A stretch of DNA of 64,000 nt from Escherichia phage vB_EcoM_VR20. The DNA is taken from the sequence record NC_028894.1; one strand, written 5' to 3'. The position numbers and the translations under genes were made by a program. The notes beneath the pieces were generated by a model. The model worked only from the letters and a program-made list of their open reading frames with translations, was not told the DNA's origin and made no database searches. Shown here one piece after another: positions 1 through 64,000 of the stretch (positions are counted from its first letter, which is position 1; the number at the start of each line of letters is the position of its first letter).

Positions 1-1
1 A

Positions 2-2236
2 TTATTCCTTATTGGCCGCTTCCACGGCCCTCATGATTTGAGCAACGTTCTGTACTTGTTCAGTTGACATGGCGTTACGGTTATATAAAAAGTGTGAAAC
101 AATCGGGTGATTCTTTTCAAATTCAAAAACCATTTTATCGCTTGTTACCGAAGCGTTTTTGGTCAGGTCGTCATAAATCTTATTACAAAGGACCAATGTT
201 TCCTGCATGGTCTTATCAACCGTTCCACTGTTATATGCGTTATAAGCAAAGAACTTATTGAACTGCATTAGTTCGGCATAGTCGGTGTTCACATCTTTCT
301 GAACATCTTTTGCATAAAAATACTTGAACATAAAATTCAATTCTGCATATTCAGACAGGATAGGAATATAATAACGCGAACGGCTTGAAGCAGCAATGTA
401 CTGGTCCGCATCAACTGAATCAATCAATTCCACATAACGATTGACTGCAGCTTCAATCAGACAATCACACTGCGCCAGCTTGGTAACCTTTTTCTGAAGC
501 TGTGGACGAATAACACAGAATTCATTGATTTCCAACAGATTCGCCAGTTTGCACAATGTCTGGGTCCCGAAGGTCGTGGTGCCATATTCTTGATTCAACG
601 GGGAAATGCTACTGCGGTTAATGAATACAGCATAACCATCGATTTCCTCTGCATCAGCTGCACATGTAAATTCTTCAACAGACTGCCAGCGACCATTGGT
701 TTTAGTCCAACGAATCACCGATGGAGTCTTTGACTTAACACGCTCTTTCGGGTCCGCAACCGGAATCCAGTCTTTTACAAGAGCAGTCAGTTCAGATGTA
801 CGATAGATATTAACTGTATCGCCTTTAAATCGTTCTTGAAGTTGAACCATCAGACGTGTTTGAATTTCGCTGGTTGGGTCAACGAACAATAGACTACTAC
901 CCTGCACAGTCGGAACTTTACCAGATGCTTTGAGCTTTTTGGCTTTCGCGCTGGTGTCATACAGCATTGAACTGATACCACGAATCATCGCAATTCGCCC
1001 TTTAGCATCGTCAATAACAATATTCAAGGTATCATTATGAATACCAAACATGCTTGTCAGGCTTGCAGTATTCGTGTTCGAGCTTGAGTTACGCAGACGT
1101 TTCAGACGGGTAGTGCTATAGATATCATAGACAACCCCGGCATTAATAAGGTCTTTGTCCAGCTCGAACATTTCGTACATCTGGTTAAAAGTCAGTTGTG
1201 ATTTTGTAAATTTCGTTTCAGCATTACGAGCTTTCAGAAAATTACGAGCTTCATAATTCAAACTCTGCAATTCGCGATACGTATGGCGGATACATTCTGA
1301 TTCCTGCCATTTCTTACAATCATCTTCCATGACCTTCTTATCAAGCGATTCAATACGTTCAACGATATTTGCGACCGTACGTTTGTCCAGTGATAATGCT
1401 TCGCGAGAAGGCGCAATATCCAACGAACCCATCGGGAACTTAATAAAGACAACATCATTTTTGGCAGTCATCCAGGTTTTCTTTGTATAACCGTCACCAA
1501 TCGGATAAACAATACCGCCGTAAATTGCATAAAGTCCATAACGTTCTGGGCTGCTATAATCAATACGCGCTGGAGCATAATAATCATCAAATTCTGGGAA
1601 GTAATTAATTTCGCCCACGCCTTGTACTTCAGCTAGCCCAGCAAATGGACGCATGATATATGCAATCTCGTAGCGGAACTTACCAAAATCATTACTATCG
1701 ACCGGGACAACAACTTCAATCCCTGTACGGTCGCCAGGTTTCATTGGTTCGCTAAAGGTTGGTTTAATCTGTGGACCATCGCCGTCCATATAAGCGACAT
1801 AACCATTAACTTGACCATCATGATATGAAATCAGGCTAAACGTCTCTGTATAACTGAACGGAGATTTAGAACCCAGACCAAAGCCACCAATAAAATCATT
1901 GGATTCAGCCTTGGATGATGCAAAGAAACTGTTATACAGACCTGGAGTGTTTTCATCACCACGAATCTGGAAATCACTCATACCTGGACCAAAGTCACGA
2001 CACACAAAACGTGGGTCCAGTTCACCAGGAGCTTGAACAATGAATTTATCCTGACAGCCATTGAGCATATGAGCATCAATCATATTGGTAATCAGCTCAC
2101 GGACAACTGCGCGCACCTTGTTTGTATAAAGGTCGCTGGTCAGAATCTTAAACACCTTCGGAGATGCCTGGATTGTGAATGCTGATGCCTTGGCACCATT
2201 ACCAAGGATTGTTTCCTTTTCAGTTTCTAAAATCAT
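2..2236 (-). CDS. rIIA: rIIA membrane-associated protein with N-terminal GHKL-type ATPase-like region (744 aa)
   Basis: Long ORF; N-terminal ITNMIDAH and GGFGLGSKSPF ATPase-like motifs; size and position (left genome end, downstream of topoisomerase gene) match T4 rIIA. Confidence 0.85.
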   Translation of the reverse strand: MILETEKETILGNGAKASAFTIQASPKVFKILTSDLYTNKVRAVVRELITNMIDAHMLNGCQDKFIVQAPGELDPRFVCRDFGPGMSDFQIRGDENTPGLYNSFFASSKAESNDFIGGFGLGSKSPFSYTETFSLISYHDGQVNGYVAYMDGDGPQIKPTFSEPMKPGDRTGIEVVVPVDSNDFGKFRYEIAYIMRPFAGLAEVQGVGEINYFPEFDDYYAPARIDYSSPERYGLYAIYGGIVYPIGDGYTKKTWMTAKNDVVFIKFPMGSLDIAPSREALSLDKRTVANIVERIESLDKKVMEDDCKKWQESECIRHTYRELQSLNYEARNFLKARNAETKFTKSQLTFNQMYEMFELDKDLINAGVVYDIYSTTRLKRLRNSSSNTNTASLTSMFGIHNDTLNIVIDDAKGRIAMIRGISSMLYDTSAKAKKLKASGKVPTVQGSSLLFVDPTSEIQTRLMVQLQERFKGDTVNIYRTSELTALVKDWIPVADPKERVKSKTPSVIRWTKTNGRWQSVEEFTCAADAEEIDGYAVFINRSSISPLNQEYGTTTFGTQTLCKLANLLEINEFCVIRPQLQKKVTKLAQCDCLIEAAVNRYVELIDSVDADQYIAASSRSRYYIPILSEYAELNFMFKYFYAKDVQKDVNTDYAELMQFNKFFAYNAYNSGTVDKTMQETLVLCNKIYDDLTKNASVTSDKMVFEFEKNHPIVSHFLYNRNAMSTEQVQNVAQIMRAVEAANKE

Positions 2237-2243
2237 GTTTTTC

Positions 2244-2453
2244 TCACTTTATGTTACGTTTGATTAATTCTGCAACTTCAAGAAGTTCATCCTTTGTTGC
2301 GGTGTCTGAAGCTATTTTAATACGGATTTCTTTGAAGCGTTCTTTAAACTCTTCAGCTTCTCTTATATCAAAAAATCGTTGGATAACGCGGTATTCTTTA
2401 TGGACAGCTTTATCAAACAGTTCCATATTAACTTTGAAGTTCGTCATTTCCAA
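2244..2453 (-). CDS. small hypothetical protein at the rIIA.1 position
   Basis: 69-aa ORF, codirectional and tightly packed with rIIA. Confidence 0.4.
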   Translation of the reverse strand: MEMTNFKVNMELFDKAVHKEYRVIQRFFDIREAEEFKERFKEIRIKIASDTATKDELLEVAELIKRNIK

Positions 2454-2712
2454 TCTCCTGTAATATTTTTCTCATACTACGCATGGTAGCTTTATGTTCT
2501 TGGTCATGGTATATCAATGCAAGGAGTGCTTCAATTCGCTCCTCAGGGACCTTCTCGCCAGCCTTAATGCTCATGGCTGTTGTTCTTACAGCTAACAAGT
2601 AACTTCGCTTCCTGTCGCTATCTGGGAGCTCCTGTACCTTCCTCAGGCCTGCTTCCATGATACAGCGTGCAACATTCTGCAGATTAACTAAACTTCCGTC
2701 AGACATAATCAT
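2428..2712 (-). CDS. hypothetical protein
   Basis: 94-aa ORF, codirectional, short overlap with downstream gene. Confidence 0.4.
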   Translation of the reverse strand: MIMSDGSLVNLQNVARCIMEAGLRKVQELPDSDRKRSYLLAVRTTAMSIKAGEKVPEERIEALLALIYHDQEHKATMRSMRKILQEIGNDELQS

Positions 2713-2760
2713 ATTTTCACCTCAAAGACATATTAACACAATTTTTGTGGCTTGTACATA

Positions 2761-2785
2761 ATAAAAAGGTCTCCCGAAGGAGACC
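2761..2785 (-). terminator. stem-loop terminator, GGTCTCC-UUCG-GGAGACC followed by U-run on minus strand
   Basis: Perfect 7-bp stem with UUCG tetraloop then T-run, directly after the stop of the 2791..2979 ORF. Confidence 0.6.
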
Positions 2786-2790
2786 AAATT

Positions 2791-2979
2791 TTATTCTACT
2801 TTATAGACCTGACCATACGCCATGAAAGTTTCACCTTCCCAGGTTTCGCATGTGATTGTTACAAATTCTGCAAACAAAGGTTTTTTCTCTGCCCAGAGAA
2901 AACCATATTCACCGGTAGCGAGTGTAATCCAGTATTTAGTCATATTGTCTCCTAGTAGAGGGAGAATATTCTCCCACAT
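2791..2979 (-). CDS. small hypothetical protein
   Basis: 62-aa ORF between topoisomerase gene and terminator hairpin. Confidence 0.35.
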   Translation of the reverse strand: MWENILPLLGDNMTKYWITLATGEYGFLWAEKKPLFAEFVTITCETWEGETFMAYGQVYKVE

Positions 2980-2983
2980 CTAT

Positions 2984-4816
2984 TTATAGCGTCGCATTCA
3001 TCCAATCTTTACGCTGCTGGGAATCTTTACCGAATAGCATTTCGAACAGTTCTTTCCAGTTGTCGGGCAATTGAACAACTTCGAATACCGGTTCGAGCAA
3101 TACACGTTTATACTCGGAATCTTCCAGAGAGCCAAGCCCCTTGATATATCGGATGGTGTGCTTCGGAAGTTTATCCTTAGCTTCTTCATAATCAGGAAGA
3201 GAATAGAACCATTCTTGTTTATCTTTGAGCTGCGCAATAATAACAGGAGTTTTCACAAAGCGAATTCGTCCTTCATGGAACAGCTCTGGCCAGTTACTGA
3301 AAAACGCCAATAATGATGGATAGATACTACCGACGCCATCCACATCCGCATCTGTCATGATAGCAATGTTTCGGTAATTCATATTCTCGGCCGGTTGCCC
3401 AATCGTTAACCCAGTAATTGCACACACATCAAAGGCTTCAGCGTTCTTCATAACGTCAACAGCTTTCAAACCCCATGTGTTTTTAAACTTACCACGTAAC
3501 GGATAAGCACCTTGCAATTCACGGTCGCGAACCTTGATAAATGGACCCGTTGCAGAATCCCCTTCGGTCAGGAACAAAGTCGTTTCCAGTTTGTCATTGC
3601 CCCATTCGTTGGCCTTGATGTGTTTCTGTACCTTGGCCTTCGAAGCTTTCTTATTCGCCTTAGTCTCTGCAGCTTTCTCTGCCGCCAATTTACGAGCTAA
3701 TGCAGCTTCGACAATCGGCATAATCAGCGATTCATTTTTCAGAATAGCTTGTGCGATTTTCTTGGCATCAATCTTAATGTGATTTCGAATTTCACCAGCC
3801 GGGGAAGTCAATCGTTCCTTGGTCTGGGAATCAAATCGCATATTGCTCATATCGCGGATGAACATAAGCATGGTGAGGCATTCTTTAACTCGTGCCTTGG
3901 TCACCTCGATACCTTTGTATTTGCGCTTAATGGCTGGTTGGAGGTGTTCACAGATATCATCCATAACACATTCAACGTGGTGCCCACCATTCTTTGTATG
4001 GATGTTGTTAACATAAGTCAACTGACGGAAACCGTCTGGGCTGGTCGTGAAAGCCATTGATACCGTATCCGTTTCCTGGATAACAACTTCAGTCCCGAAT
4101 TGTTTGGAGAACTTCTTGAAGTTGCCATCAACCTTTTTACCATTAAAGGTGAACTGAATATCCGGGTAAACAACCGCAAGAGTCTGCAGACGGTCCAATG
4201 TAATATCCAGATAAATCTGGGACAAACTATTTTCTTCGAAGTGGCTAAAGTCCGGAACAAAGATAACAGTTGTGCCTTTACCCTTAGATTTCTTGGTAGA
4301 CCAACCTTTGTTTTCCATACCGTTGGAGCAGTTAACAGTAATTTCATTTACACCATCAGCGGTAATCCCTGTAAACAATACAGAGAAAATATTGGTCAGA
4401 GAAGACCCGACGCCATTCATCCCACCGGTTTTACGTTCAGCATCATCACCGAAGTTGCCCCCAGCTTTTGGAATAGTCCACGCTGCAACTGGCCCAGGGA
4501 TTTGTTCACCGCTTTGGTCGACAACCATTGCCTGCGGAATACCACGACCATTATCAGAAACTGAAATCTGATTATCTTTAATTTGAACATCAATTTTATT
4601 GGCAAATTTAAAACTGGTGCGAATTGCTTCATCAACAGAGTTATCGATAATTTCATCAATCAGTTTTACAATACCAGGAACATAGCTTACGGACTTATAT
4701 TCACCAAACAAGAATCGCTCATGCGCTTCATTTGAACTGGAACCAATATACATCCCGGAACGTTTTTTGATATGCTCGACGTCCGAGAGTACTTTAATTT
4801 CATTATTAATCATCAT
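2984..4816 (-). CDS. 39: DNA topoisomerase II large subunit, fused 39+60 type (GyrB-like ATPase plus Toprim)
   Basis: 610-aa ORF; GHKL ATPase motifs (DNSVDEAI, GGHHVECV region) and Toprim-like LTEGDSA and MTDADVDG motifs; T4 gene 39 position. Confidence 0.9.
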   Translation of the reverse strand: MMINNEIKVLSDVEHIKKRSGMYIGSSSNEAHERFLFGEYKSVSYVPGIVKLIDEIIDNSVDEAIRTSFKFANKIDVQIKDNQISVSDNGRGIPQAMVVDQSGEQIPGPVAAWTIPKAGGNFGDDAERKTGGMNGVGSSLTNIFSVLFTGITADGVNEITVNCSNGMENKGWSTKKSKGKGTTVIFVPDFSHFEENSLSQIYLDITLDRLQTLAVVYPDIQFTFNGKKVDGNFKKFSKQFGTEVVIQETDTVSMAFTTSPDGFRQLTYVNNIHTKNGGHHVECVMDDICEHLQPAIKRKYKGIEVTKARVKECLTMLMFIRDMSNMRFDSQTKERLTSPAGEIRNHIKIDAKKIAQAILKNESLIMPIVEAALARKLAAEKAAETKANKKASKAKVQKHIKANEWGNDKLETTLFLTEGDSATGPFIKVRDRELQGAYPLRGKFKNTWGLKAVDVMKNAEAFDVCAITGLTIGQPAENMNYRNIAIMTDADVDGVGSIYPSLLAFFSNWPELFHEGRIRFVKTPVIIAQLKDKQEWFYSLPDYEEAKDKLPKHTIRYIKGLGSLEDSEYKRVLLEPVFEVVQLPDNWKELFEMLFGKDSQQRKDWMNATL

Positions 4817-4861
4817 CTTTCCTCTTGTGTATGGAGGTATTATAAGTCACATATTTTAAAG

Positions 4862-4880
4862 CAAAAAGGCCCGAAGGCCT
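4862..4880 (-). terminator. stem-loop terminator, AGGCC-UUCG-GGCCU plus U-run
   Basis: Hairpin with UUCG loop and T-run overlapping the stop of the lipoprotein gene. Confidence 0.55.
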
Positions 4881-5140
4881 TATTCAAATCGAATGGTTGA
4901 ATTCTTGAACAACAATCCAGAACAAACAGTTCCTTTGACCTGTTTACCGGTCGGACCCACTGCTGTAAAACCAGTACGTTGGAAGTCATCTTCAGAACAC
5001 CCAAACAAACTATACCCAGTGATTTGGATTTGCTCAAAACCATTGGCATTCAAAACCTTAGTAGCATTATCGGCGTCAGTGCACCCGACCAGAGAAACGG
5101 CAAGAACCAGTGCAGCAATAGAACGATTTACGTATTTCAT
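4880..5140 (-). CDS. putative lipoprotein
   Basis: 86-aa ORF with signal peptide ending in lipobox-like LVGC. Confidence 0.5.
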   Translation of the reverse strand: MKYVNRSIAALVLAVSLVGCTDADNATKVLNANGFEQIQITGYSLFGCSEDDFQRTGFTAVGPTGKQVKGTVCSGLLFKNSTIRFE

Positions 5141-5146
5141 AATTTC

Positions 5147-5320
5147 TCACTTAAGCAGGTCGTAGAACCCGCCATTAACATGTTTAGGAGCAGAGACTAA
5201 CCGAACAGCCAGCCGATGGCAATCAGGACAAACATCAGTATCTCTTTCAGAGATTTTCTTGATTTTTTCGTATTCTTTCGCACAGTCTTCAGATTGGCAT
5301 TTGTAATCATAAAGTGGCAT
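5147..5320 (-). CDS. small zinc-ribbon protein (CxxC...CxxC), not in the ORF track
   Basis: Hand translation of minus strand gives MPLYDYKCQSEDCAKEYEKIKKISERDTDVCPDCHRLAVRLVSAPKHVNGGFYDLLK; two CxxC pairs. Confidence 0.4.
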   Translation of the reverse strand: MPLYDYKCQSEDCAKEYEKIKKISERDTDVCPDCHRLAVRLVSAPKHVNGGFYDLLK

Positions 5321-5327
5321 CTCTAAA

Positions 5328-5687
5328 TTATTCCTTAAAGTGTGCTTTCAACATCTGGAAAACTGACCAGGCTTCTTCATTATTACTAATGGTGATTTTA
5401 GTCAATGGGAATGCAGTGATTTCTGGAGCTTCAGTTTCTTCATCGCCGTCATCTTTTTCTTCTTCAAAGAAACGACGTTCATCTTCCTTTATGAATAGTT
5501 TCTCTATTCCACCGGTCGAAAATTCTATCCGATATACATCACCACCTTCAATTCCGACTGGTCTAAATCCTTCACCATTGATTATAGCATCAGCTATATT
5601 ATCATTATCCGTGCATAACAAACGGAATCTGCTTTCAGCAACATTATCTTTAAAATAATACCATTTATCAGTTTCAAATTTAGACAT
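5328..5687 (-). CDS. hypothetical acidic protein (start trimmed to MSKFETDKW)
   Basis: ORF 5328..5828 trimmed to an internal Met that abuts the upstream gene stop. Confidence 0.4.
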   Translation of the reverse strand: MSKFETDKWYYFKDNVAESRFRLLCTDNDNIADAIINGEGFRPVGIEGGDVYRIEFSTGGIEKLFIKEDERRFFEEEKDDGDEETEAPEITAFPLTKITISNNEEAWSVFQMLKAHFKE

Positions 5688-5904
5688 TATAAGTCTCCTT
5701 CCAAAAATCTGTACCATCTTCTGATTCTTCACGAAAAAGCGCATAGCTTGGTAGCTGTGCGTCTTTATTTTCATACACATAAATGATATCAGTTGTGCAA
5801 AGAAACTCATTGATGTTTTTCTTAACAATCACTTTATCACTTTCAGCAGTGTCCCAAAACTCTTCAGCGGTCAGGGAAGTGGTCACACAATCTTCATTGA
5901 ACAT
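5680..5904 (-). CDS. small hypothetical protein
   Basis: 74-aa ORF preceded by GAGGA-type ribosome-binding site. Confidence 0.4.
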   Translation of the reverse strand: MFNEDCVTTSLTAEEFWDTAESDKVIVKKNINEFLCTTDIIYVYENKDAQLPSYALFREESEDGTDFWKETYNV

Positions 5905-5952
5905 AATATTCTCCTCATTGATAGGGCAAAATTACCCTATCATTTTTATAAT

Positions 5953-6435
5953 TTATGCTTTTGCTGCGCCGCAATAATTAAAGATAAACTGCTCCGGGAC
6001 TACTTTATATGTTCCACGGAATACAATGTTGTAAAGCTTAACACCATCTTCAACCCACTGGTCTGTAATCCAACCTGCCATTTCTTTAGTTTCATATGCA
6101 TCGCCATACGGTTTAAATGGAACTGGAGTTATGAAACGAATACTTTTACCTAATTTCCATTTAAAATCAACACCAACATGAGACTGGTCAATGGTTTCAA
6201 CTTCTTCAACTACTGGAGCGATATATCCAGTAAATTCAGTTGATTCCAGGAATTTAGGATGTACATAAGCCAATTGAGTTTCAGTATGGCCATGTTTAGG
6301 AATAATACGCACTTTAACTTCTTTAATTCCACCTACTAAATTAGTGCGAAGACCCACAACCTCAACAAAACGCCCAGCAGCTTTAGAACGAGATTCTTTA
6401 GAAACACGTACAATATCACCAGCTTCAACTTTCAT
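5953..6435 (-). CDS. hypothetical protein sharing a C-terminal domain with the next gene
   Basis: 160-aa ORF; C-terminal GWITDQWVEDGVKLYNIVF...VVP also present in the 6512..7267 product. Confidence 0.5.
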   Translation of the reverse strand: MKVEAGDIVRVSKESRSKAAGRFVEVVGLRTNLVGGIKEVKVRIIPKHGHTETQLAYVHPKFLESTEFTGYIAPVVEEVETIDQSHVGVDFKWKLGKSIRFITPVPFKPYGDAYETKEMAGWITDQWVEDGVKLYNIVFRGTYKVVPEQFIFNYCGAAKA

Positions 6436-6511
6436 AATTTTCTCTCTTGGTTAATAAGTTTATTCTCCAGTGGGGTCATTATACTCTGACCCCAAGAGTT
6501 TGTACACAAAT

Positions 6512-7267
6512 TTAATTATAAATTTTAACTACCATAGAACGTGGTACAACAGTAAATTCACCAGCATGGACAACGTTCAGGAGTTCAACACCATCTTCAA
6601 TCCACTGGTCTGTTACCCAACCACAAATGGAACTATTAAATGGGCGTTTGATTTGAACTGGTTTACATAGCAAGTCAATAGGGTCACCCAGCTCGCTAAC
6701 TTCTTCCAGCAGTACAGATTCACGCGGATAAAGGATAGCTTCAAGATTGTCACCTGATTCGTTGACTGCAGTAAATTCAAAGATGCTTTGGTGATTGTGG
6801 TACTTAACTGTTTTAACGGTAAATGGAGTAAATCCAAAAATACCTTTCAGTACCCGCCAACCAGCATGCATTGCGACAGTCTTTCCAAATTGACTATCAT
6901 CTTCAATAAGCTGATAGGTTTTACCAACTTTGATAGGAGTTTCTTCAACTTCTTTGAAGAGTTCAATCTCAGCTTCATAAACCATAATTTTTTCTACTTC
7001 ATTTGTATCAAGGCGACGTGCATGTAGAATATATGCTTTATCAAACCAGTTACTTTTTACAAAAGTTTCAACAATAAATTCACCTTCACCTAAAGCATCA
7101 GTCAGAGTATTATACCCAGAAACCATAGCTGCATTTTGAATAATAGGTTCAACCAGTTGATAAGTTTTGTTAATTTCAATAGTCATATTTTGTTTCTCAA
7201 GTTTTAATGGTTTAATTGGGCGAACATACATACTTACAACATCAAAGTCAATAAATTCTGGTTTCAT
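6512..7267 (-). CDS. hypothetical protein, paralog of the 5953..6435 product, with internal KTYQL repeat
   Basis: 251-aa ORF; C-terminal GWVTDQWIEDGVELLNVV...VVP; INKTYQLVEP and VGKTYQLIED internal repeats. Confidence 0.5.
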   Translation of the reverse strand: MKPEFIDFDVVSMYVRPIKPLKLEKQNMTIEINKTYQLVEPIIQNAAMVSGYNTLTDALGEGEFIVETFVKSNWFDKAYILHARRLDTNEVEKIMVYEAEIELFKEVEETPIKVGKTYQLIEDDSQFGKTVAMHAGWRVLKGIFGFTPFTVKTVKYHNHQSIFEFTAVNESGDNLEAILYPRESVLLEEVSELGDPIDLLCKPVQIKRPFNSSICGWVTDQWIEDGVELLNVVHAGEFTVVPRSMVVKIYN

Positions 7268-7524
7268 TATGCAACCTTATTGAACATCGCCAGTTGATTA
7301 TGTTGTACAACCATAATTTCACGACGACCTTTTGTGTTTGACACATTCAAGTAAATGCCTTTGTTCATGTCTGTTTCTTTATCATATACCGCAATTTTAT
7401 TGACAGTAAAGATTTTACCACGAATATTTGTAAATGCACATTCAAACGCTTTAGTCAGACCTGCTTCAGCAGCTTGAAGAGCAGACATTTCATATTGTTG
7501 GCCAATTTCAAAAGAAGTAATCAT
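7267..7524 (-). CDS. hypothetical protein (start trimmed to MITSFEIG)
   Basis: Track ORF 7267..7572 reads through the conserved promoter leader (STTDEDNKM); trimmed to the Met after the GAGGA site. Confidence 0.45.
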   Translation of the reverse strand: MITSFEIGQQYEMSALQAAEAGLTKAFECAFTNIRGKIFTVNKIAVYDKETDMNKGIYLNVSNTKGRREIMVVQHNQLAMFNKVA

Positions 7525-7555
7525 TTTGTTATCCTCATCAGTAGTTGATGAGATG

Positions 7556-7585
7556 ATTATGTCTCTTTCCATTGGCCTTGTACAC
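7556..7585 (-). promoter_or_regulatory. sigma70-type early promoter, -35 TGTACA, 17-bp spacer, -10 CATAAT, with conserved CATCAACTACTGATGAGGA leader
   Basis: Motif read on minus strand upstream of the 7524 start; member of a repeated promoter family. Confidence 0.5.
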
Positions 7586-7591
7586 TACTTT

Positions 7592-8275
7592 TTATCGTTT
7601 TTTCGGTAAAGATAACGGGTCTGCATCTTCTTCGGAAGGAACTTCATCTAAACCAAGAGCATAGCGCTGGGCATACTTTAACATCAAAATATCTTTCGCG
7701 CAGTCATGTACCGAATCGTGCGCCACAAATCCATCTAAAGTCCCTTTCGGTAATGGGGTTTCACACATCTTACGGACGAGTGACAAGGCTTCGATGGCTG
7801 TCCTGATATCTCGCTGGTTCCAGAATACAACCGGCTCCAGGTTATAGGTATTCAATTCACGCTCAGGAATCCCCTCATTGCGCTGTAGGTCACGGATAAG
7901 GTCGACAAACAACGGGAAGTCAAAAGACATTCCACGGCACCACATAAGGCTTTCGTATTTGTTAATTCCATTACCATTCAGATAGTCAATCGCCTGTTGG
8001 ATACCGGTCAGAGTATCAACATCATGCGCAGAAGGAGCCAGGTTAACACGGGCTTCTGCTGATTGCTTTTTCCACCAACCCATGGTTGTTGTATCGAACA
8101 GACGCTTACCTTTCTGGTATTCTAGGCTGAACTTAATGCGTTTACCGCGATTAACCAGAGTTTCAAAAGATTCCACAATAGCCGGGTCAGATTCGAACGT
8201 AATCAGAGCCAGGTCAATAACGGCTCCCTTCGAGCCGTTTCCCAGAGTTTCAAAGTCAATAATAGCATCAATCAT
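7592..8275 (-). CDS. dexA: exonuclease A (DEDD-family 3'-5' exonuclease)
   Basis: About 227 aa; IIDFETLG N-terminal motif, WCRGMSFDFP and GFVAHDSVHDCAKD regions as I recall T4 DexA; correct position upstream of dda. Confidence 0.8.
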   Translation of the reverse strand: MIDAIIDFETLGNGSKGAVIDLALITFESDPAIVESFETLVNRGKRIKFSLEYQKGKRLFDTTTMGWWKKQSAEARVNLAPSAHDVDTLTGIQQAIDYLNGNGINKYESLMWCRGMSFDFPLFVDLIRDLQRNEGIPERELNTYNLEPVVFWNQRDIRTAIEALSLVRKMCETPLPKGTLDGFVAHDSVHDCAKDILMLKYAQRYALGLDEVPSEEDADPLSLPKKR

Positions 8276-8277
8276 CA

Positions 8278-8352
8278 CACATCTCTTTTAATTTCTGAAT
8301 TTCACCAGCAACCATCGCACATCTCTTTTAATTTCTGAATTTCACCAGCAAC
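8278..8352. repeat. tandem duplication, two 35-bp copies at a 40-bp period
   Basis: cacatctcttttaatttctgaatttcaccagcaac at 8278-8312 and again at 8318-8352; spans the dexA start and the 3' end of the upstream ORF. Confidence 0.85.
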
Positions 8353-8547
8353 ATAGTCGGAGATAAAAATTCCTGGCTCTTCATTGTTAAAATACTCAAT
8401 CGCGGCCATACGTTTCCGAATAAGATTCAGTTCCAGTAAAACGTAATTACCCTGCACGACGATAGTCGGATTATCTTCGAAAAATTCAACCGCGTCCTGA
8501 ATACCATAGATGAGATTATCTAAATCTTCTTTATGTACCTTATACAT
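8302..8547 (-). CDS. small hypothetical protein whose C-terminus is altered by the tandem duplication
   Basis: 81-aa ORF ending EIQKLKEMCDGCW; without the duplication it would end EMCDDD overlapping the dexA start. Confidence 0.45.
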   Translation of the reverse strand: MYKVHKEDLDNLIYGIQDAVEFFEDNPTIVVQGNYVLLELNLIRKRMAAIEYFNNEEPGIFISDYVAGEIQKLKEMCDGCW

Positions 8548-9868
8548 AATATGCGTCGTACCTCGCTCGTGTGATTCCTACATAAGCCAACTGGCTCGCT
8601 AATGAAGCTTCAGCCATATGGATGCATGGAGTATAGATGAATGCTTTGTCCACTGAAACGCCCTGGGCCTTGTGGATTGTACTAACCGGAAGAGCACGAA
8701 CTTTCAAGAAGGTCCGGCGAGCTTTCCAGAAGTCTTTCCACTCTGGACGTTTACCAGCGGCTTTCATCTGTTTGTATGTGTCAGCAACTTTAGCCAGATA
8801 TGCCTGGAATTTCGGTTGCTGGTCTTCTGGTAAAACTTTGATGCGGTCAACTTGATATTCTTCATCTTCATCAATTGACTCAACTTCCAGGTCCCAGTAA
8901 TTAATCACTAACTGGTGCGATTCACCTTTACAACGGAGAATTGTGGAAGTGTATTTGCAATCCTTGATGCGAACCAACTGACCATTATTAAAAATGGTTT
9001 CGCTGAATTTCTTACCTTCAAATTCCAGCTCTTTCATGTGTGGCTCTTGCATAACCAGGACTTCATACGGTAAAAATGCTTTATCCGTTTCATATAGCTT
9101 GCGACGAATAATATTATTCAGTTTTTCAACTGATTTATTCGTATACGCATACATCCTGTTTTCCATCAACATATCAGCATCTTTTACAATACTGAAATAG
9201 TTTACCATGAAATCCTTTAAAGCGGTTTGTGAGGTGAAACCCTGTACACCATGACCATCATACATACAGTCACGGAACCAACCCCCATTACGAATTTCTG
9301 TCGCCACTTCAATGATAGGAGCATTGCTTCGCATGACCTCAGTCAGATGAATCTGTTTGAACTTAGGATGCGTAAAGAATGGGCTTATCTTTTGTTGTGT
9401 GCTTCCTGGGTCAACTGGTTGCAGCTGGTGCATATCACCAATCCCAAGAATAGTACACCATTCAGGAACAGAGTTAAGAATAATCTTAAACAGAGACCCG
9501 TCATACATACTTGCTTCATCACAAACCAGAACATTACATTTTGACATGTCAGGCATTTCGCGCTGTTCAAAAACGTTTTGGTCTTCATATGTGGTCGGGT
9601 TAATCTTCAGAATACTATGGATTGTATTCGCTGTTTGACCAGACAATTTAGATAGAACCTTTTTTGCCTGGTGAGTTGGTGCAGCAAGCACAATTCCCAT
9701 AACTCCATTACGCACCAGATGGTCAATGACAAATTTTGTCAGAGTAGTTTTACCTGTACCAGCTGGACCATTCAGAGTGATACATTCCCCTGAACGTCGC
9801 TGAATAGCTTCAGTGATATAATCAAAAGCTTCTTTTTGTCCTGTGTTCAAGTCTTCAAATTTAATCAT
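8540..9868 (-). CDS. dda: Dda DNA helicase (superfamily 1)
   Basis: 442 aa; Walker A GPAGTGKTT; Walker B-like CDEASM; position and size match T4 dda. Confidence 0.85.
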   Translation of the reverse strand: MIKFEDLNTGQKEAFDYITEAIQRRSGECITLNGPAGTGKTTLTKFVIDHLVRNGVMGIVLAAPTHQAKKVLSKLSGQTANTIHSILKINPTTYEDQNVFEQREMPDMSKCNVLVCDEASMYDGSLFKIILNSVPEWCTILGIGDMHQLQPVDPGSTQQKISPFFTHPKFKQIHLTEVMRSNAPIIEVATEIRNGGWFRDCMYDGHGVQGFTSQTALKDFMVNYFSIVKDADMLMENRMYAYTNKSVEKLNNIIRRKLYETDKAFLPYEVLVMQEPHMKELEFEGKKFSETIFNNGQLVRIKDCKYTSTILRCKGESHQLVINYWDLEVESIDEDEEYQVDRIKVLPEDQQPKFQAYLAKVADTYKQMKAAGKRPEWKDFWKARRTFLKVRALPVSTIHKAQGVSVDKAFIYTPCIHMAEASLASQLAYVGITRARYDAYYV

Positions 9869-10164
9869 GCCAATTTTACTCGCTTAACATATAAAGTATC
9901 TAAAACTAATTTCAATTCTCGTGCGTGTTCTTCAGTAGGAAAAACAGTTTTTGTTTCCCGCTTATCAAACCACCATTTTCTGGGAATATACCGTGTTTCA
10001 ATACGTCCCATGCGTAAATAGCGGTTTGTAGTATATAAATAGTTGGCAAGTTCATACTCTGCGCCCGGTTTTGTGGTGTATAAGGTAACCTTTCCATCAT
10101 ACTCCAATGGGCGTTCAAAACCATCTTTATCTTTGTGAACCAGCACATATGCGTAGTACATCAC
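9865..10164 (-). CDS. hypothetical protein
   Basis: 99-aa ORF, start overlaps upstream stop. Confidence 0.4.
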   Translation of the reverse strand: MMYYAYVLVHKDKDGFERPLEYDGKVTLYTTKPGAEYELANYLYTTNRYLRMGRIETRYIPRKWWFDKRETKTVFPTEEHARELKLVLDTLYVKRVKLA

Positions 10165-10165
10165 A

Positions 10166-10912
10166 TTAACCTCTAATCAGTTTAAAAATTGACGCGTTCA
10201 AAGGTAGACCACGTTTCAGTTTTAATTTACCAATAAAACCAATCTTCTCAAAACGCTCAAGACCTTGAATGATTTTATCATAGCAATCAAAAAGCGTTTC
10301 AGCATTAGTTAATTTCTTGGTAACTTTCCAGTCATTACCTTTGAGCAATACATTCAATTTAGTAAGCTCATGACCTTCCGCAACACGGGAACCATCAATG
10401 CGAGCCTTCAGAGCAACCATTTTTAATTGGTTTTCTTTGGACTGCTCCGATTTACTCATTTGAGCATAATGCTTAACGCGATTCTCACGTTTGTGTTGGA
10501 TGTTCTTGATATGAGTATATGACTTTTTAATCTGTTCCCATTTCTCTGCAGTCAGATTTAACTTTTCAATCTTCTTGGCAGAGGGGCGAGCAATTTTTAC
10601 AGCAACATCATCGCGACGTTGTTTAAGCTCATCAAGGGACCAATCAGAACGCATGGTATTGTATTTCTTTTTAACAGGAATAACATTACCTTTGATATAA
10701 CCAATATCATTGTTAAAACGCTCTAATGATAACTTCTCATCTTCAATAGAGTTGTTAAATGCTTCACCAGAATAAGCACAAACTTTTTGGTCAAGAATGT
10801 TAACCAGATAATTAAAATCCAGGTTAAAGTCCTTACCGCGACGTTTAGCGGAAGCTTGAGTGTGTTCCAGACGACGTTTAACTTTCAGCGTTTTGGTTTT
10901 TGATAAAGTCAT
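10166..10912 (-). CDS. HNH-like nuclease-domain protein, possible freestanding homing endonuclease
   Basis: 248 aa; CAYSGEAF...SLERFNNDIGYIKGNVIPV resembles the core of phage HNH endonucleases, followed by a long basic region; own promoter upstream. Confidence 0.4.
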   Translation of the reverse strand: MTLSKTKTLKVKRRLEHTQASAKRRGKDFNLDFNYLVNILDQKVCAYSGEAFNNSIEDEKLSLERFNNDIGYIKGNVIPVKKKYNTMRSDWSLDELKQRRDDVAVKIARPSAKKIEKLNLTAEKWEQIKKSYTHIKNIQHKRENRVKHYAQMSKSEQSKENQLKMVALKARIDGSRVAEGHELTKLNVLLKGNDWKVTKKLTNAETLFDCYDKIIQGLERFEKIGFIGKLKLKRGLPLNASIFKLIRG

Positions 10913-10957
10913 GATATTTTTCTCATCTTACGGACGATTGAAAACTCAGTATGAAAT

Positions 10958-10986
10958 CATTATACACCATCCATTGGGTGTGTACA
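10958..10986 (-). promoter_or_regulatory. sigma70-type early promoter, -35 TGTACA, about 16-bp spacer, -10 TATAAT
   Basis: Minus-strand motif upstream of the HNH-like gene. Confidence 0.45.
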
Positions 10987-11046
10987 CTACTTTTTCACCT
11001 TTAACGCTTTTATTTTTACTGTGTATAATGGTTCTAAGGTCTTTGG

Positions 11047-11661
11047 TTAGTTCAAAACAGTTAAATGCCAAACAGTATAAAGGTTATTCAATGGGTGTGT
11101 TTCAATCAAATCTACGCGAAGCGTAGTCCCAGCGGGAAACATAAACTCATCCTCATCATTAACCAGGTGTAAGTTTGACTTCCTGGTTGCTTCTGGATAT
11201 GCACCATTGAACTCCTCAGGAGGAGCACCACAAATCATTTTAAAGATTGCTTCCTGATAGTTATACGCATATGGTGCATTGTTTATGCAGAAAATATTCC
11301 TTGTGCCATAGAAACTGTATGATGCGAAATTTCTTGCAACCTGCCAGTCCCTGGAAAAACTCATCACACGGTTGAACTCAATTGTTGCACCAACATATCT
11401 GAAATCTTCCAGGTATTCCATAGTTTTCTTTGATATACCACGGAACAATGCCACCGGCGGTGCAGTATTCAGATTGTTGCGGATAATCCTGGTTAAGTCT
11501 TCTTGAATCAGGTCAGGTTTATTTTCCATACACTGCCAGAGTACCGATTGCTCTTCATCTGTATAAAGAGCATTAATCTCCGCTTGACATTGGTCACGAA
11601 AAGACTCACTAGAGGCAGCAGTGTCAATAATTCCATTCAAAACATCATCAGTGTACAGCAT
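11047..11661 (-). CDS. modA: ADP-ribosyltransferase of the ModA/ModB family (start trimmed to MLYTDD)
   Basis: R-S-EXE-type motifs: LFRG, SFSRD, DEDEFMFPAG; track ORF N-terminus reads through the promoter leader; symbol assigned by gene order only. Confidence 0.6.
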   Translation of the reverse strand: MLYTDDVLNGIIDTAASSESFRDQCQAEINALYTDEEQSVLWQCMENKPDLIQEDLTRIIRNNLNTAPPVALFRGISKKTMEYLEDFRYVGATIEFNRVMSFSRDWQVARNFASYSFYGTRNIFCINNAPYAYNYQEAIFKMICGAPPEEFNGAYPEATRKSNLHLVNDEDEFMFPAGTTLRVDLIETHPLNNLYTVWHLTVLN

Positions 11662-11705
11662 TTTATTATCCTCATCAGTAGTTGATAGGAACATCTTAAC
11701 GTGTC

Positions 11706-12266
11706 TTATTGTGCTTGTACACAGTCAAGAACATAATAATCATCAACAAATCCAGCATCAACCACGACAAATTTCTGGTCAACTGGAACAAACCATTCAA
11801 GCTCAGAATCAATCATGTCCATGTATTCTTCACGTCTTAACGTTGCCGCCTGTTCGGAACCAGAAGCAGTATTGAAGAATTCCAGTGGAACGTCAAGCGC
11901 GATTTTGCGCATAGCATCATGGTAACAAAAAGCTTTTGTATGATTCAATCTGATGATAGTCCTTGATACATATTCCATTGCAGCAAAATCCCTGGCAATA
12001 CCATAGTCTTCTGTAAAGGAGGTTATCCTTCCAAATTCAAAAGGTTGCATTGATTCTTTTGCTTCATCTAACAAATCAATCTCTTGCTGGGTAACACCAC
12101 GATACAAGACTGTATCGGGTACAGATAACCTTGACTTGATGATTGAGTTGACATTTGAATGTAAGGTCTTATCAACCTTTGATGTGCGGCATTCAAATAA
12201 TGAAGCTATCTCCATTTCACTAAATTTTAACTGGTTGGGTTCGGTATCAGATTTGATGATGTTCAT
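11706..12266 (-). CDS. modB: ADP-ribosyltransferase of the ModA/ModB family, paralog of the previous gene
   Basis: LYRG, TSFTED, SELEWFVP motifs; symbol assigned by gene order only. Confidence 0.6.
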   Translation of the reverse strand: MNIIKSDTEPNQLKFSEMEIASLFECRTSKVDKTLHSNVNSIIKSRLSVPDTVLYRGVTQQEIDLLDEAKESMQPFEFGRITSFTEDYGIARDFAAMEYVSRTIIRLNHTKAFCYHDAMRKIALDVPLEFFNTASGSEQAATLRREEYMDMIDSELEWFVPVDQKFVVVDAGFVDDYYVLDCVQAQ

Positions 12267-12322
12267 AATGGCCTCTCTGTTGTAAGAAAGACCATTATGT
12301 CATTGGGAGGGGAGTAAGTAAA

Positions 12323-12613
12323 CTACTTAAATACTCCAAGTGGGACGCCAAAGACTGCAATGTCTACGGCCATGCCAATCGGAGATTGATATGATGAGTA
12401 AGAACTTTTCGATTCTGTCGGGCGTTTGACTTTAATTGTCTCAGATTCAGTCTTAAGCCTTTGTAAGCGATTAATTTTTTGTTGCTCAATTTCCTTATGA
12501 GCATGTTTACGGTCGATATCCAGCGCCGATGTGGGAATATTTGTTAACCAGTTCATCGTTTCACCCATGGTGCCCATGGAGGTGGGTCGTCGTAATATGA
12601 GGCCAGGTCGCAC
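12323..12613 (-). CDS. small hypothetical protein with SSYSSY motif
   Basis: 96-aa ORF. Confidence 0.35.
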   Translation of the reverse strand: MRPGLILRRPTSMGTMGETMNWLTNIPTSALDIDRKHAHKEIEQQKINRLQRLKTESETIKVKRPTESKSSYSSYQSPIGMAVDIAVFGVPLGVFK

Positions 12614-12731
12614 AGAACTTCCATTGGGAGACTAAAACCGTGCTTCTGTATAATCGCATCAAGTTCGTCAACTAGGTCCACACGGGCTTCTGTGGGAGCT
12701 TTAGGCTCTTCAAAAAGTTCAAATAAATCCA

Positions 12732-13220
12732 TTAGTAACCACCAATCGGACCGTAACCATACATACGAGCACGCATTTTAGTATCTTGAATAGCTTCTTC
12801 TGTTAAAGTAAAGCGCAGGCCGATATCAAAGTGCTTCCAAATCTGACGTTCAACTTCAGCAAGGTCGTCGGTAGTGGAAATCAGATATGTGCGACCTTTA
12901 AGGCGTTCTTCTGAAATTCTATCGGTATCTTTATAGAAAATATCCGCAGTACCTTCTGCATATGGGTCCGGGTGACGATAGCCTTTGATGTGTAGGGCTT
13001 CGGAAACAGTAAACGGACACCCTTCAGCCACATTAACGTTTTTGTTATGAAATACCTTCATCGTGACATTTTCTGGCATCGTCAGGTTCATTAATTTTGT
13101 TTCCAACTCAGTAACCGAATCCATGCCATTATATGCAAAGATAAGACATGCGGTAGCATCGTAAGGTCGTGTTTGTCCGGCAGAATCACGGACATAGAAT
13201 TCTAATTCATATACTTTCAT
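12732..13220 (-). CDS. hypothetical protein
   Basis: 162-aa ORF with GAGG site upstream. Confidence 0.45.
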
Positions 13221-13362
13221 AATGATTTCCTCTTACCAACTAATGGACCATCAGGAACTTTATTTTCCTTGATGTACTTTTCATTTTCTTCCATCATTTT
13301 ACTGCCAATTTTCAAAAGCAAATCCAGTGCTTCTTTTGCCTGACGTTCAGCTTCTTCTTGTG

Positions 13363-13557
13363 TCATGATTTATCTCCGTAGATATCACGCATCAGTTTAA
13401 GCGCAGCTCGTTCGGTCTTCTTTTCCTGCATAGCTTTAAGCCCTGTAGCAGCCCATTCTTCAGCTTCGCGCTGCATTTCTTCCTCGGCTCTGGCCACCCA
13501 GGAATCATCAATTCCTGGAGTAACCAACCAATCTTTAAGCCAACTTGTAATTCTCAT
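13363..13557 (-). CDS. small hypothetical protein
   Basis: 64-aa ORF abutting the next gene. Confidence 0.35.
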
Positions 13558-13917
13558 TTAATCACACGAGCTGGAAGACGAATCGCAGCTTCCTGAATCA
13601 TAGGAGGAATAAGACGAATCCCCAGTCCACGAACTGACAGCGGCCGCAGTAACCACAATCGAAGTGGTATCTATAATCGGTGTGGTATCAACATGACTCG
13701 TAGAACGTCTTGAATCCAAATGTTCTTTTAACTTTTTCGAATTCAATGGCAATGCACCTGGTCCGACATTACCGGCTTTTTCTGGTCGACGACGTACTTC
13801 TTCCATCATACCATCGCCCATGTAAACATATTCTCTTAGCTTGACATCTGGTAGGCTAACAGGAACCACACCTTCGCCCGGTTTGGTCTTGAATAAATTC
13901 TTGAGCCAACTAATCAT
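13558..13917 (-). CDS. hypothetical protein with Ser-rich low-complexity C-terminal tail
   Basis: 119-aa ORF ending GDSSYSSYDSGSCDSSSSSCD. Confidence 0.4.
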   Translation of the reverse strand: MISWLKNLFKTKPGEGVVPVSLPDVKLREYVYMGDGMMEEVRRRPEKAGNVGPGALPLNSKKLKEHLDSRRSTSHVDTTPIIDTTSIVVTAAAVSSWTGDSSYSSYDSGSCDSSSSSCD

Positions 13918-14108
13918 AGAAAACCTCGTTTAAATTCAACTTTACCATCATCACAACGGATTTCAATATTGAATTCTAAAGAATCATCATCGTGCATCAT
14001 GAACGAGTGTACGACAACCTCGTCAAACACACCCAGGCCATACTTAAAATGTACATCATGGGCAATAACTTCGTCTAAAGTTTTGTTCGGTTTAATCCAA
14101 CGGTTTAA
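13914..14108 (-). CDS. small hypothetical protein (start trimmed to MLNRWIKP)
   Basis: Track ORF 13914..14246 reads through the conserved leader (STTEENTM); trimmed. Confidence 0.4.
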   Translation of the reverse strand, partial: LNRWIKPNKTLDEVIAHDVHFKYGLGVFDEVVVHSFMMHDDDSLEFNIEIRCDDGKVEFKRGFL

Positions 14109-14156
14109 CATAGTATTCTCCTCTGTAGTTGAGATAATTATACCATCTCTATTAAA

Positions 14157-14182
14157 AGCAAAAAGGGAACCCGAAGGTTCCC
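14157..14182 (-). terminator. stem-loop terminator, GGGAACC-UUCG-GGUUCCC plus U-run
   Basis: Perfect 7-bp stem, UUCG loop and T-run just after the soc stop. Confidence 0.6.
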
Positions 14183-14187
14183 TATAA

Positions 14188-14421
14188 TTAAACAATATCA
14201 GTCGGCGTAAACATCGCCGCGTTCTTAGTTCGCCAATCGGCTGCATCGGTCACTACAGTAGTATAGGCTGCAACGGCCGAAGGGAAAGTCTGATAATGAG
14301 CATTGGCAATACGGTGCTCGTTTGAATAGATTTCAAACGGAACAGATACTTCAACACCTTTAACTTCTTTACCTTCACCAGCTGGATGCGTAAAGGTTTT
14401 GATATTAACGAAACCACCCAT
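14188..14421 (-). CDS. soc: small outer capsid protein Soc
   Basis: 77 aa; VNIKTF, GKEV, AHYQTFPS, AAYTTV match T4 Soc as I recall it. Confidence 0.75.
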   Translation of the reverse strand: MGGFVNIKTFTHPAGEGKEVKGVEVSVPFEIYSNEHRIANAHYQTFPSAVAAYTTVVTDAADWRTKNAAMFTPTDIV

Positions 14422-14453
14422 AATTAACTCCTTTGTTGTTTAATTACAGGCGT

Positions 14454-14461
14454 ATTTATAA
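14454..14461 (-). promoter_or_regulatory. candidate T4-type late promoter TATAAATA upstream of soc
   Basis: Plus-strand tatttata, about 33 nt upstream of the soc start codon. Confidence 0.45.
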
Positions 14462-14602
14462 CTTACAATTTGGCGGCTCGCCAGAGTTTTTCAATAATCT
14501 CTCGGTCTATTTCTTTAGTTATTTCATTACGTAATAAGGTAGTAAGGGCTTTCGCCCTTTTCTTATTCAACTTTTTGAGTTGACGTTTATTTAAACGAGC
14601 CA

Positions 14603-15139
14603 TTAATAACCTCGGTCTTGGCGAGCAAAGTTTTCGGCATTTTTCAGATAATACAATTTAAAGATTTCTTCTGCAGTCAGTCCAAGACCATGGAACATGT
14701 TCAGAACAAAGTGCAGGATATCAATCATCTCAAATTTAATTTCGAGCTGGTCTTCAGGAGATAAATCATTAATCAGGGTTTGCTGCATTTCGCCATGTTG
14801 TGCTTTCCATGGTTTCCATACGGCCGAGGCAGCTTTCTCGCCATTGGACATGCCACCTAATGCAGTAATCAGTTCACGGAATTCATCATCAATATAATCT
14901 TTCTGGTTGCGGAGCCAGGTAACAACTTCACCAGCAGTCGCCAGGTTATCAGGATGTTCGTTATATTCTGGTTTTTCTTTAGCCAGACGAACCTGCAATG
15001 ATTTCTGCATATCAAGCATAACTTGCAGTGGGTCAGTGCCTTCAAAAATTGCATTATCATAAGCGCCTTGAGCTTTATCAACACCAGCAATCAGTTGAGA
15101 ACACTCGTTAAAATGAGCCATTATATTTTTCCTTATCAA
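14603..15139 (-). CDS. 56: dCTP pyrophosphatase (MazG-like dCTPase/dUTPase)
   Basis: 178 aa; size and position match T4 gene 56. Confidence 0.75.
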   Translation of the reverse strand: MIRKNIMAHFNECSQLIAGVDKAQGAYDNAIFEGTDPLQVMLDMQKSLQVRLAKEKPEYNEHPDNLATAGEVVTWLRNQKDYIDDEFRELITALGGMSNGEKAASAVWKPWKAQHGEMQQTLINDLSPEDQLEIKFEMIDILHFVLNMFHGLGLTAEEIFKLYYLKNAENFARQDRGY

Positions 15140-15205
15140 TTCATGTTGTTTGTATGTTAATTATATCATATTGGTTTAAAGCATAAATACAAGAAAGGAG
15201 GATGT

Positions 15206-15403
15206 ATGCTAAAACTATCTAGTCTAATTCAAGCCATTAAAGGCAGTCGTAAGCGAACGATTCTGGTCCTTTCGGTACTCTGTTTAGTTCTACTCTGGAA
15301 TTTCATTGTTGCCCCTATTGCATTGGCACATGGTGTTATATTGCCAGTCGTCGCGCTCGAATCAGTTGTAGATGTTTCACTGGCATTAATCGGCCTTATA
15401 TAG
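15206..15403 (+). CDS. small hydrophobic membrane peptide on the plus strand
   Basis: 65-aa ORF with strong GGAGG site 7 nt upstream; predicted transmembrane segment. Confidence 0.4.
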   Translation: MLKLSSLIQAIKGSRKRTILVLSVLCLVLLWNFIVAPIALAHGVILPVVALESVVDVSLALIGLI

Positions 15404-15469
15404 GTGGAACTATGTGAACATTATTCTATCAGATTTGGAAATTAACCAGTAAGAAAGACAAGAAACATC

Positions 15470-15610
15470 ATGGGCTTTTTAACTCTTGATGTTTTCCTGT
15501 GGAACTTACTGGTTGTGCCTATCGCTGCAATACAAGGGGTACACTTACCCCAGGTCACAATGGAACATATCCATTCCATCATCGGTTACTTTACCGGAAT
15601 CCCTTCCTAA
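15470..15610 (+). CDS. small hydrophobic peptide, paralog of 15206..15403
   Basis: Hand translation MGFLTLDVFLWNLLVVPIAAIQGVHLPQV...; LWNLLVVPIA resembles LWNFIVAPIA of the neighbour; weak ribosome-binding site. Confidence 0.3.
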   Translation: MGFLTLDVFLWNLLVVPIAAIQGVHLPQVTMEHIHSIIGYFTGIPS

Positions 15611-16635
15611 ACTTTTGCGTACTTCGAAAGTCGCATTCTTGCCATCAATCCTTGGGCAACGTTATCAGCCATATATGATTCGATTTGTTCAGGGGTTGCC
15701 CCTTCTGATTTAACCATCTCATTTATGTCTTTCGTATGCCATGGTGCATTGTCCCAGAACATAACAGCTTCGCCAGCTTCAACGAGCTTCTTCATACGTT
15801 TAATCGTATCCGGATGTCTTGGCTCGTTGTCCATTACCCACACTCTGGTTTCTGGATAAGGAACGGCTTCTAATGCTAATGTTCCACCGGTTATCGCAAT
15901 GCTGTTAGGGATAAACAAACTATCAATCGGACCTTCCATTACCCATACGCGTTTACGCTCATCAATCTTGTCTACACCATAGACTTTGGAAGCTTCTGGG
16001 TGAGCTTTGATTGTGATATATTTTTGTGGTGCATCTTTGCGAAGAGCTCGTCCTTGGAAAGATTCGATTTCTTTTTTGCCGTTGAAGATAGGAATAACCA
16101 AGCGTGGTTCATTCGTTTCATTCTTATACGTCCCAGGATTAACGGAGTTAACTAATGCAGGCCATTTGTTTGTAAACCATAACCGGTTCCAAACATTGCT
16201 AGGAATACACCGACTTTTTACATACTTAATTATAGGATGCGCTTCTGGTAAAGTATCGAGTCTTTCACAAAAAGCAAGCTCTTCGATAACTGGAGTTTTT
16301 TCTGGTTCTTTCGGAGTTTCTACAACTTCATTACGTTGTCTGCCAAAGGCATTTTCCTTGTACTTCTCAACCATATATTCCCGGTGTAAATCCGGCTCAA
16401 ACTCTTTTATGTATTTGCTTATATGCGTGGAGTAGTCACAGTTAAAACATTTCACGTAAACCGCACCATCAGCCGGATTAGTATACGCCCAGAATCGAGC
16501 CTTGTGTGAATCTTTCTGGGAGTCCCCACAAACCTTGCAACGACAGTTTGCTTTAAATGTGCTCCCGGTGACTTCTCTATAACGTGGTTGATACGATAAA
16601 GCTCTGACCGCAAATTCTTTATCAATATATGACAT
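15607..16635 (-). CDS. 61: DNA primase (zinc finger plus Toprim)
   Basis: 342 aa; CxxC...CxxC zinc finger (CRCKVCGDS...CFNCDYS); size and position match T4 gp61. Confidence 0.85.
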   Translation of the reverse strand: MSYIDKEFAVRALSYQPRYREVTGSTFKANCRCKVCGDSQKDSHKARFWAYTNPADGAVYVKCFNCDYSTHISKYIKEFEPDLHREYMVEKYKENAFGRQRNEVVETPKEPEKTPVIEELAFCERLDTLPEAHPIIKYVKSRCIPSNVWNRLWFTNKWPALVNSVNPGTYKNETNEPRLVIPIFNGKKEIESFQGRALRKDAPQKYITIKAHPEASKVYGVDKIDERKRVWVMEGPIDSLFIPNSIAITGGTLALEAVPYPETRVWVMDNEPRHPDTIKRMKKLVEAGEAVMFWDNAPWHTKDINEMVKSEGATPEQIESYMADNVAQGLMARMRLSKYAKV

Positions 16636-16854
16636 AGTTTCCTCATTTCAATGGCCCCGGAGGACCATTATACTGTAGGTTTATCGTCTTTGTTCTTACG
16701 CTTTTTTGATGGGATTTGTTCAGGGCCTTTATTGACAACTGCCCCGGAAGTTGTACCTGTTGCGATATTAGTTGGATTTCCACCTGCATCACCGGCAACC
16801 ATATTTTCGTTGATAAAATCTTTGAATGTTTTCATAACACCCCCTTTCCGCTAT

Positions 16855-17046
16855 TTATACAACGAAGATAGCTTTATCACCATTTGCATCAGTCACTTCA
16901 TAAGTGTCTTCATGATACAACGGAATAATCCAGGTAACACCATCATCAGCGATAACATGGATTGCTTCTTGGTCTTGCGACACGATTTCATATTCTTCAA
17001 AAATCTGGAAGACAGAAATCTTAGAGCCCGTACACATTGCACTCAT
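16855..17046 (-). CDS. small hypothetical protein
   Basis: 63-aa ORF. Confidence 0.35.
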   Translation of the reverse strand: MSAMCTGSKISVFQIFEEYEIVSQDQEAIHVIADDGVTWIIPLYHEDTYEVTDANGDKAIFVV

Positions 17047-17242
17047 ATTGTTCCCTTCTTTTAATCAGTTGACGATGTGCCTTTTTAAGTTTACGAATCT
17101 GGCGTTTAGTTGGTCGCGCAACATAAGCTTGAGTAGTTACTCGTCCAAAAACCCCGTACTTGGGAGACGGAGTATCAATAAAGACTTCCCACTGGCAAGA
17201 GTAACTATATATTGCTTTAGAGAATTGGGTCAAAACAAACAT
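17021..17242 (-). CDS. small hypothetical protein
   Basis: 73-aa ORF. Confidence 0.35.
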   Translation of the reverse strand: MFVLTQFSKAIYSYSCQWEVFIDTPSPKYGVFGRVTTQAYVARPTKRQIRKLKKAHRQLIKRREQYECNVYGL

Positions 17243-17243
17243 A

Positions 17244-17597
17244 TTAACCTCGCTTCATGAAGGCATTAAAAATCTGGTCGTCAACAGACTGTTCTTGAGC
17301 TTTGACCCAAGCCCCTTCCAGAATGTCATTCGCTTCAGTAGATATCATGACCCCAATTTCAGGGTTTCCTGTTATCCATGCTGCACAATCGCGCACATTC
17401 TTTTTATCAAATGGATAGCCGCGAGTATCTTCATAAGGCCCATTCATTACCATAAATGAGCGAGCCTTTATGATAACATCATCTTTAACGATAATATAAC
17501 CAATCGCCTGATTAAACCGAGGCTCACGGAATTCATAATGAGCATTACCATCATTATTGCTCGCCAGTTCAAAATTCAGAAAATTATAATAACTCAT
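17244..17597 (-). CDS. hypothetical protein flanked by 37-bp direct repeats
   Basis: 117-aa ORF; C-terminus VDDQIFNAFMKRG is encoded within the repeat. Confidence 0.45.
   Translation of the reverse strand: MSYYNFLNFELASNNDGNAHYEFREPRFNQAIGYIIVKDDVIIKARSFMVMNGPYEDTRGYPFDKKNVRDCAAWITGNPEIGVMISTEANDILEGAWVKAQEQSVDDQIFNAFMKRG
17249..17285. repeat. 37-bp direct repeat, copy A
   Basis: ctcgcttcatgaaggcattaaaaatctggtcgtcaac, identical to 17604-17640. Confidence 0.85.
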
Positions 17598-17598
17598 A

Positions 17599-18033
17599 CT
17601 AATCTCGCTTCATGAAGGCATTAAAAATCTGGTCGTCAACTGAATATACAGGGGTTTCCAGAAGTTTCAAAAGACTGTTTTTGATGTACTTACCCGGGAT
17701 ACCCATATTAACAATACTGTCATTCAATTCATTATCAGGGTTGATGTCTTTAAATTCAAACCCGTCAAACTCAACCTTGTCAGGAATACCATCAGCGAAA
17801 AAATAAACCAATTGGTGCATTGTATTGCACGAAAATAATTTGGACTTGACCGCAATAAGTTCTTGCCAATGGTTTAATTCTCTGTTAAGGAGTTTATGGG
17901 CAAACGTAATTCTATTATCACTATCAACAAGAAAATAACCCAGGTATTGAAGGTCGTCGCTCCAAAACATCCTGTATGCTTGCGCATTTGGATTTTTACA
18001 ACGAAGTTTTTTGATAACTAAATTTCTGTTAAT
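17599..18033 (-). CDS. hypothetical protein (start trimmed to MINRNLVIKK); C-terminus shared with the downstream gene
   Basis: Track ORF 17599..18123 trimmed to the Met overlapping the upstream stop; ends VDDQIFNAFMKRD. Confidence 0.45.
   Translation of the reverse strand: MNRNLVIKKLRCKNPNAQAYRMFWSDDLQYLGYFLVDSDNRITFAHKLLNRELNHWQELIAVKSKLFSCNTMHQLVYFFADGIPDKVEFDGFEFKDINPDNELNDSIVNMGIPGKYIKNSLLKLLETPVYSVDDQIFNAFMKRD
17604..17640. repeat. 37-bp direct repeat, copy B
   Basis: Identical to 17249-17285. Confidence 0.85.
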
Positions 18034-18037
18034 CATT

Positions 18038-18331
18038 TTATTCACCTGTAACCCATTGAACAATTTTGCTATTGTCAAATGAAGCATCGCAATACAGAAC
18101 ATAGTTATACTGCATAACGTCACCAGAAGTCAATTGGTCAGATACTTCTTTAACCATATCAGGGCGGTCACGTTTAGTAATATTCATGATATCAGCATAA
18201 ATCTGATGTTCAACATCAGTCTGGTCAGCAGTCATAGACCACTCACAAAGGTCTTTATCAAGCCCAGCAGTAACTGGAGCTGTACCACATGATGCTACGG
18301 TAAGAATTGCTGCGATTAATAACTTTTTCAT
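18038..18331 (-). CDS. sp: periplasmic protein, Spackle-like (superinfection exclusion) by size, signal peptide and position
   Basis: 97 aa; signal peptide MKKLLIAAILTVASC; DKDLCEWSMTADQT region resembles T4 Sp as I recall; lies between 61 and 41. Confidence 0.5.
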   Translation of the reverse strand: MKKLLIAAILTVASCGTAPVTAGLDKDLCEWSMTADQTDVEHQIYADIMNITKRDRPDMVKEVSDQLTSGDVMQYNYVLYCDASFDNSKIVQWVTGE

Positions 18332-18391
18332 TTCAATCTCCTCAGTAGTTAATAGGGATAATATACTGCATTACCCCTTTGATGTAAACTG

Positions 18392-18733
18392 TTATTTTTC
18401 ACCTTCAACTGAAAAACCAGTCAATTTGTAATATTCAGCACGTGCAATATGAAGAGCCGCTTCAATATCAGTAAGGCAGATTTCTTCATTTAACAGTTGC
18501 GCTTCAACGGTCAAAATCAGATTACGCAATGCAGTACCCTTACGCATGTCTACTTTATGAATTAGCTTGTCATCAACAAAAGCTTCAACCAGCGCATTAT
18601 AGTTATCAGCAGTCTTTTGGACATACCAGTGAATACCTGCGGGATGGAACATGCTAGAACGTTCAAAAGATGGTACACCAACAGCACTCACTTTGATTGT
18701 TACTTTTACGCGGTCTTCTGGATTAAAAGCCAT
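18392..18733 (-). CDS. hypothetical protein, paralog of the next gene
   Basis: 113 aa; YNALVEAFVDD matches NNALVKAFVND of the 18734..18946 product. Confidence 0.4.
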   Translation of the reverse strand: MAFNPEDRVKVTIKVSAVGVPSFERSSMFHPAGIHWYVQKTADNYNALVEAFVDDKLIHKVDMRKGTALRNLILTVEAQLLNEEICLTDIEAALHIARAEYYKLTGFSVEGEK

Positions 18734-18946
18734 TTAGATTTCCTCAGATAAGTGGATATGATAATCATATTCAAAAACTTTATTGTCATTAACAAAGGCT
18801 TTAACCAGTGCATTATTCACTTCTGCATACTGCACTGTAACCCATTCAATCATATTTTTGTCACTGACATCCAGCGCGGTTTCTTTGGTAAACATATTAC
18901 CATTTTCAAACCAACCAATAAACACTACGTTCTCTAATTTATACAT
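18734..18946 (-). CDS. small protein, possibly Dmd-like (anti-RNase antitoxin) by position and motif
   Basis: 70 aa; FIGWFENGNMFTKE and QYAEVNNALVKAF resemble what I recall of T4 Dmd; uncertain. Confidence 0.35.
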   Translation of the reverse strand: MYKLENVVFIGWFENGNMFTKETALDVSDKNMIEWVTVQYAEVNNALVKAFVNDNKVFEYDYHIHLSEEI

Positions 18947-19264
18947 TTAGATTTCCTCACAAAACGCCCAGTCAGCGTGATAAACTGTTGCGCCTTTAGT
19001 ATCATTTAAGCAAACCACGTCAACAGGTGCAATCACACGATAAAGACGGGGTTCTCCTCCATATGAGCGAGCTGCTCTTCCTGCATAGATACGCGCCAAA
19101 CCAATATCTTCAGTAAAAAACACACGCCCTAAATTTTTCTTACGCCCAACTTCTGACAGAACACCAGTTGCATCAGGAGGACAAAGCATATTTTGGATTC
19201 CAGCATTAGAGCTTGACCCATGATAATAAACTTTGTATTCTGCCTTGCAATCAATGGTTTTCAT
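18947..19264 (-). CDS. hypothetical protein
   Basis: 105-aa ORF. Confidence 0.4.
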   Translation of the reverse strand: MKTIDCKAEYKVYYHGSSSNAGIQNMLCPPDATGVLSEVGRKKNLGRVFFTEDIGLARIYAGRAARSYGGEPRLYRVIAPVDVVCLNDTKGATVYHADWAFCEEI

Positions 19265-19301
19265 TTTATTCTCCAGTAGTTGATAGAGTCATTATAACAT
19301 A

Positions 19302-19323
19302 AGAAAAAGGGGCTGTAAGCCCC
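19302..19323 (-). terminator. stem-loop terminator, GGGGCU-UACA-GCCCC plus U-run
   Basis: Hairpin and T-run after the stop of the 19333..19635 gene. Confidence 0.5.
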
Positions 19324-19332
19324 TTTGTTCAC

Positions 19333-19635
19333 TTACGCCAACTCATAGTTGTGCATAGTCAGACAACGAATTTTCCCAGTAGTTGGGTGCATAACAGTCA
19401 CACTAATTGTGTAATCATCACACACGTTAACAAAAGGTTCAGCGATAACATATACTGCCCCGCCTGCCAACAGGTATTCACGAAGAGAGCTGCGAACAGA
19501 TGAAGGTTGAACATCGCTTTTGAGCTTTATTAATTTACCAGTTTGAATGCCTGATGCGATAAGAGCAGCACAGTTTTCATCACGGCGAGCGAATTGTCCA
19601 AAATAGTAACGATTCATGTCGGTTTGATTAAACAT
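19333..19635 (-). CDS. hypothetical protein
   Basis: 100-aa ORF with its own promoter and terminator. Confidence 0.45.
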   Translation of the reverse strand: MFNQTDMNRYYFGQFARRDENCAALIASGIQTGKLIKLKSDVQPSSVRSSLREYLLAGGAVYVIAEPFVNVCDDYTISVTVMHPTTGKIRCLTMHNYELA

Positions 19636-19685
19636 ATGGTTTTCCTTTTTAACAGTTGGTTTATTGTGTAACTCAGTATGGAATC

Positions 19686-19715
19686 ATTATGCCCTAGTAG
19701 AATTCAGTTGTACAC
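19686..19715 (-). promoter_or_regulatory. sigma70-type early promoter, -35 TGTACA, 17-bp spacer, -10 CATAAT
   Basis: Minus-strand motif between the gene 41 terminator and the 19635 start. Confidence 0.5.
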
Positions 19716-19726
19716 CCTTTTTAAAA

Positions 19727-19747
19727 TAAAAAAGGACCCGAAGGTCC
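19727..19747 (-). terminator. stem-loop terminator, GGACC-UUCG-GGUCC plus U-run
   Basis: Hairpin with UUCG loop immediately after the gene 41 stop. Confidence 0.6.
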
Positions 19748-19750
19748 TTG

Positions 19751-21190
19751 TTAGAATTTCATCTGCGCCGCAAGGTCGTCCAGGTCGCTCCTGTTGACCC
19801 TGGTTTGTCTATTCATTTCAGCCTGACGATTCATCTCACCGGTGGCTTCTTTCACCGTAGGGCCTTGTTTAGGAGCTGAATCATCATCAACCTCATACCA
19901 GCGTTGATTACCTTTCTTAACACCCATCTTGAATTTATTATAGTAGTTCTTATCGCCATAACGAGACTTAAGCTGTTTGATTAACTGCAGTCCCATTTGA
20001 GCGAATTCATCGGTCTCAACAACACCCAACATAAAGTCAGCCGTGTGAGCAATACCAAAGGATTCAGCGATGTCAGCCATGTCAATCTCGGCTGCAACGT
20101 TCGCGCCCCTTGTTGTCTGTGCTGCAGTCCACAGGACCACATTTTTCTCGACCGCCAGACCACGAAGTTCTTCTGCAACCATCTTAATCAGGCCGTAACT
20201 GTTTTCGGTAAACGTTTTCAGTCTTGAGCTTGCGCAGATTGCCAGGTAGTCAACAATAATCACATCCGGTACAAATCCTTGCTTCAGTTTGTACTCGTTC
20301 AGTAATGCACGGAAGGTATCCGCGTGTGCACCCCCAGTTGGATATTGTTTTATCTTCAGAGTCCCGAGAGTCCCGGAAGCACGCCATTTTTCCATTTTAC
20401 TTTTGTATTCTGCCCATGATATATGACCTTCATCAATATCATCCAGAGATACATCCAGCAAGTTGGCATCAATACGTTTGGCACATACTTCTTCGGCCAT
20501 TTCCATGCTTATATAAAGAACATTATGACCAGTCTGAAGATAGTCAGCAGCTAACGAACAAAGTCCCAGAGATTTGCCGACGTTTGTTCCGGCCAGTAAA
20601 ACGTTCTCTGTTCCATACTCAACTCCACCCTTCGTGATTTTATTCAGGATGTTAATACGGAACGGAACTTTCTTCGATTTGTTCAGATAAGTCTGGAATC
20701 GAGCTTCGTAATCGTTTAACCAGTCATGACCCAGAGCAGAGTCAAAACAGATAGACAATGCATCGCGCATGATGTCAGGAATAGCACCGATATCCGGGAT
20801 TCGTTTATCACGTTTATCTTTCGGAAGTTCGGCATTACTCTGAATTTCGATAATCCTGGATGTTGCATTGAACATCGCAGACTTCTGTACATACTTCTCG
20901 GTTTCTTTAACCAGCCATTCCTGGTCTTCTGGGGTATCAGCCAGGACTCCTAAGAGTTTCTTTGTGCCTTCATATTCAACTTCAGAAAGGTCAGAACCGT
21001 CGAGCGCGATATCAAGCGCAGTCTTAGTTGGAACTGCTTGATATTCTTTTACATGTTCGTTAATCGTATTAAAAAGGGTCTTCGCGGGACCCTTTTCAAA
21101 ATATGTGTTATTCAGATATGGCCAGACTTTAACAAAATATTCCTTGTTAAAGAGTAGCTGGGATAAAATAGTTTCTACCACTTCCACCAC
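19751..21190 (-). CDS. 41: replicative DNA helicase (DnaB-like)
   Basis: 479 aa; Walker A GTNVGKSLG; size and position match T4 gp41. Confidence 0.9.
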   Translation of the reverse strand: MVEVVETILSQLLFNKEYFVKVWPYLNNTYFEKGPAKTLFNTINEHVKEYQAVPTKTALDIALDGSDLSEVEYEGTKKLLGVLADTPEDQEWLVKETEKYVQKSAMFNATSRIIEIQSNAELPKDKRDKRIPDIGAIPDIMRDALSICFDSALGHDWLNDYEARFQTYLNKSKKVPFRINILNKITKGGVEYGTENVLLAGTNVGKSLGLCSLAADYLQTGHNVLYISMEMAEEVCAKRIDANLLDVSLDDIDEGHISWAEYKSKMEKWRASGTLGTLKIKQYPTGGAHADTFRALLNEYKLKQGFVPDVIIVDYLAICASSRLKTFTENSYGLIKMVAEELRGLAVEKNVVLWTAAQTTRGANVAAEIDMADIAESFGIAHTADFMLGVVETDEFAQMGLQLIKQLKSRYGDKNYYNKFKMGVKKGNQRWYEVDDDSAPKQGPTVKEATGEMNRQAEMNRQTRVNRSDLDDLAAQMKF

Positions 21191-21519
21191 CTCTTTTTCA
21201 TTTTAATCTTATCAATTTCATCTTGTATTTGCATTGTAACACACTTTTCTACATGCACTGCAAGCTCCGCTTTGCGGTCTTCGGAAGGGGTGCCGAAATC
21301 AACTGAAACTTTTCCAGATGGTTCAATTTTAATTCCGGTTACGTACACGATGTGACTGGACCCATCGGGAAGTGATAACAGAATTTCCTGTCGTACAGTT
21401 CCCATGGATTGCCGGATAATCTCCAAACTTTTTTCGTAGTAAGGTACAGAAGGAGCCTTAGCTCCCTCCGCATCTTTCTCGAAATTATCTAAATCAGATA
21501 AATCGATATCACTCATCAA
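21175..21519 (-). CDS. 40: gp40-like protein (head vertex assembly) by position and size
   Basis: 114 aa, same length as T4 gp40 and located between uvsX and 41. Confidence 0.5.
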   Translation of the reverse strand: MMSDIDLSDLDNFEKDAEGAKAPSVPYYEKSLEIIRQSMGTVRQEILLSLPDGSSHIVYVTGIKIEPSGKVSVDFGTPSEDRKAELAVHVEKCVTMQIQDEIDKIKMKKRWWKW

Positions 21520-22687
21520 GGTCTTCCATCATATCTAAATCGTTTTCGATGTCTGCCGCAGATGGTTTTGATTTGCCTTCTGGTGCAGAATATTTTTCAA
21601 CTTTCGAACTAATAAGCTCATCAACTTCGGCATCAACAACAGCATTGCTATCGATTGCACCCAGCTGGTAATGACGTTTGATTGCATCACGGAAAGGTTC
21701 GTGCTTGAACAGTGGGCCCCAGAATTCGGTGCAGTTGGTATCTTTTGCGCGCCATGATTTTTCTTCGCGGACCATTTCACCGGTCTCAACATCAAGATAT
21801 TCACGGTTATACCAACCAACTTTCGGTTTCACCACAAATCCGATTTCCATTGCCATATCAAGCAGGCCAGAATACGGGTCAATACCCCCATCGAATTTTA
21901 CATCAATGAAGAATTTACTTTTCTCTTTAACCATACGAGATTTTTCGGCGTTCAGAACAAATTGGAAACCTTCAAGTTCTTTACCAGTTTCTTTAATCTG
22001 GCGTTTACCGATAATGAATACGGTGTCCGCAGAATACATAACACCAGTACCGCCGGTCATAACGGTTTTGCTGTACATCTCAATCGTCTCGATTGTATGG
22101 TTAACCGCGACACAAGGAATATCCTTGATACTAAAGAACGGTGTTACAATACGGAACAGAGATTTCAGGGATTTAGCACGAGTCATATCGCCGACGACTT
22201 TTTCGTTCAATGCATCTTCTGTTTCTTTTTTCGATGCCATGTTACCGATTGAGTCAATAAAGATAATGACTTTTTCGCCACGCTCAATTGCTTCAAGCTG
22301 GTTAACCATATCAACTTTCAATTGTTCAACCGACTGGATTGGTGTGTGGATAACACGTTCCGGGTCTACTTTCATTGCACGAAGATATGCTTCTGTGATA
22401 CCAAATTCTGAATCATAGAACAAACAGATTGCTTCGGGGTATTTGTTCATATATGCAGAGACCATCGTTAAACCCATATTGGATTTAAAGTGTTTTGACG
22501 GACCAGCAAAAATAGTCAAACCTGACTGCATACCACCATCTAGTGCACCGCTGATTGCAATGTTCAGCATCGGGATTTTTGTACGAACTACATCTTTATC
22601 ATTAAAGAACTTGGACTTGGTAAGAGTCGCAGTCATTTTGGATGTAGAAGCTTTAATCAAACGGGATTTCAAATCTGCAATAGACAT
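21509..22687 (-). CDS. uvsX: UvsX recombinase (RecA-like)
   Basis: 392 aa; RecA-fold Walker A GPSKHFKS; size and position match T4 UvsX. Confidence 0.9.
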   Translation of the reverse strand: MSIADLKSRLIKASTSKMTATLTKSKFFNDKDVVRTKIPMLNIAISGALDGGMQSGLTIFAGPSKHFKSNMGLTMVSAYMNKYPEAICLFYDSEFGITEAYLRAMKVDPERVIHTPIQSVEQLKVDMVNQLEAIERGEKVIIFIDSIGNMASKKETEDALNEKVVGDMTRAKSLKSLFRIVTPFFSIKDIPCVAVNHTIETIEMYSKTVMTGGTGVMYSADTVFIIGKRQIKETGKELEGFQFVLNAEKSRMVKEKSKFFIDVKFDGGIDPYSGLLDMAMEIGFVVKPKVGWYNREYLDVETGEMVREEKSWRAKDTNCTEFWGPLFKHEPFRDAIKRHYQLGAIDSNAVVDAEVDELISSKVEKYSAPEGKSKPSAADIENDLDMMEDLDE

Positions 22688-22915
22688 TCATTTTTTCCAT
22701 AGGCACCATTATATTTTTCTCACAGGTTTAAGATAGGATAATTATATCACTGTATTTTAGAGCAATTAACGATTGAATCCACGATTAATTGCACGTTCAA
22801 CAATCTTCCGGGTCTGACGTTTGTCCCACCAGTACATAAAGCCAATACCAAATGCAGACAACAGCCATAGACCAATCAATAACATACCAATCATAATATT
22901 CTTCTCGCAGTTTGT

Positions 22916-23440
22916 TTAGTTAATACCTTGGCGTGCTTTCTCTTTAGCTACACATTTATTAATATAGCTCAGACGGTTTTGAGCAGAACGCTGATACATA
23001 TCGCGGTACTCATTAGCTTTTGGAGAACCCGTCTCCGCTGCCTGATAAGCTTCTGCGCGCATGATGTTTATCTGCATATTGATATATGACATGCAGACCT
23101 GTGAAATCTGGTTAACAGTGTCAAGGTCATTTTGTCGCTTGGTTTCTGCTTCCAGTTTGGCAATGATTTCGTCATGCTTCGCAGCTTGTTCGCGTTTGTA
23201 CTCAATTTCACGTTGAGCATATTTTGCGCAATTGTTTCCACATTGATTATTGGCGCGTTTGTAGATAAGTCCAGTGCCACCTTTGAAATCAAAGGAACCA
23301 TTATGCACCTGACGGTCTGCAGCAATTCGCGCTTTACCAATCTCACTGGCATTAACTACATCACCCTGGTAAGCACAACCAGATAGCAGCATAACAGCTG
23401 CGATAGCTAACTTTTTCATTTTATTTCCTAATTGAAACAT
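22916..23440 (-). CDS. putative lipoprotein
   Basis: 174 aa; signal peptide with lipobox LLSGC; occupies the T4 bgt/42 position. Confidence 0.5.
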   Translation of the reverse strand: MFQLGNKMKKLAIAAVMLLSGCAYQGDVVNASEIGKARIAADRQVHNGSFDFKGGTGLIYKRANNQCGNNCAKYAQREIEYKREQAAKHDEIIAKLEAETKRQNDLDTVNQISQVCMSYINMQINIMRAEAYQAAETGSPKANEYRDMYQRSAQNRLSYINKCVAKEKARQGIN

Positions 23441-23567
23441 TCATAACGGGCTTGGAGCCCCAAAAATACCCAACCCAAAATTAAAGTTGGAATCATATGC
23501 GGAGTCATTATTGCCCAATAGATTGACATACTAAAAAATGCAATCAGTACAATAATTGTAATTATCT

Positions 23568-23810
23568 TCATTTGGTTTCCTTGATGATAATTACTTGTGC
23601 GTTTGATTTACGTTCAGCAACGAGTGCCCAGATAAATGCAATAAACCATCCAACCATTGTCCAACCCAACAGAAGGTTAACAAAGAAGATTCCGCAATTA
23701 CTTTTGGTACCACGCAGTAGCGCGATAATCCACGGCAGAAAATATGCCAATGCAGCCAAGAATAAAGAACCAGCGCCAAGAACAAAAGTACCCGCAATTA
23801 TTGTTTCCAT
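23568..23810 (-). CDS. imm: small inner-membrane protein, Imm-like (superinfection immunity)
   Basis: 80 aa, two predicted transmembrane segments, directly beside gene 43 as T4 imm. Confidence 0.5.
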   Translation of the reverse strand: METIIAGTFVLGAGSLFLAALAYFLPWIIALLRGTKSNCGIFFVNLLLGWTMVGWFIAFIWALVAERKSNAQVIIIKETK

Positions 23811-23854
23811 TTTAATATCCTCAAGTTTGTCTAGTCATCAGTAGTTGATGAAAG

Positions 23855-23886
23855 AATAATACGGCAATCCATTGCCGTTGTAAACA
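23855..23886 (-). promoter_or_regulatory. sigma70-type early promoter, -35 GTTTACA, 17-bp spacer, -10 TATTAT, conserved CATCAACTACTGA leader
   Basis: Minus-strand motif upstream of imm. Confidence 0.5.
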
Positions 23887-23887
23887 C

Positions 23888-26602
23888 TTAAAAGTCAAAC
23901 ATATCAAAAAGAGTTGCTTTCTTTTCGTAATCAACCTTTGCAGCTTCAGAGAAACCTGTCAATGGCTTAACAAAAGTCTTCTGGAACAGTGTGTTGTAGT
24001 CCATCCATTGCAAGACCTGGTCGCGGATTTCAATCGGGAGTTCAATCCCCGATGGCCATGCAATCACAGTTTCACCAAACGGGTTACCGACTTTAAGAGG
24101 AAGCACATACACTTTTTCCCCTTCCATGATTTGCGGAACAGTCTTCAGACCTTTAGTTGCACGCATATAAGCAAGCACACCTTTGATATGAGCCGGGCAC
24201 TTAAATCCAGGGAAACCACCTTCATTATATTTCTGGATGTTGTTAACCGATGATACACCTGCGATGGTCATGTAGTTAAGCTCATTAAATTCCTTATTGA
24301 ATTCCTTGAAGTATGTCTGCAGAGATTCTTCACCTTCTTGCAGCATACGGCGAATACATTCTTTCAGAGCTTTCTGACATGCCTTTGGAGTACTCGACTT
24401 TTGAGTTTCCAGACCCATGATTTTCAATTTTGGAACAGCATATCGTGTGCCTTCCATATCGTACACGTTCAACGCATAACGCTTCTTCGCCGTCCAGAAT
24501 CCACCCACACCCTTAGAACCCAGCGGAGGACATGCAATCGCCTCACGGTCCATAAACATAAGGTGCTGTTTGTTGTTCATGTATTCAGCCAGCTCACGGA
24601 AAGCTTTATCGATTGCCGGTTCCAGACGGTCTTTCGCGAACTTGTCCATGAAGTCAACCAGGTGGTTTGTATCACGGAATTTAGATTCGCCACCAACCTT
24701 TTTAATCAGGTTATCGCATTGGATATAAATGGAGTCAGTATCGCCATAGAATACGTAAGTTTCACCGCTTGTACCGCAAACACCATCGAAGTATTCGTTA
24801 ACTTTACGCTCAATCCACTGCAATGCAAGTTGCCCGAAAGATGTAATCGCGGTTGCATTTCGCAGGTCAAAGTAACGGAACCAGATATTGCCCAGAGCAC
24901 CATAACAACTGTTGATAAGCAGTTTACGGTTAATCTGTGCGGTCATGCCTGCAACTTCTTCCATCTGCGCTTTATACAGCATACCATTTAGGACTGTTTG
25001 ATTCAGACCATGCAGGGCCGTTTTCATATTGTCATCAAAGTCATGGCGATAATCAACTTCAGGCTCGGTTGTACCAGTTCCTGGATTACGCAGAGCTTCC
25101 TTAATCAGTTCACCATTACGTTGAGCCGCAAGCATATAGCCTTTGTGTTCTTTACGCTGATTAAACACCTTGGTGACTTCTGTCGGAATAATACCCGCAA
25201 CATCTTTAAAATACATCATGCCATTTGGAGCACAACTAAATGTATCAGATGGGCGGTCAGCAGTTCCGGCGATGTATTCATGCATTTGCGCAGGAGCAAA
25301 TGAACCGGCAATCGTTTCTGGACTGATGTTAATCTGTCGGATGATGCTCGGATACAGAGATGTTAAGTCACAGCTCATTACATATTTGTATGCGTTCGGA
25401 ATCGGTTCCTTAACAAATGCACCAGGGAACGATTGACGAACATGCGATTTAGTTTCCGGGATAACCTTGTTTTGAGTCTTCAGGCTGTTAAAGATAATCG
25501 CATCCCAAGTTTTGATTGGGCTGAATACAGACTGAATCTGCATCTTTGCATAATAACCCATTGACTGACTCAGGTTAATAAACTGTCGCTTACGGTCAAT
25601 CTGCACAACACGATAAACGTCGATGATGTTATAAGAAATATACCGCTGGTGATTTGATTCGCGCAGTTTAGAAATCGGGCCATCATACGGAAGTTTACCA
25701 ACACCCAGTTCAGATTCTGCAACATAATCCAACGAATAAGACGGTTGGTTTGTGAAGCTGAACTTTTTATACAGGTCCAGATAATCCAGAACAGAGATAC
25801 CCAGAATCTGAATGATTTCTTGTTCTTCACCAAAGCCGTTGTTAATTACTTTAACTTTTGTACGACGATGTGGGCTCAGACGTTTTGCTGTAGCTTCACC
25901 AAATACATTTTTAAGGCGGTTGTAGATATATGGAATATCAAACTTCTCGATGTTCCAACCAGTTAACATAACCGGAGTTTTCTCGTTCCAGAATACCAAA
26001 TACTGCTGGAGCATTTCTTCTTCTGAATCGAAAGCCATATAAACAATTTTTTCCAGGATTTCTTCAGGAACTTCATCACCACCGTCTTCCTGCAGCTTAG
26101 CAGCAATATCAATAGACCATTGCTCCACAGTGGCGTATGGTGAGCCCAAAAGGTCAAAGACATAGAATTTATCGTCTACCGAATCATAGTGCGTCAGGGC
26201 GTCAATAGGGTGACGTGCTTCAGACGGTTCAGGGAACCCATCAGGAGATGTCACCTCGATATCGAAGTTAGCAACACGGATTTTACTTGAATCATATTTG
26301 ATTTCGTGTGGGTAACGGTCGGACAAGTATGCGAGTTTAAAGTCGTCCATACCCATAGCTTCGAGACCCATGTCATTCATTCGCTTCATCCACTGGGATG
26401 CATCACGCATGGAATCGAATTCTTTTTTCACACAACCTTTATTATAGATGTCTGTATACTTTGCAGCCTGGTCTTCGCGGGCATGCATAAACAAGCATGG
26501 AGCATAAGGGATTTCACGAACACGTTCATGACCATTCTTGTCAATATATCGTTCGTGTAGGTTGTCACCGATTTGTTCGATAGTTAAATAAAATTCTTGC
26601 AT
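23888..26602 (-). CDS. 43: DNA polymerase (family B) with 3'-5' exonuclease
   Basis: 904 aa; YGDTDS polymerase motif; FDIE exonuclease motif; size and position match T4 gp43. Confidence 0.9.
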   Translation of the reverse strand: MQEFYLTIEQIGDNLHERYIDKNGHERVREIPYAPCLFMHAREDQAAKYTDIYNKGCVKKEFDSMRDASQWMKRMNDMGLEAMGMDDFKLAYLSDRYPHEIKYDSSKIRVANFDIEVTSPDGFPEPSEARHPIDALTHYDSVDDKFYVFDLLGSPYATVEQWSIDIAAKLQEDGGDEVPEEILEKIVYMAFDSEEEMLQQYLVFWNEKTPVMLTGWNIEKFDIPYIYNRLKNVFGEATAKRLSPHRRTKVKVINNGFGEEQEIIQILGISVLDYLDLYKKFSFTNQPSYSLDYVAESELGVGKLPYDGPISKLRESNHQRYISYNIIDVYRVVQIDRKRQFINLSQSMGYYAKMQIQSVFSPIKTWDAIIFNSLKTQNKVIPETKSHVRQSFPGAFVKEPIPNAYKYVMSCDLTSLYPSIIRQINISPETIAGSFAPAQMHEYIAGTADRPSDTFSCAPNGMMYFKDVAGIIPTEVTKVFNQRKEHKGYMLAAQRNGELIKEALRNPGTGTTEPEVDYRHDFDDNMKTALHGLNQTVLNGMLYKAQMEEVAGMTAQINRKLLINSCYGALGNIWFRYFDLRNATAITSFGQLALQWIERKVNEYFDGVCGTSGETYVFYGDTDSIYIQCDNLIKKVGGESKFRDTNHLVDFMDKFAKDRLEPAIDKAFRELAEYMNNKQHLMFMDREAIACPPLGSKGVGGFWTAKKRYALNVYDMEGTRYAVPKLKIMGLETQKSSTPKACQKALKECIRRMLQEGEESLQTYFKEFNKEFNELNYMTIAGVSSVNNIQKYNEGGFPGFKCPAHIKGVLAYMRATKGLKTVPQIMEGEKVYVLPLKVGNPFGETVIAWPSGIELPIEIRDQVLQWMDYNTLFQKTFVKPLTGFSEAAKVDYEKKATLFDMFDF

Positions 26603-26662
26603 TTGATTTCCTTTATAGTCGAGTGATTGACTTTTGTTTTATGACTTGACGCTATTATACTA

Positions 26663-26681
26663 CAAAAGGGACCGAAGTCCC
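26663..26681 (-). terminator. stem-loop, GGGAC-UUCG-GUCCC plus short U-run
   Basis: Hairpin after the stop of the 26688..26915 gene. Confidence 0.45.
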
Positions 26682-26687
26682 TTTGCT

Positions 26688-26915
26688 TTAAATTTCTATT
26701 GTACGACGTTCGATAGTCGGATTGCCATTTTCATCTTTAGTTCTAACCATAGCCTGGAAGACTCTCTGACCAGGATGCAATAATTTATTGAGTTCCTTTT
26801 GAAATTCTATTTGAAGTTCTTCGGAAAGGTCAAAAATAGTTTGAGTTGGGAAAAGTCCGTATACTTCTTTAAGGCGTTCACATGTTTCAATTTCATGCTT
26901 CATATCAATTACCAA
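26688..26915 (-). CDS. small hypothetical protein
   Basis: 75-aa ORF. Confidence 0.4.
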   Translation of the reverse strand: MVIDMKHEIETCERLKEVYGLFPTQTIFDLSEELQIEFQKELNKLLHPGQRVFQAMVRTKDENGNPTIERRTIEI

Positions 26916-27273
26916 TTGTATATTTGGCTACGAGCTTCCAGTCGTCTTTTTGTTTGAAGGAGATAACACGGAAATTGTTTGTTACTGCGAACAATTCATT
27001 ATGCTCTTCTTCTTTGATAGCGATTAAGCCCCAGTCTTCAAGCAGTTGGGCAATGGAATCACGGCGCTGATAGTCTTCGCCGTCAATATCAACCTGACGA
27101 CCATCCATGCGCAGCATTTCTTTGAAGTGAACAATATAATAACGACCTTGCTTCTGGAGGATGTGGCAGCTCTGGTACAACACACGGTCTTTATTATTTG
27201 CGATGCCCATACGGGTCAGAGTTTCTTTAACTTTCAGGAAGTCTTCAGGTTGCTTTAATGTAATTTCAATCAT
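26905..27273 (-). CDS. regA: RegA translational repressor
   Basis: 122 aa; near-identical stretches to T4 RegA as I recall (MIEITLK.PEDFLKVKETLTRMGIANNKD, YYIVHFKEMLRMDGRQV). Confidence 0.85.
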   Translation of the reverse strand: MIEITLKQPEDFLKVKETLTRMGIANNKDRVLYQSCHILQKQGRYYIVHFKEMLRMDGRQVDIDGEDYQRRDSIAQLLEDWGLIAIKEEEHNELFAVTNNFRVISFKQKDDWKLVAKYTIGN

Positions 27274-27274
27274 T

Positions 27275-27853
27275 TTACCATTCCAATATTTGTTTTTTAA
27301 TTTCTTTTTGTTCTTTCACATTACTGGTAACGGTCTTTAAGAATTCATCCGTTACCAGACCTTTTGTCTTTTTCAAAACATCTTTAAGACTACCTTTGAC
27401 TTTCAATGTTTCCATATACATCAAAGCATCATCTGCATTAATTGTATAATATTTCATTAAAAGCTTGAGCACAAGCTGGACGTTGACTACATCCGGTTCA
27501 GCCTTGGCCCATTTGCCATAACGCTTGCCTTGTGGAACTGCATGCAGCAAATAATTATAATGCTGCTGGTCTGTTAACCCGGAACCGATTAAGTTCATCA
27601 CGTTCACCTGCATGATGCAATCAACATGTTGACTCAATGCGTTATCCAGCCAGAATTTATTGTAGTTTTCCGATTGAATCAGGTTCCGGGGTTTTTTGCT
27701 AACGGTTATGTCGTTAAGAATCGCGAACAATTCATTTTCTGCTTTCTCTTTGTATGAATCGGACAATTCCTGAATTTTGTTAAAGTCGCGTGATTTCCAC
27801 GCAACCTCATGTTCGTTTAATTGAACGTCATCATCAAAGAGACTTACAGCCAT
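27275..27853 (-). CDS. 62: clamp loader small subunit
   Basis: 192 aa; position between regA and 44. Confidence 0.7.
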   Translation of the reverse strand: MAVSLFDDDVQLNEHEVAWKSRDFNKIQELSDSYKEKAENELFAILNDITVSKKPRNLIQSENYNKFWLDNALSQHVDCIMQVNVMNLIGSGLTDQQHYNYLLHAVPQGKRYGKWAKAEPDVVNVQLVLKLLMKYYTINADDALMYMETLKVKGSLKDVLKKTKGLVTDEFLKTVTSNVKEQKEIKKQILEW

Positions 27854-28836
27854 TTCATTTCCCCAGCCAGTTGAGCAAACAGATAAGTCAGGTGAACTTC
27901 GGTATTGGCCGCAATGCCATGGTACTGATTATTCTCACCCACAATCTCATACATGCGGATGATACTTGCACCAGTCAGTTTGCCATACATTTCATCAGCC
28001 AGCTTTGCAATGAAGCTTGAATAATCATTTGCATGCTTAGGAGCCAGACCACGGAGAACTTTAAAGTTACGGTCCTTAAGGGCATCAATCACATCATCAA
28101 TTGGCGTGCGATTATTTGTCACGATACTTAAGATACCAGAATCGATAACACCCTTTGCAGAGTAACGGTCAAGCTCGTTAATTGTCTTACGCAGGTCCGG
28201 GAAGTTATGCTTAACCAGAGCAGCAACAACTTTCAGGTCTTCGATTTCAACGCCTTCGTTTTTACATACCGCAACTGCACGATGAATCATCTCTTTCATC
28301 ATGGTAGTCTGGTCAGCCGGAGTTGCTTCACCGAACTTAATGACGCGACAACGAGACTGCAACGGAGTGATGATGCCATCGATATTGTTCGCGGTCATAA
28401 TGATTGAACAGTTGCTCGAATAAGCTTCCATAAAGCTACGGAGGTGCCGTTGTGATTCAGCCAGACCCGCACGGTCGAACTCATCGATAACGATTACCTT
28501 GCGGCGACCTTCGATTGATTTGGATGATGCAAAGCGAGTCAATTCATTACGCACAAAGTCAATTCGGCAATCGGAGCCGTTAACAAACAGCATATCAGAA
28601 TTCGTATCTGCGCACATAGCTTTTGCAACTGTTGTCTTACCAGTACCAGGGGAACTACTGACCAGAATCAAGTTAGGAATCAAACCTTTTTTAACAATCG
28701 CCTCTAATGTTTCTTTATCATGAGCCGGGAGAATACACTCTGATAATGTACCTGGGCGGTATTTTTGTTCCCACATGAAGTCGGATTCGTTGACTGTTAG
28801 ACCGTTAATTACTGTTGCCATTATTATTTTCCTCAT
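27844..28836 (-). CDS. 44: clamp loader large subunit (AAA+ ATPase)
   Basis: 330 aa; Walker A SPGTGKTT; Walker B VIVIDEFD. Confidence 0.85.
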   Translation of the reverse strand: MRKIIMATVINGLTVNESDFMWEQKYRPGTLSECILPAHDKETLEAIVKKGLIPNLILVSSSPGTGKTTVAKAMCADTNSDMLFVNGSDCRIDFVRNELTRFASSKSIEGRRKVIVIDEFDRAGLAESQRHLRSFMEAYSSNCSIIMTANNIDGIITPLQSRCRVIKFGEATPADQTTMMKEMIHRAVAVCKNEGVEIEDLKVVAALVKHNFPDLRKTINELDRYSAKGVIDSGILSIVTNNRTPIDDVIDALKDRNFKVLRGLAPKHANDYSSFIAKLADEMYGKLTGASIIRMYEIVGENNQYHGIAANTEVHLTYLFAQLAGEMKWL

Positions 28837-29383
28837 TAAATTTTTTAACTATTTTATTCAATTCATTGGCTGAATAATTATACCCATAGTTCCGCAAAAG
28901 CGTACTGAACTTACCGCGCTTTGGTTTATCCAGCTCTATCCAAATTTTTAACAGTTCATCATAGTGATTCCAAACTTCAGAACGCTGCCATAACGAACAA
29001 TTCAATTTATGTGTTTTACTAAATGTTCGAGATACACCAGTACGTGATTCAGACATTTGTCTACGAGTTTCTTCTGTATGAAAATCAACTCCACCATTAC
29101 CGCCTGGATGAACATTAACACATTTATTTCCATATTCAATAAGACCTTTGGTAACAATCAAAGATTCATAGTGTTTAGCTTCTTTGAAAGTTTTTACTTC
29201 TTTAATAATTTTTGTATCGAATAACCAAAGTCCAGGAGTTAAATCATTTTCTTTTCGACAAGCTTTAATAAACGTTCCACTGCCGTGATATTCTTCACCG
29301 GTCAAACGATGTCTACCAAAATAATGATAAACATCGTTTGATGCAGTATTTGTTATTTTTGTATGATAACAAATGTATGACAT
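28805..29383 (-). mobile_element. GIY-YIG family homing endonuclease-like gene (Seg-like) inserted between 44 and 45
   Basis: Start trimmed to MSYICYHTKI after a GGAG site; YICYHTKITNTASNDVYHYFGRH GIY-YIG-like N-terminus; HTEETRRQMSESRTG matches the conserved Seg-type core. Confidence 0.55.
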
Positions 29384-29393
29384 TTTATTCTCC

Positions 29394-29411
29394 ATGGGGC
29401 CGAAGCCCCAT
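29394..29411 (-). terminator. stem-loop, AUGGGGC-UUCG-GCCCCAU, after gene 45
   Basis: Perfect 7-bp stem with UUCG tetraloop between the gene 45 stop and the endonuclease ribosome-binding site; no long U-run, so could instead be a stability or processing hairpin. Confidence 0.45.
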
Positions 29412-29414
29412 TTA

Positions 29415-30110
29415 TTAATCTTGGAATTCGTGGCTAGAGCCTTGTTCCATTGCAATCACATAGCTTGCTTGTGTGCCTTCAAACTTCGTAGCAAATTTAT
29501 CATCTTTCGCCCAAAGCATAACACGGTAATCAGCCGGAATCATTTTCATGTTCAGTTTGTTAATGATAAATTTAAACGCTGCATCGCCTTCGTAATCGCC
29601 ACACACCAGGGAATACAATGGGCGCGCTAATTCTTTATCTTCGAGCTGGTTATAACCATGGATAACAATCTTACCGTCTTTGTTGGTGATTGCAAAAGTA
29701 TCCAGAGACAAACCGCCAGCCACACGCAGAAGCTGCTGCAGGTCACTACCTTTCAGGTCGAAGATAACCTTAGCTACCGGGAAAGGAATCTTCTTAGCAG
29801 GGAACACGATAGTGCTCGGGTCAGCTGCAGGCCAGTGAATCGTTGAACGTTGGTCTTTGATAATGATGTTCGATGCATCTTCAGCCAGAGATACTTCAGC
29901 TTGGTCAGTTACCAGGCCCAGGATACTTAAGAAGCCGTTCAGGTCATAAATTGCAGCTTCAAAGTCAATTGTATCATTGATTTCAGATTCACCATATGAC
30001 GCTCCAGTTACGGAACGAGTCAGGATAGTATTACCTGGTTTAAGCATAATGCCAGAGTAGATGGAGGTGAAGTTTTTCAGAACGGCGATAGTGTCTTTAG
30101 AGAATTTCAT
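29415..30110 (-). CDS. 45: sliding clamp
   Basis: 231 aa; MKFSKDT...LLKNF N-terminus and FWPAADPST, LLLWAK regions resemble T4 gp45. Confidence 0.85.
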   Translation of the reverse strand: MKFSKDTIAVLKNFTSIYSGIMLKPGNTILTRSVTGASYGESEINDTIDFEAAIYDLNGFLSILGLVTDQAEVSLAEDASNIIIKDQRSTIHWPAADPSTIVFPAKKIPFPVAKVIFDLKGSDLQQLLRVAGGLSLDTFAITNKDGKIVIHGYNQLEDKELARPLYSLVCGDYEGDAAFKFIINKLNMKMIPADYRVMLWAKDDKFATKFEGTQASYVIAMEQGSSHEFQD

Positions 30111-30138
30111 TTAATTACCTTTTATTCAAATCAAAAAA

Positions 30139-30564
30139 TTAAGCAACAACTGCCATTTGTTTGCGGATAGCTTCCGGAAGAGATTCAATATACTCTGGAA
30201 GTTGCGCAGCAATAATAGAACCAGCTTGGACCAGGTGGTCGTCGAAGTCAACACAGTAATCATCTTCGAGACGTTCGGAGCCGTCACGGTCGATAACCAG
30301 TTTAGCACCAGCTGCCAGAGATTCGGTGTAATGACGTTGCATCAGTTCAATCCACTTATCAGATACATCAGTATCGATAACACCATACAGCATAAATTTA
30401 ACTTCTTGAGGAAGTGATTTCAGACGGGTAGCAGATACTTCATCACATGCCAGGACCCAGGATTTACGGATGCGGTTTTGGTTATGTGGGTTCGCGTCGG
30501 TGCGGATGGTTTTAACTTGGATATCTTTAGCAGTTACGTTGTTCATAATATTCTCTCTATTCAA
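30139..30564 (-). CDS. rpbA: RpbA-like protein (RNA polymerase binding) by position
   Basis: 141-aa ORF immediately next to gene 45. Confidence 0.45.
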   Translation of the reverse strand: MNRENIMNNVTAKDIQVKTIRTDANPHNQNRIRKSWVLACDEVSATRLKSLPQEVKFMLYGVIDTDVSDKWIELMQRHYTESLAAGAKLVIDRDGSERLEDDYCVDFDDHLVQAGSIIAAQLPEYIESLPEAIRKQMAVVA

Positions 30565-30569
30565 TTCAA

Positions 30570-30821
30570 TTAATCAAAGTATTCATATGCGAACCAGGCT
30601 TTGTGTCTGTTCGCGATTATTTTAACATATTCTTCACCGAAAGCGTTTTGCAAGTCACGTTCAGTAACTAGGTGTTCATCTTTCGAAAAGGTATTAACTA
30701 ACACATATCGTTTAATTTCGGGGACAGCTAGTAAATGCTGCCCGGTTAAGAAGTCAGCCATAACAGCCTCTATTATAACATCCTTGTTTAAAGCATTATT
30801 CCATAACAGTGAATCGACCAA
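30570..30821 (-). CDS. small hypothetical protein
   Basis: 83-aa ORF. Confidence 0.4.
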   Translation of the reverse strand: MVDSLLWNNALNKDVIIEAVMADFLTGQHLLAVPEIKRYVLVNTFSKDEHLVTERDLQNAFGEEYVKIIANRHKAWFAYEYFD

Positions 30822-32478
30822 CTTTTTTCATCTGGAGATGTTGCCCGTATGCTTCCGGGTCATGGTCTCGGTGACTGATAATAAAGATGTTGGTGTCTTC
30901 CAATTTGTTCAGGATGGTGGCAATTGCTTTAACACCCTCTACATCCGTGGCCGAGTCAAAAACTTCATCCAGAATCAAGGTGTTAATATTAACACCAGAT
31001 ACTTTCGCAGCAATATCACGCCATGTAAACAGCAATGCAATATCGATACGAGCTTTTTCACCCTGGCTAAATGATGCATAGCTGAAGTCTTCACGTCCAC
31101 GAGATTTAATCGTTTCGTTGAACTCTTCATCTAACGTAAAACTATAATCAGCTTCCATAACTTTAAGGTAAGCGTTTATCTGCTTATTAAAGATAGGAAT
31201 ATATTTCTTAATAATCGCGCCTTTGATACCGGAATCTTTCAACATATCCGTTAAGATACCACGTTGATATTTTTCCATCACAAGGTCGGATTTCTGTTTG
31301 ACTATTTTATCAAGCTGGTCTTGAAGCATTTTAATGTCTGCTGCATGGTCAATAAATTCTGACTTAGCTTGCTCGATTAATGCTTTAACCTTTTTAGCTT
31401 TTTCGACAGTCTGGACTAAGGTTTGTTTCTTAGTTTGAATGTCTTGAGCTATTGTACGTTGTTTTTGTCTTGCAGCAGAATACGCATCAAATTGCTCCTG
31501 AACAGCTTTCTGGCGAGCTTTATGGTTATCAGCTGATACATTACATTCTTCAATCTTTGACTCAATCCTGGCGACAATAGGGTCTCCTGGATGCAACTGA
31601 CTGGCACAAGTCTGACAACAACCACCTTTCTCGTACAGACCAACAACCTTTCGGTAATCGTCTATCTTCGACTTAATCAGGAATGATTCCTGCTTTAACT
31701 TCGTTAGTTCATGCTCAGGGTCTTCTCCCAAGATTATCTCGGTCAGTCTTGTCGTTGCTTCTTCGATAGTTGTCTTAATTCCACGTGCTTCTGTGGCAAG
31801 TTCATCATACATCGTTTGCAGCCGCAACAGATTATCACCTGATAATTTTCTTTGACGGTCTTCGTTGTCCTGATAGATTTTAATCTGTTGAACAATACCA
31901 TCATGCTGCACATCCATCACCTGGATTTGACTATTGACTTCGCGGATAAGAGATTTGTTCAGCTTATCCATATCGGCCAGTACAGAAACCTCTAAAAGGT
32001 CTTCGACAAGTTTTCTTCTTGCAGGAGTGGATAGGCCCATAAAAGGGGTATATCCAGCTGTGCCGAGTACGACAATCTGTTTGAAGCTTGCATAGGACAT
32101 TCCGATAAGCTGTTCAAATTCCGCTTGGAAGTCTTTACTGCTGGCAGATTCATCAAGACGTTCACCGCCACAAGAGATTTCAAAAACGTTGGGTTTTTGC
32201 CCGCGCTTGATATAGTATTCTTTTCCATCATATTCCATCCACAATTCAACGAGCATATCTTTTTTGTTGCTCGAGTTAATCAGCTGACCTTTCTTTACAT
32301 CACGGAAAGGCTTACCGAACATAGCAAAGGTAACCGCTTCAAGGAACGTAGATTTACCTGCGCCATTCTTGCCGGTGACCAGAGTTTTTTGGACTTTATC
32401 CAGTTCAACAGTAATCGGTTGAGCACCAACCGACATAATATTTTTATAGATAACTTTCTTAAGCTTAAAAGTCTTCAC
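30796..32478 (-). CDS. 46: recombination endonuclease subunit (Rad50/SbcC-like ATPase)
   Basis: 560 aa; Walker A GKNGAGKST; central coiled coil with CQTC zinc hook; Walker B LILDE. Confidence 0.85.
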   Translation of the reverse strand: MKTFKLKKVIYKNIMSVGAQPITVELDKVQKTLVTGKNGAGKSTFLEAVTFAMFGKPFRDVKKGQLINSSNKKDMLVELWMEYDGKEYYIKRGQKPNVFEISCGGERLDESASSKDFQAEFEQLIGMSYASFKQIVVLGTAGYTPFMGLSTPARRKLVEDLLEVSVLADMDKLNKSLIREVNSQIQVMDVQHDGIVQQIKIYQDNEDRQRKLSGDNLLRLQTMYDELATEARGIKTTIEEATTRLTEIILGEDPEHELTKLKQESFLIKSKIDDYRKVVGLYEKGGCCQTCASQLHPGDPIVARIESKIEECNVSADNHKARQKAVQEQFDAYSAARQKQRTIAQDIQTKKQTLVQTVEKAKKVKALIEQAKSEFIDHAADIKMLQDQLDKIVKQKSDLVMEKYQRGILTDMLKDSGIKGAIIKKYIPIFNKQINAYLKVMEADYSFTLDEEFNETIKSRGREDFSYASFSQGEKARIDIALLFTWRDIAAKVSGVNINTLILDEVFDSATDVEGVKAIATILNKLEDTNIFIISHRDHDPEAYGQHLQMKKVGRFTVME

Positions 32479-32693
32479 AAAAGATTCCTTTTAATGTATC
32501 TTTTAGACCATTCTATCATATCATCATAATCTAAAAAGCATTCATCAAATTCAGCCATGCAAACCACCCCCTGCGCCGTTTTTGATGTGATATAAATTAT
32601 TCCGACATATCTAGAATCTTCTTCGGTATAATCAATATTTGCTACAAATTCATCATCAAGATTAAATTCAAAAGTCTTCATCATAATAAGCAT
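32475..32693 (-). CDS. small hypothetical protein
   Basis: 72-aa ORF. Confidence 0.4.
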   Translation of the reverse strand: MLIMMKTFEFNLDDEFVANIDYTEEDSRYVGIIYITSKTAQGVVCMAEFDECFLDYDDMIEWSKRYIKRNLL

Positions 32694-32931
32694 CCTTGAT
32701 GCATGATTCAGCCATATGAATTAATGTCTCTGGAGTATCATCTTCCATTACATTAAAGCTAAATTCCACGGCCCAATCGGTGACTACATAGACTTTGATA
32801 AGTTGACCAGTTTCCCGGTCAGTGATAGCTTCAAACCAATACTTAATAGTATTCGGTTGATTATCGTCGTCAACCACATCACATTCGCGGATATGCTCAA
32901 GCCCCGCTTCATTAAAATCATAAAGTCTCAT
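32668..32931 (-). CDS. small hypothetical acidic protein
   Basis: 87-aa ORF. Confidence 0.4.
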   Translation of the reverse strand: MRLYDFNEAGLEHIRECDVVDDDNQPNTIKYWFEAITDRETGQLIKVYVVTDWAVEFSFNVMEDDTPETLIHMAESCIKDAYYDEDF

Positions 32932-33974
32932 GGTTGCACCTCAAGATATAATTTATTGGCCAATGCTTTGAGAGCTTTTGATTCTTTCTCATTGGCGTCA
33001 GGTAATGCATCGATATATTCTGCCATCATATCAGTTAAGCGTTTTATATCTAACTCTTCATCAGAGTCAGTCGTATCAACACTGTTATCAACCTTATTGA
33101 CAACACGCAATTCATGTACACGCTTTTCTAATTCGGATTCGAACTTGGTCAGGTCTTTATCGACTTTTTCTACAATAACACGGACTGATAAGTCTTTGAA
33201 GTCGTCGTAGTTAATAGTTTCGTTTGGATAGAAAATCTTCCGATGCCAGGTGGTTTCATTCGGAATAAATTTCATCTCTTCGGTTTCGGTATCAAATTCC
33301 CAGAACCCACGCGGGTCGTTCTCATCACCCGCTGTTAATGTCCATGGTGTCCCGATGTACTTAACGTTTGCAGCTTCTGAAATGGTATGAAAGTGACCAG
33401 ACCAAACTTGTTTGTACTTCTTAAGGAAATCAGGTTCAAGTCCGTGGGATTTCAATCCTTTATAGAAATAAAACCCAGTTAATTCCCAGTGACCGATGCA
33501 ATATTCAGCCCCAGAAGTTTTGATGTGTTGATGAATGTCAGTTGCGTTCTCGTCGCACATCCATGGAATCATATCAATCTGGCAACCGTCAAAATCAACA
33601 GTCGTTGGCTTATCGTAGATTTTAACATGGTCATACTTATTCAGGAGCTCAGTGATAGCATTAGGATGAATCTTATTCTTCAGATTCATGTCATGGTTCC
33701 CGACTATCGTGTGCATAGTAATTCCTGCTTCACGAAGGAGTTCCATAATCTCACGGCTGAATTCCATCGTCTTATGCGTTACGGCCTTACGGACGTCAAA
33801 AATATCACCATACTGAATCCAGACTTTAATTCCATTCGCTTTGGAATATGCAATCGCCTGTAAAATACCATCACGTTGAATGTTTTGAGCCCATGGGTCG
33901 TCAGCTTTGACACCTAAGTGCCAATCACCTAAATTTAAAATTTTCATAAGCCAAGCACCGTTATCGCAATGCAA
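32928..33974 (-). CDS. 47: recombination endonuclease subunit (Mre11/SbcD-like phosphoesterase)
   Basis: 348 aa; phosphoesterase motifs LGDWH, GDIFD, GNHD. Confidence 0.85.
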   Translation of the reverse strand: MHCDNGAWLMKILNLGDWHLGVKADDPWAQNIQRDGILQAIAYSKANGIKVWIQYGDIFDVRKAVTHKTMEFSREIMELLREAGITMHTIVGNHDMNLKNKIHPNAITELLNKYDHVKIYDKPTTVDFDGCQIDMIPWMCDENATDIHQHIKTSGAEYCIGHWELTGFYFYKGLKSHGLEPDFLKKYKQVWSGHFHTISEAANVKYIGTPWTLTAGDENDPRGFWEFDTETEEMKFIPNETTWHRKIFYPNETINYDDFKDLSVRVIVEKVDKDLTKFESELEKRVHELRVVNKVDNSVDTTDSDEELDIKRLTDMMAEYIDALPDANEKESKALKALANKLYLEVQP

Positions 33975-34375
33975 AATAAAATTACTGAAATGAACCCGTC
34001 AGGAGTAGAAAAGAATCCTATCCAACAAGCTCTTGTGAATGTGTAGAATGCCATGAATAGCACGACATATCCTAAAAATAATTCCATATACTCTCCTCAG
34101 TTGGTTCATTTTATCATCCCGAATATAAAGCAAAAAGGAAGCACTAGGCTTCCTTTCCAATTAATACACCGTACAGAGGTTCGTGAGAAGACCTGAACTT
34201 GATAGGCTTATAGGTAATAGTACCTTCATTTTCTGCTTTAATACGAGCAGCTTCAAATTGAAGAATCATCTCGTTTTTGTCAGATTTAATCTTATCAAAA
34301 TCCGTCGAATTCGTCATTCATATGACCTCTTAAAAATCTGGATGTTCGTCGTTCATTAGCCACCTGTCCATGTTA

Positions 34376-34576
34376 TCATCGTTGCCACCATTTCTTAAGT
34401 TGATGAGAATCGACCCAAACCTTGGCTACAGGCTCAATCTGAAAAATACCATCAGAATATTGGCCCATCATTTTGTATTCGGTTTCGGTTTGCTTGATAC
34501 AGATATTACCATATGAGCGAAGTCTGAAAGCGGCTCCAACAAGAAGCCGTTTAAAAGGTTTATTTACTAATGCCAT
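34376..34576 (-). CDS. small hypothetical protein
   Basis: 66-aa ORF. Confidence 0.35.
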   Translation of the reverse strand: MALVNKPFKRLLVGAAFRLRSYGNICIKQTETEYKMMGQYSDGIFQIEPVAKVWVDSHQLKKWWQR

Positions 34577-34871
34577 TTACGATTTCCCAAATTTGTTTGC
34601 GAGTAGAATCCCACATCAACTTAATCAGGTCTTCCGTAACGGGTTGGCGGTAAATCCCACGCAGTTTAACAAGAGCATATTTGTATGCTTCAAAATTGTT
34701 TTCCAGCACTGCGCCTTGAGCATGCTTATTCAGTCGTGCAATTTCACGAGCATTCTTTTTCAGAATCTTCGCTGCTTGACTGGTTGCTTCGAGTGCGTTC
34801 GCTTCTTCGAGACGTTCCTGTGCTTCTTCAATCTGCTTATCGGTCAGTTGAGAAATATCTGGAGCTTGCAT
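34560..34871 (-). CDS. hypothetical protein
   Basis: 103-aa ORF. Confidence 0.4.
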   Translation of the reverse strand: MQAPDISQLTDKQIEEAQERLEEANALEATSQAAKILKKNAREIARLNKHAQGAVLENNFEAYKYALVKLRGIYRQPVTEDLIKLMWDSTRKQIWEIVNGISK

Positions 34872-34872
34872 A

Positions 34873-35124
34873 TTAATCCTTGGGAGTTAACTCAATTGTA
34901 AAATATAGATTAGCATTATCCACATGATAACGGTAATCAACGTTATTGTCCGGAGAAGTAAATTCCAGATTCCGGACGTTTAAAGGGTCGATATCAATTG
35001 GAAGACCTTTTATGTCTCGCAGATAAAGTTTAATGAAATATGGGAGAGCCGTAAAGTCTTCCTCGATTTTATCTAAAAAATCGGTAATATCAAATTGATG
35101 TTCCATATAAAAAATCCAAATCAC
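34873..35124 (-). CDS. small hypothetical protein
   Basis: 83-aa ORF. Confidence 0.4.
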
Positions 35125-35647
35125 CCTCTTTATCTTTGGCGCTCTTATCAGACCCTGGCGCTTTAACTAAAGAGGATTCGTACTGTGTCATTTTGTCATA
35201 GATGTCCTGGATAAATGTTTCATCAGCCAGAGCCACCATATCGTCGTCACGTGAATCATATACGTTATGGACGAAGTAGCTATATTTCTTTGCCATTTCT
35301 TTACGTTCTTTTTTGATACGCTGAACGAAAGCATTGAAGCAAGCCATTGTTATGTAAGCATGTGGATTATCGTATTTTGTTTCGTCGAAGTTGTGAAGAC
35401 CTTTTATTGCGGCCTCAATTCCGTCTGCTATCATTTCTTGCTTCCAGGATTGGGTATATCCGGAGAAGTTGAAACGTTTGCTAAGACCTTCGGCTATAAG
35501 CATAATCGCCAGACCAATAACATCGTTCTGGCGAATAATTTTGTTCGGGTCGGTGTTCGCATTCAGCTTCTGTTTCCACTCCGAAATAGCTTTCAAAAGC
35601 TCTTTATTATTTACATAGTTATTCTTGGTTAATTTAATTTCGTTCAT
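35090..35647 (-). CDS. 55: late-transcription sigma factor
   Basis: 185 aa; long stretches match T4 gp55 as I recall ([55 protein letters not shown]). Confidence 0.9.
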
Positions 35648-35695
35648 ATCGCCTCACTTAGTATATGAATATTATATCATCCTTTATACAAAGCA

Positions 35696-35962
35696 TTAGC
35701 GAAGTAAACAGTAAGCCTGGAAGACCTTCTCCATAATTGCCTTAAATTCATGGATGTCAATATAAGGGATAACCTCGGCATCACTAATGAATTCCATCAG
35801 ACGGTCATGCTCGTTGCGGTATTGTCCTTCATTCAACATACTGATATGGGACTCCCAAGAGCCATACCCTTCTGCGTGTGGGAAGAATGTTATTTTCATG
35901 AATTCATCCACCCAAAACGTTCCCAGGTCCTGGATGGATATCATTGTATGATTGATGTGCAT
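35696..35962 (-). CDS. small hypothetical protein
   Basis: 88-aa ORF. Confidence 0.4.
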   Translation of the reverse strand: MHINHTMISIQDLGTFWVDEFMKITFFPHAEGYGSWESHISMLNEGQYRNEHDRLMEFISDAEVIPYIDIHEFKAIMEKVFQAYCLLR

Positions 35963-36228
35963 CAGTACACCAATTGGGCAGCTTCTAAAACATCATCAAG
36001 CTTATCAAACTGGTCAATATAATCAATCCCACCAACTTCATCTTTAGCATACAACCAATATTGGTGAAATTCATATTCAATAATAAAGTGGTCACCTTCA
36101 ATCTGGAGAACGCCAGCATTATTAAATTGAACTGCATAACCCGTAAAGCGAACATCATTCAGGAGTTCTTCTTTCATAGTAATCATTTCCAAGTTTTTAT
36201 CGTAATTAGAGAGTTTTATTTTAATCAT
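35962..36228 (-). CDS. small hypothetical protein
   Basis: 88-aa ORF. Confidence 0.4.
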   Translation of the reverse strand: MIKIKLSNYDKNLEMITMKEELLNDVRFTGYAVQFNNAGVLQIEGDHFIIEYEFHQYWLYAKDEVGGIDYIDQFDKLDDVLEAAQLVY

Positions 36229-36484
36229 TTAAGTAGTCCAGGAATTCGTCTAATGTCATGCCTTCCGCCCAAGCTTCCCAGGCATCGATTTTAGTGTACT
36301 TGGTTTTAGTACACATAGGATAGATTCTGAATTCATATCCCATTGAAATGAAATAATTTAAAGTCCTTTGTAAATAGTAACCTTGACTAATTTTATGAGC
36401 TCGGCGAATTCCATTAGCATACGTATGTTTGTATGATACTATTACCGCAACACCTTCAGGTAATTCAATAGCAGGACACATCAT
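36221..36484 (-). CDS. small hypothetical protein
   Basis: 87-aa ORF. Confidence 0.4.
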   Translation of the reverse strand: MMCPAIELPEGVAVIVSYKHTYANGIRRAHKISQGYYLQRTLNYFISMGYEFRIYPMCTKTKYTKIDAWEAWAEGMTLDEFLDYLND

Positions 36485-36831
36485 TTCGCACCCTTAATAA
36501 TTTTCAGGTCAACAAAACCTTTCTTGCGCTGGGACTTCATACGCTTGATAGCTTTATCAGAAACTTCTTTGTTTTCGCGCAGAAGCGGCAGACCAAACGC
36601 TACTACATCGAATTCATTCAGGATATACTGGACAAGGCTTTCACGAATACGTGCTTTACCCATTGTCTGACCTTCTGCAATAATCAGCTTCTGTACATCG
36701 CCTTCCCACTGGTCCAGAATCTCAGGGGTAACGAAACCAGATTTCATCAGAGTGTTAACTTTAGCAAATGCGAAATTAGCGATGGTGTTAGTGATAGATG
36801 CAGTCATGATATATTCCTCAGTCTCATTCAA
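36481..36831 (-). CDS. hypothetical protein
   Basis: 116-aa ORF. Confidence 0.4.
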   Translation of the reverse strand: MNETEEYIMTASITNTIANFAFAKVNTLMKSGFVTPEILDQWEGDVQKLIIAEGQTMGKARIRESLVQYILNEFDVVAFGLPLLRENKEVSDKAIKRMKSQRKKGFVDLKIIKGAK

Positions 36832-36879
36832 TTAAAATTTTATTATCCTAGGGTCATTATACCATGACCCCGTTGGTTT

Positions 36880-37077
36880 TTACTGCGCTTTAGCGCCTTT
36901 CCAACCTTCATACATCATTGCGGCGGAAATTAACAAAGCACCCGAGCAACTTGAATATTTGTGATTCCAAAACCAGTTTAGAAAAACTTCGTCATCAATA
37001 CCTTGAGCTATCATATTTTCAAAGAACTGACGGCGCGATTCAGCAATTCGCTGTGATAATTTAGATTCAGGATTCAT
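36880..37077 (-). CDS. small hypothetical protein
   Basis: 65-aa ORF. Confidence 0.35.
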   Translation of the reverse strand: MNPESKLSQRIAESRRQFFENMIAQGIDDEVFLNWFWNHKYSSCSGALLISAAMMYEGWKGAKAQ

Positions 37078-37216
37078 TTAAATTTTCCAGTTACCGTTTT
37101 CATCAATAAATTTAATCCAGTCATTTACTGACCACTTAGTTGTATCGCCTTTTGGAGCAGGATTTAAAGTGTATAATCCTTGTTTAAAAAGCATTCGTTT
37201 GATATTCATGTTTTCC

Positions 37217-37510
37217 TCAGCTGTAACGATAACACTCGTTTGATTTACGTTTTGCGACACGATGAGAAGTATTATAATCCAAATCATCCTCAACGTATAC
37301 ATCTTTTTTCAACTGACGAACTTCTTTACGCAGTTGACGATTCATCTCATTCTTGACTTCTGAATCAACGCCACGCATACGCTTCCATTTGTCTGAACGG
37401 AAGATATTTTCTTCAACTTGTTCCTGACTTACACCATCAGGCGCCTGACGACGCCCTGAATAATAAAAATCTTTTACAGACAATTCTTTGCGACGAATAG
37501 TTTTACCCAT
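37217..37510 (-). CDS. small basic hypothetical protein
   Basis: 97-aa ORF. Confidence 0.4.
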   Translation of the reverse strand: MGKTIRRKELSVKDFYYSGRRQAPDGVSQEQVEENIFRSDKWKRMRGVDSEVKNEMNRQLRKEVRQLKKDVYVEDDLDYNTSHRVAKRKSNECYRYS

Positions 37511-37512
37511 AG

Positions 37513-37767
37513 TTACCTCAGCAGTTTGTATCCAATAAGATTTTTAATGTACTGGATATCTTTGACATCCAAATCCAACTTAAGGTCTTTCAGACGGTCA
37601 CCCAGGGTCAAAAAGGTTACATGTTTCCAATTCTTCACTGGGCAACAATAAGTCTTAGGACCATTTGCAATTTCAATATTCTTATCAGTGACGGTGATAA
37701 AAATCAAACGTTCATCATCAAGATTAAGGGTGGCGACATTTTTCATTGAATGCAATTTCAGGCTCAT
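37513..37767 (-). CDS. small hypothetical protein
   Basis: 84-aa ORF. Confidence 0.4.
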   Translation of the reverse strand: MSLKLHSMKNVATLNLDDERLIFITVTDKNIEIANGPKTYCCPVKNWKHVTFLTLGDRLKDLKLDLDVKDIQYIKNLIGYKLLR

Positions 37768-37769
37768 AA

Positions 37770-37940
37770 TTTAATTTCCTTAGCTATCGAACAAAATACA
37801 CCACGGTCACAAATCATTTTAATATTAAGGTCAATTATGGTATACCACACATCCAGGCTAGATATTTCAGTTACTAGAACAGCTTTGCCGTTGATTGAAT
37901 AATACTGGTTGACTTTAATTTCTTTATCTTGGATAGTCAT
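37770..37940 (-). CDS. small hypothetical protein, not in the ORF track
   Basis: Hand translation MTIQDKEIKVNQYYSINGKAVLVTEISSLDV...; sits directly downstream of a family promoter and GAGGA site. Confidence 0.35.
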
Positions 37941-37971
37941 AATGTTTTCCTCATCAGTAGTTGATGGGATA

Positions 37972-38000
37972 ATGATACACCATTCAAAGGGGCTTGTACA
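37972..38000 (-). promoter_or_regulatory. sigma70-type early promoter, -35 TGTACA, 17-bp spacer, -10 TATCAT, conserved TATCCCATCAACTACTGATGAGGA leader
   Basis: Minus-strand motif upstream of the 37940 start. Confidence 0.5.
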
Positions 38001-38008
38001 CCCCTTTT

Positions 38009-38326
38009 TTAATCTTCAATTAAGTCCTGGTCATACCCCAGGGATATCAGTTTTGTTTTAAAGGCAGGAATATTGGTCATTTTTTCATCATTGACAAAAA
38101 TCACCGGGTAACGAATGTTAAGGGTAGGATATCCAGCACGCTTAGCCAGAGACACGATTAAAGGCCTGTCATAAGCGATTTCAGAGCCTTGTTTGTTAAG
38201 GACTGAATAGAATGTATAAGGAAGGTTTAAGGAGCCCAGAAGGCTCCTGACGTGCATACAACCAGGGCATCGACCGACTTCTTCGGGGATACCATAGATT
38301 TCAATCTTAGTCGAGTTTTGGCCCAC
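38009..38326 (-). CDS. nrdH: glutaredoxin-like protein, NrdH-like
   Basis: 105 aa; CPGC redox motif near N-terminus; located beside nrdG and nrdD. Confidence 0.55.
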   Translation of the reverse strand: MGQNSTKIEIYGIPEEVGRCPGCMHVRSLLGSLNLPYTFYSVLNKQGSEIAYDRPLIVSLAKRAGYPTLNIRYPVIFVNDEKMTNIPAFKTKLISLGYDQDLIED

Positions 38327-38618
38327 AGGAAATCACTCCTTGGTAGTCCCAGGTTTTTAGAACTTCTTCACAAACAGCTTCGTCATCAACAGTTTCATAA
38401 GGAACATAAATCTGAATAAGAAATCCGGTATCGTCGAAGCTGAAATAAACCGTCGGTTTGATTCCGTGAATCTCTGATAGAGCATAGATGTCTTTAAGGT
38501 CTTCTTCCTTATCGACAAAGAATTCCGGGTTCAGGTCACAGTCGTGGAAGTACCATTCATCACCGAACTTGTCCCACGCGGTCCAATTAGTAGTTACATA
38601 TTCTTCAAAACGTTTCAT
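38307..38618 (-). CDS. hypothetical acidic protein
   Basis: 103-aa ORF. Confidence 0.4.
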   Translation of the reverse strand: MKRFEEYVTTNWTAWDKFGDEWYFHDCDLNPEFFVDKEEDLKDIYALSEIHGIKPTVYFSFDDTGFLIQIYVPYETVDDEAVCEEVLKTWDYQGVISCGPKLD

Positions 38619-38854
38619 TCTTTCACCTTCATCATTTTTGCGATGGTACTATGGATAGCCTGGATTCGTTTGTTGAATTCAGAGCTTTCGAGGCCAGGAT
38701 TGGTGCTTAACCAACCGATGATAACAAACAGCAAACCAAACGGGATGGCCAGAATAAGCAGACAAACGATGAACAAAACAAGCGTTATGTTTGCCAGAAT
38801 ATCTGCTGCAGCATTACGAAATTTATCCATATTTACCCTTAATTGATTAACCAA
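38615..38854 (-). CDS. small membrane protein
   Basis: 79-aa ORF with long hydrophobic segment. Confidence 0.4.
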   Translation of the reverse strand: MVNQLRVNMDKFRNAAADILANITLVLFIVCLLILAIPFGLLFVIIGWLSTNPGLESSEFNKRIQAIHSTIAKMMKVKE

Positions 38855-38944
38855 GCATTGATAAGCACTAAACTATACTGCGAATAAAATTCTGGACCAA
38901 AATGAAAAATCATATCATTTATAGTACCCATAATGTAATTCAAT

Positions 38945-39415
38945 TTAATCATGTTTCCACACCCCATCGGTATTTGACCAAAGTCGCTGATTATCTGACC
39001 CTCGCCACAGTTTTTTGGTCGGAAGATTTTTCTCATACTTCCCATCAATAATAACATCAACATATTTAAGCATTTCTAGTTGTTTAATATCTTCAAACTT
39101 ATATCCTGTCCACATCCAAATGCTTTTATTGGGATAAAGATTTTTAATAGTTTGAACCACAGAGTGAATAACATCTCGGTTATCAGGATAGAGAGGGTCT
39201 CCTCCAGTTATAGTTAATCCTTCTATATAATCATTATTCAAACATTCAATTAATTGTTCTAGTGTTTCACCAGTGAATGGAACGCCATTTCTAGCATTCC
39301 ATGTTGATTTATTATAACACCCTTCGCATTTATGCAAACAACCTGTAACGAAAAGAACGACCCTACATCCAGGGCCATTCACAAAATCGCAAGGATAAAT
39401 TCTATCATAATTCAT
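38945..39415 (-). CDS. nrdG: anaerobic ribonucleotide reductase activating protein (radical SAM)
   Basis: 156 aa; CxxxCxxC-type cluster motif (GCLHKCEGC). Confidence 0.85.
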   Translation of the reverse strand: MNYDRIYPCDFVNGPGCRVVLFVTGCLHKCEGCYNKSTWNARNGVPFTGETLEQLIECLNNDYIEGLTITGGDPLYPDNRDVIHSVVQTIKNLYPNKSIWMWTGYKFEDIKQLEMLKYVDVIIDGKYEKNLPTKKLWRGSDNQRLWSNTDGVWKHD

Positions 39416-41229
39416 TGATGTTTAACCCTATGCATGATTTCTTTATTTTTGCCGAGATTAAATCCACGTTCGTTCGGATTCCCTAAATAGCCGCATGTTC
39501 TTCTTATTGTGTTCATCTTTTTAGGGTCAGTTTCTCCACAAATAGAACAAACAAATCCGTTTTCAGTAGGAGTCATTTCATGGGTACTTCCACACGTAAA
39601 ACATTTATCTACTGGCATATTAACACCAAAATAATCTAAATGTTGTGCAGCATAATCCCATACAGCCTCAAGACCTTTTAAGTTATTTTTCATATCAGGA
39701 AGTTCAACATAAGAAATGTGACCGCCTGTCGCAATGAAATGATATGGGGCTTCACGAGAAATCTTTTCAAACGGGGTAATATTTTCTTCTACTGAAACAT
39801 GGAAACTGTTAGTGTACCAGCCTTTATCGGTAACATCTTTTACACTTCCGTATTTTTCGGTATCAAGTTTACAGAAGCGATAGCACAGGTTTTCAGCAGG
39901 AGTAGAATACAAACTAAAAGCAAATCCGGTTCTTTCAGTCCACTGCTTAAGACGAGCATTCATTTTAGTTAAAATTTCTTGTCCAATATCACGACCGACA
40001 AGAATATTCAATTCGTGAATACCAATGTATCCCAAAGACACTGAACTTCTACCGTTTTTAAATAACTCAATTATATCGTCATCAGGTTTAAGACGAACCC
40101 CGAATGCACCTTCTTGGTAAAGAATAGGAGCAACAGTCGCTTTAACTCCTTTTAAGGAACTAATTCTACACATCAAAGCTTCAAAACATAAATCCATTCG
40201 CTCATTGAACAATTCAGTAAATTTCTGTTCATTGAACTGTGTTCCAATATAAGAATCTAACGCAATACGAGGAAGATTTAATGTTACAACACCAAGATTA
40301 TTACGTCCATCAAGAATTTCATTACCAGTCGAATCTTTCCATACGCCCAAGAAACTACGACAACCCATTGGAGAAACAGGAATAGATGAACCAGTGATAG
40401 CTTTGTTATTCTTAGCTGAAATGATATCAGGATACATTCTTTTGCTTGCACACTCTAAAGCAAGCTGCTTAATATCATAGTTTGGGTCGTCTTTATAAAG
40501 ATTAACACCTTCTTCAACGAACATAACAAGTTTAGGGAAAATAGGAGTTATCCCATCACGACCAAGACCTTTAATACGATTTTTCAGAATTGCTTTCTGA
40601 ATCATTCGTTCAGTCCAGTCAGTTCCAGTACCAAATGTAATTGTCACAAAAGGAGTCTGACCATTTGAACTAAAGAGAGTATTTACTTCATATTCATAAG
40701 CTTGGAATGCATCATATACGTCTTTTTCTGTTTTAGATTGAGCATAATTCAACGCATCAGTGATTTGCCATTTTTCCGCGTCCTCAATATGTTTCGCATA
40801 GGTACGTTTAACATAAGGAGAAAGTACTTTATCTACATTCGCAAAAGTCGTTCCGCCATATTGATGGGAAGCAACCTGTGCAGTAATTTGTGCCATAATT
40901 GCAGTAGCAACACTGATTGATTTAGGAGTTTCAATCTGTGCATTACCGAGCTTAAACCCGTTCTCAAGCATTCCTTTTAAATCTACTAAACAGCAATTAG
41001 TAAATGGAAGAGCAGGGGAATAATCAATATCATGGAAATGAATAATTCCGCTTTCATGTGCTTTCATAATAAAAGACGCGACCATATTTTTGGCAATGTG
41101 TTTAGATACAATACCAGCCATAAGGTCACGTTGGGTTGGAAAAACACGAGAATCTTTATTAGCATTCTCGTTTAAAAGGTCTTTATTAGTTTTATGAATC
41201 AATCCTTCAATTTCGTTTTCAATTGTCAT
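39412..41229 (-). CDS. nrdD: anaerobic ribonucleoside-triphosphate reductase
   Basis: 605 aa; C-terminal CxxC zinc site and RRTCGYLG glycyl-radical motif; uninterrupted ORF. Confidence 0.9.
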   Translation of the reverse strand: MTIENEIEGLIHKTNKDLLNENANKDSRVFPTQRDLMAGIVSKHIAKNMVASFIMKAHESGIIHFHDIDYSPALPFTNCCLVDLKGMLENGFKLGNAQIETPKSISVATAIMAQITAQVASHQYGGTTFANVDKVLSPYVKRTYAKHIEDAEKWQITDALNYAQSKTEKDVYDAFQAYEYEVNTLFSSNGQTPFVTITFGTGTDWTERMIQKAILKNRIKGLGRDGITPIFPKLVMFVEEGVNLYKDDPNYDIKQLALECASKRMYPDIISAKNNKAITGSSIPVSPMGCRSFLGVWKDSTGNEILDGRNNLGVVTLNLPRIALDSYIGTQFNEQKFTELFNERMDLCFEALMCRISSLKGVKATVAPILYQEGAFGVRLKPDDDIIELFKNGRSSVSLGYIGIHELNILVGRDIGQEILTKMNARLKQWTERTGFAFSLYSTPAENLCYRFCKLDTEKYGSVKDVTDKGWYTNSFHVSVEENITPFEKISREAPYHFIATGGHISYVELPDMKNNLKGLEAVWDYAAQHLDYFGVNMPVDKCFTCGSTHEMTPTENGFVCSICGETDPKKMNTIRRTCGYLGNPNERGFNLGKNKEIMHRVKHQ

Positions 41230-41699
41230 TTTAAACTCTTTCTAAGCTGCTTCTTAAATGAAGCCATTAATTGTGTTTTTGTGTCAGATTCATTATAAGT
41301 CATACCGTTCAAAAGCATTTCCCGAATCATTTCTTCTTTCCCCAGACGGCCAAACTCTTTGGCTTTGTCTGTTACAAAATTGGGGTGAATATTGTTTTCG
41401 GTATAATCAGATTTCAGATAGACAAGCAAACTCTCCAACCATTCCAGGTAGTCAACATTGCGACCTTTCAGACCCGAACGGCTGAACTTATGCTTCATTT
41501 GCCCTTCTGTTCCATTGCACAGATTGCATAGTAACCCGCGAACCTTACCAGCTTTTGGCCCGTTCAATTCGTGGTCATGGTCAAGATGGTTGGCCTGAAC
41601 ATCAGAGTCCAAATCACGGTGGCAAATTGGACACTTACCAGCTTGTGCATCATAAAGTTTTTGTTTTTCTTCTTTGTATAATTTGCCAGTCAACAACAT
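41226..41699 (-). CDS. 49: endonuclease VII (Holliday junction resolvase)
   Basis: 157 aa; CPICHRDL...HLDHDHE...CNLCN zinc and active-site motifs. Confidence 0.85.
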   Translation of the reverse strand: MLLTGKLYKEEKQKLYDAQAGKCPICHRDLDSDVQANHLDHDHELNGPKAGKVRGLLCNLCNGTEGQMKHKFSRSGLKGRNVDYLEWLESLLVYLKSDYTENNIHPNFVTDKAKEFGRLGKEEMIREMLLNGMTYNESDTKTQLMASFKKQLRKSLK

Positions 41700-41734
41700 A
41701 ATAAACCCTTACCATTATTAGATAAGGGTATTTA

Positions 41735-41920
41735 TTATTTTTCAAATGTGCTATAGAACGAACGATGCAACCGTTTAAATTGACGAATCATCTTTTTGGT
41801 AGGACGAGTATACAATCCCACACAGGTGGCCATAAACTGGTCAGTAGGACTTCCTTTGATAAGAAGTTTCCAGACCTTGTCACCGTTTAACTTTTCAGTA
41901 TAGACTAATTTAGTTTTCAT
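41735..41920 (-). CDS. small hypothetical protein
   Basis: 61-aa ORF. Confidence 0.35.
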   Translation of the reverse strand: MKTKLVYTEKLNGDKVWKLLIKGSPTDQFMATCVGLYTRPTKKMIRQFKRLHRSFYSTFEK

Positions 41921-42189
41921 TAAACAATCCTAAAACAAGGATAATGGCAGTCAACGTTACCATTATCAATTATCATATACTCAGTGATACAGGTCCATGA
42001 CCCTTCAATTTCTATGGTATCAAAAAGGTATTCATCTGTTTCAACAACGTCCCAAACATTACATTTAACATCAGGGTCAAAACGTTGTCTTAACGCCTGG
42101 ATAACATCGCCATTTTTAAATCCTGCGTCTTTAAGCTCTTTCATAAAACCTGATTGAGCAGCATGAATATTAACAATTTCTAAAAACAT
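41920..42189 (-). CDS. small hypothetical protein
   Basis: 89-aa ORF. Confidence 0.4.
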   Translation of the reverse strand: MFLEIVNIHAAQSGFMKELKDAGFKNGDVIQALRQRFDPDVKCNVWDVVETDEYLFDTIEIEGSWTCITEYMIIDNGNVDCHYPCFRIV

Positions 42190-42479
42190 TAAAAGACCTC
42201 ATCAGAAAAGCGGAGTTGAGCTTCAAGCCAATGAATATAGTCAGCTGCAGCAAAAATTAAAGCAGATTCTTCATCGGGTAACTTACGAGAATCCGACAAT
42301 TCGTAAAGCGAATGTTCAATCAGACGGCCTTTATGACGGCCAACTTCAATTTTGGTACTCATATCCAAACTCCATATCGATTAAATCATTGTTTGAAGGT
42401 TCATTATAATCTATTTCGGAATCGTTGTAAACAGGTTCCTCTGGCTCGACAGTTTCCCATCGAGCGGTATACCATGGTT

Positions 42480-42812
42480 TTATAGCGTAATCCATTCTCT
42501 GATAGTTTGGGTTACGACACGTTCTTGGAGCTTAACCAGCTCAACAGTCGGGACCATATGGTCCCAGTCAGTATGATAAGAGCCGGTACGAGTTTCGTTT
42601 ACAGCCACATGCACATTATGTTTTTTACTGAAATAAATTGCCTGGCGATATTGGTATTTGCCGGTTTGTGTCCATTCGCCTAATTCAACCGGAACCAGGT
42701 AGTCCGAAAATTCAAACTCGTATGATTCAGTAAACGCATCATGGTCTTCAATGATTTCGCTTAAAACAGCATCAACATCTAATTCATTTTCAATAGTCAT
42801 TGGTCGCTCCAA
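42480..42812 (-). CDS. hypothetical acidic protein
   Basis: 110-aa ORF. Confidence 0.4.
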   Translation of the reverse strand: MERPMTIENELDVDAVLSEIIEDHDAFTESYEFEFSDYLVPVELGEWTQTGKYQYRQAIYFSKKHNVHVAVNETRTGSYHTDWDHMVPTVELVKLQERVVTQTIREWITL

Positions 42813-43105
42813 TAGCTTGATACTTCAAAATCAGGCTCGCCGTTGTCCCAGTACCAAGGACCAACCGGATGCCAATCGCCATGCTTATCTTCTTCGTATA
42901 TTTCAGATTCAAGTCCAACATATTGCCATTGGACTTCATAAGCAGTGCCACCAATTACAACAGTGTTCTCACCGTACGGGTTAGCCACAGCAAAGTCAAT
43001 ACCTTCTTCTTTCGCCAGAGCTACCATGTATTCATAGAGTTTATATTCCAGGTCGTCTTCTTTACCGTCACCCAGATAAATTGTTTGTCCACTTAATTCA
43101 CTCAT
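42797..43105 (-). CDS. hypothetical acidic protein
   Basis: 102-aa ORF. Confidence 0.4.
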   Translation of the reverse strand: MSELSGQTIYLGDGKEDDLEYKLYEYMVALAKEEGIDFAVANPYGENTVVIGGTAYEVQWQYVGLESEIYEEDKHGDWHPVGPWYWDNGEPDFEVSSYWSDQ

Positions 43106-43291
43106 AATTCCACCATAAATTCGTCAATCATTTAAAGTTCCAGAATGAAGCACCAACCAGAAATAAAGGCCAACAAATCATTGACGTCAGCCACCAACAA
43201 AAATCACCTGCACCGAAATCATCTAATTTAGCTAGGGTCTTAGCATACCCAATACCAATGATAATATACAAAACACCCAACATTAATTCAA

Positions 43292-43555
43292 TCATTTGAA
43301 ATATTCTCGCAGTTCATTGAACCCACCAATATGACTTCCGTCCGGAGCAAACACTTGGGGCATAGTCAAGCCAATTTGAGATTCGCGACCAAGTGCAGCC
43401 AGGAGTTGAGCAATCTTCTCATCAGCAAACACACCTTTTTCTGGCATAACGTTGATGAATTCGTAAGGTTGTTTTTTAACATCCAAAAAACGTTTTGCAT
43501 TATCGCAGAATACACAGCGATGAATAGATGAATCATAACCATATACTTTAAACAT
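43292..43555 (-). CDS. nrdC: thioredoxin/glutaredoxin NrdC
   Basis: 87 aa; near-identical to T4 NrdC as I recall (MFKVYGYDS...CV.CDNAKR, LTMPQVFAPDGSHIGGF). Confidence 0.85.
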   Translation of the reverse strand: MFKVYGYDSSIHRCVFCDNAKRFLDVKKQPYEFINVMPEKGVFADEKIAQLLAALGRESQIGLTMPQVFAPDGSHIGGFNELREYFK

Positions 43556-43556
43556 A

Positions 43557-43814
43557 TTATTCCTTAATTCCTAATACTTGTTTGAAGGTCTCAGTATAAT
43601 CGGAGTATTGACCGGTTTGTTCTTTATGTTTGACCATAATACCATAAACATCTGAACGCATATTATTATATGAACGAGTTAAAGCAGATTTCAATACTGA
43701 ATAACTATCCGGAAGTTTACCGTGTTCTTTATAATAGGCCAGAGTTAATTCACGGACCGCCTTATCAGCAGTCTCAAGATATTCTTTACGCTTTGCCATT
43801 TTCTTCTCGCTCAA
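43557..43814 (-). CDS. small hypothetical protein
   Basis: 85-aa ORF. Confidence 0.4.
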
Positions 43815-44010
43815 ATCGGTGTTTACAATGTCTGCATTTATATTGAAGCGGAGAGCTACGCCAATAAGTCAATTGGACCTGTTCAGTTCCACATTCAGGG
43901 CAGTTCGGAACGTTTTTAGAAGCGCGTTCACGTCGTTCGACAATTTTAATAATCGCATTCCAATCAGGAATCCCGTATTCTGCAATGTCTTCTCTTAAAC
44001 GTTGTTTCAT
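43786..44010 (-). CDS. small zinc-ribbon protein
   Basis: 74 aa; CPECG...CRHCKH. Confidence 0.4.
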
Positions 44011-44999
44011 TTCAGCAGCTCCAGAGCCTGCTCCAGTTTATCCAGACGATTGGTTGATTCTTCCCAAAGTCGCTTGACTTTTGTATAGTCTTCCGTTGCC
44101 TTTTTATTAACAGCAAGAGCTTCATTATACGCTGTTTCCAGGGCAACAATTTCAGGCGCTTTTTGTTTCACTGGTTCATTATTCAGATTATCAATCAGGT
44201 CTTCAAGGGTGGTAACTTCTTGCGGTGTATTCATAATTTCCTCATTTTTCTTTTTATAGATTTCTGCAATAGTTGGTTGTTTTGCGCATTTAACTTCGCG
44301 TAATGTCACCGCAATTTTCCAACCTTTCCAACCATGAGCACTGGTGATAGGGTCTACTTTAATTTTTTCAACAGTGCGCATATAATTAAGGGCACACTGT
44401 ACCTGATGAGTAAGAACACATGCAATATCAAGATACTTTTTAACATTTTCTGGGGTAGCTTGTGGAGTAAAGAACTCATACTTAACTGTAATAATTACCT
44501 GGTTTTCACCAGACTCTTTAACATTTATCATGTGCTCAGCCAGATGGGAGATAGTGCGAAAATCACCACCCATCAATTTTGTCGCTGATTTGATGATAGA
44601 CATTTTGTTATCTCTGAATTCACGTGCCCAGCAATTTGCGAATTCAGAAGCAGTATAGCCTTGTTTATCGAGATAGTATTTTTCAACATCACCAAACCAA
44701 TGATATCCAATTGTACCTTTACCGCGTCTGGATTCAACACCAAACTTATTAAGAAGGTCTTTATTAACCAGGTATGCCAGGACTCGGGAACCTTTAAAAG
44801 TTTTCTTGATATCATCGTTACCAGCACGACTCGCAATAGTTGCAATGTCTTTCTTGAAGCGGCCAGATGCAACAATCGTCGAGTCAATCTGATTTAACCA
44901 GAAATTGATAATTGAAAGGATAGCCGATTCACCTATTAATGGTTTTACTTTTGAATCGATAGTGGTGTTAAAGGCCTGGATATATTCATTACGTGTCAT
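44007..44999 (-). CDS. hypothetical protein with C-terminal coiled coil
   Basis: 330-aa ORF. Confidence 0.5.
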   Translation of the reverse strand: MTRNEYIQAFNTTIDSKVKPLIGESAILSIINFWLNQIDSTIVASGRFKKDIATIASRAGNDDIKKTFKGSRVLAYLVNKDLLNKFGVESRRGKGTIGYHWFGDVEKYYLDKQGYTASEFANCWAREFRDNKMSIIKSATKLMGGDFRTISHLAEHMINVKESGENQVIITVKYEFFTPQATPENVKKYLDIACVLTHQVQCALNYMRTVEKIKVDPITSAHGWKGWKIAVTLREVKCAKQPTIAEIYKKKNEEIMNTPQEVTTLEDLIDNLNNEPVKQKAPEIVALETAYNEALAVNKKATEDYTKVKRLWEESTNRLDKLEQALELLK

Positions 45000-45057
45000 A
45001 GTGTTCTCCTCATAAAGTAGGAATTCATTATACTCCCTCCATCCTTGGAAGTAAACA

Positions 45058-45990
45058 TTATTTTAATGCTTTGATTGCAGCTTGCAATTTATTGCGTTGT
45101 TTTTCCATGTTCTTGATGCGATTCAGAACATCCTGGATACCCTTTTTCTCATCTTCAATCAGACCATTTAAACGGTTGACTGATTCCTGGATAGTATCAG
45201 CATGATAGCTCTCAATAGGCTTCATCGTAGGGTTAGTAACCACTATAGAATTATAAGGTTTAATTTTCCACTGATACTGTTTGGAATCGAATGGACCAGG
45301 CACCGCGGTGGTTTTGAATTTGTCATAGGCTGCATACTGGCCTACGCTGTCACATGATACTGTAGAGGTAGCGATAGAGATACGTTCCATTTCTGGTTCC
45401 TTTTTCTCTTGATAAGGAGCATAAGACAAAAGATATTCTTTAGTTAATTTAATATCAATGGCTATAGTTTTAAGGAATTTTTCCGTTTGGTGGATATAAT
45501 TTGTATCTTCATCAAACGTGTACGATTCAACAGCATGGCGCATATAAAACAGCGCAATACCCATAACCTCTTTAAAGTTATGACAAAGAGCAACATCGCC
45601 CTTGGTGGTTGGTTTGAACTTAATCTGTACACCATCATTCTTGATATTGATAATCAAGTTGTCAGAGTTAAAATTATAGTTCTTGATGTTAACCGGAGCT
45701 TTGCGAATACGAAATCCGCCGGCCAGAATTTCCTTGATACTCTTACGAACCGTGGCACCAAACAAAAACGCTGGGCGGCGGCAGTAATCATTCAGAGAGT
45801 TAATTCTTACAATACGTTGGCCATACCCCTGGGTAGCAGAACCTGATTTGATTTTGCCAAAGTTAACCAAAGAATTCATTGCGATAAGACGAGTCACACG
45901 ACCGTCATGTGGTTCATAACTACTAGCATATTCAGCGCGAGTTTTAATTTTCATATCATAGTCCAAATAATTTTTCATAAAATTTAGCAA
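45058..45990 (-). CDS. hypothetical protein with C-terminal coiled coil
   Basis: 310-aa ORF. Confidence 0.5.
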   Translation of the reverse strand: MLNFMKNYLDYDMKIKTRAEYASSYEPHDGRVTRLIAMNSLVNFGKIKSGSATQGYGQRIVRINSLNDYCRRPAFLFGATVRKSIKEILAGGFRIRKAPVNIKNYNFNSDNLIINIKNDGVQIKFKPTTKGDVALCHNFKEVMGIALFYMRHAVESYTFDEDTNYIHQTEKFLKTIAIDIKLTKEYLLSYAPYQEKKEPEMERISIATSTVSCDSVGQYAAYDKFKTTAVPGPFDSKQYQWKIKPYNSIVVTNPTMKPIESYHADTIQESVNRLNGLIEDEKKGIQDVLNRIKNMEKQRNKLQAAIKALK

Positions 45991-46171
45991 TAGGCCAAAA
46001 CACCATCATAATTGCCCAAACAAACCAAAGCAGAGGCCATACTAGTGTAATGAATACTGCGTCATAGCTTGATTCAATTTCGATTGGATTCCAATCACCC
46101 GATTTATGAATGATAATGGTCGTTATGAATCCTAGCACAAAGTAAAGGAGAATAAAACCTACTATTTCCAT
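45956..46171 (-). CDS. small membrane protein
   Basis: 71-aa ORF with two hydrophobic segments. Confidence 0.4.
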   Translation of the reverse strand: MEIVGFILLYFVLGFITTIIIHKSGDWNPIEIESSYDAVFITLVWPLLWFVWAIMMVFWPIAKFYEKLFGL

Positions 46172-46257
46172 ATTAACCTACACGATATTTGAGAATATAA
46201 GCCACAGAATACCTGTGGCGACAATTACATAACCAAGAACAGCAAGCCATTCCATCA

Positions 46258-47106
46258 TTAATCCTTAAGCAATTCAATAACGTTCATCAGTTTTTGACGT
46301 TCAGCTTTTGCTGCACTGTTCAGTCCTGACAGGCGGAAAATTTCATCATCTTGTTGCTGGATGGTGATGTTAAGTTCTTCAATCTGTTTAGTGAAAAGCT
46401 CAATTTGCTCTGAATATTTTTCATTGCTTCGCACTGGAACAGGTTCCATTTTAGGAGCTTGCTCTGAAGGACTATCAACTACAACTCGGTCTTTAATTTG
46501 ACATAATTTAATACGCTGGACGCCTCCAGTTTTAACATCATAAAATACAAGAATTCCATGGGTCTCTAGTTCAGACAAAGCCAAACGGAGGTGGAATTTC
46601 CAGTTTTCGTATTGACATCCGCTAAAAGAAGAAATACTGTATTCGCCTTCATTTTGACCTTTAATAACATTAAATAGTTTGTAATCTAAAGAATTATTGG
46701 TTTTAAAGGTCATTTGTTTATCTTGACCGCTTGCCAGACGAGCACCAAGAGCTAATAAACGTCGTTGGTTAGTATGAAGGTCTTTGACCACTTCATCAAA
46801 TGTCATGGTGCTAATCGCACGACCATAAAGGTCATAACCTTTATTATAATTTTTAAGTAAAATTTTGGCATTAGCACGAGACAACATACCCGAACGTTGA
46901 AGAGATTTCATGACTCGGTCTTCTAATGTAAGCAAGCCCGTTGTTTTATTAAAGATTTTAGTGAATTCAGCAGAATTAGTACAAACATTGAACTTATTCC
47001 ACATCATATATAAAACATTTAAAACCACATCTTTAGTGCTCGGAATACTGTTAAATTTAACAACTTTTTTAACTTCAGAACGAATTTCATTAATTGCTTG
47101 TGACAT
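46258..47106 (-). CDS. hypothetical protein with C-terminal coiled coil
   Basis: 282-aa ORF. Confidence 0.5.
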   Translation of the reverse strand: MSQAINEIRSEVKKVVKFNSIPSTKDVVLNVLYMMWNKFNVCTNSAEFTKIFNKTTGLLTLEDRVMKSLQRSGMLSRANAKILLKNYNKGYDLYGRAISTMTFDEVVKDLHTNQRRLLALGARLASGQDKQMTFKTNNSLDYKLFNVIKGQNEGEYSISSFSGCQYENWKFHLRLALSELETHGILVFYDVKTGGVQRIKLCQIKDRVVVDSPSEQAPKMEPVPVRSNEKYSEQIELFTKQIEELNITIQQQDDEIFRLSGLNSAAKAERQKLMNVIELLKD

Positions 47107-47169
47107 ATTATTTTCCTCAATAGATTAATCAAAGGTCAGAACCATTATACCATCCTTGGTATAAAGCGT

Positions 47170-47694
47170 TTATGCGAGAACCGTCTTTAAACGCTCTTCA
47201 AACTTCTGAAGGAGTACATGGCGCTCTGCTCTTTGTTTGATATAGGTTTCAATACGCTCTGAAGTGAGATTGTATTGTTCATTAACTGATTCCCTCATGA
47301 ATTCAGGAATCTCTTTACATGCTTTGATTTCATTGAACTTATCAAGCACCGCTTGTTGTTCAGCAATCAGACCATCATAATATTGGATATCTGATTTGAT
47401 GTTTTGTACATCAGATTCAGTAGGCATATTTTTCTTTGCTCTTGCCGCTTGATATTCTGCATTAGTCTCTCTTGACCAGAACAAAGAGCGGTTTTTGTTG
47501 GTGTTTTTATATACATCAACAATACCAACTGAATCAACAGTCACAATCCAGTTCCAGGCGTTTTTATAAGTTTGACCACCTGATACTGTAATCTCACCCG
47601 CACAAGCAACATCATTAAAGAACTTGCTTTGCGCTTCTGATTTAAAATTACCATTATTGTAATTAATCAGATTAAAGATTGATTTAGCTTCCAT
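47170..47694 (-). CDS. hypothetical protein
   Basis: 174-aa ORF with family promoter upstream. Confidence 0.45.
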   Translation of the reverse strand: MEAKSIFNLINYNNGNFKSEAQSKFFNDVACAGEITVSGGQTYKNAWNWIVTVDSVGIVDVYKNTNKNRSLFWSRETNAEYQAARAKKNMPTESDVQNIKSDIQYYDGLIAEQQAVLDKFNEIKACKEIPEFMRESVNEQYNLTSERIETYIKQRAERHVLLQKFEERLKTVLA

Positions 47695-47762
47695 TTTATT
47701 CTCCAGTATTTGGTAACTCAGTATGGGAACATTATACGTCTATCCCCATACTATGTACACCT

Positions 47763-48065
47763 TTAATTAAAAGTTCTTTCAGTATTTTCACCACTGAACC
47801 AGACGCTCTTAACAGCTTGCTGGGCACGATGAAGCTGCTCTGCCATATAAACACCAAGGGCCTCAGCTTTACGTGTCCTGTGGGCTTCTGCGGCGACCAT
47901 TTGCAGCTTATCCATCATGATAAGAGCTTTACATTTCTCCTTCAGAGCATATCGCTTTTTCTCTTCTGGAGTTTTGACCATTCCTCTTAACTTGTGCATT
48001 TTCAACTTAAAATGGTCAGCAGATTTCAGACATGCCTCAATCATGTCAAGTTCATACTTTTTCAT
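47763..48065 (-). CDS. hypothetical basic protein
   Basis: 100-aa ORF. Confidence 0.4.
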   Translation of the reverse strand: MKKYELDMIEACLKSADHFKLKMHKLRGMVKTPEEKKRYALKEKCKALIMMDKLQMVAAEAHRTRKAEALGVYMAEQLHRAQQAVKSVWFSGENTERTFN

Positions 48066-48071
48066 AATTCC

Positions 48072-48290
48072 TCACTTGCGACGACGTTTTGGTAATGGTT
48101 TAGGGAAGAACATTGCTTTACCTGCAGGGGTCAAAGTCACACGCAAAGCATTACCAATACCAAGGGATGCTTTAACCAGACCTTTGGCTTTTAACTCGCC
48201 AAATGCTTGACGTTGTTCAGGGTCACGAGTGTTAACCATCAGACCTTTTTCACCAGCAGCTTTGATTAATTCTAACATTTTATTCTCCAT
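48072..48290 (-). CDS. small hypothetical protein
   Basis: 72-aa ORF. Confidence 0.4.
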   Translation of the reverse strand: MENKMLELIKAAGEKGLMVNTRDPEQRQAFGELKAKGLVKASLGIGNALRVTLTPAGKAMFFPKPLPKRRRK

Positions 48291-48360
48291 TTGTTTATTT
48301 GGTAACTCAGTATGGAATCATTATGCATCATGACCATCTGGTTGTACACTACTTTTTAAA

Positions 48361-48385
48361 ATAAAAAAGGACCCCGAAGGGTCCT
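48361..48385 (-). terminator. stem-loop terminator, AGGACCC-UUCG-GGGUCCU plus U-run
   Basis: Hairpin with UUCG loop and T-run after the stop of the 48392..49432 gene. Confidence 0.6.
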
Positions 48386-48391
48386 TAGAAT

Positions 48392-49432
48392 TTAACGATA
48401 ATAGGAATTGTGGTTGTCAAGATATACCTCTTCAACAAACTTGTCCCAGAACTTCATGTCTACCTTATCAGGCATACCATTCTTAGCGGCCCAGATGGCA
48501 TTAGTTTCGACTTCATCAATGATAGCTTCAAGTTCGGCCTGTACATCTTTAAAAGCATGAAGCCCTTGTTTGATTTCAAGGATAAATGGTGCTGTACGTA
48601 AAGGATATTGGAGGTCACCAGTTTGATAGATTTCCTTCAACTGGTATCCAGCACGATAAGCATGGCTCAGAGCTTTCCAGTCAATACCTTCATTGGCTTC
48701 TGCCTTACGAGCACGTTCACCATATTCGGCATCGAGTTTATTCAGAGATTGCTTGAGCTCGATTAAAGACAAGGTGGTTTGGTACTTACGTCCAAGAACA
48801 GTATAGAACGTTTGAGGGCCTGTTTTCTCGTGGTTATGGAATACCCATTCACAGAACTCATTTTCAGGGAGTCGATGTTTGATATCTTCTACCTTAGTGC
48901 GACGTTGCTTAGTCGAACCATCTTCTTGATAGTCGACCCACTGTTCAGGAATCTGGTTAACGATTGCCAGTACACCACGTAGAGCGGCCAATCGAGAACC
49001 TTTAACACCATACTTAGAAGCTTGCTTGCGGACATAACCCAAATAGGCTTTCATGTTAGTTGTATAGAACCGTGAACGGTTATCCTGGATAAACTTCCAT
49101 ACATCTGGTAAATCGGATTTGACAACCAGGTCAGCCGGGGTGTGAATCATATCCAGGGCAACGGTTTCGCCTTCGGCCGCCAGTTTAAAGAAATATTTCA
49201 GACTATAAAGTTCATGGTCAACATCATCTTTTGTATTTTTGGTAGCCGTGTTATTCGTGTTCAGGTTGGTATGGTTCATCGCCGTCCCAAGTAGAATATC
49301 ACGAGGATGTGGAACAAAGATTTCTTTAAAATCGACATCAGATTCTGGGGTACTTGTTCCATAAAGGTGGCTACCGAAGTAGCCTTTCATAACTGTTCTC
49401 ATTTTTTGTCCTCGAAGTGGATTACAGGACAC
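48392..49432 (-). CDS. predicted nucleotidyltransferase (Pol-beta-like fold)
   Basis: 346 aa; N-terminal GSHLYGTSTPESDVDF fits the GS-x(9-13)-DxD nucleotidyltransferase signature. Confidence 0.5.
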   Translation of the reverse strand: MSCNPLRGQKMRTVMKGYFGSHLYGTSTPESDVDFKEIFVPHPRDILLGTAMNHTNLNTNNTATKNTKDDVDHELYSLKYFFKLAAEGETVALDMIHTPADLVVKSDLPDVWKFIQDNRSRFYTTNMKAYLGYVRKQASKYGVKGSRLAALRGVLAIVNQIPEQWVDYQEDGSTKQRRTKVEDIKHRLPENEFCEWVFHNHEKTGPQTFYTVLGRKYQTTLSLIELKQSLNKLDAEYGERARKAEANEGIDWKALSHAYRAGYQLKEIYQTGDLQYPLRTAPFILEIKQGLHAFKDVQAELEAIIDEVETNAIWAAKNGMPDKVDMKFWDKFVEEVYLDNHNSYYR

Positions 49433-49851
49433 ATCTTAGATTTACGAGCTTTAATGTATTGAATAACGATGTTTTCTTTAGTTTCCTTTCCTTCACGTTT
49501 GGCTAGAATACGTTGCCATTCCTTTTCTTCTTTATGTAAATCATACCAGGACCATAAATTCATTAGACCATACATTAAACCAAATGCTACCGCCAGAATA
49601 AGAGCCAGTGTAGCTAGTCCTAAAATAAACCCTAAGCCTAAACCGACCGGGGTACTTAATACAAAGAAATGCTCTAATACACCGGCCCCCGCGACAGTTA
49701 ATCCAAAAACCATACTACCGATAAAAATGGCACAAACAAAACAAGCCCAAACCATTTTCCAAAAGTAAGCACACAATGAGTGTGGACGAGAATGGCGGTC
49801 ATAAAAACGGTCATGGAAGCGAGCGTGCCAAGAGTTTGCATTGATAATCAT
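49399..49851 (-). CDS. integral membrane protein
   Basis: 150 aa with several hydrophobic segments. Confidence 0.45.
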   Translation of the reverse strand: MIINANSWHARFHDRFYDRHSRPHSLCAYFWKMVWACFVCAIFIGSMVFGLTVAGAGVLEHFFVLSTPVGLGLGFILGLATLALILAVAFGLMYGLMNLWSWYDLHKEEKEWQRILAKREGKETKENIVIQYIKARKSKMCPVIHFEDKK

Positions 49852-49861
49852 AATATTTTCC

Positions 49862-50419
49862 TTAAGAGTTCATAGTTGGGATAACAGAGTTCAGATAAGA
49901 GACTAAAACTTTTAGCTCGTCCTTAGTAAATACCACTTCACTTTCACCGTCGTGGGTCTGAACGATGGATAATAAGTCACGACCCTCGTGTTGATGAACC
50001 GTAAGCTCTGTATTATAATCGCCTTCTTCGTCACCTTCAAACGTTTCACTAGAACGAATCAGTGCATCTTGACCAGGGACTTTCCATTCAACTTCTGGCT
50101 TGCATTCTTCCTGGAAGAGTTTGAAAATACAATCAAAGAATTTATCAGAATCGCTGATGCTCAGACATTCAATACCATTTTCCAGATTAAACCCGTTTTC
50201 GTTTTTATAGATATAGGCATACATATCATCATTGATATCAATAGGAGCACTAGCACGACCATTAAGATAATCGTGTCTATCCAAAACCATTAAATCATAA
50301 AGCGGTTTAATATCAGCGATAGTCAGCACGATTTTATCGTCTTCTTGTGAAAGCTCAATTGCGTTATTAACTACTTCAGCGGTCAGTTCGCCAAACAATT
50401 CAGTTGTTTCAATAATCAT
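49862..50419 (-). CDS. hypothetical acidic protein
   Basis: 185-aa ORF. Confidence 0.45.
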   Translation of the reverse strand: MIIETTELFGELTAEVVNNAIELSQEDDKIVLTIADIKPLYDLMVLDRHDYLNGRASAPIDINDDMYAYIYKNENGFNLENGIECLSISDSDKFFDCIFKLFQEECKPEVEWKVPGQDALIRSSETFEGDEEGDYNTELTVHQHEGRDLLSIVQTHDGESEVVFTKDELKVLVSYLNSVIPTMNS

Positions 50420-50429
50420 TTTCTGTTCC

Positions 50430-50720
50430 TCAACGGTTATGTTTTAAAATACTATAAAGAGCTTCTACTTGGCTTGCATCCAGGTAAATAACATCATCAT
50501 CTTGCTCAATGGAAATCCCACCAGTATTGCCTTCAACGAAATTACATTCGCACACTTCAACGGGGCGGTATACGTCACCAACTGGATGTTCAGGCTCCAG
50601 AACAATCACACCATTTTCAGAATTACCACTTGGGTCGTATAACATTACAGTTTCCTCGCTAACCATGAAAAGAATAAACCAATTAAAACAGGCCCTACAG
50701 CCATTATTAACCAAGCCCAA
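50430..50720 (-). CDS. small hypothetical protein
   Basis: 96-aa ORF, start uncertain. Confidence 0.35.
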   Translation of the reverse strand: MGLVNNGCRACFNWFILFMVSEETVMLYDPSGNSENGVIVLEPEHPVGDVYRPVEVCECNFVEGNTGGISIEQDDDVIYLDASQVEALYSILKHNR

Positions 50721-50736
50721 GGTTCAAGATAGTAAA

Positions 50737-50994
50737 TCATCTCATGCTCCTATGCCAACAGTTACGTGGCTCACGTTTAAAAATTTCATCATGCATTGAT
50801 TGACAACCAACACAATATATCACACCTTTAATCGCTTGTCTCCGCGCTTCAGGAATTTTTTCGTCGCAGTCAAAACAGAATTCAGCAGACTCCCTTTCAA
50901 CTGCAACCTGTGCTCTCGCATAGGTGATAGCGGCTTGTACAACCGCTTCCATCTCTAACTGTTCAGCGCCATCTTTTGCAAATCCAACAGCCAT
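50737..50994 (-). CDS. TraR/DksA-like C4 zinc-finger protein
   Basis: 85 aa; CFDCDEKIPEARRQAIKGVIYCVGCQ. Confidence 0.45.
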   Translation of the reverse strand: MAVGFAKDGAEQLEMEAVVQAAITYARAQVAVERESAEFCFDCDEKIPEARRQAIKGVIYCVGCQSMHDEIFKREPRNCWHRSMR

Positions 50995-51176
50995 TATTCT
51001 TTCAACCCATTCAGATATTCAACCAAATTAGCTTTAGAGTTATTCAAATCACGCTTACACTGTTCTATTCCAGAATATGAATATCCTTCACATAATTCCA
51101 CTGCCAGGTCATTAGATGCGTTTTCAATATGCCAGGCAAGTTTAATAATTTTTTCAATTTGTTCAGTAGTTAACAT
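50994..51176 (-). CDS. small hypothetical protein
   Basis: 60-aa ORF. Confidence 0.35.
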   Translation of the reverse strand: MLTTEQIEKIIKLAWHIENASNDLAVELCEGYSYSGIEQCKRDLNNSKANLVEYLNGLKE

Positions 51177-51180
51177 AATA

Positions 51181-51417
51181 TCACCAGTATTTGTTGATGG
51201 TAGAAATTAATTCTTGGACTTGAGTATTTTTCAGTTTACACCCGCAACTTTTTAATGTTTCTTTAAAAAGCTCAACCTCTTTAAGCTGTTCCTTTTCCAG
51301 GCGGATTCTGTACCCCCTGTAATCAGCAAATATGCTTCTGTCATCAAATATCTTAATTTCAAGAATATGATTGTTGGTTTCATATTCCAATGAAACCATA
51401 GTATTTGTAAGTTTCAT
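51181..51417 (-). CDS. small hypothetical protein
   Basis: 78-aa ORF. Confidence 0.4.
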   Translation of the reverse strand: MKLTNTMVSLEYETNNHILEIKIFDDRSIFADYRGYRIRLEKEQLKEVELFKETLKSCGCKLKNTQVQELISTINKYW

Positions 51418-51620
51418 TATTCCACCACATATGATAATGAGAAAATTGCTGATGAAAGATGAGTAGCATCTTCTTCACACAGTTCAAATGGAGCTTTCTG
51501 CAAGAGTTCAACCACTTCTTCATCAGTGGCACTGTCCATAAAGATTGCATAATCGTTAAGATAGATAACAACCTCATCACCAGTATTAACTGCATCAATC
51601 TTGATGTTCTTAATTCTCAT
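51417..51620 (-). CDS. small hypothetical protein (start trimmed to MRIKNIKID)
   Basis: Track ORF 51417..51701 reads through the conserved leader (STTEENTM); trimmed. Confidence 0.4.
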   Translation of the reverse strand: MRIKNIKIDAVNTGDEVVIYLNDYAIFMDSATDEEVVELLQKAPFELCEEDATHLSSAIFSLSYVVE

Positions 51621-51648
51621 TGTATTCTCCTCAGTAGTTGATGGGATA

Positions 51649-51678
51649 ATAGTACACCCTTTTGATGAGGATGTAAAC
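51649..51678 (-). promoter_or_regulatory. sigma70-type early promoter, -35 GTTTACA, 17-bp spacer, -10 TACTAT, conserved TATCCCATCAACTACTGAGGAG leader
   Basis: Minus-strand motif between the terminator at 51690-51716 and the 51620 start. Confidence 0.5.
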
Positions 51679-51689
51679 CCCCTAAATGA

Positions 51690-51716
51690 AAAAAGGTCCA
51701 CCCGAAGGCAGACCTT
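51690..51716 (-). terminator. stem-loop terminator with UUCG loop plus U-run
   Basis: GGUCUGCC-UUCG-GGUGGACC (two G-U wobble pairs) followed by T-run, after the stop of 51722..52105. Confidence 0.5.
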
Positions 51717-51721
51717 TTGAA

Positions 51722-52105
51722 TTACTCTAATGTTAACAGGTACTTGGTTTGAAAGAAAACGCCAACGATATCGTCCAGAGTCGATTGAATAGCCTTGGGT
51801 ACAACTTTATAGACTCTTTCAGAGCTTTTAATCATTTCATCTAAAAACAAAATTGTATCTTTCGGCAAGTCCGAGGCGGACGGTAATGCAGCTTTGTATT
51901 GTTTCCCGCTGTAACCTAACCATTGCTCACTGAACTGGTCGAGTGGACCTTGGATTTCTGTGAAGTAGAAATCATAAGCTTTATGGCGGGCGTAACTTTT
52001 GGTTTCAAGATGGGCGGATTTAAAATAAGCCAAAGAGACTAACAACCACCCAATATATGAATCCACCTCAGACCCACGACCTGTTACGAAATCATCGAAT
52101 TTCAT
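51722..52105 (-). CDS. hypothetical protein
   Basis: 127-aa ORF. Confidence 0.4.
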   Translation of the reverse strand: MKFDDFVTGRGSEVDSYIGWLLVSLAYFKSAHLETKSYARHKAYDFYFTEIQGPLDQFSEQWLGYSGKQYKAALPSASDLPKDTILFLDEMIKSSERVYKVVPKAIQSTLDDIVGVFFQTKYLLTLE

Positions 52106-52388
52106 CTTCCAATTTTACCTTCATTAATTTAGCGTATTCGACTGCAGCAGCCCGGCCATCAATTTGACATGTGATTTCATTTACACATTGACTCTTATTG
52201 TTCCATTCAGTTTTAATAAAAGCCCAAAATTGTTCGGACTGCTCGACGCTGGGTTCTTTGAATTGCGAATAGATTTGCATCGCACTATCTGCATATTGTG
52301 TAAATTTACCATCTGTAGCAGAGGACAGATTTGGGCCTAAACAGCCCATTAGTAATAGACTTAGAGAAAGTCCTCGAATAAGGTCCAT
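52092..52388 (-). CDS. rI: lysis inhibition regulator RI-like (antiholin), start trimmed to MDLIRGL
   Basis: Signal-anchor N-terminus; SVEQSEQFWAFIKTEW...C...EITCQIDGRAAAVEYAKLMKVKLEDE resembles T4 RI as I recall; upstream of tk. Confidence 0.6.
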   Translation of the reverse strand: MDLIRGLSLSLLLMGCLGPNLSSATDGKFTQYADSAMQIYSQFKEPSVEQSEQFWAFIKTEWNNKSQCVNEITCQIDGRAAAVEYAKLMKVKLEDEIR

Positions 52389-52462
52389 AAAGGACTCCTT
52401 ATTGTTGGTCATGATTACGCTTTGCAGCCTTAACATAGCGGAATACTAGTTAGTAACTGTAT

Positions 52463-52738
52463 TTATAATCTTTTAAACTTGAAACAATATATTGCAAATA
52501 AATCAGAAAAATGTCTATCAACCCATATTCTTTGCACTGGACTAGTAACAGTCAGCATATAATGTGCTTTTTGTAAATTTATTCCATTTTTATTCGGGCA
52601 TTCTTTATTAACAGAATGGTACGTGCTTGCTACTATTTCAATTTCCCTTTCATATCTCTCGCTATCTGTTTGTGTGGGGATAAATGCAATTCCAGCAATA
52701 ACAAAAATAGAGATATACGTCCAAATCTTATATATCAT
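52463..52738 (-). CDS. small signal-anchored protein
   Basis: 91 aa with N-terminal hydrophobic segment. Confidence 0.4.
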   Translation of the reverse strand: MIYKIWTYISIFVIAGIAFIPTQTDSERYEREIEIVASTYHSVNKECPNKNGINLQKAHYMLTVTSPVQRIWVDRHFSDLFAIYCFKFKRL

Positions 52739-52745
52739 AAGGACC

Positions 52746-53318
52746 TCAGCTTGTCAATTCGAGCCAATGTTTCCTGCATAAAGATACGTACGATTCATTC
52801 CCACCGACTAACACTTGCTCGCCGTCCTTTACAGCAGCACCGTCGATTACTCGAGCGGTCATGGTTGCTTTCCGGCCGCAATGGCAGACGCCCTTTAATT
52901 CAACCAGTTTATCCGAAATAGCCAGAAGTCTGGCTGAACCGGGAAATAACTGACCCCGAAAATCTGTTCTTAGCCCGTAACACATAACGGGGATATTATA
53001 ATTATCAACCACTCGTGCTAACTGGTCAATTTGCTCTGGTAACAAAAATTGAGCTTCATCAACCAGGACACAATGGATATCCTTTTGAGACTCGGCCCAT
53101 TTATAGAATTCAAACAGGTTCATGTCGGCCGTTACCAGGTTTGCTTCCTGGCTAATACCAATACGTGATTTAATTTCAGATTCCGAGTCCCGATTATCAA
53201 TAACAGGTTTTAGCAAAAGCACACTCATTCCACGCTCTTTATAGGAATAAGCTGCAGTCAGCAATGAAGCTGTTTTGCCTGCATTCATTGCTGCGTAATG
53301 ATAAATTAAACTCGCCAT
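52746..53318 (-). CDS. tk: thymidine kinase
   Basis: 190 aa; P-loop NAGKTASL; Walker B LVDEAQF; C-terminal CxCG zinc site. Confidence 0.85.
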   Translation of the reverse strand: MASLIYHYAAMNAGKTASLLTAAYSYKERGMSVLLLKPVIDNRDSESEIKSRIGISQEANLVTADMNLFEFYKWAESQKDIHCVLVDEAQFLLPEQIDQLARVVDNYNIPVMCYGLRTDFRGQLFPGSARLLAISDKLVELKGVCHCGRKATMTARVIDGAAVKDGEQVLVGGNESYVSLCRKHWLELTS

Positions 53319-53327
53319 ATCACCTTC

Positions 53328-53513
53328 TTAAAGAGTATTCACATAAGCAATTAATTCGTTTTCTTTCTCATCAAACCGATTAGCAAATTCTTCCTGATGT
53401 TCGGCATCTATCGGGCCGTGTTCATCATAAAAAGCGTTCGCTTCCGTATGCTCGTCCAAAAGCTCATGGATAAGCTCAAACAATCTACTTTTCTGACTAA
53501 TACTTAAACTCAT
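53328..53513 (-). CDS. small hypothetical protein
   Basis: 61-aa ORF. Confidence 0.35.
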   Translation of the reverse strand: MSLSISQKSRLFELIHELLDEHTEANAFYDEHGPIDAEHQEEFANRFDEKENELIAYVNTL

Positions 53514-53716
53514 TTCGGTTCACCTTGTTTTACAAAGTCTGGATACGGTTGAAACCCGGAATAGAAACCAGCGCCTGCATGATTCACACACCCTTTATTA
53601 GAACAATAGCACCAATAATCAAAATCACATATCATTTCATCGTTGCATAAAGCAAAAACAACTGGCCATTTACACTTTTCACAGTGAGCATTTTTAAGAA
53701 TACTAGTTTGACTCAT
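53510..53716 (-). CDS. small Cys-rich hypothetical protein
   Basis: 68 aa with CEKC and several further Cys. Confidence 0.4.
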   Translation of the reverse strand: MSQTSILKNAHCEKCKWPVVFALCNDEMICDFDYWCYCSNKGCVNHAGAGFYSGFQPYPDFVKQGEPK

Positions 53717-54167
53717 AATCCACCACTATCAAATCAATGTCAGGAGTAAACATATCAATTAACCGGGAAACCTTATCCCAATCACCACCTGCAATACCAC
53801 AGCCAATCCTGGGAATATAAATCACGGGCTTGAACAAAAGTGATTCTGCTTGTCGATTTAATTCTATCATGCAATTTAATAAAGCACCATAATCCAGATT
53901 TGGACCCGGTTCATACTGGGTATAAAGGTTATAGCACATACCAAATCCAGTTGGCTTATGTTTAAAAACGATAGACATATCACCGAGTTTTTCTCGGGAA
54001 CCGTATTCAGTTGATGTTTTATCCATTTCTAAAATTTTTGGGTAAGCCTTTGCCAGTTGGCCAGCAACGCCTGACCCCATTGTATGGAAGCAGTTACAGC
54101 CATGAGCTATGATGTTTCCTTCGAGAAAGAGGGCGACGATATCGCCCTTAATATAGTTAACAATCAT
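53703..54167 (-). CDS. macrodomain protein (ADP-ribose binding or hydrolysing)
   Basis: 154 aa; GDIVAL...IAHGCNCFHTMGSGVAGQL and IPRIGCGIAGGDW fit macrodomain signature regions. Confidence 0.55.
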   Translation of the reverse strand: MIVNYIKGDIVALFLEGNIIAHGCNCFHTMGSGVAGQLAKAYPKILEMDKTSTEYGSREKLGDMSIVFKHKPTGFGMCYNLYTQYEPGPNLDYGALLNCMIELNRQAESLLFKPVIYIPRIGCGIAGGDWDKVSRLIDMFTPDIDLIVVDYESN

Positions 54168-54523
54168 TTAGAGTTCAATCCTCTGTTATAGGAATCGACT
54201 AACCTGTCAACCATACTGGTACAGGCCGCTTTATATTTGGCACTCGACAGAATACAATCCATTTCAAATAGTTTCTTTTCATATTTGTTAGATAAAGTAC
54301 TCTTTTTCATAAGAGTGTGTTCAACATCATTTTGACCGTCTTTATAGGCAGCAGTGAGTTTGGCACTGAACTGGATTATACAATCCACATTGCTTGATGC
54401 GCAATAATCTTTGGCCGTCCTCGTTGCATATTCTACGATGCTGTTGTTGTCGACGCTCTGTACTGAAGCTATTCCTCCCGTGCTGAATACTAACCCCATG
54501 GCTAAAGTTATGACTCTTACCAT
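54164..54523 (-). CDS. secreted hypothetical protein
   Basis: 119 aa with N-terminal signal peptide. Confidence 0.45.
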   Translation of the reverse strand: MVRVITLAMGLVFSTGGIASVQSVDNNSIVEYATRTAKDYCASSNVDCIIQFSAKLTAAYKDGQNDVEHTLMKKSTLSNKYEKKLFEMDCILSSAKYKAACTSMVDRLVDSYNRGLNSK

Positions 54524-55066
54524 TTAATCCACCATTTTTAATAGGCCTCGTGATTTTAAGTAGTTAGCTTTTTCTAGGACCTGCGAAGCATATGTATTTC
54601 CAGCTTTCACATTCCACCCTGCATTATATGATGATAGTGTTTTTCTTATGTCCCCCTTGTGAATGTTCAACCAATATGAAAGCTCAATATAGGCCCAGCG
54701 CGCGCTGTTTTCTCTCTTGCTTATCATCTTGATTATTTCTTTATCTGTCATTGTCCACCCAACCTGTTTTACACGCTCGCGTACGGTTGGAAGATAATTT
54801 TGGAATATACCATATGCATGATGCTTATCTTTATTTAATCCTGTATTAACACCAGCAGATGATTCCTGCCAGGTTAAACCAGCCATGATATATCCCAAAC
54901 CATTATGTTGGTGCGGATTTTCTTTGTACTTACCATTTTTCTGGAACTGTTCTCCAAACGCATAAGCATATTGAAGATTTTCCATCTGTTCATTACTGAA
55001 AGTAGGCTCTACGCTATGGGCAGACATACTAACTGTCAATAGTAAGGTGGCGATTACTTTTTTCAT
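54524..55066 (-). CDS. secreted lytic-transglycosylase-like protein
   Basis: 180 aa; signal peptide; GLTWQESSAG...AYGIFQ resembles the catalytic E-S and GxxQ motifs of the SLT domain. Confidence 0.5.
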   Translation of the reverse strand: MKKVIATLLLTVSMSAHSVEPTFSNEQMENLQYAYAFGEQFQKNGKYKENPHQHNGLGYIMAGLTWQESSAGVNTGLNKDKHHAYGIFQNYLPTVRERVKQVGWTMTDKEIIKMISKRENSARWAYIELSYWLNIHKGDIRKTLSSYNAGWNVKAGNTYASQVLEKANYLKSRGLLKMVD

Positions 55067-55076
55067 GAATTCCTCA

Positions 55077-55535
55077 CTAGATATAAATCACTTTTGTGCT
55101 AATTTTTCCTTCCAGACGATTAGAGTTAACAAACGCCATACGACAACACATGGTTGGAGACTTCCCAGGTAATGCCGGGTTAACTGTCATTCCTAACCAT
55201 AGGTTCTTGTCTGTGATTTCCAGACGAAGTGGACGGTAGTTCACATTCGGGTCAATTTGTGCTTCAACTTCTGGAAGCGGTTCCATTTTTAAGAATTCAA
55301 CAATTTCTTTTACATGTGGTGTGATTTTTCCAAACAAGTCAAAAACATATTGTTCGTCAATTTCACGTTGGATTGCACGGTCCAACAGGTGTGGACTGTA
55401 CTTAATGAAGAATGCTTCAAGGCCTGCTTCTTTACAAGCCTTGTTGATAGCATTATTAATTTTGAGGAACTCCGTTTCAAAAATACGACGAAGTTTATTG
55501 CGGCGAATGTAAACACTTGAATCAATAGTAGTCAT
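55077..55535 (-). CDS. regB: RegB endoribonuclease (start trimmed to MTTIDSS)
   Basis: About 152 aa from the trimmed start; VYIRRNKLRR, YSPHLLDRAIQREIDEQYVFDLF, YRPLRLEITDKNLWLG match T4 RegB as I recall. Confidence 0.8.
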   Translation of the reverse strand: MTTIDSSVYIRRNKLRRIFETEFLKINNAINKACKEAGLEAFFIKYSPHLLDRAIQREIDEQYVFDLFGKITPHVKEIVEFLKMEPLPEVEAQIDPNVNYRPLRLEITDKNLWLGMTVNPALPGKSPTMCCRMAFVNSNRLEGKISTKVIYI

Positions 55536-55563
55536 GATTATCTCCTTTTGTTTGATGGGATAA

Positions 55564-55591
55564 TCATAACTCATTTCAACCTGCTTGTACA

Positions 55592-55592
<1 letters not shown>
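55564..55592 (-). promoter_or_regulatory. sigma70-type early promoter, -35 TGTACA, 17-bp spacer, -10 TATGAT, TATCCCATCAAAC leader
   Basis: Minus-strand motif immediately upstream of regB. Confidence 0.5.
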
Positions 55593-56171
<579 letters not shown>

Positions 56172-56175
<4 letters not shown>

Positions 56176-56405
56176 TTCACTTCCTCGCCAGTTGCGATAT
56201 CATATTCTACCAAACGAAGGCCATCAGTCCAACCTTGCACGGAGATATAGGTAGTCGGGTAAACAATTTCTTTACCATTCCATTGGCCACCGTCCCAGCA
56301 TTCCATAAAGCCTTGTTCGCCCTGTTCGTGGAACCAGTCAACAAACATCTTCAGAGCTTCATCAGAGCCTTCAATTGTCAATTTAGACATATTTTTTCCA
56401 GTCAC
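56172..56405 (-). CDS. small hypothetical protein
   Basis: 77-aa ORF. Confidence 0.4.
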
Positions 56406-56682
56406 TAATTAATCGCACATCCTGGTCATAGGTCAGGAGGCTACGAGTGATAATACCCTTACAAGGTCCAGAAATAAATTCCAGAGTAAAGTAAGGAACC
56501 AACTTCATCAAGCGAATACTCGGAGCAGTGCAACGAAATCTGGACCCAACAAAAGGTCCAGACAAAAACACATACTCAAAGAAATTTGCTTTATTAAAGA
56601 TTTCAAAATTCTTTACGAAATCTTCAGACCTAACTTTTGGAATAAAATAGATTTGGTCAAAAAGCTCTTCATGGGTCATCAT
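56383..56682 (-). CDS. small hypothetical protein
   Basis: 99-aa ORF. Confidence 0.4.
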   Translation of the reverse strand: MMTHEELFDQIYFIPKVRSEDFVKNFEIFNKANFFEYVFLSGPFVGSRFRCTAPSIRLMKLVPYFTLEFISGPCKGIITRSLLTYDQDVRLISDWKKYV

Positions 56683-57206
56683 TGCATTCCTATCACAAAG
56701 AATAACGGCAAAGGCTTATCACCTTGACACATAAATTTATTCATCATTACCTGATAAGCTTCATAGAACTTATCCATTGCAGGGAGGCGAATAGGTTCTT
56801 CAATAATGATTAAAAGACGCGTAAAACGCAATCCACGGTACTTATGGAAATTATCTTCATCAAGGAAACTGCGTACAGTATCATAGACAACGAATCCAGG
56901 TCGCTCAACATTAAGATGTGGTTGTGCCTTAGAAACCCGCTTTATTATATTACAGATTTCTCGTGAGCGATGCGAAGAACTCGACATAACAATCACATCA
57001 TTACCTTTGGAAACCCAATCCGCAGCAAACTGCGCAATGGCACTTGTTTTACCTGTTTGTCGTCCACCGTCAAGTCTAAGGGTACCAAACTCTTGCATTC
57101 TTGAAGCTGGTTCATACCAGGTGTATTGGTCTGAATCTAAACGTTCAATGGCGCGTTCAGCGAAGGCGTGCATTAAGGTTAGATAAATGGGAGTTAAAAA
57201 TTTCAT
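56679..57206 (-). CDS. small P-loop NTPase
   Basis: 175 aa; Walker A GGRQTGKTS; Walker B-like LLIIIEEP. Confidence 0.45.
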   Translation of the reverse strand: MKFLTPIYLTLMHAFAERAIERLDSDQYTWYEPASRMQEFGTLRLDGGRQTGKTSAIAQFAADWVSKGNDVIVMSSSSHRSREICNIIKRVSKAQPHLNVERPGFVVYDTVRSFLDEDNFHKYRGLRFTRLLIIIEEPIRLPAMDKFYEAYQVMMNKFMCQGDKPLPLFFVIGMQ

Positions 57207-57366
57207 AGTTGTCTCTTAGTTGTGGGGCCATTCCTTGGCACATAATTCGTCCATGTATCCGTATGTAAACCCTTTACCGCACTTGGGCTCGACCTTATTA
57301 CAGGTAGGGAAAGGCCCATCACTCAGAGGACGCGACGTTCATGAGGAGAGGGTCGGCTTGCCTTTA
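57207..57366. other. unusually G+C-rich 160-bp intergenic region, possible structured RNA or regulatory element
   Basis: No convincing ORF; central stretch roughly 55-60% G+C by hand count in an AT-rich genome; plus-strand ORF 57220..57417 judged spurious. Confidence 0.3.
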
Positions 57367-57666
57367 TTAGAAAGAACCAGAGCCTTTAATTGTGTTCTGG
57401 CGACCTTTATTTTCTAATTCAGAATGGTCAATTTCATATGCTTGTGCTACGCCAAAGGCCTTTTTAACTTTAGCTAAAGAACCTTTAGATGTAACAATAT
57501 TAAAAGTATTACCTTTAGTAAAATCAACCAAATCCACTTGTACACCTTGTTTACCGAGGCTTGCGACAATAGCATCAACATATTGTTGGTCTAAATTGCC
57601 CTGGACTCCGATTTGAAATGCTTTAGGAGCTTTAGCTTCTGTGATAAATTCTTGATAAGTTTTCAT
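57367..57666 (-). CDS. internal-protein-like gene 1 with capsid-targeting sequence
   Basis: 99 aa beginning MKTYQEFITEAK, matching the conserved N-terminal targeting and prohead-protease cleavage sequence of T4 internal proteins. Confidence 0.6.
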   Translation of the reverse strand: MKTYQEFITEAKAPKAFQIGVQGNLDQQYVDAIVASLGKQGVQVDLVDFTKGNTFNIVTSKGSLAKVKKAFGVAQAYEIDHSELENKGRQNTIKGSGSF

Positions 57667-57722
57667 TTATTCTCTCCAAGTTGATGGGATAATTATGCAC
57701 TATCCCATCAAAAAGTAAACAG

Positions 57723-57986
57723 TTATGCTTTACCGCCAGAAACAATACCAAAGGTCTCAAAGTCCCATTCAATATCGTCAACATCAACTTTCTTACCAGC
57801 AACCACGAATGCGATTTCGCGACGTTTTGCATAGGTGACAATTTCTTTACCATCACCGCCAAAGAAAGAATAACCATTGCGCTTCATGGTGCCAAAGTCT
57901 TCAGCATCACCAGCAAACGCGCGGACTTTAAAGGAACCAGCAGGAGCTTTAGCAGATTCAGTAATAAATTCTTGATAAGTTTTCAT
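57723..57986 (-). CDS. internal-protein-like gene 2 with capsid-targeting sequence
   Basis: 87 aa beginning MKTYQEFITESAK. Confidence 0.6.
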   Translation of the reverse strand: MKTYQEFITESAKAPAGSFKVRAFAGDAEDFGTMKRNGYSFFGGDGKEIVTYAKRREIAFVVAGKKVDVDDIEWDFETFGIVSGGKA

Positions 57987-57999
57987 AATGTCTCTTTAA

Positions 58000-58314
58000 T
58001 TAAGCTTTAGGGAAATCGCGCAAAAACGCATCATAAAGTTTATTACCAATACGACGGAATGCTTTTGCTGCATGAACGTTATCCGGGTTTGCAATTTTAA
58101 TCTGCATTACATGACTACCCGCCCATGATTTAGCTTCGTCATAATAACCTTTAATTTCTTTAATAGTCTTGCGTTTGCCGCCAGGACCATCAACAGTAAT
58201 TTTCCACGAACCCGTGCTTGTTTCACTTGGTGGGGTTAATTGTTCAATCCAGACATAACCGCCTTCAACACGTTTTTGGGTGGATTCAGTAATAAATTCT
58301 TGATAAGTTTTCAT
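58000..58314 (-). CDS. internal-protein-like gene 3 with capsid-targeting sequence (start trimmed to MKTYQEFITE)
   Basis: Track ORF 58000..58353 contains MKTYQEFITEST at residue 14; trimmed to that Met. Confidence 0.55.
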   Translation of the reverse strand: MKTYQEFITESTQKRVEGGYVWIEQLTPPSETSTGSWKITVDGPGGKRKTIKEIKGYYDEAKSWAGSHVMQIKIANPDNVHAAKAFRRIGNKLYDAFLRDFPKA

Positions 58315-58362
58315 TTTATATTCCATTGTTTGGTTGATAAAATCATTATACAACCTTTTTAG

Positions 58363-58779
58363 TTAAGCGTACACAGCTTTCCCATAGTATTTGTACCAGG
58401 TAGGCTTTTGAGAAATTTTCTCATTCAATCTGGCTTGACTGATTTCAATTGACCAGATTGATGGTTGATAATCATTCTTCCATTCATCAGGAATATCATT
58501 TAAATCTTGGGTAGAAATATCTTTTATGTTAAACCCTCGCTTTAAACATTCCGCAATAAGTTCTTGATGACGGTTTTTAAGGAACAAAAGTTTATCATAA
58601 AAGAAGGTGACATGACCAGTCCCTAAAAGAAAAGATGATGGGATTTTAAAGTCAGAAACCTTTTTACCATTTTGTACATGTTTGCGAACCGCACCAAACA
58701 CGCGAGGAAGCTCACGATATTCAGCCATAAGATGTTGGTCAGCAAGTTCAGATACCAGGGTTAAATTAATGCGAGTCAT
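58363..58779 (-). CDS. denV: endonuclease V (pyrimidine dimer DNA glycosylase)
   Basis: 138 aa; [35 protein letters not shown] and [10 protein letters not shown] match T4 DenV as I recall. Confidence 0.9.
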
Positions 58780-58805
58780 GTTTGTTCCTCCAAGTAGTTG
58801 ATGGG

Positions 58806-58838
58806 ATAATAATACATCAATACGAGGAGGTTGTAAAC
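58806..58838 (-). promoter_or_regulatory. sigma70-type early promoter, -35 GTTTACA, 17-bp spacer, -10 TATTAT, TATCCCATCAACTACTTGGAGGA leader
   Basis: Minus-strand motif upstream of denV, overlapping the 3' end of the internal-protein-like gene 4. Confidence 0.5.
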
Positions 58839-59120
58839 TTATTTTGTGGAAGCAGCCGAGATATATTTTTCAAGACGCTGTTTCATCAGCGAGCCGTTCT
58901 TAGCGATTTCTTCCGGTTTATCGCACATACGCAATAGAGCTTCAAGCTTAGTGATATCAGATGTCCGCTCAAATTTGCGAGTATCTACCTTACTAGCAAG
59001 TTCGGAAATACGCGCTAACAGACTTTCGGCTTCTACCAAAGCTGTGCCCAGCTTAGTTGCAAATGTGTCAGTAGCTTCATTAAGAGTGGTCACGGTCAAA
59101 AATTCATTATAGGTTTTCAT
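58839..59120 (-). CDS. internal-protein-like gene 4 with divergent capsid-targeting sequence
   Basis: 93 aa beginning [15 protein letters not shown]; between e and denV where T4 carries ipIII and ipII. Confidence 0.55.
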
Positions 59121-59601
59121 ATGCTTTCCAAGTTCCTGTTTTAAATGTTGAGATTACACGTTTCGCTCGATTAGGTGTTTGTTTGTACCATTTGGATTGA
59201 GCCAGGTTAACAGCAGCTTCGTCCCAACGTTTCTGTTGAAGCAACCGAAGGGAGTTAGTAAACCCAGCAACGCCGGCTTCACCCATTTGGAAGACCATAT
59301 TAATCAGGGCACAGCGACGAACTTCGTCAAGACTATCATACACTGGTTTTAATTTAGCATTACGCATAACACTCGCACGTGCTTTTTCCACTGAACGGTT
59401 AAACAAGGTTTCAGCTTCAACCTGGGTTATGCGACCATTGCAGACGCGACCCATGAGCTTGTCGAGCTCGGCACGAGCAACATCTTTAGACGGGTTCTTA
59501 GTTATCAGTTGCCCGATACCGATGGTCCAAAAGCCTTCGGTATCTTTATACAAATCCAACTTACAACCTTCATCTATGCGTAACATTTCGAATATATTCA
59601 T
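59107..59601 (-). CDS. e: lysozyme (endolysin)
   Basis: 164 aa; [12 protein letters not shown]...[16 protein letters not shown] matches T4 lysozyme with catalytic Glu/Asp/Thr context. Confidence 0.9.
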
Positions 59602-59627
59602 AATACCCCCTTATATAGGGGTATTTA

Positions 59628-60083
59628 TTATCCGAAAATTTGGGTCAGTACCTTGTACATCGATTTGCCCATCACGTATTGCCATTGGCTCGGTTTAATC
59701 AGAGCAAAAGCATCGAACTCTGGGACTGTACTACCATCCGGGAAGGTATGATAGGCAGAGCATTTACTATGTCTGAATTGTTCATGCTCAACCGGAACCG
59801 TATACAAAAACAGGTGAAGGTTTTTGTTATCTGAATAACGGAACTCACCGAGGTCTTTTAAGAATGCTGGGTCGTATTGGGTAAATCCGGTTTCTTCTTC
59901 GGTTTCACGAATAGCGGCTTCAATCGGGGATTCACCAGCTTCAACATGACCCTTAGGGATGTCCCATTTGTGCGCAGACATACCTGGTTTACGAGAACCG
60001 GTCACACGACCCATGAATAACTCTTTATCTTCAGTCATGAAAATAATGCCAGCAGATAATTCCTTCACTTTCTTACTCATCAT
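59628..60083 (-). CDS. nudE: Nudix hydrolase (start trimmed to MMSKKVKEL)
   Basis: Nudix box GHVEAGESPIEAAIRETEEETG; about 151 aa from the trimmed start; directly after e as in T4. Confidence 0.8.
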   Translation of the reverse strand: MMSKKVKELSAGIIFMTEDKELFMGRVTGSRKPGMSAHKWDIPKGHVEAGESPIEAAIRETEEETGFTQYDPAFLKDLGEFRYSDNKNLHLFLYTVPVEHEQFRHSKCSAYHTFPDGSTVPEFDAFALIKPSQWQYVMGKSMYKVLTQIFG

Positions 60084-60309
60084 CACGTTCCCAAGATTTT
60101 TTAAAGATTTCGGCCACAATAATTTCAACGCATGTTTCTGTTGACGGGCTTTCACTATCAGATATTTGGACCATATAATCGGAAATTGGGCGGAACATAT
60201 CTAAGTCAGTTTCTAAATCATCTTTGATTTTCTCTTCTGATGTACCTGTATCATAGGAATACAGATAAGAATCACATGACTCGGATTTAATATAAATTGC
60301 AATACTCAT
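60073..60309 (-). CDS. small hypothetical acidic protein
   Basis: 78-aa ORF. Confidence 0.4.
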   Translation of the reverse strand: MSIAIYIKSESCDSYLYSYDTGTSEEKIKDDLETDLDMFRPISDYMVQISDSESPSTETCVEIIVAEIFKKSWERDDE

Positions 60310-60896
60310 TTACGGCATTCCTCAATAAAAGAGTTCAATGTATTTTTCTTATTGATATCGTCATATAGCTTTTTAACTTTAGAAATACGAAAAGGTACTT
60401 CAATAGCCATAGTCCATAAAAATGATGCAATAAGTCCAATAGCAGCAGAAGAAACACACGCGCCCATTACAGCTACAGGTGCTTCATTTTTACCTGTCAA
60501 GAAAAACAACAGGATTGGTAAAAATAAGATTCCAGCCCACGCATAAAACCTGGAACAAATTAACTTATCAAATTCATCTTTCCAGGTACGAAATCCATAT
60601 TTCTTGCTATAAGAAATTAATGGGTCAGGTGTCTGTTCTTTGAGTGGTTCTGGTTGATGTCCATTAATGATGTATCCCATTTTATATTCCTTAATTAAAA
60701 GCTCTTTCACATGACGATTGCATCGCGACCAATCAACATTTTCCACCTTGATTCCTTCATCACCATCATCAAGGTTCGCCCAATATTTTTTGGTAATCAT
60801 AAATTCGTCTCTTGATACAATTATACCTGCATTTTCTGCCCGGCGGATGAAGTTTACATCAACACCCATGCACCCAGGTTCATACAGCATTACCAT
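60306..60896 (-). CDS. membrane protein
   Basis: 196 aa with two hydrophobic segments in the C-terminal half. Confidence 0.45.
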   Translation of the reverse strand: MVMLYEPGCMGVDVNFIRRAENAGIIVSRDEFMITKKYWANLDDGDEGIKVENVDWSRCNRHVKELLIKEYKMGYIINGHQPEPLKEQTPDPLISYSKKYGFRTWKDEFDKLICSRFYAWAGILFLPILLFFLTGKNEAPVAVMGACVSSAAIGLIASFLWTMAIEVPFRISKVKKLYDDINKKNTLNSFIEECRK

Positions 60897-61576
60897 CCCT
60901 CCATAGGGAATTCCAGATATACTTGAGCATTAACGCGGATTTCATTTGTAATCTTTTTAACACGGTCGGTATTACGAGACACACGACCAAACCAGCGCCA
61001 CCCGTTACTTACTGCACGAGAACCTGTATGCCATGTCTGCCAATCAAACTGGAGCAACGTGCGGTCAGGAGCATCCCACTTGGTTAATTCATTGGACTCA
61101 ATTTTTTCCAGAACTTCTTTATGCCACTGGCGATAGATAAGTTCACCTTCAGGAATCTGACTAAATTGGGCAGTTCCGGTTGCAAAATAAGTAGGACACA
61201 CATCAGCGTTAACAAGACCAAGAATATGTTCAGAATGGTAACGAGGATTATCATAATCAGGTTGCCCTGCAGTAATAAAGTGTTGACCAACCGGAATATC
61301 CGGACGCGGTACATCATCATGGTGATAACCTGGGATAGCAGGATACCAACCAGGCATTAACATATGTACACGAGAATCGAATACGACATTTTCATTAGTC
61401 CAATCAATCGGAAGATTGGTAATAAAACTACGAGTGATTGGGCCGCCTTTATCCCAAGCAAAACTCAAATCACAGTTAAAGAACATCGGTTCATTTTTGA
61501 TTTGATCGTTTTGAACATCGTGAGCAAAACCACTTACGGCACGAGCTCGGCTATTAAACACTTTAGAACTATTCAT
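60890..61576 (-). CDS. hypothetical protein
   Basis: 228-aa ORF with GAGGA site. Confidence 0.45.
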   Translation of the reverse strand: MNSSKVFNSRARAVSGFAHDVQNDQIKNEPMFFNCDLSFAWDKGGPITRSFITNLPIDWTNENVVFDSRVHMLMPGWYPAIPGYHHDDVPRPDIPVGQHFITAGQPDYDNPRYHSEHILGLVNADVCPTYFATGTAQFSQIPEGELIYRQWHKEVLEKIESNELTKWDAPDRTLLQFDWQTWHTGSRAVSNGWRWFGRVSRNTDRVKKITNEIRVNAQVYLEFPMEGW

Positions 61577-61635
61577 AATATTTTCCTCATTGATTGTGGG
61601 ACCATTGTGTCATGGTCCCACTTGGATGTACACAC

Positions 61636-62595
61636 TTATTTTGTGAAAGGGCGAATTAAATGTTGGTTAGCCTTGAAGCGTTTAACATAGTCTTCGCGAC
61701 CCAGGGTGTTGTACATATTAACCACTTCCTGGTAATGTTCCCAGGCATACTCACGGAACCATCCAGAAGTAATGGAGGTACAGACTTTTTCCAGTGCAAT
61801 ATGGAAGCTCACGGATGGAGAAATATTGAACTCATTAGGAACCTGCGAACGCTCCAGAGCGAGCACACATGCTTCTTCATAAACCCCTGCCAGTTTAATA
61901 ACATCAGGGAGTGCTTCAAATTTTTCACGTGAGGTCATGACTTCTGAATCATCCTTCATATAGAACTTATATGCAGGCTTATCAGCAAGCGCCACGGCCT
62001 CGTGGATGGAGTCATGGTCAAGGGTATAGATTGTATCATTAAAGAAAGTTTTCTTGCCCACGTCTAGTTTAGGGTGACTGTATGACAGTGTTTCTGCCTG
62101 ACGCTGCAGCATGATTTTCTGCAGCTCATCATTAAGAACAATACCCTTATTGCGAAGGTAATTAATATGACTCATGGTCTTCAGGAAGAATGGATTGTTC
62201 TTCAGGTAACGATGAGATAATTTAATTGCCAGACAAATATCAGGAGTCGCCCAGTAAAAACCTGTAAGACGGTCCTTTTTAATATGATTTTCAGCATATT
62301 TCAGGAGACGATAACTTGAGGTGAAATCTTCGTCTTGAAGCTCGCCAGTAATTTCTCGTACGTTGGTCAGGGCACGGACAATATAAGCTTCAAAATAGGT
62401 TTCTTTGCCATTGTACATACATTTAAAAGCTTGGACATCAGGGTTATCCACAGGAATATGAGCACCGAACATACGTGCTTTAAAGTGGTTCCATGAGCCT
62501 TGGTCGGCAATGAAATCCCAATCAGAGTTTTCAATTTTCTGACTTTCAATCAGACCAGCGTTATGTAATGCACGAGAACCAATAACTAACATCAT
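61636..62595 (-). CDS. hypothetical protein
   Basis: 319-aa ORF. Confidence 0.5.
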   Translation of the reverse strand: MMLVIGSRALHNAGLIESQKIENSDWDFIADQGSWNHFKARMFGAHIPVDNPDVQAFKCMYNGKETYFEAYIVRALTNVREITGELQDEDFTSSYRLLKYAENHIKKDRLTGFYWATPDICLAIKLSHRYLKNNPFFLKTMSHINYLRNKGIVLNDELQKIMLQRQAETLSYSHPKLDVGKKTFFNDTIYTLDHDSIHEAVALADKPAYKFYMKDDSEVMTSREKFEALPDVIKLAGVYEEACVLALERSQVPNEFNISPSVSFHIALEKVCTSITSGWFREYAWEHYQEVVNMYNTLGREDYVKRFKANQHLIRPFTK

Positions 62596-62608
62596 AATAT
62601 TTTCCTCA

Positions 62609-62776
62609 TTAGTAAAGACGAGTTACTTCATATTTTCCAAGTGCCGATTTTTTCGCTTCAATTCGTGAGGCAGCAAGATTGGCGGCCTCTAGTGAAGAAA
62701 ATTGAACCACTTGAGAAGTATTCTGTCTTACTCCACCTTGCGGGTGAGTGACAAAAACAATAAGAACATTATACAT
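62609..62776 (-). CDS. small hypothetical protein, not in the ORF track
   Basis: Hand translation MYNVLIVFVTHPQGGVRQNTSQVVQFSSLEAANLAASRIEAKKSALGKYEVTRLY; follows a family promoter. Confidence 0.35.
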   Translation of the reverse strand: MYNVLIVFVTHPQGGVRQNTSQVVQFSSLEAANLAASRIEAKKSALGKYEVTRLY

Positions 62777-62879
62777 AATATTTTCCTCATTAGTTGACGA
62801 GATAATGATACTACGTTTCTTTAGGCTTGTACACTAAATTTCTGCACATAAGTCCTCCTATCACATCCTTGTGATAATT

Positions 62880-63113
62880 TTAGCAGCTACTCGGATACCA
62901 GATTTTACCATCGGCACGAGCAACGAAGGTACGACCAGCTTCTTCACCATAACAAGAGCTGTTCAACCAGTCTTCAAGACGGACTTCGCCGTCATAATCA
63001 TCAAGCTCAACACCAAAATCTTGAGCAGAAGCCATATCTTTTACTTTCTTATACAGTGCAGCCAGTTCAAGGGCGGCTTTTTCTAATTCAGCATGTTCAA
63101 CAGCAGTAGTCAT
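62880..63113 (-). CDS. small acidic protein, tandem paralog family member
   Basis: 77 aa ending WYPSSC. Confidence 0.45.
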   Translation of the reverse strand: MTTAVEHAELEKAALELAALYKKVKDMASAQDFGVELDDYDGEVRLEDWLNSSCYGEEAGRTFVARADGKIWYPSSC

Positions 63114-63122
63114 TTTATCACC

Positions 63123-63350
63123 TTAGCAAGACATAGAGGAGTTGTACCAGAAACCTTTACCTTCTGGGATACCATAATCACCGTGAATCCAGTCATATTT
63201 TTTATATTCTGGGCAACCCGCGGGAATATATCGCTGAAGACTGTCAGCATATACATGAAAGTATTCACCAGTTTTATCGGCCAGCTGTTCACCTTCACAG
63301 ATTAGTGCACGGATTTGGTCTTCAATTTCTTTAACAGTTTTAGTAGTCAT
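63123..63350 (-). CDS. small acidic protein, tandem paralog family member
   Basis: 75 aa ending WYNSSMSC. Confidence 0.45.
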   Translation of the reverse strand: MTTKTVKEIEDQIRALICEGEQLADKTGEYFHVYADSLQRYIPAGCPEYKKYDWIHGDYGIPEGKGFWYNSSMSC

Positions 63351-63358
63351 TTATTTCC

Positions 63359-63571
63359 TTAGCATTCGTAAGAGGAGGACACCCAGGAGTTACCGCTAAT
63401 AGTAATACAACCATTATAAAGCGTGATATGTTGTTCCAGATTACGCTGACCATCGATATAGATATCAGCTTCTTCACGTTCTTCTTTACAAATCTGGATA
63501 ACATTTTCAATAGCTGCCGCGGCAGTACGGATTGCACAATCTAATTCACGAGACATAACATTCCTTAACAT
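63359..63571 (-). CDS. small acidic protein, tandem paralog family member
   Basis: 70 aa ending WVSSSYEC. Confidence 0.45.
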   Translation of the reverse strand: MLRNVMSRELDCAIRTAAAAIENVIQICKEEREEADIYIDGQRNLEQHITLYNGCITISGNSWVSSSYEC

Positions 63572-63846
63572 TCAGCAGAAGAGGACACCCAACCACCATT
63601 TTCCAGGTCAGTTGTATAGTCATGAGTATTAACAATAGCCCATTCAGGATGACCATGTTCTTCCCAATGAGCAAGGTCAGCTTTCAGGGCGCCAGGAGAA
63701 TAATAGTCACCGCCCATACCGCGAGCAGGGTATATATTAAAATGAGTCTCATATTTGTCTGCAATTTCCTCGGCACGACGAATAGCTTTATGGATGTCAT
63801 TTACTGCGTTAGCCAGTTCTTTATTTTTACGGTAATCATTCATCAT
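63565..63846 (-). CDS. small acidic protein, tandem paralog family member
   Basis: 93 aa ending WVSSSAEC. Confidence 0.45.
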   Translation of the reverse strand: MMNDYRKNKELANAVNDIHKAIRRAEEIADKYETHFNIYPARGMGGDYYSPGALKADLAHWEEHGHPEWAIVNTHDYTTDLENGGWVSSSAEC

Positions 63847-63855
63847 AGCGTTTCC

Positions 63856-64000
63856 TTAGCACATTGCCGAAGAGGAGACCCAAGCACCAACTGTAACGAC
63901 ACCGTTTTCAACTTCACCGCCGTTGTTTTCAATTTCATCTTTAAACCACTGGGAGCATTCATAACCGACAGGATAATATGTACGGCCCGAACCATAATCA
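63856..64000 (-). CDS. tandem paralog family member, 5' end beyond the window edge
   Basis: Hand translation of the minus strand ends ...GAWVSSSAMC followed by a stop; start lies outside the window. Confidence 0.4.
   Translation of the reverse strand, partial: DYGSGRTYYPVGYECSQWFKDEIENNGGEVENGVVTVGAWVSSSAMC

Follow-up and report, generated by a model that had tools for sequence, protein, structure and literature searches.

The window analysed here is a stretch of 64,000 nucleotides from Escherichia phage vB_EcoM_VR20 (NC_028894.1), a T4-like phage whose closest relatives over the region in question are SP18, AnYang, VR7 and JS10 (~97% identity). In this window a non-coding gap, 57207-57366, separates the stop codon of an ip7-like open reading frame (ORF) from the ATG of the P-loop gene vs.8. 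The lysozyme gene e, nudE, denV and several internal-protein-like genes lie on the ip7 side, and the gap and all of its flanking genes share the minus-strand sense (Table 1). Pfam and PHROG scans of the neighbouring proteins gave no clue to function.

At 50.6% G+C, the gap exceeds the 39.7% of the whole window (z = 2.4), and its richness is matched by only 0.66% of all 160-nt windows. Its richest 80 nt reach 58.8%, and its richest 60 nt (57303-57362) reach 61.7%, which places them in the top 0.02% of windows of that size. The original prediction had described a G+C-rich gap with 55-60% in its core, and these values bear it out. It had also reported that no tRNA cloverleaf could be folded in the gap; ARAGORN agrees, finding no tRNA or tmRNA gene in the entire 64 kb. 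The idea that the T4 tRNA and stable RNA genes lie in this general region did not hold, because the T4 tRNAs, rnaC and rnaD are situated ~6 kb upstream, in the same direction of transcription.

Table 1. Genes and RNA features at the gap, in window coordinates
Feature	Position	Strand	Remarks
nudE	59628-60155	-	neighbour gene
e (lysozyme)	59107-59601	-	neighbour gene
Internal-protein (IP)-like gene	58839-59120	-	neighbour gene
denV	58363-58779	-	neighbour gene
Three further IP-like genes after denV	last (ip7-like) 57367-57666	-	neighbour genes
Whole non-coding element	57207-57366	-	ip7-like stop to vs.8 start
5' domain	57310-57365	-	T4-like phages only; contains H1 and H2
H1	AAAGGC 57365-57360 x GCCUUU 57315-57310	-	RNAalifold; 5 of 6 pairs with compensatory changes
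H2, inside H1	CUCA 57345-57342 x UGAG 57325-57322	-	upper stem GA(A)CG/CGUC
Predicted three-way-junction motif	57270-57309	-	R1 match; flanking-pair counts
P1 closing helix	CCCU 57309-57306 x AGGG 57273-57270	-	encloses the 32-nt core
Hairpin Pa, ACCU-GUAAUA-AGGU	57292-57305	-	stem sequence invariant; loop G-U-R-R-N-A
Junction linker CGA between Pa and Pb	57289-57291	-	CA in diverged second copies
Hairpin Pb	57279-57288	-	G-C and C-G pairs; variable 3-6-nt loop, CCAAGU in the window
Junction strand GGUAA	57274-57278	-	invariant, partly by ascertainment (patterns required GGTAA)
3' tail	57227-57258	-	T4-like phages only; two conserved GGA motifs; conserved alignment columns
Conserved GGA stretch AUACAUGGACGA	57258-57247	-	in the 3' tail
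3' hairpin GCC-AAGGAAU-GGC	57239-57227	-	pairs kept in 20-23 of 23 T4-like sequences
vs.8 ribosome-binding region AAGAGA	57217-57212	-	within 57204-57217, with the start codon
vs.8 start codon ATG	57206-57204	-	
P-loop gene vs.8	56679-57206	-	directly 3' of the gap

Read from the minus strand, the centre of the gap is predicted to form a junction of three helices, P1, Pa and Pb, joined by linkers of 0 nt (P1 directly stacked on Pa), 3 nt (CGA) and 5 nt (GGUAA). The 32-nt core enclosed by P1 reads ACCUGU-RR-N-AAGGUCGAG-(loop)-CGGUAA on the gene-sense strand. It was defined from loci read directly, three IMG/VR pattern scans and one metagenome scan, and since the search patterns fixed much of the core, GGTAA included, its apparent invariance is partly a matter of ascertainment. 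The 3' tail that T4-like phages add to it ends ~20 nt before the vs.8 start codon.

Of 50,697 phage records, 1,035 match the 160-nt gap used as a query (80-99% identity, and 80-87% between genera), so that the conservation in relatives named in the original prediction as a test was found. These matches are in Tequatrovirus (including T4 and T2), Mosigvirus-like phages, Salmonella S16, and Klebsiella, Yersinia, Erwinia and Enterobacter phages, and short matches extend to unrelated rV5-like myoviruses and to the 45-kb siphophage Ivi. A 45-nt core query matched 983 of the 50,697 records, and the core is carried by T4, T2, rV5-like phages, Pylas, Ivi-like and KP591P1-like siphophages and unplaced metagenomic phages. 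The covariance model built for the core (R1) has just one match in the window, at 57274-57305 (55.7 bits, E = 2e-16), and two tandem copies are present in three T4-like loci (L021, L045 and L110, on 170-180-kb contigs). The T4 counterpart, at ~64.79-64.93 kb of NC_000866, is hidden within a doubtful N-terminal extension of vs.8. In bacteria, the core was missing from all 5,426 complete E. coli genomes and gave only two chance-like matches in 185,579 species genomes. A host or prophage origin was thus not found in either set, and the near absence of the core from bacterial genomes indicates that it belongs to virulent phages rather than to their hosts or prophages. The motif is widespread among the virulent phages that infect Enterobacterales.

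RNAalifold, run on 23 T4-like sequences, predicted helix H1 together with Pa and the 3' hairpin. For H1, the window reads AAAGG(C)/(G)CCUUU and T4 reads GGGAA/UUCCC. In an explicit model of the same sequences that comprises H1, H2, P1, Pa, Pb and the 3' hairpin, 91.9% of the cells are paired and 36 cells carry double-sided changes. The covariation score of this model is 0.215, as compared with 0.095 after shuffling (0 of 500 shuffles reach 0.215) and 0.086 or less when the partners are slid. In P1, the bases that flank the core, just 5' of it and just 3' of GGUAA, pair in 60 of 60 distinct sequences from all families (A-U 37, U-A 9, U-G 7, C-G 6, G-C 1); shuffles pair 30.6 on average, and none of 2000 reaches 60. 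The next pair outward is kept in 52 of the 60. Within the T4-like phages the core-adjacent pair is U-A in 7, C-G in 6, A-U in 5 and U-G in 5, and one metagenomic clade has GCACU/AGUGC, GCGAU/AUCGU or GCGCU/AGCGU as its P1. The first pair of Pb is G-C in 32 of 34 variants, and its second pair takes all four Watson-Crick types (C-G 26, U-A 3, G-C 2, A-U 1).

Pa behaves differently from P1 and Pb. It is paired in all 46 core variants, with a single compensatory change (GCCU/AGGC, in the second copy of L021), and an IMG/VR scan in which the Pa stem was freed gave only chance-like matches, which argues that this stem is invariant in sequence. Because ACCU/AGGU is nearly invariant, the pairing of Pa leans on that one compensatory example. 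Two further measures gave no support to the fold. The stability of the single-sequence fold was unremarkable relative to shuffled sequence (z = -0.5), and duplexfold did not separate the pairing of each 5' flank with its own 3' flank from that with foreign ones (p = 0.13, not significant), since most P1 helices are CCC/GGG; the flank-swap test was therefore replaced by the position-wise pair counts given above. By eye, P1 can also be drawn in another register, with a linker of 3 nt, or as switching with the upstream hairpins, in KP591P1-like and T4 types. Among the P1 registers, the adjacent one has the statistical support of the 60/60 pair counts.

As the flanks vary but stay complementary, G-U pairs included, the fold fits the minus strand only. 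This bears directly on a DNA-level role, in which the gap would be a promoter, a mobile cassette of the PeSL type or a linker for recombination beside the hypervariable internal-protein cluster. The gap does border a hyperplastic gene cluster, it contains a weak sigma-70-like sequence (TTTACA-16-AATTAT), and its presence in unrelated phages could reflect transfer. PeSLs (promoter-early stem-loops) occur as many dispersed copies per T4-type genome, each combining a stem-loop with an early promoter, whereas R1 finds one copy per 64 kb here, and the promoter-like hexamers, besides being weak, are absent from the T4-type versions. A PeSL cassette was rejected on these grounds. The motif strand, moreover, is always that of transcription, and the varying flanks keep a complementarity whose G-U pairs are possible on one strand only. 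A DNA-level role is accordingly very unlikely.

Could the conserved element instead encode protein, as the N-terminus of vs.8 or as a separate small gene? Existing annotation favours this: the T4 annotation starts vs.8 at an upstream ATG, giving a protein of 219 aa, of which the element region makes up the first 40 codons; small CDSs of 34-39 aa are annotated over the motif in some records, including OQ845958 and PP693301; and the only recurrent ORF, in the PVIRSSPSAV frame, is present in some form in 29 of 36 distinct T4-like sequences. The frames, however, differ between T4 and the window after the core, and upstream of the window's vs.8 its frame contains two stops and no start. In the PVIRSSPSAV frame the start is missing in seven sequences (Klebsiella, RB27, L021, L032 and L059 types), the ORFs end anywhere from codon 15 to codon 44, with frameshift divergence after the core, and variable positions do not fall on third-codon positions. 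In rV5-like, Ivi-like and KP591P1-like phages, moreover, the stretch that holds the core is free of ORFs. On the side of vs.8, the family profile PHROG 1488 (177 profile positions) spans the 175-aa protein of the window end to end and covers the short form only, and the 1986 T4 entry already gave five alternative starts, one of which yields the homologous 179-aa form. With no conserved frame, start or stop, a micro-ORF or vs.8 extension was ruled out by the frame analysis, and we regard a coding function as scarcely credible. The start of vs.8 is hereby corrected for T4-type annotations, and records with a spurious micro-ORF over the motif can be cleared of it.

Taken together, comparison across phage genomes shows that the gap holds a conserved, strand-specific, non-coding RNA motif, predicted to be a three-way junction and also present in T4. 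That this motif is a functional structured RNA is very probable. The original prediction had proposed a structured RNA, a processing site or a regulatory element: the structured RNA is upheld by conservation and by covariation on the minus strand, and it may take the form of an RNA gene, a processing site or a regulator.

The known RNA families were compared with the motif. Against Rfam 15, the interval 56000-59000 gave at E <= 10 only a 16.6-bit chance match to snoU61, elsewhere in the interval, and at gathering scores 82 kb of motif-bearing sequence (14 loci) matched tRNA genes only. A tRNA-like gene was rejected because the Rfam tRNA model misses the motif in the window and in the 14 loci yet finds all of the neighbouring tRNA genes. 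The T4 RNAs rnaC and rnaD (species 1 and 2) are likewise phage non-coding RNAs and are co-transcribed with same-strand tRNA genes, and the motif is placed comparably, in or beside tRNA arrays, in phages that are not T4-like. They possess a tRNA-like T-arm and CCA features, however, which the motif lacks, and in T4 itself the motif is 6 kb from them, upstream of vs.8. The best R1 score in the rnaC/rnaD region is 7.7 bits (E = 4.4, in L116), and the sequences read directly are unrelated, so that the kinship with the T4 small stable RNAs once suggested for this gap finds no support in sequence.

The association with tRNA genes, suggested at the same time, depends on the phage. It is evident in the non-T4-type set, which consists of 44 loci without a T4-like tail, several of the tRNA-less ones being truncated contigs: tRNA genes are on the motif strand in 29 of the 44 and on the opposite strand in none. 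In 24 of those 29 a distance of 207-1,328 nt, usually 200-600 nt, separates the motif from the start of the nearest downstream array. L057 and L087 have the motif inside an array; in L098 a tRNA precedes it by 60 nt, and in L115 the last tRNA does so by 46 nt. Among T4-like loci the association fails, since only 7 of 56 have any same-strand tRNA and no array is nearby. There the motif is always upstream of vs.8, usually directly, an internal-protein gene intervening in the Klebsiella type. In rV5-like phages a sigma-70 promoter with 11 of 12 consensus matches precedes the motif by 116 nt and a second promoter follows it by 55-84 nt; Ivi, too, has a second promoter between the motif and its tRNA genes. 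The KP591P1-like phages have the motif in an ORF-free leader of ~900 nt made up of repeated long hairpins. Depending on the phage, the motif is thus followed by tRNA genes, promoters, vs.8 or an internal-protein gene, or by hundreds of bases without any such feature.

These positions recall processive antitermination or protection from Rho, in which the nascent RNA would bind RNA polymerase, Nus factors or Rho. Such an activity, of the kind known from put, nut and rrn boxA, would carry polymerase across the tRNA arrays and the long untranslated stretches that follow. HK022 put, lambda nut boxB and rrn boxA are, like the motif, short structured RNAs in promoter-proximal leaders of phage or untranslated operons, and their sequences are fixed through contact with the host transcription machinery. 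The motif is on the same strand as the tRNA arrays and typically 200-600 nt ahead of them in long ORF-free leaders, it follows strong sigma-70 promoters by about 80 nt in rV5-like phages, all phages in which it was found depend on host RNA polymerase, and no intrinsic terminator comes directly after it. Pa also resembles lambda boxB (CCCU-GAAAA-AGGG) in shape, with a closing U-A pair and a loop of the form G...A. Sequence relation to put is lacking, however: with filters off, R1 scores 7.9 bits or less over the whole HK022 genome, not at put, and putR read directly differs, so that put was rejected as a relative. No boxA was recognised in the motif, and the three-way junction with its GGUAA strand has no counterpart in put, nut boxB or rrn boxA. 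Polymerases starting at the second promoter of rV5-like phages and Ivi, which lies before the tRNA genes, would not carry the motif RNA, and in L115 and L098 the motif comes after tRNA genes. In T4-like phages Rho protection is not obviously needed, because the downstream gene is translated. We therefore consider antitermination unlikely.

The T4-like arrangement suggests something else, namely a riboswitch-like or protein-controlled leader, where the junction would bind a small molecule or a regulator and the 3' tail would set vs.8 translation. The invariable position before vs.8, with a tail conserved up to ~20 nt from the start codon, the compact junction with ~20 invariant unpaired bases, the tandem copies, which also occur in some riboswitches, and the alternative pairings possible around P1 are all consistent with such a leader. 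The incoherent downstream content across phages is not, nor is the lack of a terminator or an obvious sequestering helix, and no Rfam aptamer matches; a leader of this kind is unlikely. In the tail, the two GGA motifs, one of them in the loop of GCC-AAGGAAU-GGC near the ribosome-binding site, call to mind CsrA sites, which they may or may not be. A CsrA-binding leader has at least two GGA motifs, at least one of which is in a hairpin loop, and they overlap or lie near the ribosome-binding site.

The compact junction also invites comparison with catalytic RNAs. Hammerhead ribozymes and purine-type riboswitches resemble the motif in size (~40-50 nt) and in having three helices, with covarying stems and conserved strands at the junction. 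The linkers of 0, 3 and 5 nt (none, CGA and GGUAA) match no small three-way-junction ribozyme or aptamer, however, and one helix is invariant in sequence. The hammerhead was rejected because its core strands CUGANGA and GAAA are absent and no Rfam hammerhead model matches. A new self-cleaving ribozyme, or an RNase processing signal, could nevertheless be imagined to cut early polycistronic or tRNA-array precursor transcripts. A small three-way junction with an invariant centre and covarying helices would suit it, as would the want of a consistent gene partner and the occurrence of the motif within or beside tRNA arrays and in tandem. Phage genomes, moreover, are a known home of small ribozymes. 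Against this stand the failure of any known ribozyme family to match and the invariance of the Pa helix, which is unusual for hammerhead-like ribozymes; we judge cleavage or processing to be quite improbable.

A decoy for nucleases that target tRNA-Tyr was considered as well. The PtuAB nuclease of Septu and retron-Eco7 are the enzymes meant, and both systems cleave the variable arm of tRNA-Tyr (PMC13096335). By eye, the UGUAA of Pa resembles the tRNA-Tyr anticodon loop CUGUAAA, and Pb stands at the position of the long variable arm. The comparison, made with phage tRNA-Tyr genes, sets CCUGUAA in Pa beside that loop and GUCGAG beside the variable arm GUC...GAC, and the link with tRNA arrays would fit. 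Yet the fold provides no 7-nt anticodon loop on a 5-bp stem, and rV5-like phages carry the motif together with a true tRNA-Tyr gene. T4, which has the motif but no tRNA-Tyr, was unable to escape Septu (PMC13096335). A decoy role is therefore most improbable.

Structured RNA candidates have also been collected from viral contigs on a large scale. From IMG/VR, 10,006 candidate structured RNAs were reported, including tRNA-like and gene-upstream candidates (Fremin, Bhatt and Kyrpides, 2023; PMC10690425), and they share with the motif the type of evidence, conservation plus covariation in viral contigs. No description of the motif was found in a literature search with core sequence strings and keywords. 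As far as sequence and model comparisons reach, the motif is a new, uncatalogued RNA family, in the sense that no known family fits; it may or may not be among the 10,006 candidates (PMC10690425). The novelty is that of the family, and no newness of mechanism is claimed.

Among the explanations considered, the best overall is that of an RNA module, transcribed early, to which a conserved host factor docks; we would give it an even chance. Across unrelated phage families the sequence of the Pa stem and loop and of the junction strands does not change, whereas P1 and Pb are held only to pairing, which leads to the reading as a docking module. The incoherence of the downstream content, alongside the fixed helix, loop and junctions, in turn suggests a self-contained module, not a regulator of one particular downstream gene. 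The 32-nt core is near-identical across unrelated families of virulent phages and is effectively lacking in bacterial genomes, implying strong selection for contact with a shared host feature. In such a scheme, the gap RNA would be read from the minus strand within an early transcript running from the internal-protein genes to vs.8, and the module would be bound by a single conserved partner of host origin, which could be a protein, the transcription machinery or the RNA-processing machinery. It would be made early, in rV5-like phages from its own strong sigma-70 promoter, and carried on largely untranslated leaders that usually feed tRNA arrays. Trimming might then release it as a small stable RNA, or it might act in cis on its own carrier transcript. 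The 5' domain and the GGA-rich tail at the vs.8 start suggest that T4-like phages have built the module into the vs.8 leader. The constant position before vs.8 in these phages, with no tRNA array nearby, fits a cis-regulatory leader equally well and counts against a docking module. For the specific proposition that the motif works by docking a conserved factor in trans, the odds seem to us evenly balanced.

A bolder proposal is that the motif represents a new functional RNA class expressed early alongside tRNA arrays, either a self-cleaving or processing ribozyme or an RNA that captures a host machine; this is possible but on the whole doubtful. The host machines meant here are RNA polymerase or Rho, an RNase, and a defence nuclease.

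T4 is among the most closely studied of genomes, and the element nevertheless went unrecognised within the vs.8 extension. If its partner proves to be transcription, RNA-processing or defence machinery, the motif would represent a new RNA-based manipulation of the host by phages. The presence of extra non-coding RNAs in phage tRNA arrays has been a standing question since the description of T4 species 1 and 2 in the 1970s, and the motif could help to explain them.

Several further resemblances were noted and are presumably due to chance or untestable: GUAACAAGGU with the 3' end of 16S rRNA, GUGCGGUAA with RNase P RNA, and others with the Cas9 tracrRNA nexus, T-loop and k-turn motifs and the MazF ACA site. 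A seed alignment is provided for the new RNA family.

The RNA motif underlies codons 1-40 of vs.8 as annotated in phage T4, a stretch where conservation of the protein is absent. Met41 (MRTFLTG, 179 aa) is the homologous start of T4 vs.8, and this shorter form agrees with both the MKFLTP start of the window gene and the PHROG 1488 profile (177 positions), the profile of the vs.8 family. Five alternative starts for vs.8 are given in the T4 entry of 1986 (X04567). The element is also overlapped by a small ORF with a GTG start (see table). The annotation of some relatives includes comparable CDSs of 34-39 aa (XAO54420.1, WMU95784.1); the ORF lacks conservation across relatives and is probably spurious.

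Coordinates of the motif-associated features (L-numbers, motif-bearing loci from other phages or contigs)
Feature	Location	Strand	Remark
T4 vs.8	L003 4254-4913 = NC_000866 64253-64912		annotated length 219 aa
Window vs.8	56679-57206	-	begins MKFLTP
39-aa ORF, GTG start	window 57203-57322	-	overlaps vs.8 ATG via ATGA
Two GGA motifs	window 57227-57258	-	kept in every T4-like version
Sigma-70-like TTTACA-16-AATTAT	window 57242-57269	-	within element
Paired tandem motif copies	L021 5101-5243; L045 9028-9171; L110 370-513	-; +; +
rV5-like motif regions	L006 1400-1640; L028 8430-8700	-; +
Ivi promoter and CU-rich unit	L007 1290-1480	-	immediately downstream of motif
KP591P1-like leader	L012 5100-5960	-	likewise L016, L023, L025, L087
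Four internal-protein-like genes	window 57367-57666, 57723-57986, 58000-58353, 58839-59120	-

The first of the GGA motifs in the 3' tail is AUACAUGGACGA and the second is the loop of GCC-AAGGAAU-GGC, approximately 20 nt upstream of the vs.8 start; both resemble CsrA binding sites. The sigma-70-like sequence is kept in window-type (type A) versions only and is absent from T4-type versions, and its GTTTAC is similar to the -35 consensus of T4 early promoters.

T4-like contigs of 170-180 kb carry the motif twice in tandem, with approximately 80 nt between the copies. The linker of the second copy is shortened to 2 nt (CA), and the second copy of L021 contains the sole compensatory change seen in hairpin Pa (GCCU/AGGC).

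The rV5-like phages carry a second conserved sequence, CCCYUAGAGGGCUUGAWAGUGC, in two copies that flank the motif. Strong sigma-70 promoters lie on both sides of the motif in these phages, one 116 nt upstream and one 55-84 nt downstream. The CU-rich unit of Ivi (CCUCCUGUUCCAUCCCUCUGCUCUCC; approximately 75 nt), which has a strong promoter (TTGACA-17-GATACT) in front and an intrinsic terminator at its end, looks like a candidate small regulatory RNA gene. The tRNA array of KP591P1-like siphophages (approximately 46 kb) is preceded by an untranslated leader of approximately 900 nt composed of repeated long hairpins (ACAACAGGUAAGAGCAUUG ... CAGUGCUCUUAUCGUUGUG), where the motif lies between two long hairpins and is preceded by a covarying hairpin with the loop AAGCGG. 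Two contigs of approximately 40 kb (L054 and L085) share an additional conserved non-coding stretch, UCUAGCYUCGARAUGU..GUAACGGC, approximately 20-120 nt 3' of the motif, which suggests a larger structured RNA in that lineage.

The four internal-protein-like genes of the window share the N-terminal motif MKTY(Q/N)EF(I/L)T, which is of the capsid-targeting sequence type. In T4 the order is e-ipIII-ipII-denV, whereas in the window denV splits the internal-protein-like gene set.

Follow-up and report, generated by a model that had tools for sequence, protein, structure and literature searches.

Judged by sequence, the cassette of four small genes around denV in Escherichia phage vB_EcoM_VR20 is the denV/e internal-protein (Ip) locus of a Gaprivervirus, a T4-like coliphage of the VR25/VR7/SP18 type, and it carries ip5, ip10, an unnamed member (here orf87) and ip7. 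We analysed a window of 64,000 nucleotides from this genome (NC_028894.1), which shows ~95.6% DNA identity to Escherichia phage vB_EcoM_VR25 (Gaprivervirus). The four open reading frames (ORFs) are assigned as Ip genes by their N-terminal leader, an L/I-x-E site, their denV/e position, and their family membership. By analogy with T4, the leader probably directs packaging, processing and ejection of the four products, which would then act as narrow-specificity inhibitors of host nucleases.

All four ORFs lie on the minus strand and start with ATG (Table 1), corroborating the four leader-tagged small genes of the first-pass annotation, three with MKTYQEFITE and one with a variant. An alternative TTG start at 58353 is possible for ip10; the ATG at 58314 yields the leader and equals the start annotated in VR25. 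A six-frame scan of the 64 kb detected the leader motif in only these four ORFs and in one weaker relative (MKTFKDFINE at 16668-16835), so that its occurrence at four ORFs within 1.75 kb is far beyond chance. Along the direction of transcription, the genes are arranged as e, ip5, denV, ip10, orf87, ip7, vs.8, in agreement with the earlier description of one gene between e and denV and three downstream of denV. The T4 order at the same locus differs (e, ipIII, ipII, denV), with ipII and ipIII likewise located at denV/e, between these two genes. Of the two hyperplastic IP loci, denV/e and 57B/tRNA, the four VR20 Ip genes thus occupy the first, between vs.8 and e and around denV; in RB32, the Ip7, Ip9, and Ip5 genes are found at the other locus, adjoining 57B, whereas Ip7 and Ip5 of VR20 are at denV/e. 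The denV/e locus is said to be the classic hyperplastic IP locus of Repoila's 1994 work, from which the family names Ip7, Ip10, and Ip5, coined on T-even phages, reportedly also stem. The spacer that separates ip7 from vs.8 gave no Rfam match and no significant fold (z -0.7), and a promoter scan returned a single weak promoter-like site in it (57269-57242).

Table 1 Features of the VR20 denV/e locus, in transcriptional order (positions in the window)
Feature	Position	Strand	Length	Remarks
e (lysozyme gene)	59107-59601			overlaps ip5 start
ip5-family gene	58839-59120	-	93 aa	variant 15-residue leader, then ATD
Early-type promoter with overlapping stem-loop, upstream of denV (predicted)	58780-58838	-		promoter scan, 10/12 matches
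denV (endonuclease V)	58363-58779	-		Pfam Pyr_excise E 1e-15; phrog_1183 E 5e-62
Early-type promoter upstream of ip10 (predicted)	58345-58374	-		alignment of upstream regions
ip10-family gene	58000-58314	-	104 aa	leader MKTYQEFITE, then STQ
orf87, unnamed internal-protein family	57723-57986	-	87 aa	leader MKTYQEFITE, then SAK
Early-type promoter with strong overlapping stem-loop, upstream of ip7 (predicted)	57667-57722	-		scan, repeat search, upstream alignment
ip7-family gene	57367-57666	-	99 aa	leader MKTYQEFITE, then AKA
Non-coding spacer between ip7 and vs.8	57207-57366	n/a	160 nt	highest GC of the region (0.51)

The capsid-targeting sequence (CTS) MKT(Y/F)x(E/D)F(I/L)xE is present as MKTYQEFITE in Ip7, the orf87 product, and Ip10, and in Ip5 as a variant with Val at position 10. 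In the first three, a prohead-protease site is predicted from sequence at residue 10, with ITE followed by A (Ip7), S (orf87), or S (Ip10). Because of Val10, Ip5 has no L/I-x-E at residues 8-10; there the motif first appears as L13-N14-E15, with Ala behind it. For the proposed removal of the leaders at an L/I-x-E site, three of the proteins have a predicted site at residue 10, and Ip5, which has none at that place, has LNE at residue 15 as the candidate site. The longer Ip5 leader resembles that of T4 IPI, MKTFKEFTSTTTPVSTITE, where ITE is followed by A at residue 19.

To place these leaders in context, we surveyed 80 denV-anchored viral contigs, which contained 66 leader-bearing ORFs from 17 families, every one of them on the denV strand. 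An [L/I]-x-E ending at residue 10 was found in 63 of the 66, mostly followed by Ala or Ser, and Thr at position 9 was the commonest natural variant (31/66). Together with the comparison to VR25, this diversity bears out the view of the locus as a hotspot of gene turnover. The Ip7 family, with a mean column identity of 67%, varies at just two of its first 12 residues: Tyr4 is replaced by Phe in a single sequence, and position 5 is either Q or K. The leaders are also nearly identical as DNA, with 30/30 nt shared between orf87 and ip10 and 28/30 nt with ip7. This, and the fact that recognisable promoters in the cassette are all of the early type, with no perfect T4 late promoter among them, would fit an N-terminus that is a recombination or translation-initiation module kept at the DNA level, in front of early cytoplasmic proteins that are never packaged. 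We regard this as very improbable, given that it is the amino-acid sequence of the leader that is conserved over 17 families, including the protease site and the small residue behind it, and that in T4 the 10-residue leader alone is reported to suffice for capsid targeting of foreign proteins (Mullaney and Black 1996, cited in both PMC3012670 and PMC13326640). We infer that the four VR20 products are packaged, processed, and injected. The searchable literature yielded no virion proteomics data for these families.

Behind the leader, the four mature parts are mutually unrelated, as had been claimed: blastp against a tiny database gave E > 0.08, and hhalign comparison of the family profiles aligned the leader only (16-19 columns). 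The predicted mature proteins comprise ~89 aa for Ip7 (9.5 kDa, pI 9.3), ~77 aa for orf87 (8.3 kDa, neutral with pI 6.2), ~94 aa for Ip10 (10.5 kDa, pI 9.7), and ~78 aa for Ip5 (8.6 kDa, pI 8.8), close in size and pI to T4 IPI* (8.0 kDa, pI 9.0) and IPII (9.8 kDa, pI 9.6).

Each of the four families is conserved over its full length and present in 188-495 sequenced phages, and the matches in PHROGs are to 'internal head protein' families (E 1e-32 to 1e-46). Ip7 belongs to phrog_2667 (E 8e-43; 282 phage records) and is 100% identical to its counterpart in phage TH44, 96% to VR25 ip7, and 49% to Ip7 of T2 and RB32, the RB32 match being full-length (E 8e-29). Ip10 (phrog_3966, E 3e-32; 188 records) is 100% identical to SP18 Ip10 and 71% to PP01 Ip10, and Ip5 (phrog_3499 'internal head protein', E 2e-46; 495 records) is 98.9% identical to VR25 ip5 and 53.6% to RB32 Ip5 (E 1.5e-26). 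These three share full-length homology, the leader, and a like locus with the T-even Ip7, Ip10, and Ip5 annotated in T2, RB32, PP01, wV7, VR7, VR25, and SP18. The orf87 product is of the VR7 gp127/RB69ORF125c type (206 records, often annotated 'internal head protein'); it is 100% identical to VR7 ORF127c, and homologues with 70-78% identity occur in ~180 Tequatrovirus and Mosigvirus genomes. None of the annotations examined gives this type an Ip number, and the orf87 product differs from the other three in not being basic. Comparison with Ip4, Ip5, Ip7, and Ip9 ruled out that it is one of these proteins. Its shared placement with Ip7 in phrog_2667 had suggested paralogy, which we rejected as a clustering artefact, since hhalign aligned just the leader and 'KAP'. 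A homologue search recovered few relatives for Ip10 (two) and orf87 (five), and none of the four contained a significant Pfam domain. Overall, the Ip families span Tequatrovirus, Mosigvirus, Gaprivervirus, and phages of Klebsiella and Enterobacter.

The novelty that the first-pass annotation saw in these genes did not survive this comparison. Three belong to the Ip7, Ip10, and Ip5 families, the fourth is an annotated 'internal head protein', copies with 99-100% identity are already in GenBank (phages TH44, VR7, TH41, and VR25), and in VR25 the counterparts are annotated ip7, internal head protein, ip10, denV, ip5, and e. The cassette itself is therefore already known, its genes having been sequenced and annotated before.

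Likeness to T4 Ip1-3 lies in the CTS leader, the L/I-x-E site, small size, mostly basic charge, and, for ipII and ipIII, the denV/e location. Orthology to T4 IPI, IPII, or IPIII was rejected, with best pairwise blastp E values of 0.3 or worse in an 8-sequence database and no similarity in the mature parts, so the earlier impression that the bodies are unlike those of T4 was correct. IPI* (2JUB) is present in the PDB library and was matched by none of the four proteins; PADLOC and solved-structure searches with the Ip proteins likewise gave no match. The AlphaFold model of Ip7 (pLDDT 74, core ~85) shows a compact domain with a ferredoxin-like fold, from which the leader extends as a disordered tail, and its top BFVD match was 'Ip7 protein, phage MX01'. 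As modelled, this is a generic ferredoxin-like fold that gives no functional pointer. The Ip10 model is unreliable (pLDDT 54, from a 3-sequence alignment).

Inspection of the intergenic regions indicated how the genes may be expressed. Upstream of denV, a predicted promoter consists of TTTACA (58837-58832), a 17-nt spacer, and TATTAT (58814-58809), followed by TATCCCATCAAC, with a stem-loop of -15.5 kcal/mol (z -3.5). The predicted ip10 promoter has GTGTAC (58374-58369) overlapping the denV stop codon, an 18-nt spacer, and TG-TATAAT (58352-58345), and its stem-loop is weak (-7.4 kcal/mol, z -1.5). The strongest hairpin, upstream of ip7 and formed by TTGATGGGATA...TATCCCATCAA, reaches -21 kcal/mol (z -4.7), with 0/200 shuffles folding as well, and the predicted promoter there comprises GTTTAC (57720-57715), a 17-nt spacer, and CATAAT (57697-57692). 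A 21-nt repeat is common to all three upstream regions. No flanking promoter/stem-loop repeat was found for orf87 and ip5, both of which ride behind upstream genes: ip5 begins within e, its ATG being 14 nt from the 3' end of that gene, and so has no promoter of its own, and orf87 starts 13 nt after ip10 and is thus probably co-transcribed with it. A perfect T4 late promoter, TATAAATA, does not occur in the cassette, and one-mismatch matches to it fall below the chance rate; late expression, which packaging needs, would therefore come from read-through or be replaced by persistence of early-made protein.

The VR20 pattern matches the early-promoter and stem-loop repeats of IP loci attributed to Repoila 1994, as relayed in PMC2839356. 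Short promoter-plus-hairpin repeats also border the small variable genes in the PeSL (promoter-early stem-loop) cassettes of phages RB49 and phi1, where they are plausible mediators of modular shuffling (PMC2839356). The two kinds of element are analogues rather than homologues according to PMC2839356; those of IP loci have T4-early-type promoters and AT-rich hairpins without the polyG/polyC stems, and the VR20 elements are of this kind. The leader-coding DNA and the promoter/stem-loop repeats are likely to serve as recombination sites by which unrelated bodies are shuffled in and out of the locus.

Extrapolating from T4 biology, the shared 10-residue CTS would dock each protein on the scaffolding core of the assembling prohead, and the prohead protease gp21 would cut it off behind I-T-E, with L-N-E at residue 15 taking that place in Ip5. 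The mature 8-10.5 kDa proteins would be embedded in the packaged DNA and ejected alongside it into the cell, where each may inhibit, stoichiometrically and with narrow specificity, a host nuclease that attacks modified phage DNA on entry, presumably a type IV restriction enzyme of the GmrSD kind or similar. This function is proposed because T4 Ip1, Ip2, and Ip3 each block one distinct GmrSD variant (PMC12373910), which also renders outdated the earlier statement that IPI* alone has a known function. Rao and Black (2010, PMC3012670) also portray the T-even Ips as varied defence proteins that have nothing but the CTS in common. The three T4 proteins are injected inhibitors with known targets, and the VR20 mature parts bear no similarity to these proteins. 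The suggestion in the first-pass annotation that the VR20 proteins are candidate injected anti-defence effectors is the published hypothesis. In earlier work, ip4-10 genes screened against a GmrSD panel, with alleles that may differ from those of VR20, gave no reproducible inhibition of the variants tested (Silas 2025, PMC12373910, Supplementary Fig. 9).

That negative screen could also mean that the proteins are packaged for a physical role, in which small, mostly basic proteins offset the charge of the DNA and help it to be packaged or ejected, without acting on any specific host target. All the mature proteins but that of orf87 are basic (pI 8.8-9.7), and in T4 the lysines of internal proteins contact DNA phosphates, with ~1000 Ip molecules lying within the DNA (PMC3012670). 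Such a role would leave unexplained why 17 unrelated families occupy one locus in varied combinations with constant gene gain and loss, and it fits neither the neutral orf87 product nor the specific targets of all three T4 Ips (PMC12373910); we consider it unlikely.

Nuclease inhibition as the preferred function leaves the identity of the nuclease to be considered, and here the DNA chemistry of the lineage is relevant. Gaprivervirus phages are without hydroxymethylcytosine (hmC) synthase and glucosyltransferases (PMC8056088, PMC12115623) and retain dCTPase, denA, denB, and alc, a combination suggesting that their DNA probably carries some cytosine modification. The GmrSD enzymes targeted by T4 sense products of the glucosyl-hmC pathway, which is absent from the VR20 lineage, so the Ip targets may differ from those of T4, and GmrSD enzymes specific for glucosyl-hmC may not be what these proteins have to counter. 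Target specificity could differ also because Gaprivervirus Ip alleles are strongly diverged from those of Tequatrovirus. Tentatively, and with more doubt than confidence, we suggest that diverged alleles such as Ip7 (49% to the T2 type), together with orf87, are injected inhibitors of nucleases that sense the modification of this lineage, or of non-GmrSD defences. If true, this would reveal a target class so far unlinked to internal proteins.

A further reading places the targets of the injected effectors outside restriction altogether, in abortive infection, toxin-antitoxin or nucleotide-signalling systems, or in host physiology. The GmrSD screen and the missing glucosyl-hmC pathway are compatible with it, as is the presence of the same Ip families across genera whose DNA modifications differ according to reports or inference. 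Positive evidence for such targets is lacking, every characterised Ip acts on type IV restriction enzymes, and co-delivery with the DNA best fits the blocking of enzymes that act on entering DNA, which makes this reading as improbable in our view as a purely physical role.

Arriving with the phage DNA, internal proteins can be active ahead of all phage gene expression; in T4, each of the three that have been studied disarms a single restriction enzyme. The four proteins of VR20 are typical uncharacterised examples among dozens of other Ip families, and the Ip5, Ip7, and Ip10 families have already been screened once against GmrSD. What the VR20 cassette can add is a set of test proteins from a phage lineage that appears to differ from T4 in DNA chemistry, which could help to separate internal proteins that counter glucosyl-hmC sensors from those that do otherwise.

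Scanning all six frames of the 64-kb window with a regular expression recovered the capsid-targeting leader of T4-type internal proteins (IPs) at only four small open reading frames (ORFs) around denV, exactly where the first-pass annotation had placed them, and at one weaker relative (MKTFKDFINE), indicating that the clustering is not due to chance. Transcription runs from e through the ip5-like gene, denV, the ip10-like gene, the 87-aa ORF and the ip7-like gene to vs.8, a count and arrangement unlike those of T4 (e, ipIII, ipII, denV).

Features of the IP cassette and of other loci in the window, with tblastn results for the four IPs
Feature	Coordinates	Strand	Description	Best match (identity)	Phage records with family
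e (lysozyme)	59107-59601		first in transcription order
ip5-like ORF	58839-59120	minus	93 aa; leader differs from MKTYQEFITE	VR25 (98.9%)	495
denV	58363-58779		between ip5-like and ip10-like genes
ip10-like ORF	58000-58314	minus	104 aa; leader MKTYQEFITE	TH41 (100%)	188
87-aa ORF	57723-57986	minus	87 aa; leader MKTYQEFITE	VR7 (100%)	206
ip7-like ORF	57367-57666	minus	99 aa; leader MKTYQEFITE	TH44 (100%)	282
spacer	57207-57366		160 nt, non-coding, ip7 to vs.8
vs.8	56679-57206		downstream neighbour of ip7-like gene
lipoprotein-like ORF	22916-23440	minus	174 aa
late promoter	16852-16859	minus	TATAAATA, perfect T4 late promoter
gp61.1-like ORF	16668-16835	minus	55 aa

The cassette had been proposed to be novel. 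Instead, it is a typical, previously annotated set of IP genes from a known genus of phages. Across its full length, the region shares 95.6% identity with Escherichia phage vB_EcoM_VR25 (Gaprivervirus, Tevenvirinae), in which the four genes are named ip7, 'internal head protein (similar to VR7 gp127)', ip10 and ip5, and part of it is 97.5% identical to Shigella phage SP18, which encodes two 'internal head protein' counterparts and Ip10 and lacks ip5. Records of the Ip families found by tblastn span Tequatrovirus, Mosigvirus, Gaprivervirus and T4-like phages of Klebsiella and Enterobacter, and the PHROGs families of the four proteins are phrog_2667, phrog_3966 and phrog_3499, two bearing the label 'internal head protein'. 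Ip7 and Ip5 of the carefully annotated phage RB32 share 49% (E 8e-29) and 53.6% identity (E 1.5e-26) with their namesakes in the window. These sequence-level membership tests support the assignment of all four as putative internal proteins.

In RB32, Ip7, Ip9 and Ip5 are encoded at the other IP locus, adjoining 57B, whereas Ip7 and Ip5 of the window lie at the denV/e locus; the same families therefore move between both IP loci. The 87-aa protein matched none of Ip4, Ip5, Ip7 or Ip9 in the RB32 comparison; it represents a recurrent family for which no Ip number was found. VR25 has a second IP locus adjoining 57B (70432-71641), just past the window end, with ip6 and ip9, an internal head protein gene that carries no name, and one further small ORF. 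In all, the phage probably has seven or eight genes for leader-bearing proteins. Elsewhere in VR25 (14193-14887; about 13.9-14.6 kb in the window), three small tandem genes are annotated as soc, 'head protein' and 'virion structural protein similar to T4 Soc', which, read from this annotation, may mean that the gene for the outer capsid protein has expanded in tandem.

A survey covered 80 viral contigs anchored on denV, with families defined by body similarity. In thirty of them, 66 ORFs carried the leader, every one on the same strand as denV; they formed 17 families, with at most four ORFs per locus. The first L/I-x-E site ended at residue 10 in 63 of the 66, mostly followed by Ala (39) or Ser (14). 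Position 9 is most often Thr (31 versus 22 Ala), so MKTYQEFITE is the ordinary form and not a departure from T4 MKTYQEFIAE. In the Ip7 family alignment (mean column identity 67%), residues 1-12 are invariant except for positions 4 (Y; F in one sequence) and 5 (Q/K). At the DNA level, the leader-coding sequences of ip10 and the 87-aa ORF are identical over 30 nt, and ip7 differs at two synonymous sites. The Ip5 allele has Val at position 10 and its first site at residue 15 (LNE/A, with the slash marking the predicted cut), resembling the 19-residue leader of T4 IPI. Predicted mature products are of 8.3-10.5 kDa and pI 6.2-9.7, compared with 8.0 kDa and pI 9.0 for T4 IPI* (mature IPI) and 9.8 kDa and pI 9.6 for IPII.

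Behind this common leader the bodies are indeed unrelated and unlike the T4 proteins, as the first-pass annotation had suspected: by blastp, the mature parts gave nothing significant against each other or against T4 IPI, IPII and IPIII. Searching solved structures by sequence returned no match for any of the four, not even to IPI*; as a control, IPI* (2JUB) was present in the library and was recovered by its own sequence. Ip7 and the 87-aa protein are both assigned to phrog_2667, but in profile-profile comparison only the leader of the Ip7 family aligned with the 87-aa alignment (19 columns), as it did with that of Ip10 (16 columns). A single Ip7/87-aa family was therefore rejected, and the PHROG assignment is a leader artefact. 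Clustering driven by the leader can thus give unrelated internal proteins the appearance of one family in automated annotation.

The weaker leader relative, a gp61.1-like ORF, lies beside the primase gene, away from both canonical IP loci, and starts with MKTFKDFINE/N, which resembles a capsid-targeting leader and contains an I-x-E site. Its late promoter ends 16 nt ahead of the ATG. The family (phrog_1823) occurs in 1,246 phage records, those of Acinetobacter and Aeromonas phages among them, and its product could be an unrecognised packaged peptide.

T4-early-type promoters (GTTTAC or GTGTAC, 17-18 nt, then a TG-TATAAT-like element) precede ip7, ip10 and denV, and are followed by a shared TATCCCATCAAC, forming a 21-nt repeat family. 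Hairpins overlap the promoters of ip7 (-21 kcal/mol, z -4.7) and denV (-15.5 kcal/mol, z -3.5); the ip10 hairpin is weak. The 87-aa ORF begins 13 nt past ip10 and lacks its own promoter, as does ip5, whose ATG lies within the last 14 nt of e (59107-59120). This suggests co-transcription of ip5 with e, a late-expressed gene in T4, and possibly translational coupling. No perfect late promoter (TATAAATA) was found across the cassette. This anatomy matches what later work (PMC2839356) attributes to Repoila et al. 1994, namely IP genes flanked by early promoters and stem-loops. These elements are described as analogues of PeSL cassettes and proposed mediators of shuffling, and >30 IP variants were known by 2007 (PMC2839356). 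GC content in the region peaks in the ip7-vs.8 spacer (0.51, versus 0.30-0.49 in the rest of the profiled stretch). This spacer lies within a stretch aligning at 94-97% to VR25, SP18 and VR7, matched nothing in Rfam and showed no significant fold.

The anti-restriction role put forward in the first-pass annotation is the standard hypothesis for such proteins, but its premise that only IPI* has a known function is out of date: T4 Ip1, Ip2 and Ip3 are all GmrSD inhibitors, each blocking a single, different GmrSD type IV restriction system without cross-protection (Silas et al. 2025, PMC12373910). Apparent interactions of ip4-10 of T4-like phages with further GmrSD variants (e.g. ip7 with CLS_011) were irreproducible (PMC12373910), and the literature after that study yielded no later functional assignment. 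AlphaFold predicted a confident, compact Ip7 core from the family alignment (pLDDT about 85, residues 11-80; beta-alpha-beta-beta-alpha-beta followed by a C-terminal helix) behind a disordered leader, while the Ip10 model was unusable (pLDDT 54). PADLOC and Pfam searches of the four proteins returned nothing. Because none of these approaches gave a mechanistic lead, the mechanism rests on analogy: the leader would direct packaging into the head and be cut off by the prohead protease, and the mature protein would be ejected along with the DNA and inhibit a host nuclease. That the four are packaged and processed internal proteins is very probable; for inhibition of nuclease defences, we consider the chances about even.

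No homologue of T4 gp42 (dCMP hydroxymethylase/hmC synthase) or beta-glucosyltransferase was detected anywhere in the window, in a search that recovered uvsX (79% identity) as control. Their T4 position (21512-23900 in the window, uvsX to gene 43) is taken by the lipoprotein-like ORF, which starts with MKKLAIAAVMLLSGC and is the sole ORF in the uvsX-imm interval. The VR25 annotation lists a-gt.2 to a-gt.5, with a-gt missing. According to two papers, Gaprivervirus phages lack hmC synthase yet retain dCTPase, denA, denB and alc, from which an unknown non-canonical base was inferred (PMC8056088, PMC12115623); this gene content points to a DNA modification of a kind not yet identified. Whereas T4 Ips block GmrSD enzymes specific for glucosyl-hmC, the DNA of this phage, missing the hmC and glucosylation genes, may therefore face other enemies. 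This context alone holds some potential for novelty; speculatively, it would leave the Ips of the window room for targets different from those of T4.

What the first reader, a model, noticed from the sequence alone, without database searches (positions are those of the whole stretch)
62880..64000. Tandem array of at least five small acidic paralogs with a conserved C-terminal W-x-SS-x-C tail
Five consecutive minus-strand genes, the last truncated by the window edge, each encode a 70-93 aa acidic protein with a helical-looking N-terminus and end in near-identical tails: WYPSSC, WYNSSMSC, WVSSSYEC, WVSSSAEC, WVSSSAMC. Each stop is followed by an AAGGAA site and the next start. T4 has unrelated single-copy e.2-e.8 ORFs at this position as far as I recall, so this looks like a lineage-specific, diversifying gene family. 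The invariant Trp, Ser run and terminal Cys suggest a shared anchoring, modification or recognition motif on variable acidic bodies, a pattern seen in anti-defence or DNA-mimic families.
Basis: seen in the sequence. Interest (0 to 1): 0.65.

Follow-up and report, generated by a model that had tools for sequence, protein, structure and literature searches.

The report
Cys-tailed phage proteins paired with nucleotidyltransferase
The five small acidic genes are real paralogs of a widespread, unstudied phage protein family that ends in an invariant Trp-x-x-Ser...Cys tail, and they almost always sit just upstream of a MenT-like nucleotidyltransferase gene, which points to a two-part module in which the enzyme acts on or is controlled by the tails.

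Summary
Five tightly packed minus-strand genes (62880 to the window edge) encode acidic proteins of 65-96 aa. Each ends in W-x-x-S-S-(x0-3)-C followed by the stop codon, and no other ORF in the window ends this way.

The family is neither lineage-specific nor diversifying:
- It matches PHROG 899 and 4882, both of unknown function.
- It occurs in many groups of large phages.
- Orthologs are under purifying selection (dN/dS 0.02-0.58).

The new result is a conserved gene linkage.
- In 71 of 80 loci fetched through homologs of the window's 319-aa protein (61636-62595, DUF7277+DUF7275), one to six family members lie on the same strand. 161 of the 166 hits end within 2.3 kb upstream.
- In the reverse test, all 33 testable family loci carry the enzyme gene next to them, almost always downstream.
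- The module is essentially phage-only, and I found no literature on it.

My best reading (confidence 0.4) is that the small proteins are clients of the enzyme: a docking helix plus a tail whose invariant Ser is nucleotidylylated. The rivals are a MenA1-like inhibitor and a targeting adaptor. The host-directed function is unknown.

The parts
62880..63113 (-). P1, 77 aa, pI 4.4. It is the double-motif type: an internal DWLNSSCYGE plus the terminal WYPSSC.
   Evidence: PHROG 899, E 9e-10. The double motif is conserved in 18 unique relatives. dN/dS is 0.02-0.19.
63123..63350 (-). P2, 75 aa, ends WYNSSMSC.
   Evidence: PHROG 899, E 5e-15. Its orthologous group has the pattern ...EYIPASSPEY..GFW[FY]SSSMSC. 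dN/dS is 0.13-0.17.
63359..63556 (-). P3, 65 aa, ends WVSSSYEC. It is the most divergent body in the array, with no IAD or YGMGG motif.
   Evidence: PHROG 4882, E 3e-36, residues 1-65. dN/dS is 0.09-0.29.
63565..63846 (-). P4, 93 aa, ends WVSSSAEC and has a single Cys, the terminal one. It belongs to the YGMGG-loop type, which is the commonest form of the family.
   Evidence: (PHROG 899, E 2e-20). dN/dS is 0.17-0.58.
63856..64000 (-). P5, the C-terminal 47 aa of a 96-aa protein, cut by the window edge; ends WVSSSAMC.
   Evidence: PHROG 899, E 1e-8. The full-length ortholog is SP18 gp141, which is preceded by a membrane-protein gene, so the array has five members.
63114..63864 (-). Four short junctions of 8-9 nt between one stop and the next start: stop TAA, then GGAA or GGTG, then the next ATG. 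This is an operon-like, probably translationally coupled arrangement.
   Evidence: Read directly from the sequence.
62777..62879 (-). A 103-nt spacer between P1 and the next gene. It replaces about 830 nt holding three extra genes in phage SP18. It contains a weak promoter-like site at 62833-62805.
   Evidence: The predicted fold is not significant (z -1.1).
62609..62776 (-). An intervening 55-aa basic ORF (PHROG 20278). It is not part of the conserved module.
   Evidence: It was found in only 2 of 80 related loci.
61636..62595 (-). The 319-aa partner enzyme. Its N-terminal DUF7277 is a nucleotidyltransferase domain with invariant G6, S7, D25, D27 and E69. Its C-terminal DUF7275 is helical, with invariant H128, H174, H194, D195, H198, E240, E241, E248, R249, K270 and R281.

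Best explanation
SHOWN:
- The five genes belong to a large, phage-only family of small acidic proteins.
- Family members have an N-terminal helix of about 30 residues, a variable acidic body, and an invariant C-terminal tail, G-x-W-x-x-S-S-(x0,2,3)-Cys-COOH.
- One to six such genes sit in one operon-like unit with a single gene for a MenT/ANT-fold nucleotidyltransferase, nearly always directly upstream of it.

INFERRED:
- The small proteins are protein clients (substrates) of that enzyme.
- The conserved helix docks on the enzyme, as the helix of the antitoxin MenA1 docks on MenT1.
- The flexible tail then enters the active site, where the invariant Ser three residues after the Trp receives a nucleotide (O-nucleotidylylation). 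The terminal Cys could help bind the metal and triphosphate, or react further.
- One enzyme would therefore mature a set of different acidic effector proteins. Their variable bodies would act early in infection on different, still unknown, host targets, most plausibly nucleic-acid-binding or defence proteins.
For: 1. Family and tail. A profile search of 1.84 billion representative proteins finds about 35 small relatives with the same three motifs. Among 147 unique members from related loci:
   - 143 fit the tail;
   - Ser at W+3 occurs in 143 of 143;
   - Ser at W+4 occurs in 128 of 143;
   - the Cys is the last residue in 162 of 166 hits (before de-duplication);
   - 59 of 147 have no other Cys;
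   - mean net charge is -8.2.
2. Linkage, forward test. In 80 IMG/VR loci fetched only by homology to the enzyme (38-93% identity), 71 carry family ORFs by HMM. All 166 hits are on the enzyme's strand: 161 end within 2.3 kb upstream, 5 lie just downstream and none elsewhere. Seven of the nine negative loci hold divergent ORFs with the same tail at the same place.
3. Linkage, reverse test. Loci were fetched by a DNA pattern for YGMGGTY. All 33 family loci with more than 1.1 kb of stored downstream sequence carry the enzyme gene next to the family genes; it lies downstream in 29, and in 4 the called ORFs overlap it or some family ORFs lie beyond it.
4. The pairing holds in Otagovirus, Phapecoctavirus and Stenotrophomonas phages, in three unrelated metagenomic contigs and in four MAG contigs. 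Other neighbours are not conserved: 21, 12 and 2 of 80 loci.
5. The enzyme has a confident nucleotidyltransferase fold with invariant catalytic carboxylates. Relatives of this fold transfer NMP to hydroxyl groups of RNA 3' ends (MenT) or of small molecules (ANT(2''), LnuA).
6. Several distinct, individually conserved paralogs under purifying selection share one enzyme. That fits many clients and one modifier better than many antitoxins and one toxin.
7. The only feature common to all subtypes is the tail with its two nucleophiles. P3 and P1 lack the IAD and YGMGG motifs.
8. There is precedent for a nucleotidyltransferase that modifies its small partner protein: MntA adenylylates HepT (abstract of PMC7641770, listed).
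Against: - No modification has been observed, and nothing here shows physical contact between tail and enzyme.
- The closest solved relative, MenT1, acts on tRNA rather than protein, and its small upstream partner is an inhibitor.
- The structure of the small proteins could not be predicted with confidence (single-sequence AF2, pLDDT 50.6), so 'docking helix plus flexible tail' rests on sequence pattern.
- The role of the strictly terminal Cys is not explained by simple Ser nucleotidylylation.
- The loci counted are not phylogenetically independent.
- The host-directed function is pure inference from acidity and from the position in an early, hyperplastic region.
Confidence: 0.4

Rival explanations
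1. MenA1-like inhibitors or regulators. The phage enzyme is a MenT-type tRNA (or RNA) nucleotidyltransferase used for host shut-off or RNA repair. The small acidic proteins bind it and block or time its activity, with the tail acting as a pseudo-substrate plug in the active site.
For: - MenT1 is neutralised by MenA1, a 68-aa helical protein. Of 21 menA1 homologues found, 15 lie upstream of a menT-like gene.
- The gene order, small acidic gene(s) then enzyme on one strand, is the classic antitoxin-toxin order.
Against: - There are up to six distinct, separately conserved paralogs per enzyme.
- MenA1 needs only its 32-aa helix, and its C-terminus is dispensable. Here the C-terminal tail is the invariant part.
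- A profile of the family does not match MenA1 (8an5) among PDB sequences, even at E 10.
- The module is absent from bacterial chromosomes: 4 hits in 185,579 species genomes, all on phage-sized MAG contigs.
- The enzyme is not basic overall (pI 6.5).
Confidence: 0.2
2. Interchangeable targeting subunits. Each paralog anchors to the enzyme through its helix and tail and uses its variable body to direct the nucleotidyltransferase to a different substrate, such as different tRNAs or host proteins.
For: - One enzyme is paired with one to six paralogs that have conserved ends and variable middles.
- Paralog types are conserved across distant phages.
Against: - The variable bodies are short, acidic and of low complexity, and no recognisable binding domain was found.
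- 28 of the 71 positive loci have only one copy.
- I know of no precedent in this fold group.
Confidence: 0.15
3. Functionally independent small anti-defence or DNA-mimic proteins that merely share a hyperplastic early region with the enzyme.
For: - The proteins are strongly acidic.
- They lie between e.2-like and e.4-like genes in a region that varies between T4-like phages.
- An Acb2/vs.4-like gene is interleaved in the array of phage ukendt, and an Apyc1 gene lies nearby in one contig.
Against: - The linkage survives in phage groups that share no other neighbouring genes.
- It holds in both directions.
- There is no similarity to Ocr, ArdA, Arn or any Pfam, NCBIfam or PADLOC family.
Confidence: 0.07

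Closest known systems
MenAT1 toxin-antitoxin system of Mycobacterium tuberculosis (MenT1 nucleotidyltransferase plus the 68-aa MenA1)
   Different: - No sequence similarity of either partner. Pfam finds only DUF7277/DUF7275, and the family profile does not hit MenA1.
- The phage enzyme carries an extra conserved helical domain of about 190 aa.
- There are one to six partners instead of one.
- The partners' invariant part is a C-terminal Ser/Cys tail, whereas the C-terminus of MenA1 is dispensable.
- The module is phage-only.
MntA/HepT (MNT/HEPN), in which the nucleotidyltransferase adenylylates its partner protein
   Same: A minimal nucleotidyltransferase is encoded next to a small protein that it chemically modifies (abstract of PMC7641770, listed). 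This is the model I favour for how the phage module works.
   Different: - The partner here is not a HEPN RNase.
- The acceptor would be a tail Ser rather than a Tyr (the Tyr acceptor is from my own knowledge, not checked here).
- No toxicity is known, and there are several partners per enzyme.
RiPP gene clusters with many precursors and one modifying enzyme, such as lanthipeptides (prochlorosins with ProcM)
   Same: - Tandem, divergent small genes lie upstream of a single enzyme.
- There is a conserved N-terminal helix and a Ser-(x1-4)-Cys pair in the modified region, with spacing that varies as in lanthionine rings.
- The comparison with RiPP clusters is from my own knowledge.
   Different: - No LanB, LanM, LanKC or LanL, no radical-SAM enzyme, no protease and no exporter were seen in the neighbourhoods inspected.
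- The products are 65-130 aa acidic proteins rather than short secreted peptides.
- The conserved part is the site itself, not only a leader.
Acidic phage DNA-mimic or anti-defence proteins (Ocr, ArdA, Arn)
   Same: Small, strongly acidic, early-region phage proteins.
   Different: No sequence relationship. An invariant Trp/Ser/terminal-Cys tail and obligate enzyme linkage are not features of those families. The structure is unknown.
PHROG 899 / PHROG 4882 and Pfam DUF7277 / DUF7275
   Same: The window proteins are members by sequence.
   Different: These are unannotated bins. None records the tail motif or the pairing of the two families, and I found no paper that mentions either DUF.

Membership tests
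PHROG 899 / 4882 (small-protein family) | Significant match to the family profile | tested here: met
   P1, P2, P4 and P5 hit PHROG 899 at E 9e-10, 5e-15, 2e-20 and 1e-8. P3 hits PHROG 4882 at E 3e-36.
DUF7277 + DUF7275 (partner enzyme) | Pfam matches above the gathering score | tested here: met
   253.8 and 91.9 bits against cut-offs of 27.
MenT/AbiEii (DUF1814) nucleotidyltransferase toxins | Sequence membership in DUF1814/AbiEii | tested here: not met
   A Pfam scan at E up to 1 returns only DUF7275 and DUF7277. NCBIfam returns nothing.
MenT/AbiEii (DUF1814) nucleotidyltransferase toxins | Pol-beta-type nucleotidyltransferase fold with a G-S ... D-x-D ... acidic triad | tested here: met
MenT/AbiEii (DUF1814) nucleotidyltransferase toxins | Growth toxicity through NMP addition to tRNA 3' ends, neutralised by the cognate antitoxin | not testable with these tools
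   Needs expression and tRNA 3'-end sequencing.
MenAT1-type antitoxin (MenA1) | Homology of the small partner to MenA1 or to COG5340 antitoxins | tested here: not met
   The family profile searched against all PDB chain sequences at E up to 10 does not return the MenA1 chain of 8an5; only designed helical proteins appear. There is no Pfam hit.
Bacterial toxin-antitoxin module | Presence in bacterial chromosomes or plasmids | tested here: not met
   4 hits among one genome each of 185,579 species, all on MAG contigs of 73-167 kb. The large phage-like contig sizes make them likely to be mis-binned phage (my inference).
Lanthipeptide-like RiPP | Precursors with Ser/Thr and Cys at ring-forming spacing | tested here: met
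   Ser at W+3 in 143 of 143; the terminal Cys lies 2, 4 or 5 residues after it.
Lanthipeptide-like RiPP | A known dehydratase/cyclase (LanB/C, LanM, LanKC, LanL) plus a leader protease or exporter in the cluster | tested here: not met
   No such Pfam families in the window genes or in the called genes of four unrelated contigs.
DNA-mimic anti-restriction proteins (Ocr, ArdA, Arn) | Sequence or fold relationship, with surface carboxylates arranged like DNA phosphates | tested here: inconclusive
   No sequence relationship.

The most novel reading that the evidence does not exclude
This would be a phage-wide protein-tail maturation system of a new kind. A MenT-fold nucleotidyltransferase with a novel His/Asp-rich helical domain activates the invariant Ser of the W-x-x-S...Cys tail. 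There are two possible outcomes. One leaves a nucleotide or short oligonucleotide on an acidic protein, making a protein-nucleotide chimera that mimics an RNA 3' end. The other eliminates the nucleotide so that the terminal Cys closes a thioether ring. Either way, one enzyme would produce a panel of matured effector proteins used against host targets.
Probability: 0.15. Interest if true: 0.85.

Novelty: new variant of a known kind. Interest (0 to 1): 0.62.

Why it matters
Small ORFs in the variable early regions of large lytic phages are mostly dark matter. Here two unannotated families (PHROG 899/4882 and DUF7277/DUF7275; the enzyme is found in 730 GenBank phage records) turn out to form one conserved module with a sharply defined sequence signature and an enzyme of known fold.

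That yields concrete experiments, namely a mass shift on a defined Ser or Cys, and toxicity with rescue. It also offers a possible new route by which phages make or regulate effector proteins. If the tails are modified, this would add a protein substrate to a nucleotidyltransferase fold group so far known for tRNA and antibiotic targets. The tail motif could then be used to mine phage genomes for enzyme-matured effectors.

Tried and rejected
- AF2 of P4 from a single sequence gave pLDDT 50.6. It is not usable beyond an N-terminal helix.
- The word-indexed homology search with P4 found only close orthologs.
- The family profile against PDB sequences returned only designed helical bundles. The enzyme profile against PDB sequences returned nothing meaningful.
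- Pfam, NCBIfam and PADLOC scans of the small proteins gave nothing.
- The search for related loci with the broad alignments A4 and A3 failed for lack of a conserved stretch. I replaced them with alignment A5 and a degenerate DNA pattern.
- The afdb50 fold library was unavailable.
- Diversifying selection is rejected at the gene level (dN/dS below 1 throughout). Site-specific tests were not done.
- A three-gene module including the 228-aa downstream ORF is rejected, because that ORF co-occurs in only 21 of 80 loci.
- The hairpin in the 103-nt spacer folds no better than shuffled sequence (z -1.1), and no terminator-like sites were found.
- Gram-positive phage homologs (Streptomyces, Gordonia, Brevibacillus) match only the C-terminal domain and have no tail-bearing neighbour.
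- Five literature searches found nothing on these families or motifs.
- T4 was scanned only over 1-50 kb and 58-70 kb. Neither family is present there; the rest was not scanned.
Full report
**What the window is**

The last 4 kb of the window is 90-93% identical to Gaprivervirus-type T4-like phages such as SP18, VR7, VR26 and P896. In SP18 the same stretch lies between nudE/e.2 and e.4/e.6. T4 has e.2, e.3 and e.4 at that place and nothing resembling the array.

**Check of the observation**

Five minus-strand ORFs lie head to tail:

| Gene | Coordinates | Length | Tail |
|---|---|---|---|
| P1 | 62880-63113 | 77 aa | WYPSSC |
| P2 | 63123-63350 | 75 aa | WYNSSMSC |
| P3 | 63359-63556 | 65 aa | WVSSSYEC |
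| P4 | 63565-63846 | 93 aa | WVSSSAEC |
| P5 | 63856 to beyond the edge | 47 aa visible | WVSSSAMC |

- The SP18 ortholog of P5 is 96 aa and is preceded by a membrane-protein gene, so the array has exactly five members.
- The 70-aa reading of P3 starts inside the end of P4 without a ribosome-binding site. The 65-aa form matches PHROG 4882 end to end.
- Three junctions read TAAGGAA-n4-6-ATG and one reads TAAGGTG-n5-ATG.
- The proteins have pI 4.4-5.2 and net charge -4 to -8.
- Only these five of 7055 stop-to-stop segments in the window end in W..SS(x0-3)C.
- P1 also carries an internal copy of the motif, DWLNSSCYGE.

**The family**

- P1, P2, P4 and P5 match PHROG 899, and P3 matches PHROG 4882. 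Both are of unknown function.
- Pfam, NCBIfam and PADLOC give nothing.
- A profile of the window paralogs, searched against 1.84 billion representative proteins, returned 37 hits. About 35 of them are proteins of 65-131 aa with one plan:
  - an N-terminal helix ending in A-x-x-I-A-D-x-x-G-x-x-F;
  - usually a YGMGGTYY loop;
  - an acidic variable stretch;
  - G-x-W-x-S-S-x-x-C at the very end.
- tblastn with P4 alone finds relatives in 344 GenBank phage records from Escherichia, Klebsiella, Enterobacter, Citrobacter, Acinetobacter and other hosts.
- The five window genes represent separate orthologous groups that recur in distant phages. Phapecoctavirus ukendt, for example, has a P1-type, a P5-type and a YGMGG-type member.
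- Pairwise dN/dS against nine close relatives is 0.02-0.19 (P1), 0.13-0.17 (P2), 0.09-0.29 (P3), 0.17-0.58 (P4) and up to 0.10 (visible part of P5). The neighbouring enzyme gives 0.03-0.23.

The family is therefore old, widespread and under purifying selection. It is neither lineage-specific nor diversifying at the gene level.

**The linkage**

Three distant metagenomic contigs that carry a family member all have a DUF7277/DUF7275 gene next to it. The window has the same protein (319 aa, 61636-62595) just downstream of the array. I tested this pairing in both directions.

Forward test:
- 80 IMG/VR loci were fetched only by homology to the enzyme (38-93% identity; contigs from about 8 to 371 kb).
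- An HMM of the small family hits ORFs in 71 of them.
- All 166 hits are on the enzyme's strand. 161 end within 2.3 kb upstream of the enzyme match, 5 lie immediately downstream, and none lies elsewhere in the ~16-kb loci.
- Copy number is 1 (28 loci), 2 (23), 3 (3), 4 (3), 5 (13) or 6 (1).
- Of the nine negative loci, seven hold divergent ORFs with the same tail at the same place, one is truncated upstream and one is doubtful.

Reverse test:
- A degenerate DNA pattern for YGMGGTY found 73 loci, 43 of them with a family ORF.
- 33 of those have the enzyme gene next to the family genes: downstream in 29; in the other 4 the gap is negative, because the called ORFs overlap or family ORFs lie on both sides.
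- The other ten all have less than 1.1 kb of stored downstream sequence.

Further observations:
- The pairing also holds in Pseudomonas phage phiPsa267, Escherichia phage ukendt and Stenotrophomonas phage Yut2. In Yut2 the small genes follow the enzyme.
- Other neighbours of the window enzyme are not conserved: the 228-aa ORF occurs in 21 of 80 loci, the e.2-like gene in 12 and the 55-aa ORF in 2.
- A scan of one genome for each of 185,579 bacterial and archaeal species found four hits. All are on MAG contigs of 73-167 kb and each has tail-bearing ORFs upstream. The module is essentially confined to phages.
- The counted loci are not phylogenetically independent, but the identity range and the variety of contigs make shared ancestry alone an unlikely explanation.

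**The tail in numbers**

| Feature | Count among unique members |
|---|---|
| Fit the tail | 143 of 147 |
| Ser at W+3 | 143 of 143 |
| Ser at W+4 | 128 of 143 |
| Gly at W-2 | 85 of 143 |
| Distance from W to terminal Cys | 5 (26 members), 7 (109), 8 (8) |

- The Cys is the last residue in 162 of 166 hits (counted before de-duplication), and it is the only Cys in 59 of 147.
- Eighteen P1-type members also have the internal W-x-x-S-x-C-Y-G motif.
- The invariant core is therefore Trp, a Ser three residues later, and a Cys at a variable short distance that is nearly always the C-terminus.

**The enzyme**

- In a 59-sequence alignment, G6, D25, D27, E69, K125 and a set of His, Asp, Glu, Arg and Lys residues in the C-terminal domain are invariant.
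- AF2 with that alignment gives pLDDT 92.8.
- The match covers about 150 residues. The conserved C-terminal helical domain has no clear solved counterpart.
- Sequence methods do not place the enzyme in DUF1814.
- Homologs occur in 730 GenBank phage records. The C-terminal domain is also seen in giant-virus proteins.

**How it most likely works**

Three things are shown: a tail-bearing small-protein family, a catalytically intact nucleotidyltransferase, and near-obligate co-location in one transcription direction. The rest is inference.

I favour the client model at confidence 0.4. The helix docks on the enzyme, the tail enters the active site, and the invariant Ser is nucleotidylylated. One enzyme would thereby mature several acidic effectors.

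Reasons for this reading:
- The tail is the only feature shared by all subtypes.
- It carries two nucleophiles.
- Several separately conserved paralogs share one enzyme.
- Relatives of the fold transfer NMP to hydroxyl groups.
- A nucleotidyltransferase that modifies its small partner is already known: MntA with HepT.

The main rival (0.2) is a MenA1-like inhibitor. MenA1 is a 68-aa helical protein, and 15 of 21 menA1 homologues lie upstream of a menT-like gene. However, MenA1 needs only its 32-aa helix and not its C-terminus. It is also a single partner in a bacterial toxin-antitoxin pair.

A targeting-adaptor role (0.15) and mere co-location of independent anti-defence proteins (0.07) are less likely. 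What the small proteins do to the host is not addressed by any result here. Their acidity, their early-region position and the nearby Acb2-like and Apyc1 genes are only hints.

**Comparison with what is known, and novelty**

- The enzyme has the fold of MenT/AbiEii/ANT nucleotidyltransferases but is not a sequence member of them.
- The small proteins have no detectable known relative.
- The arrangement resembles both a MenAT1-type pair and a RiPP-type cluster of several precursors with one enzyme. It fails defining tests of both: no MenA1 homology and no bacterial occurrence; no known lanthipeptide enzymes, protease or exporter.
- No paper in the searchable library mentions DUF7275, DUF7277, the PHROGs or the motifs.
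- I file it as a new variant of a known kind, namely a protein-partnered MenT-fold nucleotidyltransferase module. I give about 15% to the more novel reading, a new protein-tail maturation chemistry.

**Verdict**

Its evolutionary reading (lineage-specific, diversifying) is wrong, and its functional guess remains open. Interest 0.62.

Noticed in passing
window 60890-61576 (-): A 228-aa ORF lies directly downstream of the enzyme. It has no Pfam or NCBIfam hit and matches PHROG 1843. One GenBank record (EAWsc9) lists 'phytanoyl-CoA dioxygenase' among its product names for this stretch, which may refer to this gene (not checked). It contains a YHHDD stretch that could be an Fe(II) site. It co-occurs with the module only in enterobacterial T4-like phages (21 of 80 loci).
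   Followed up: partly
window 62777-62879 compared with L001 (SP18) 7030-7890: The 103-nt spacer after P1 replaces about 830 nt that hold three extra small genes (gp134-136) in SP18 and P896. This marks an insertion/deletion hot spot between the array and the enzyme. The spacer holds an AGGAGG followed by a 12-codon mini-ORF, and a stem that is not statistically significant.
   Followed up: partly
L089 (Escherichia phage ukendt) 2929-4945: A vs.4-like gene lies between family members directly upstream of the enzyme gene. T4 Vs.4 is the anti-CBASS sponge Acb2 (from my own knowledge).
   Followed up: no
L006/L007 (metagenomic contigs) 4919-6891: Here the enzyme is split. A 137-aa DUF7277 gene follows the small protein on the same strand, while a 176-aa DUF7275 gene lies on the opposite strand just upstream. 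A SIR2 gene is 3 kb away.
   Followed up: no
BFVD hits to the enzyme model: DUF7275-domain proteins with the same fold occur in giant eukaryotic viruses (Sylvanvirus, Satyrvirus; 508-571 aa). The enzyme family therefore extends beyond phages. I did not check whether those genes have tail-bearing neighbours.
   Followed up: no
L091-L093 (Streptomyces, Gordonia and Brevibacillus phages): Homologs match only the C-terminal DUF7275 part, and no ORF with the W..S..C tail lies nearby. The pairing may be specific to enzymes that carry the DUF7277 nucleotidyltransferase domain, or to phages of Gram-negative hosts.
   Followed up: partly
window 63856-64000 and P0040, P0065, P0071 (119-123 aa): Some P5-type relatives carry an extra N-terminal segment of about 35 aa (for example MAADNRAYELKIFIDGHEIMPFDG...), and P0042 carries a 60-aa one. 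Their nature is unknown.
   Followed up: no
L005 2782-3843: An anti-Pycsar Apyc1-family gene lies about 2 kb upstream of the module in one unrelated contig. This is weak support for an anti-defence neighbourhood.
   Followed up: no
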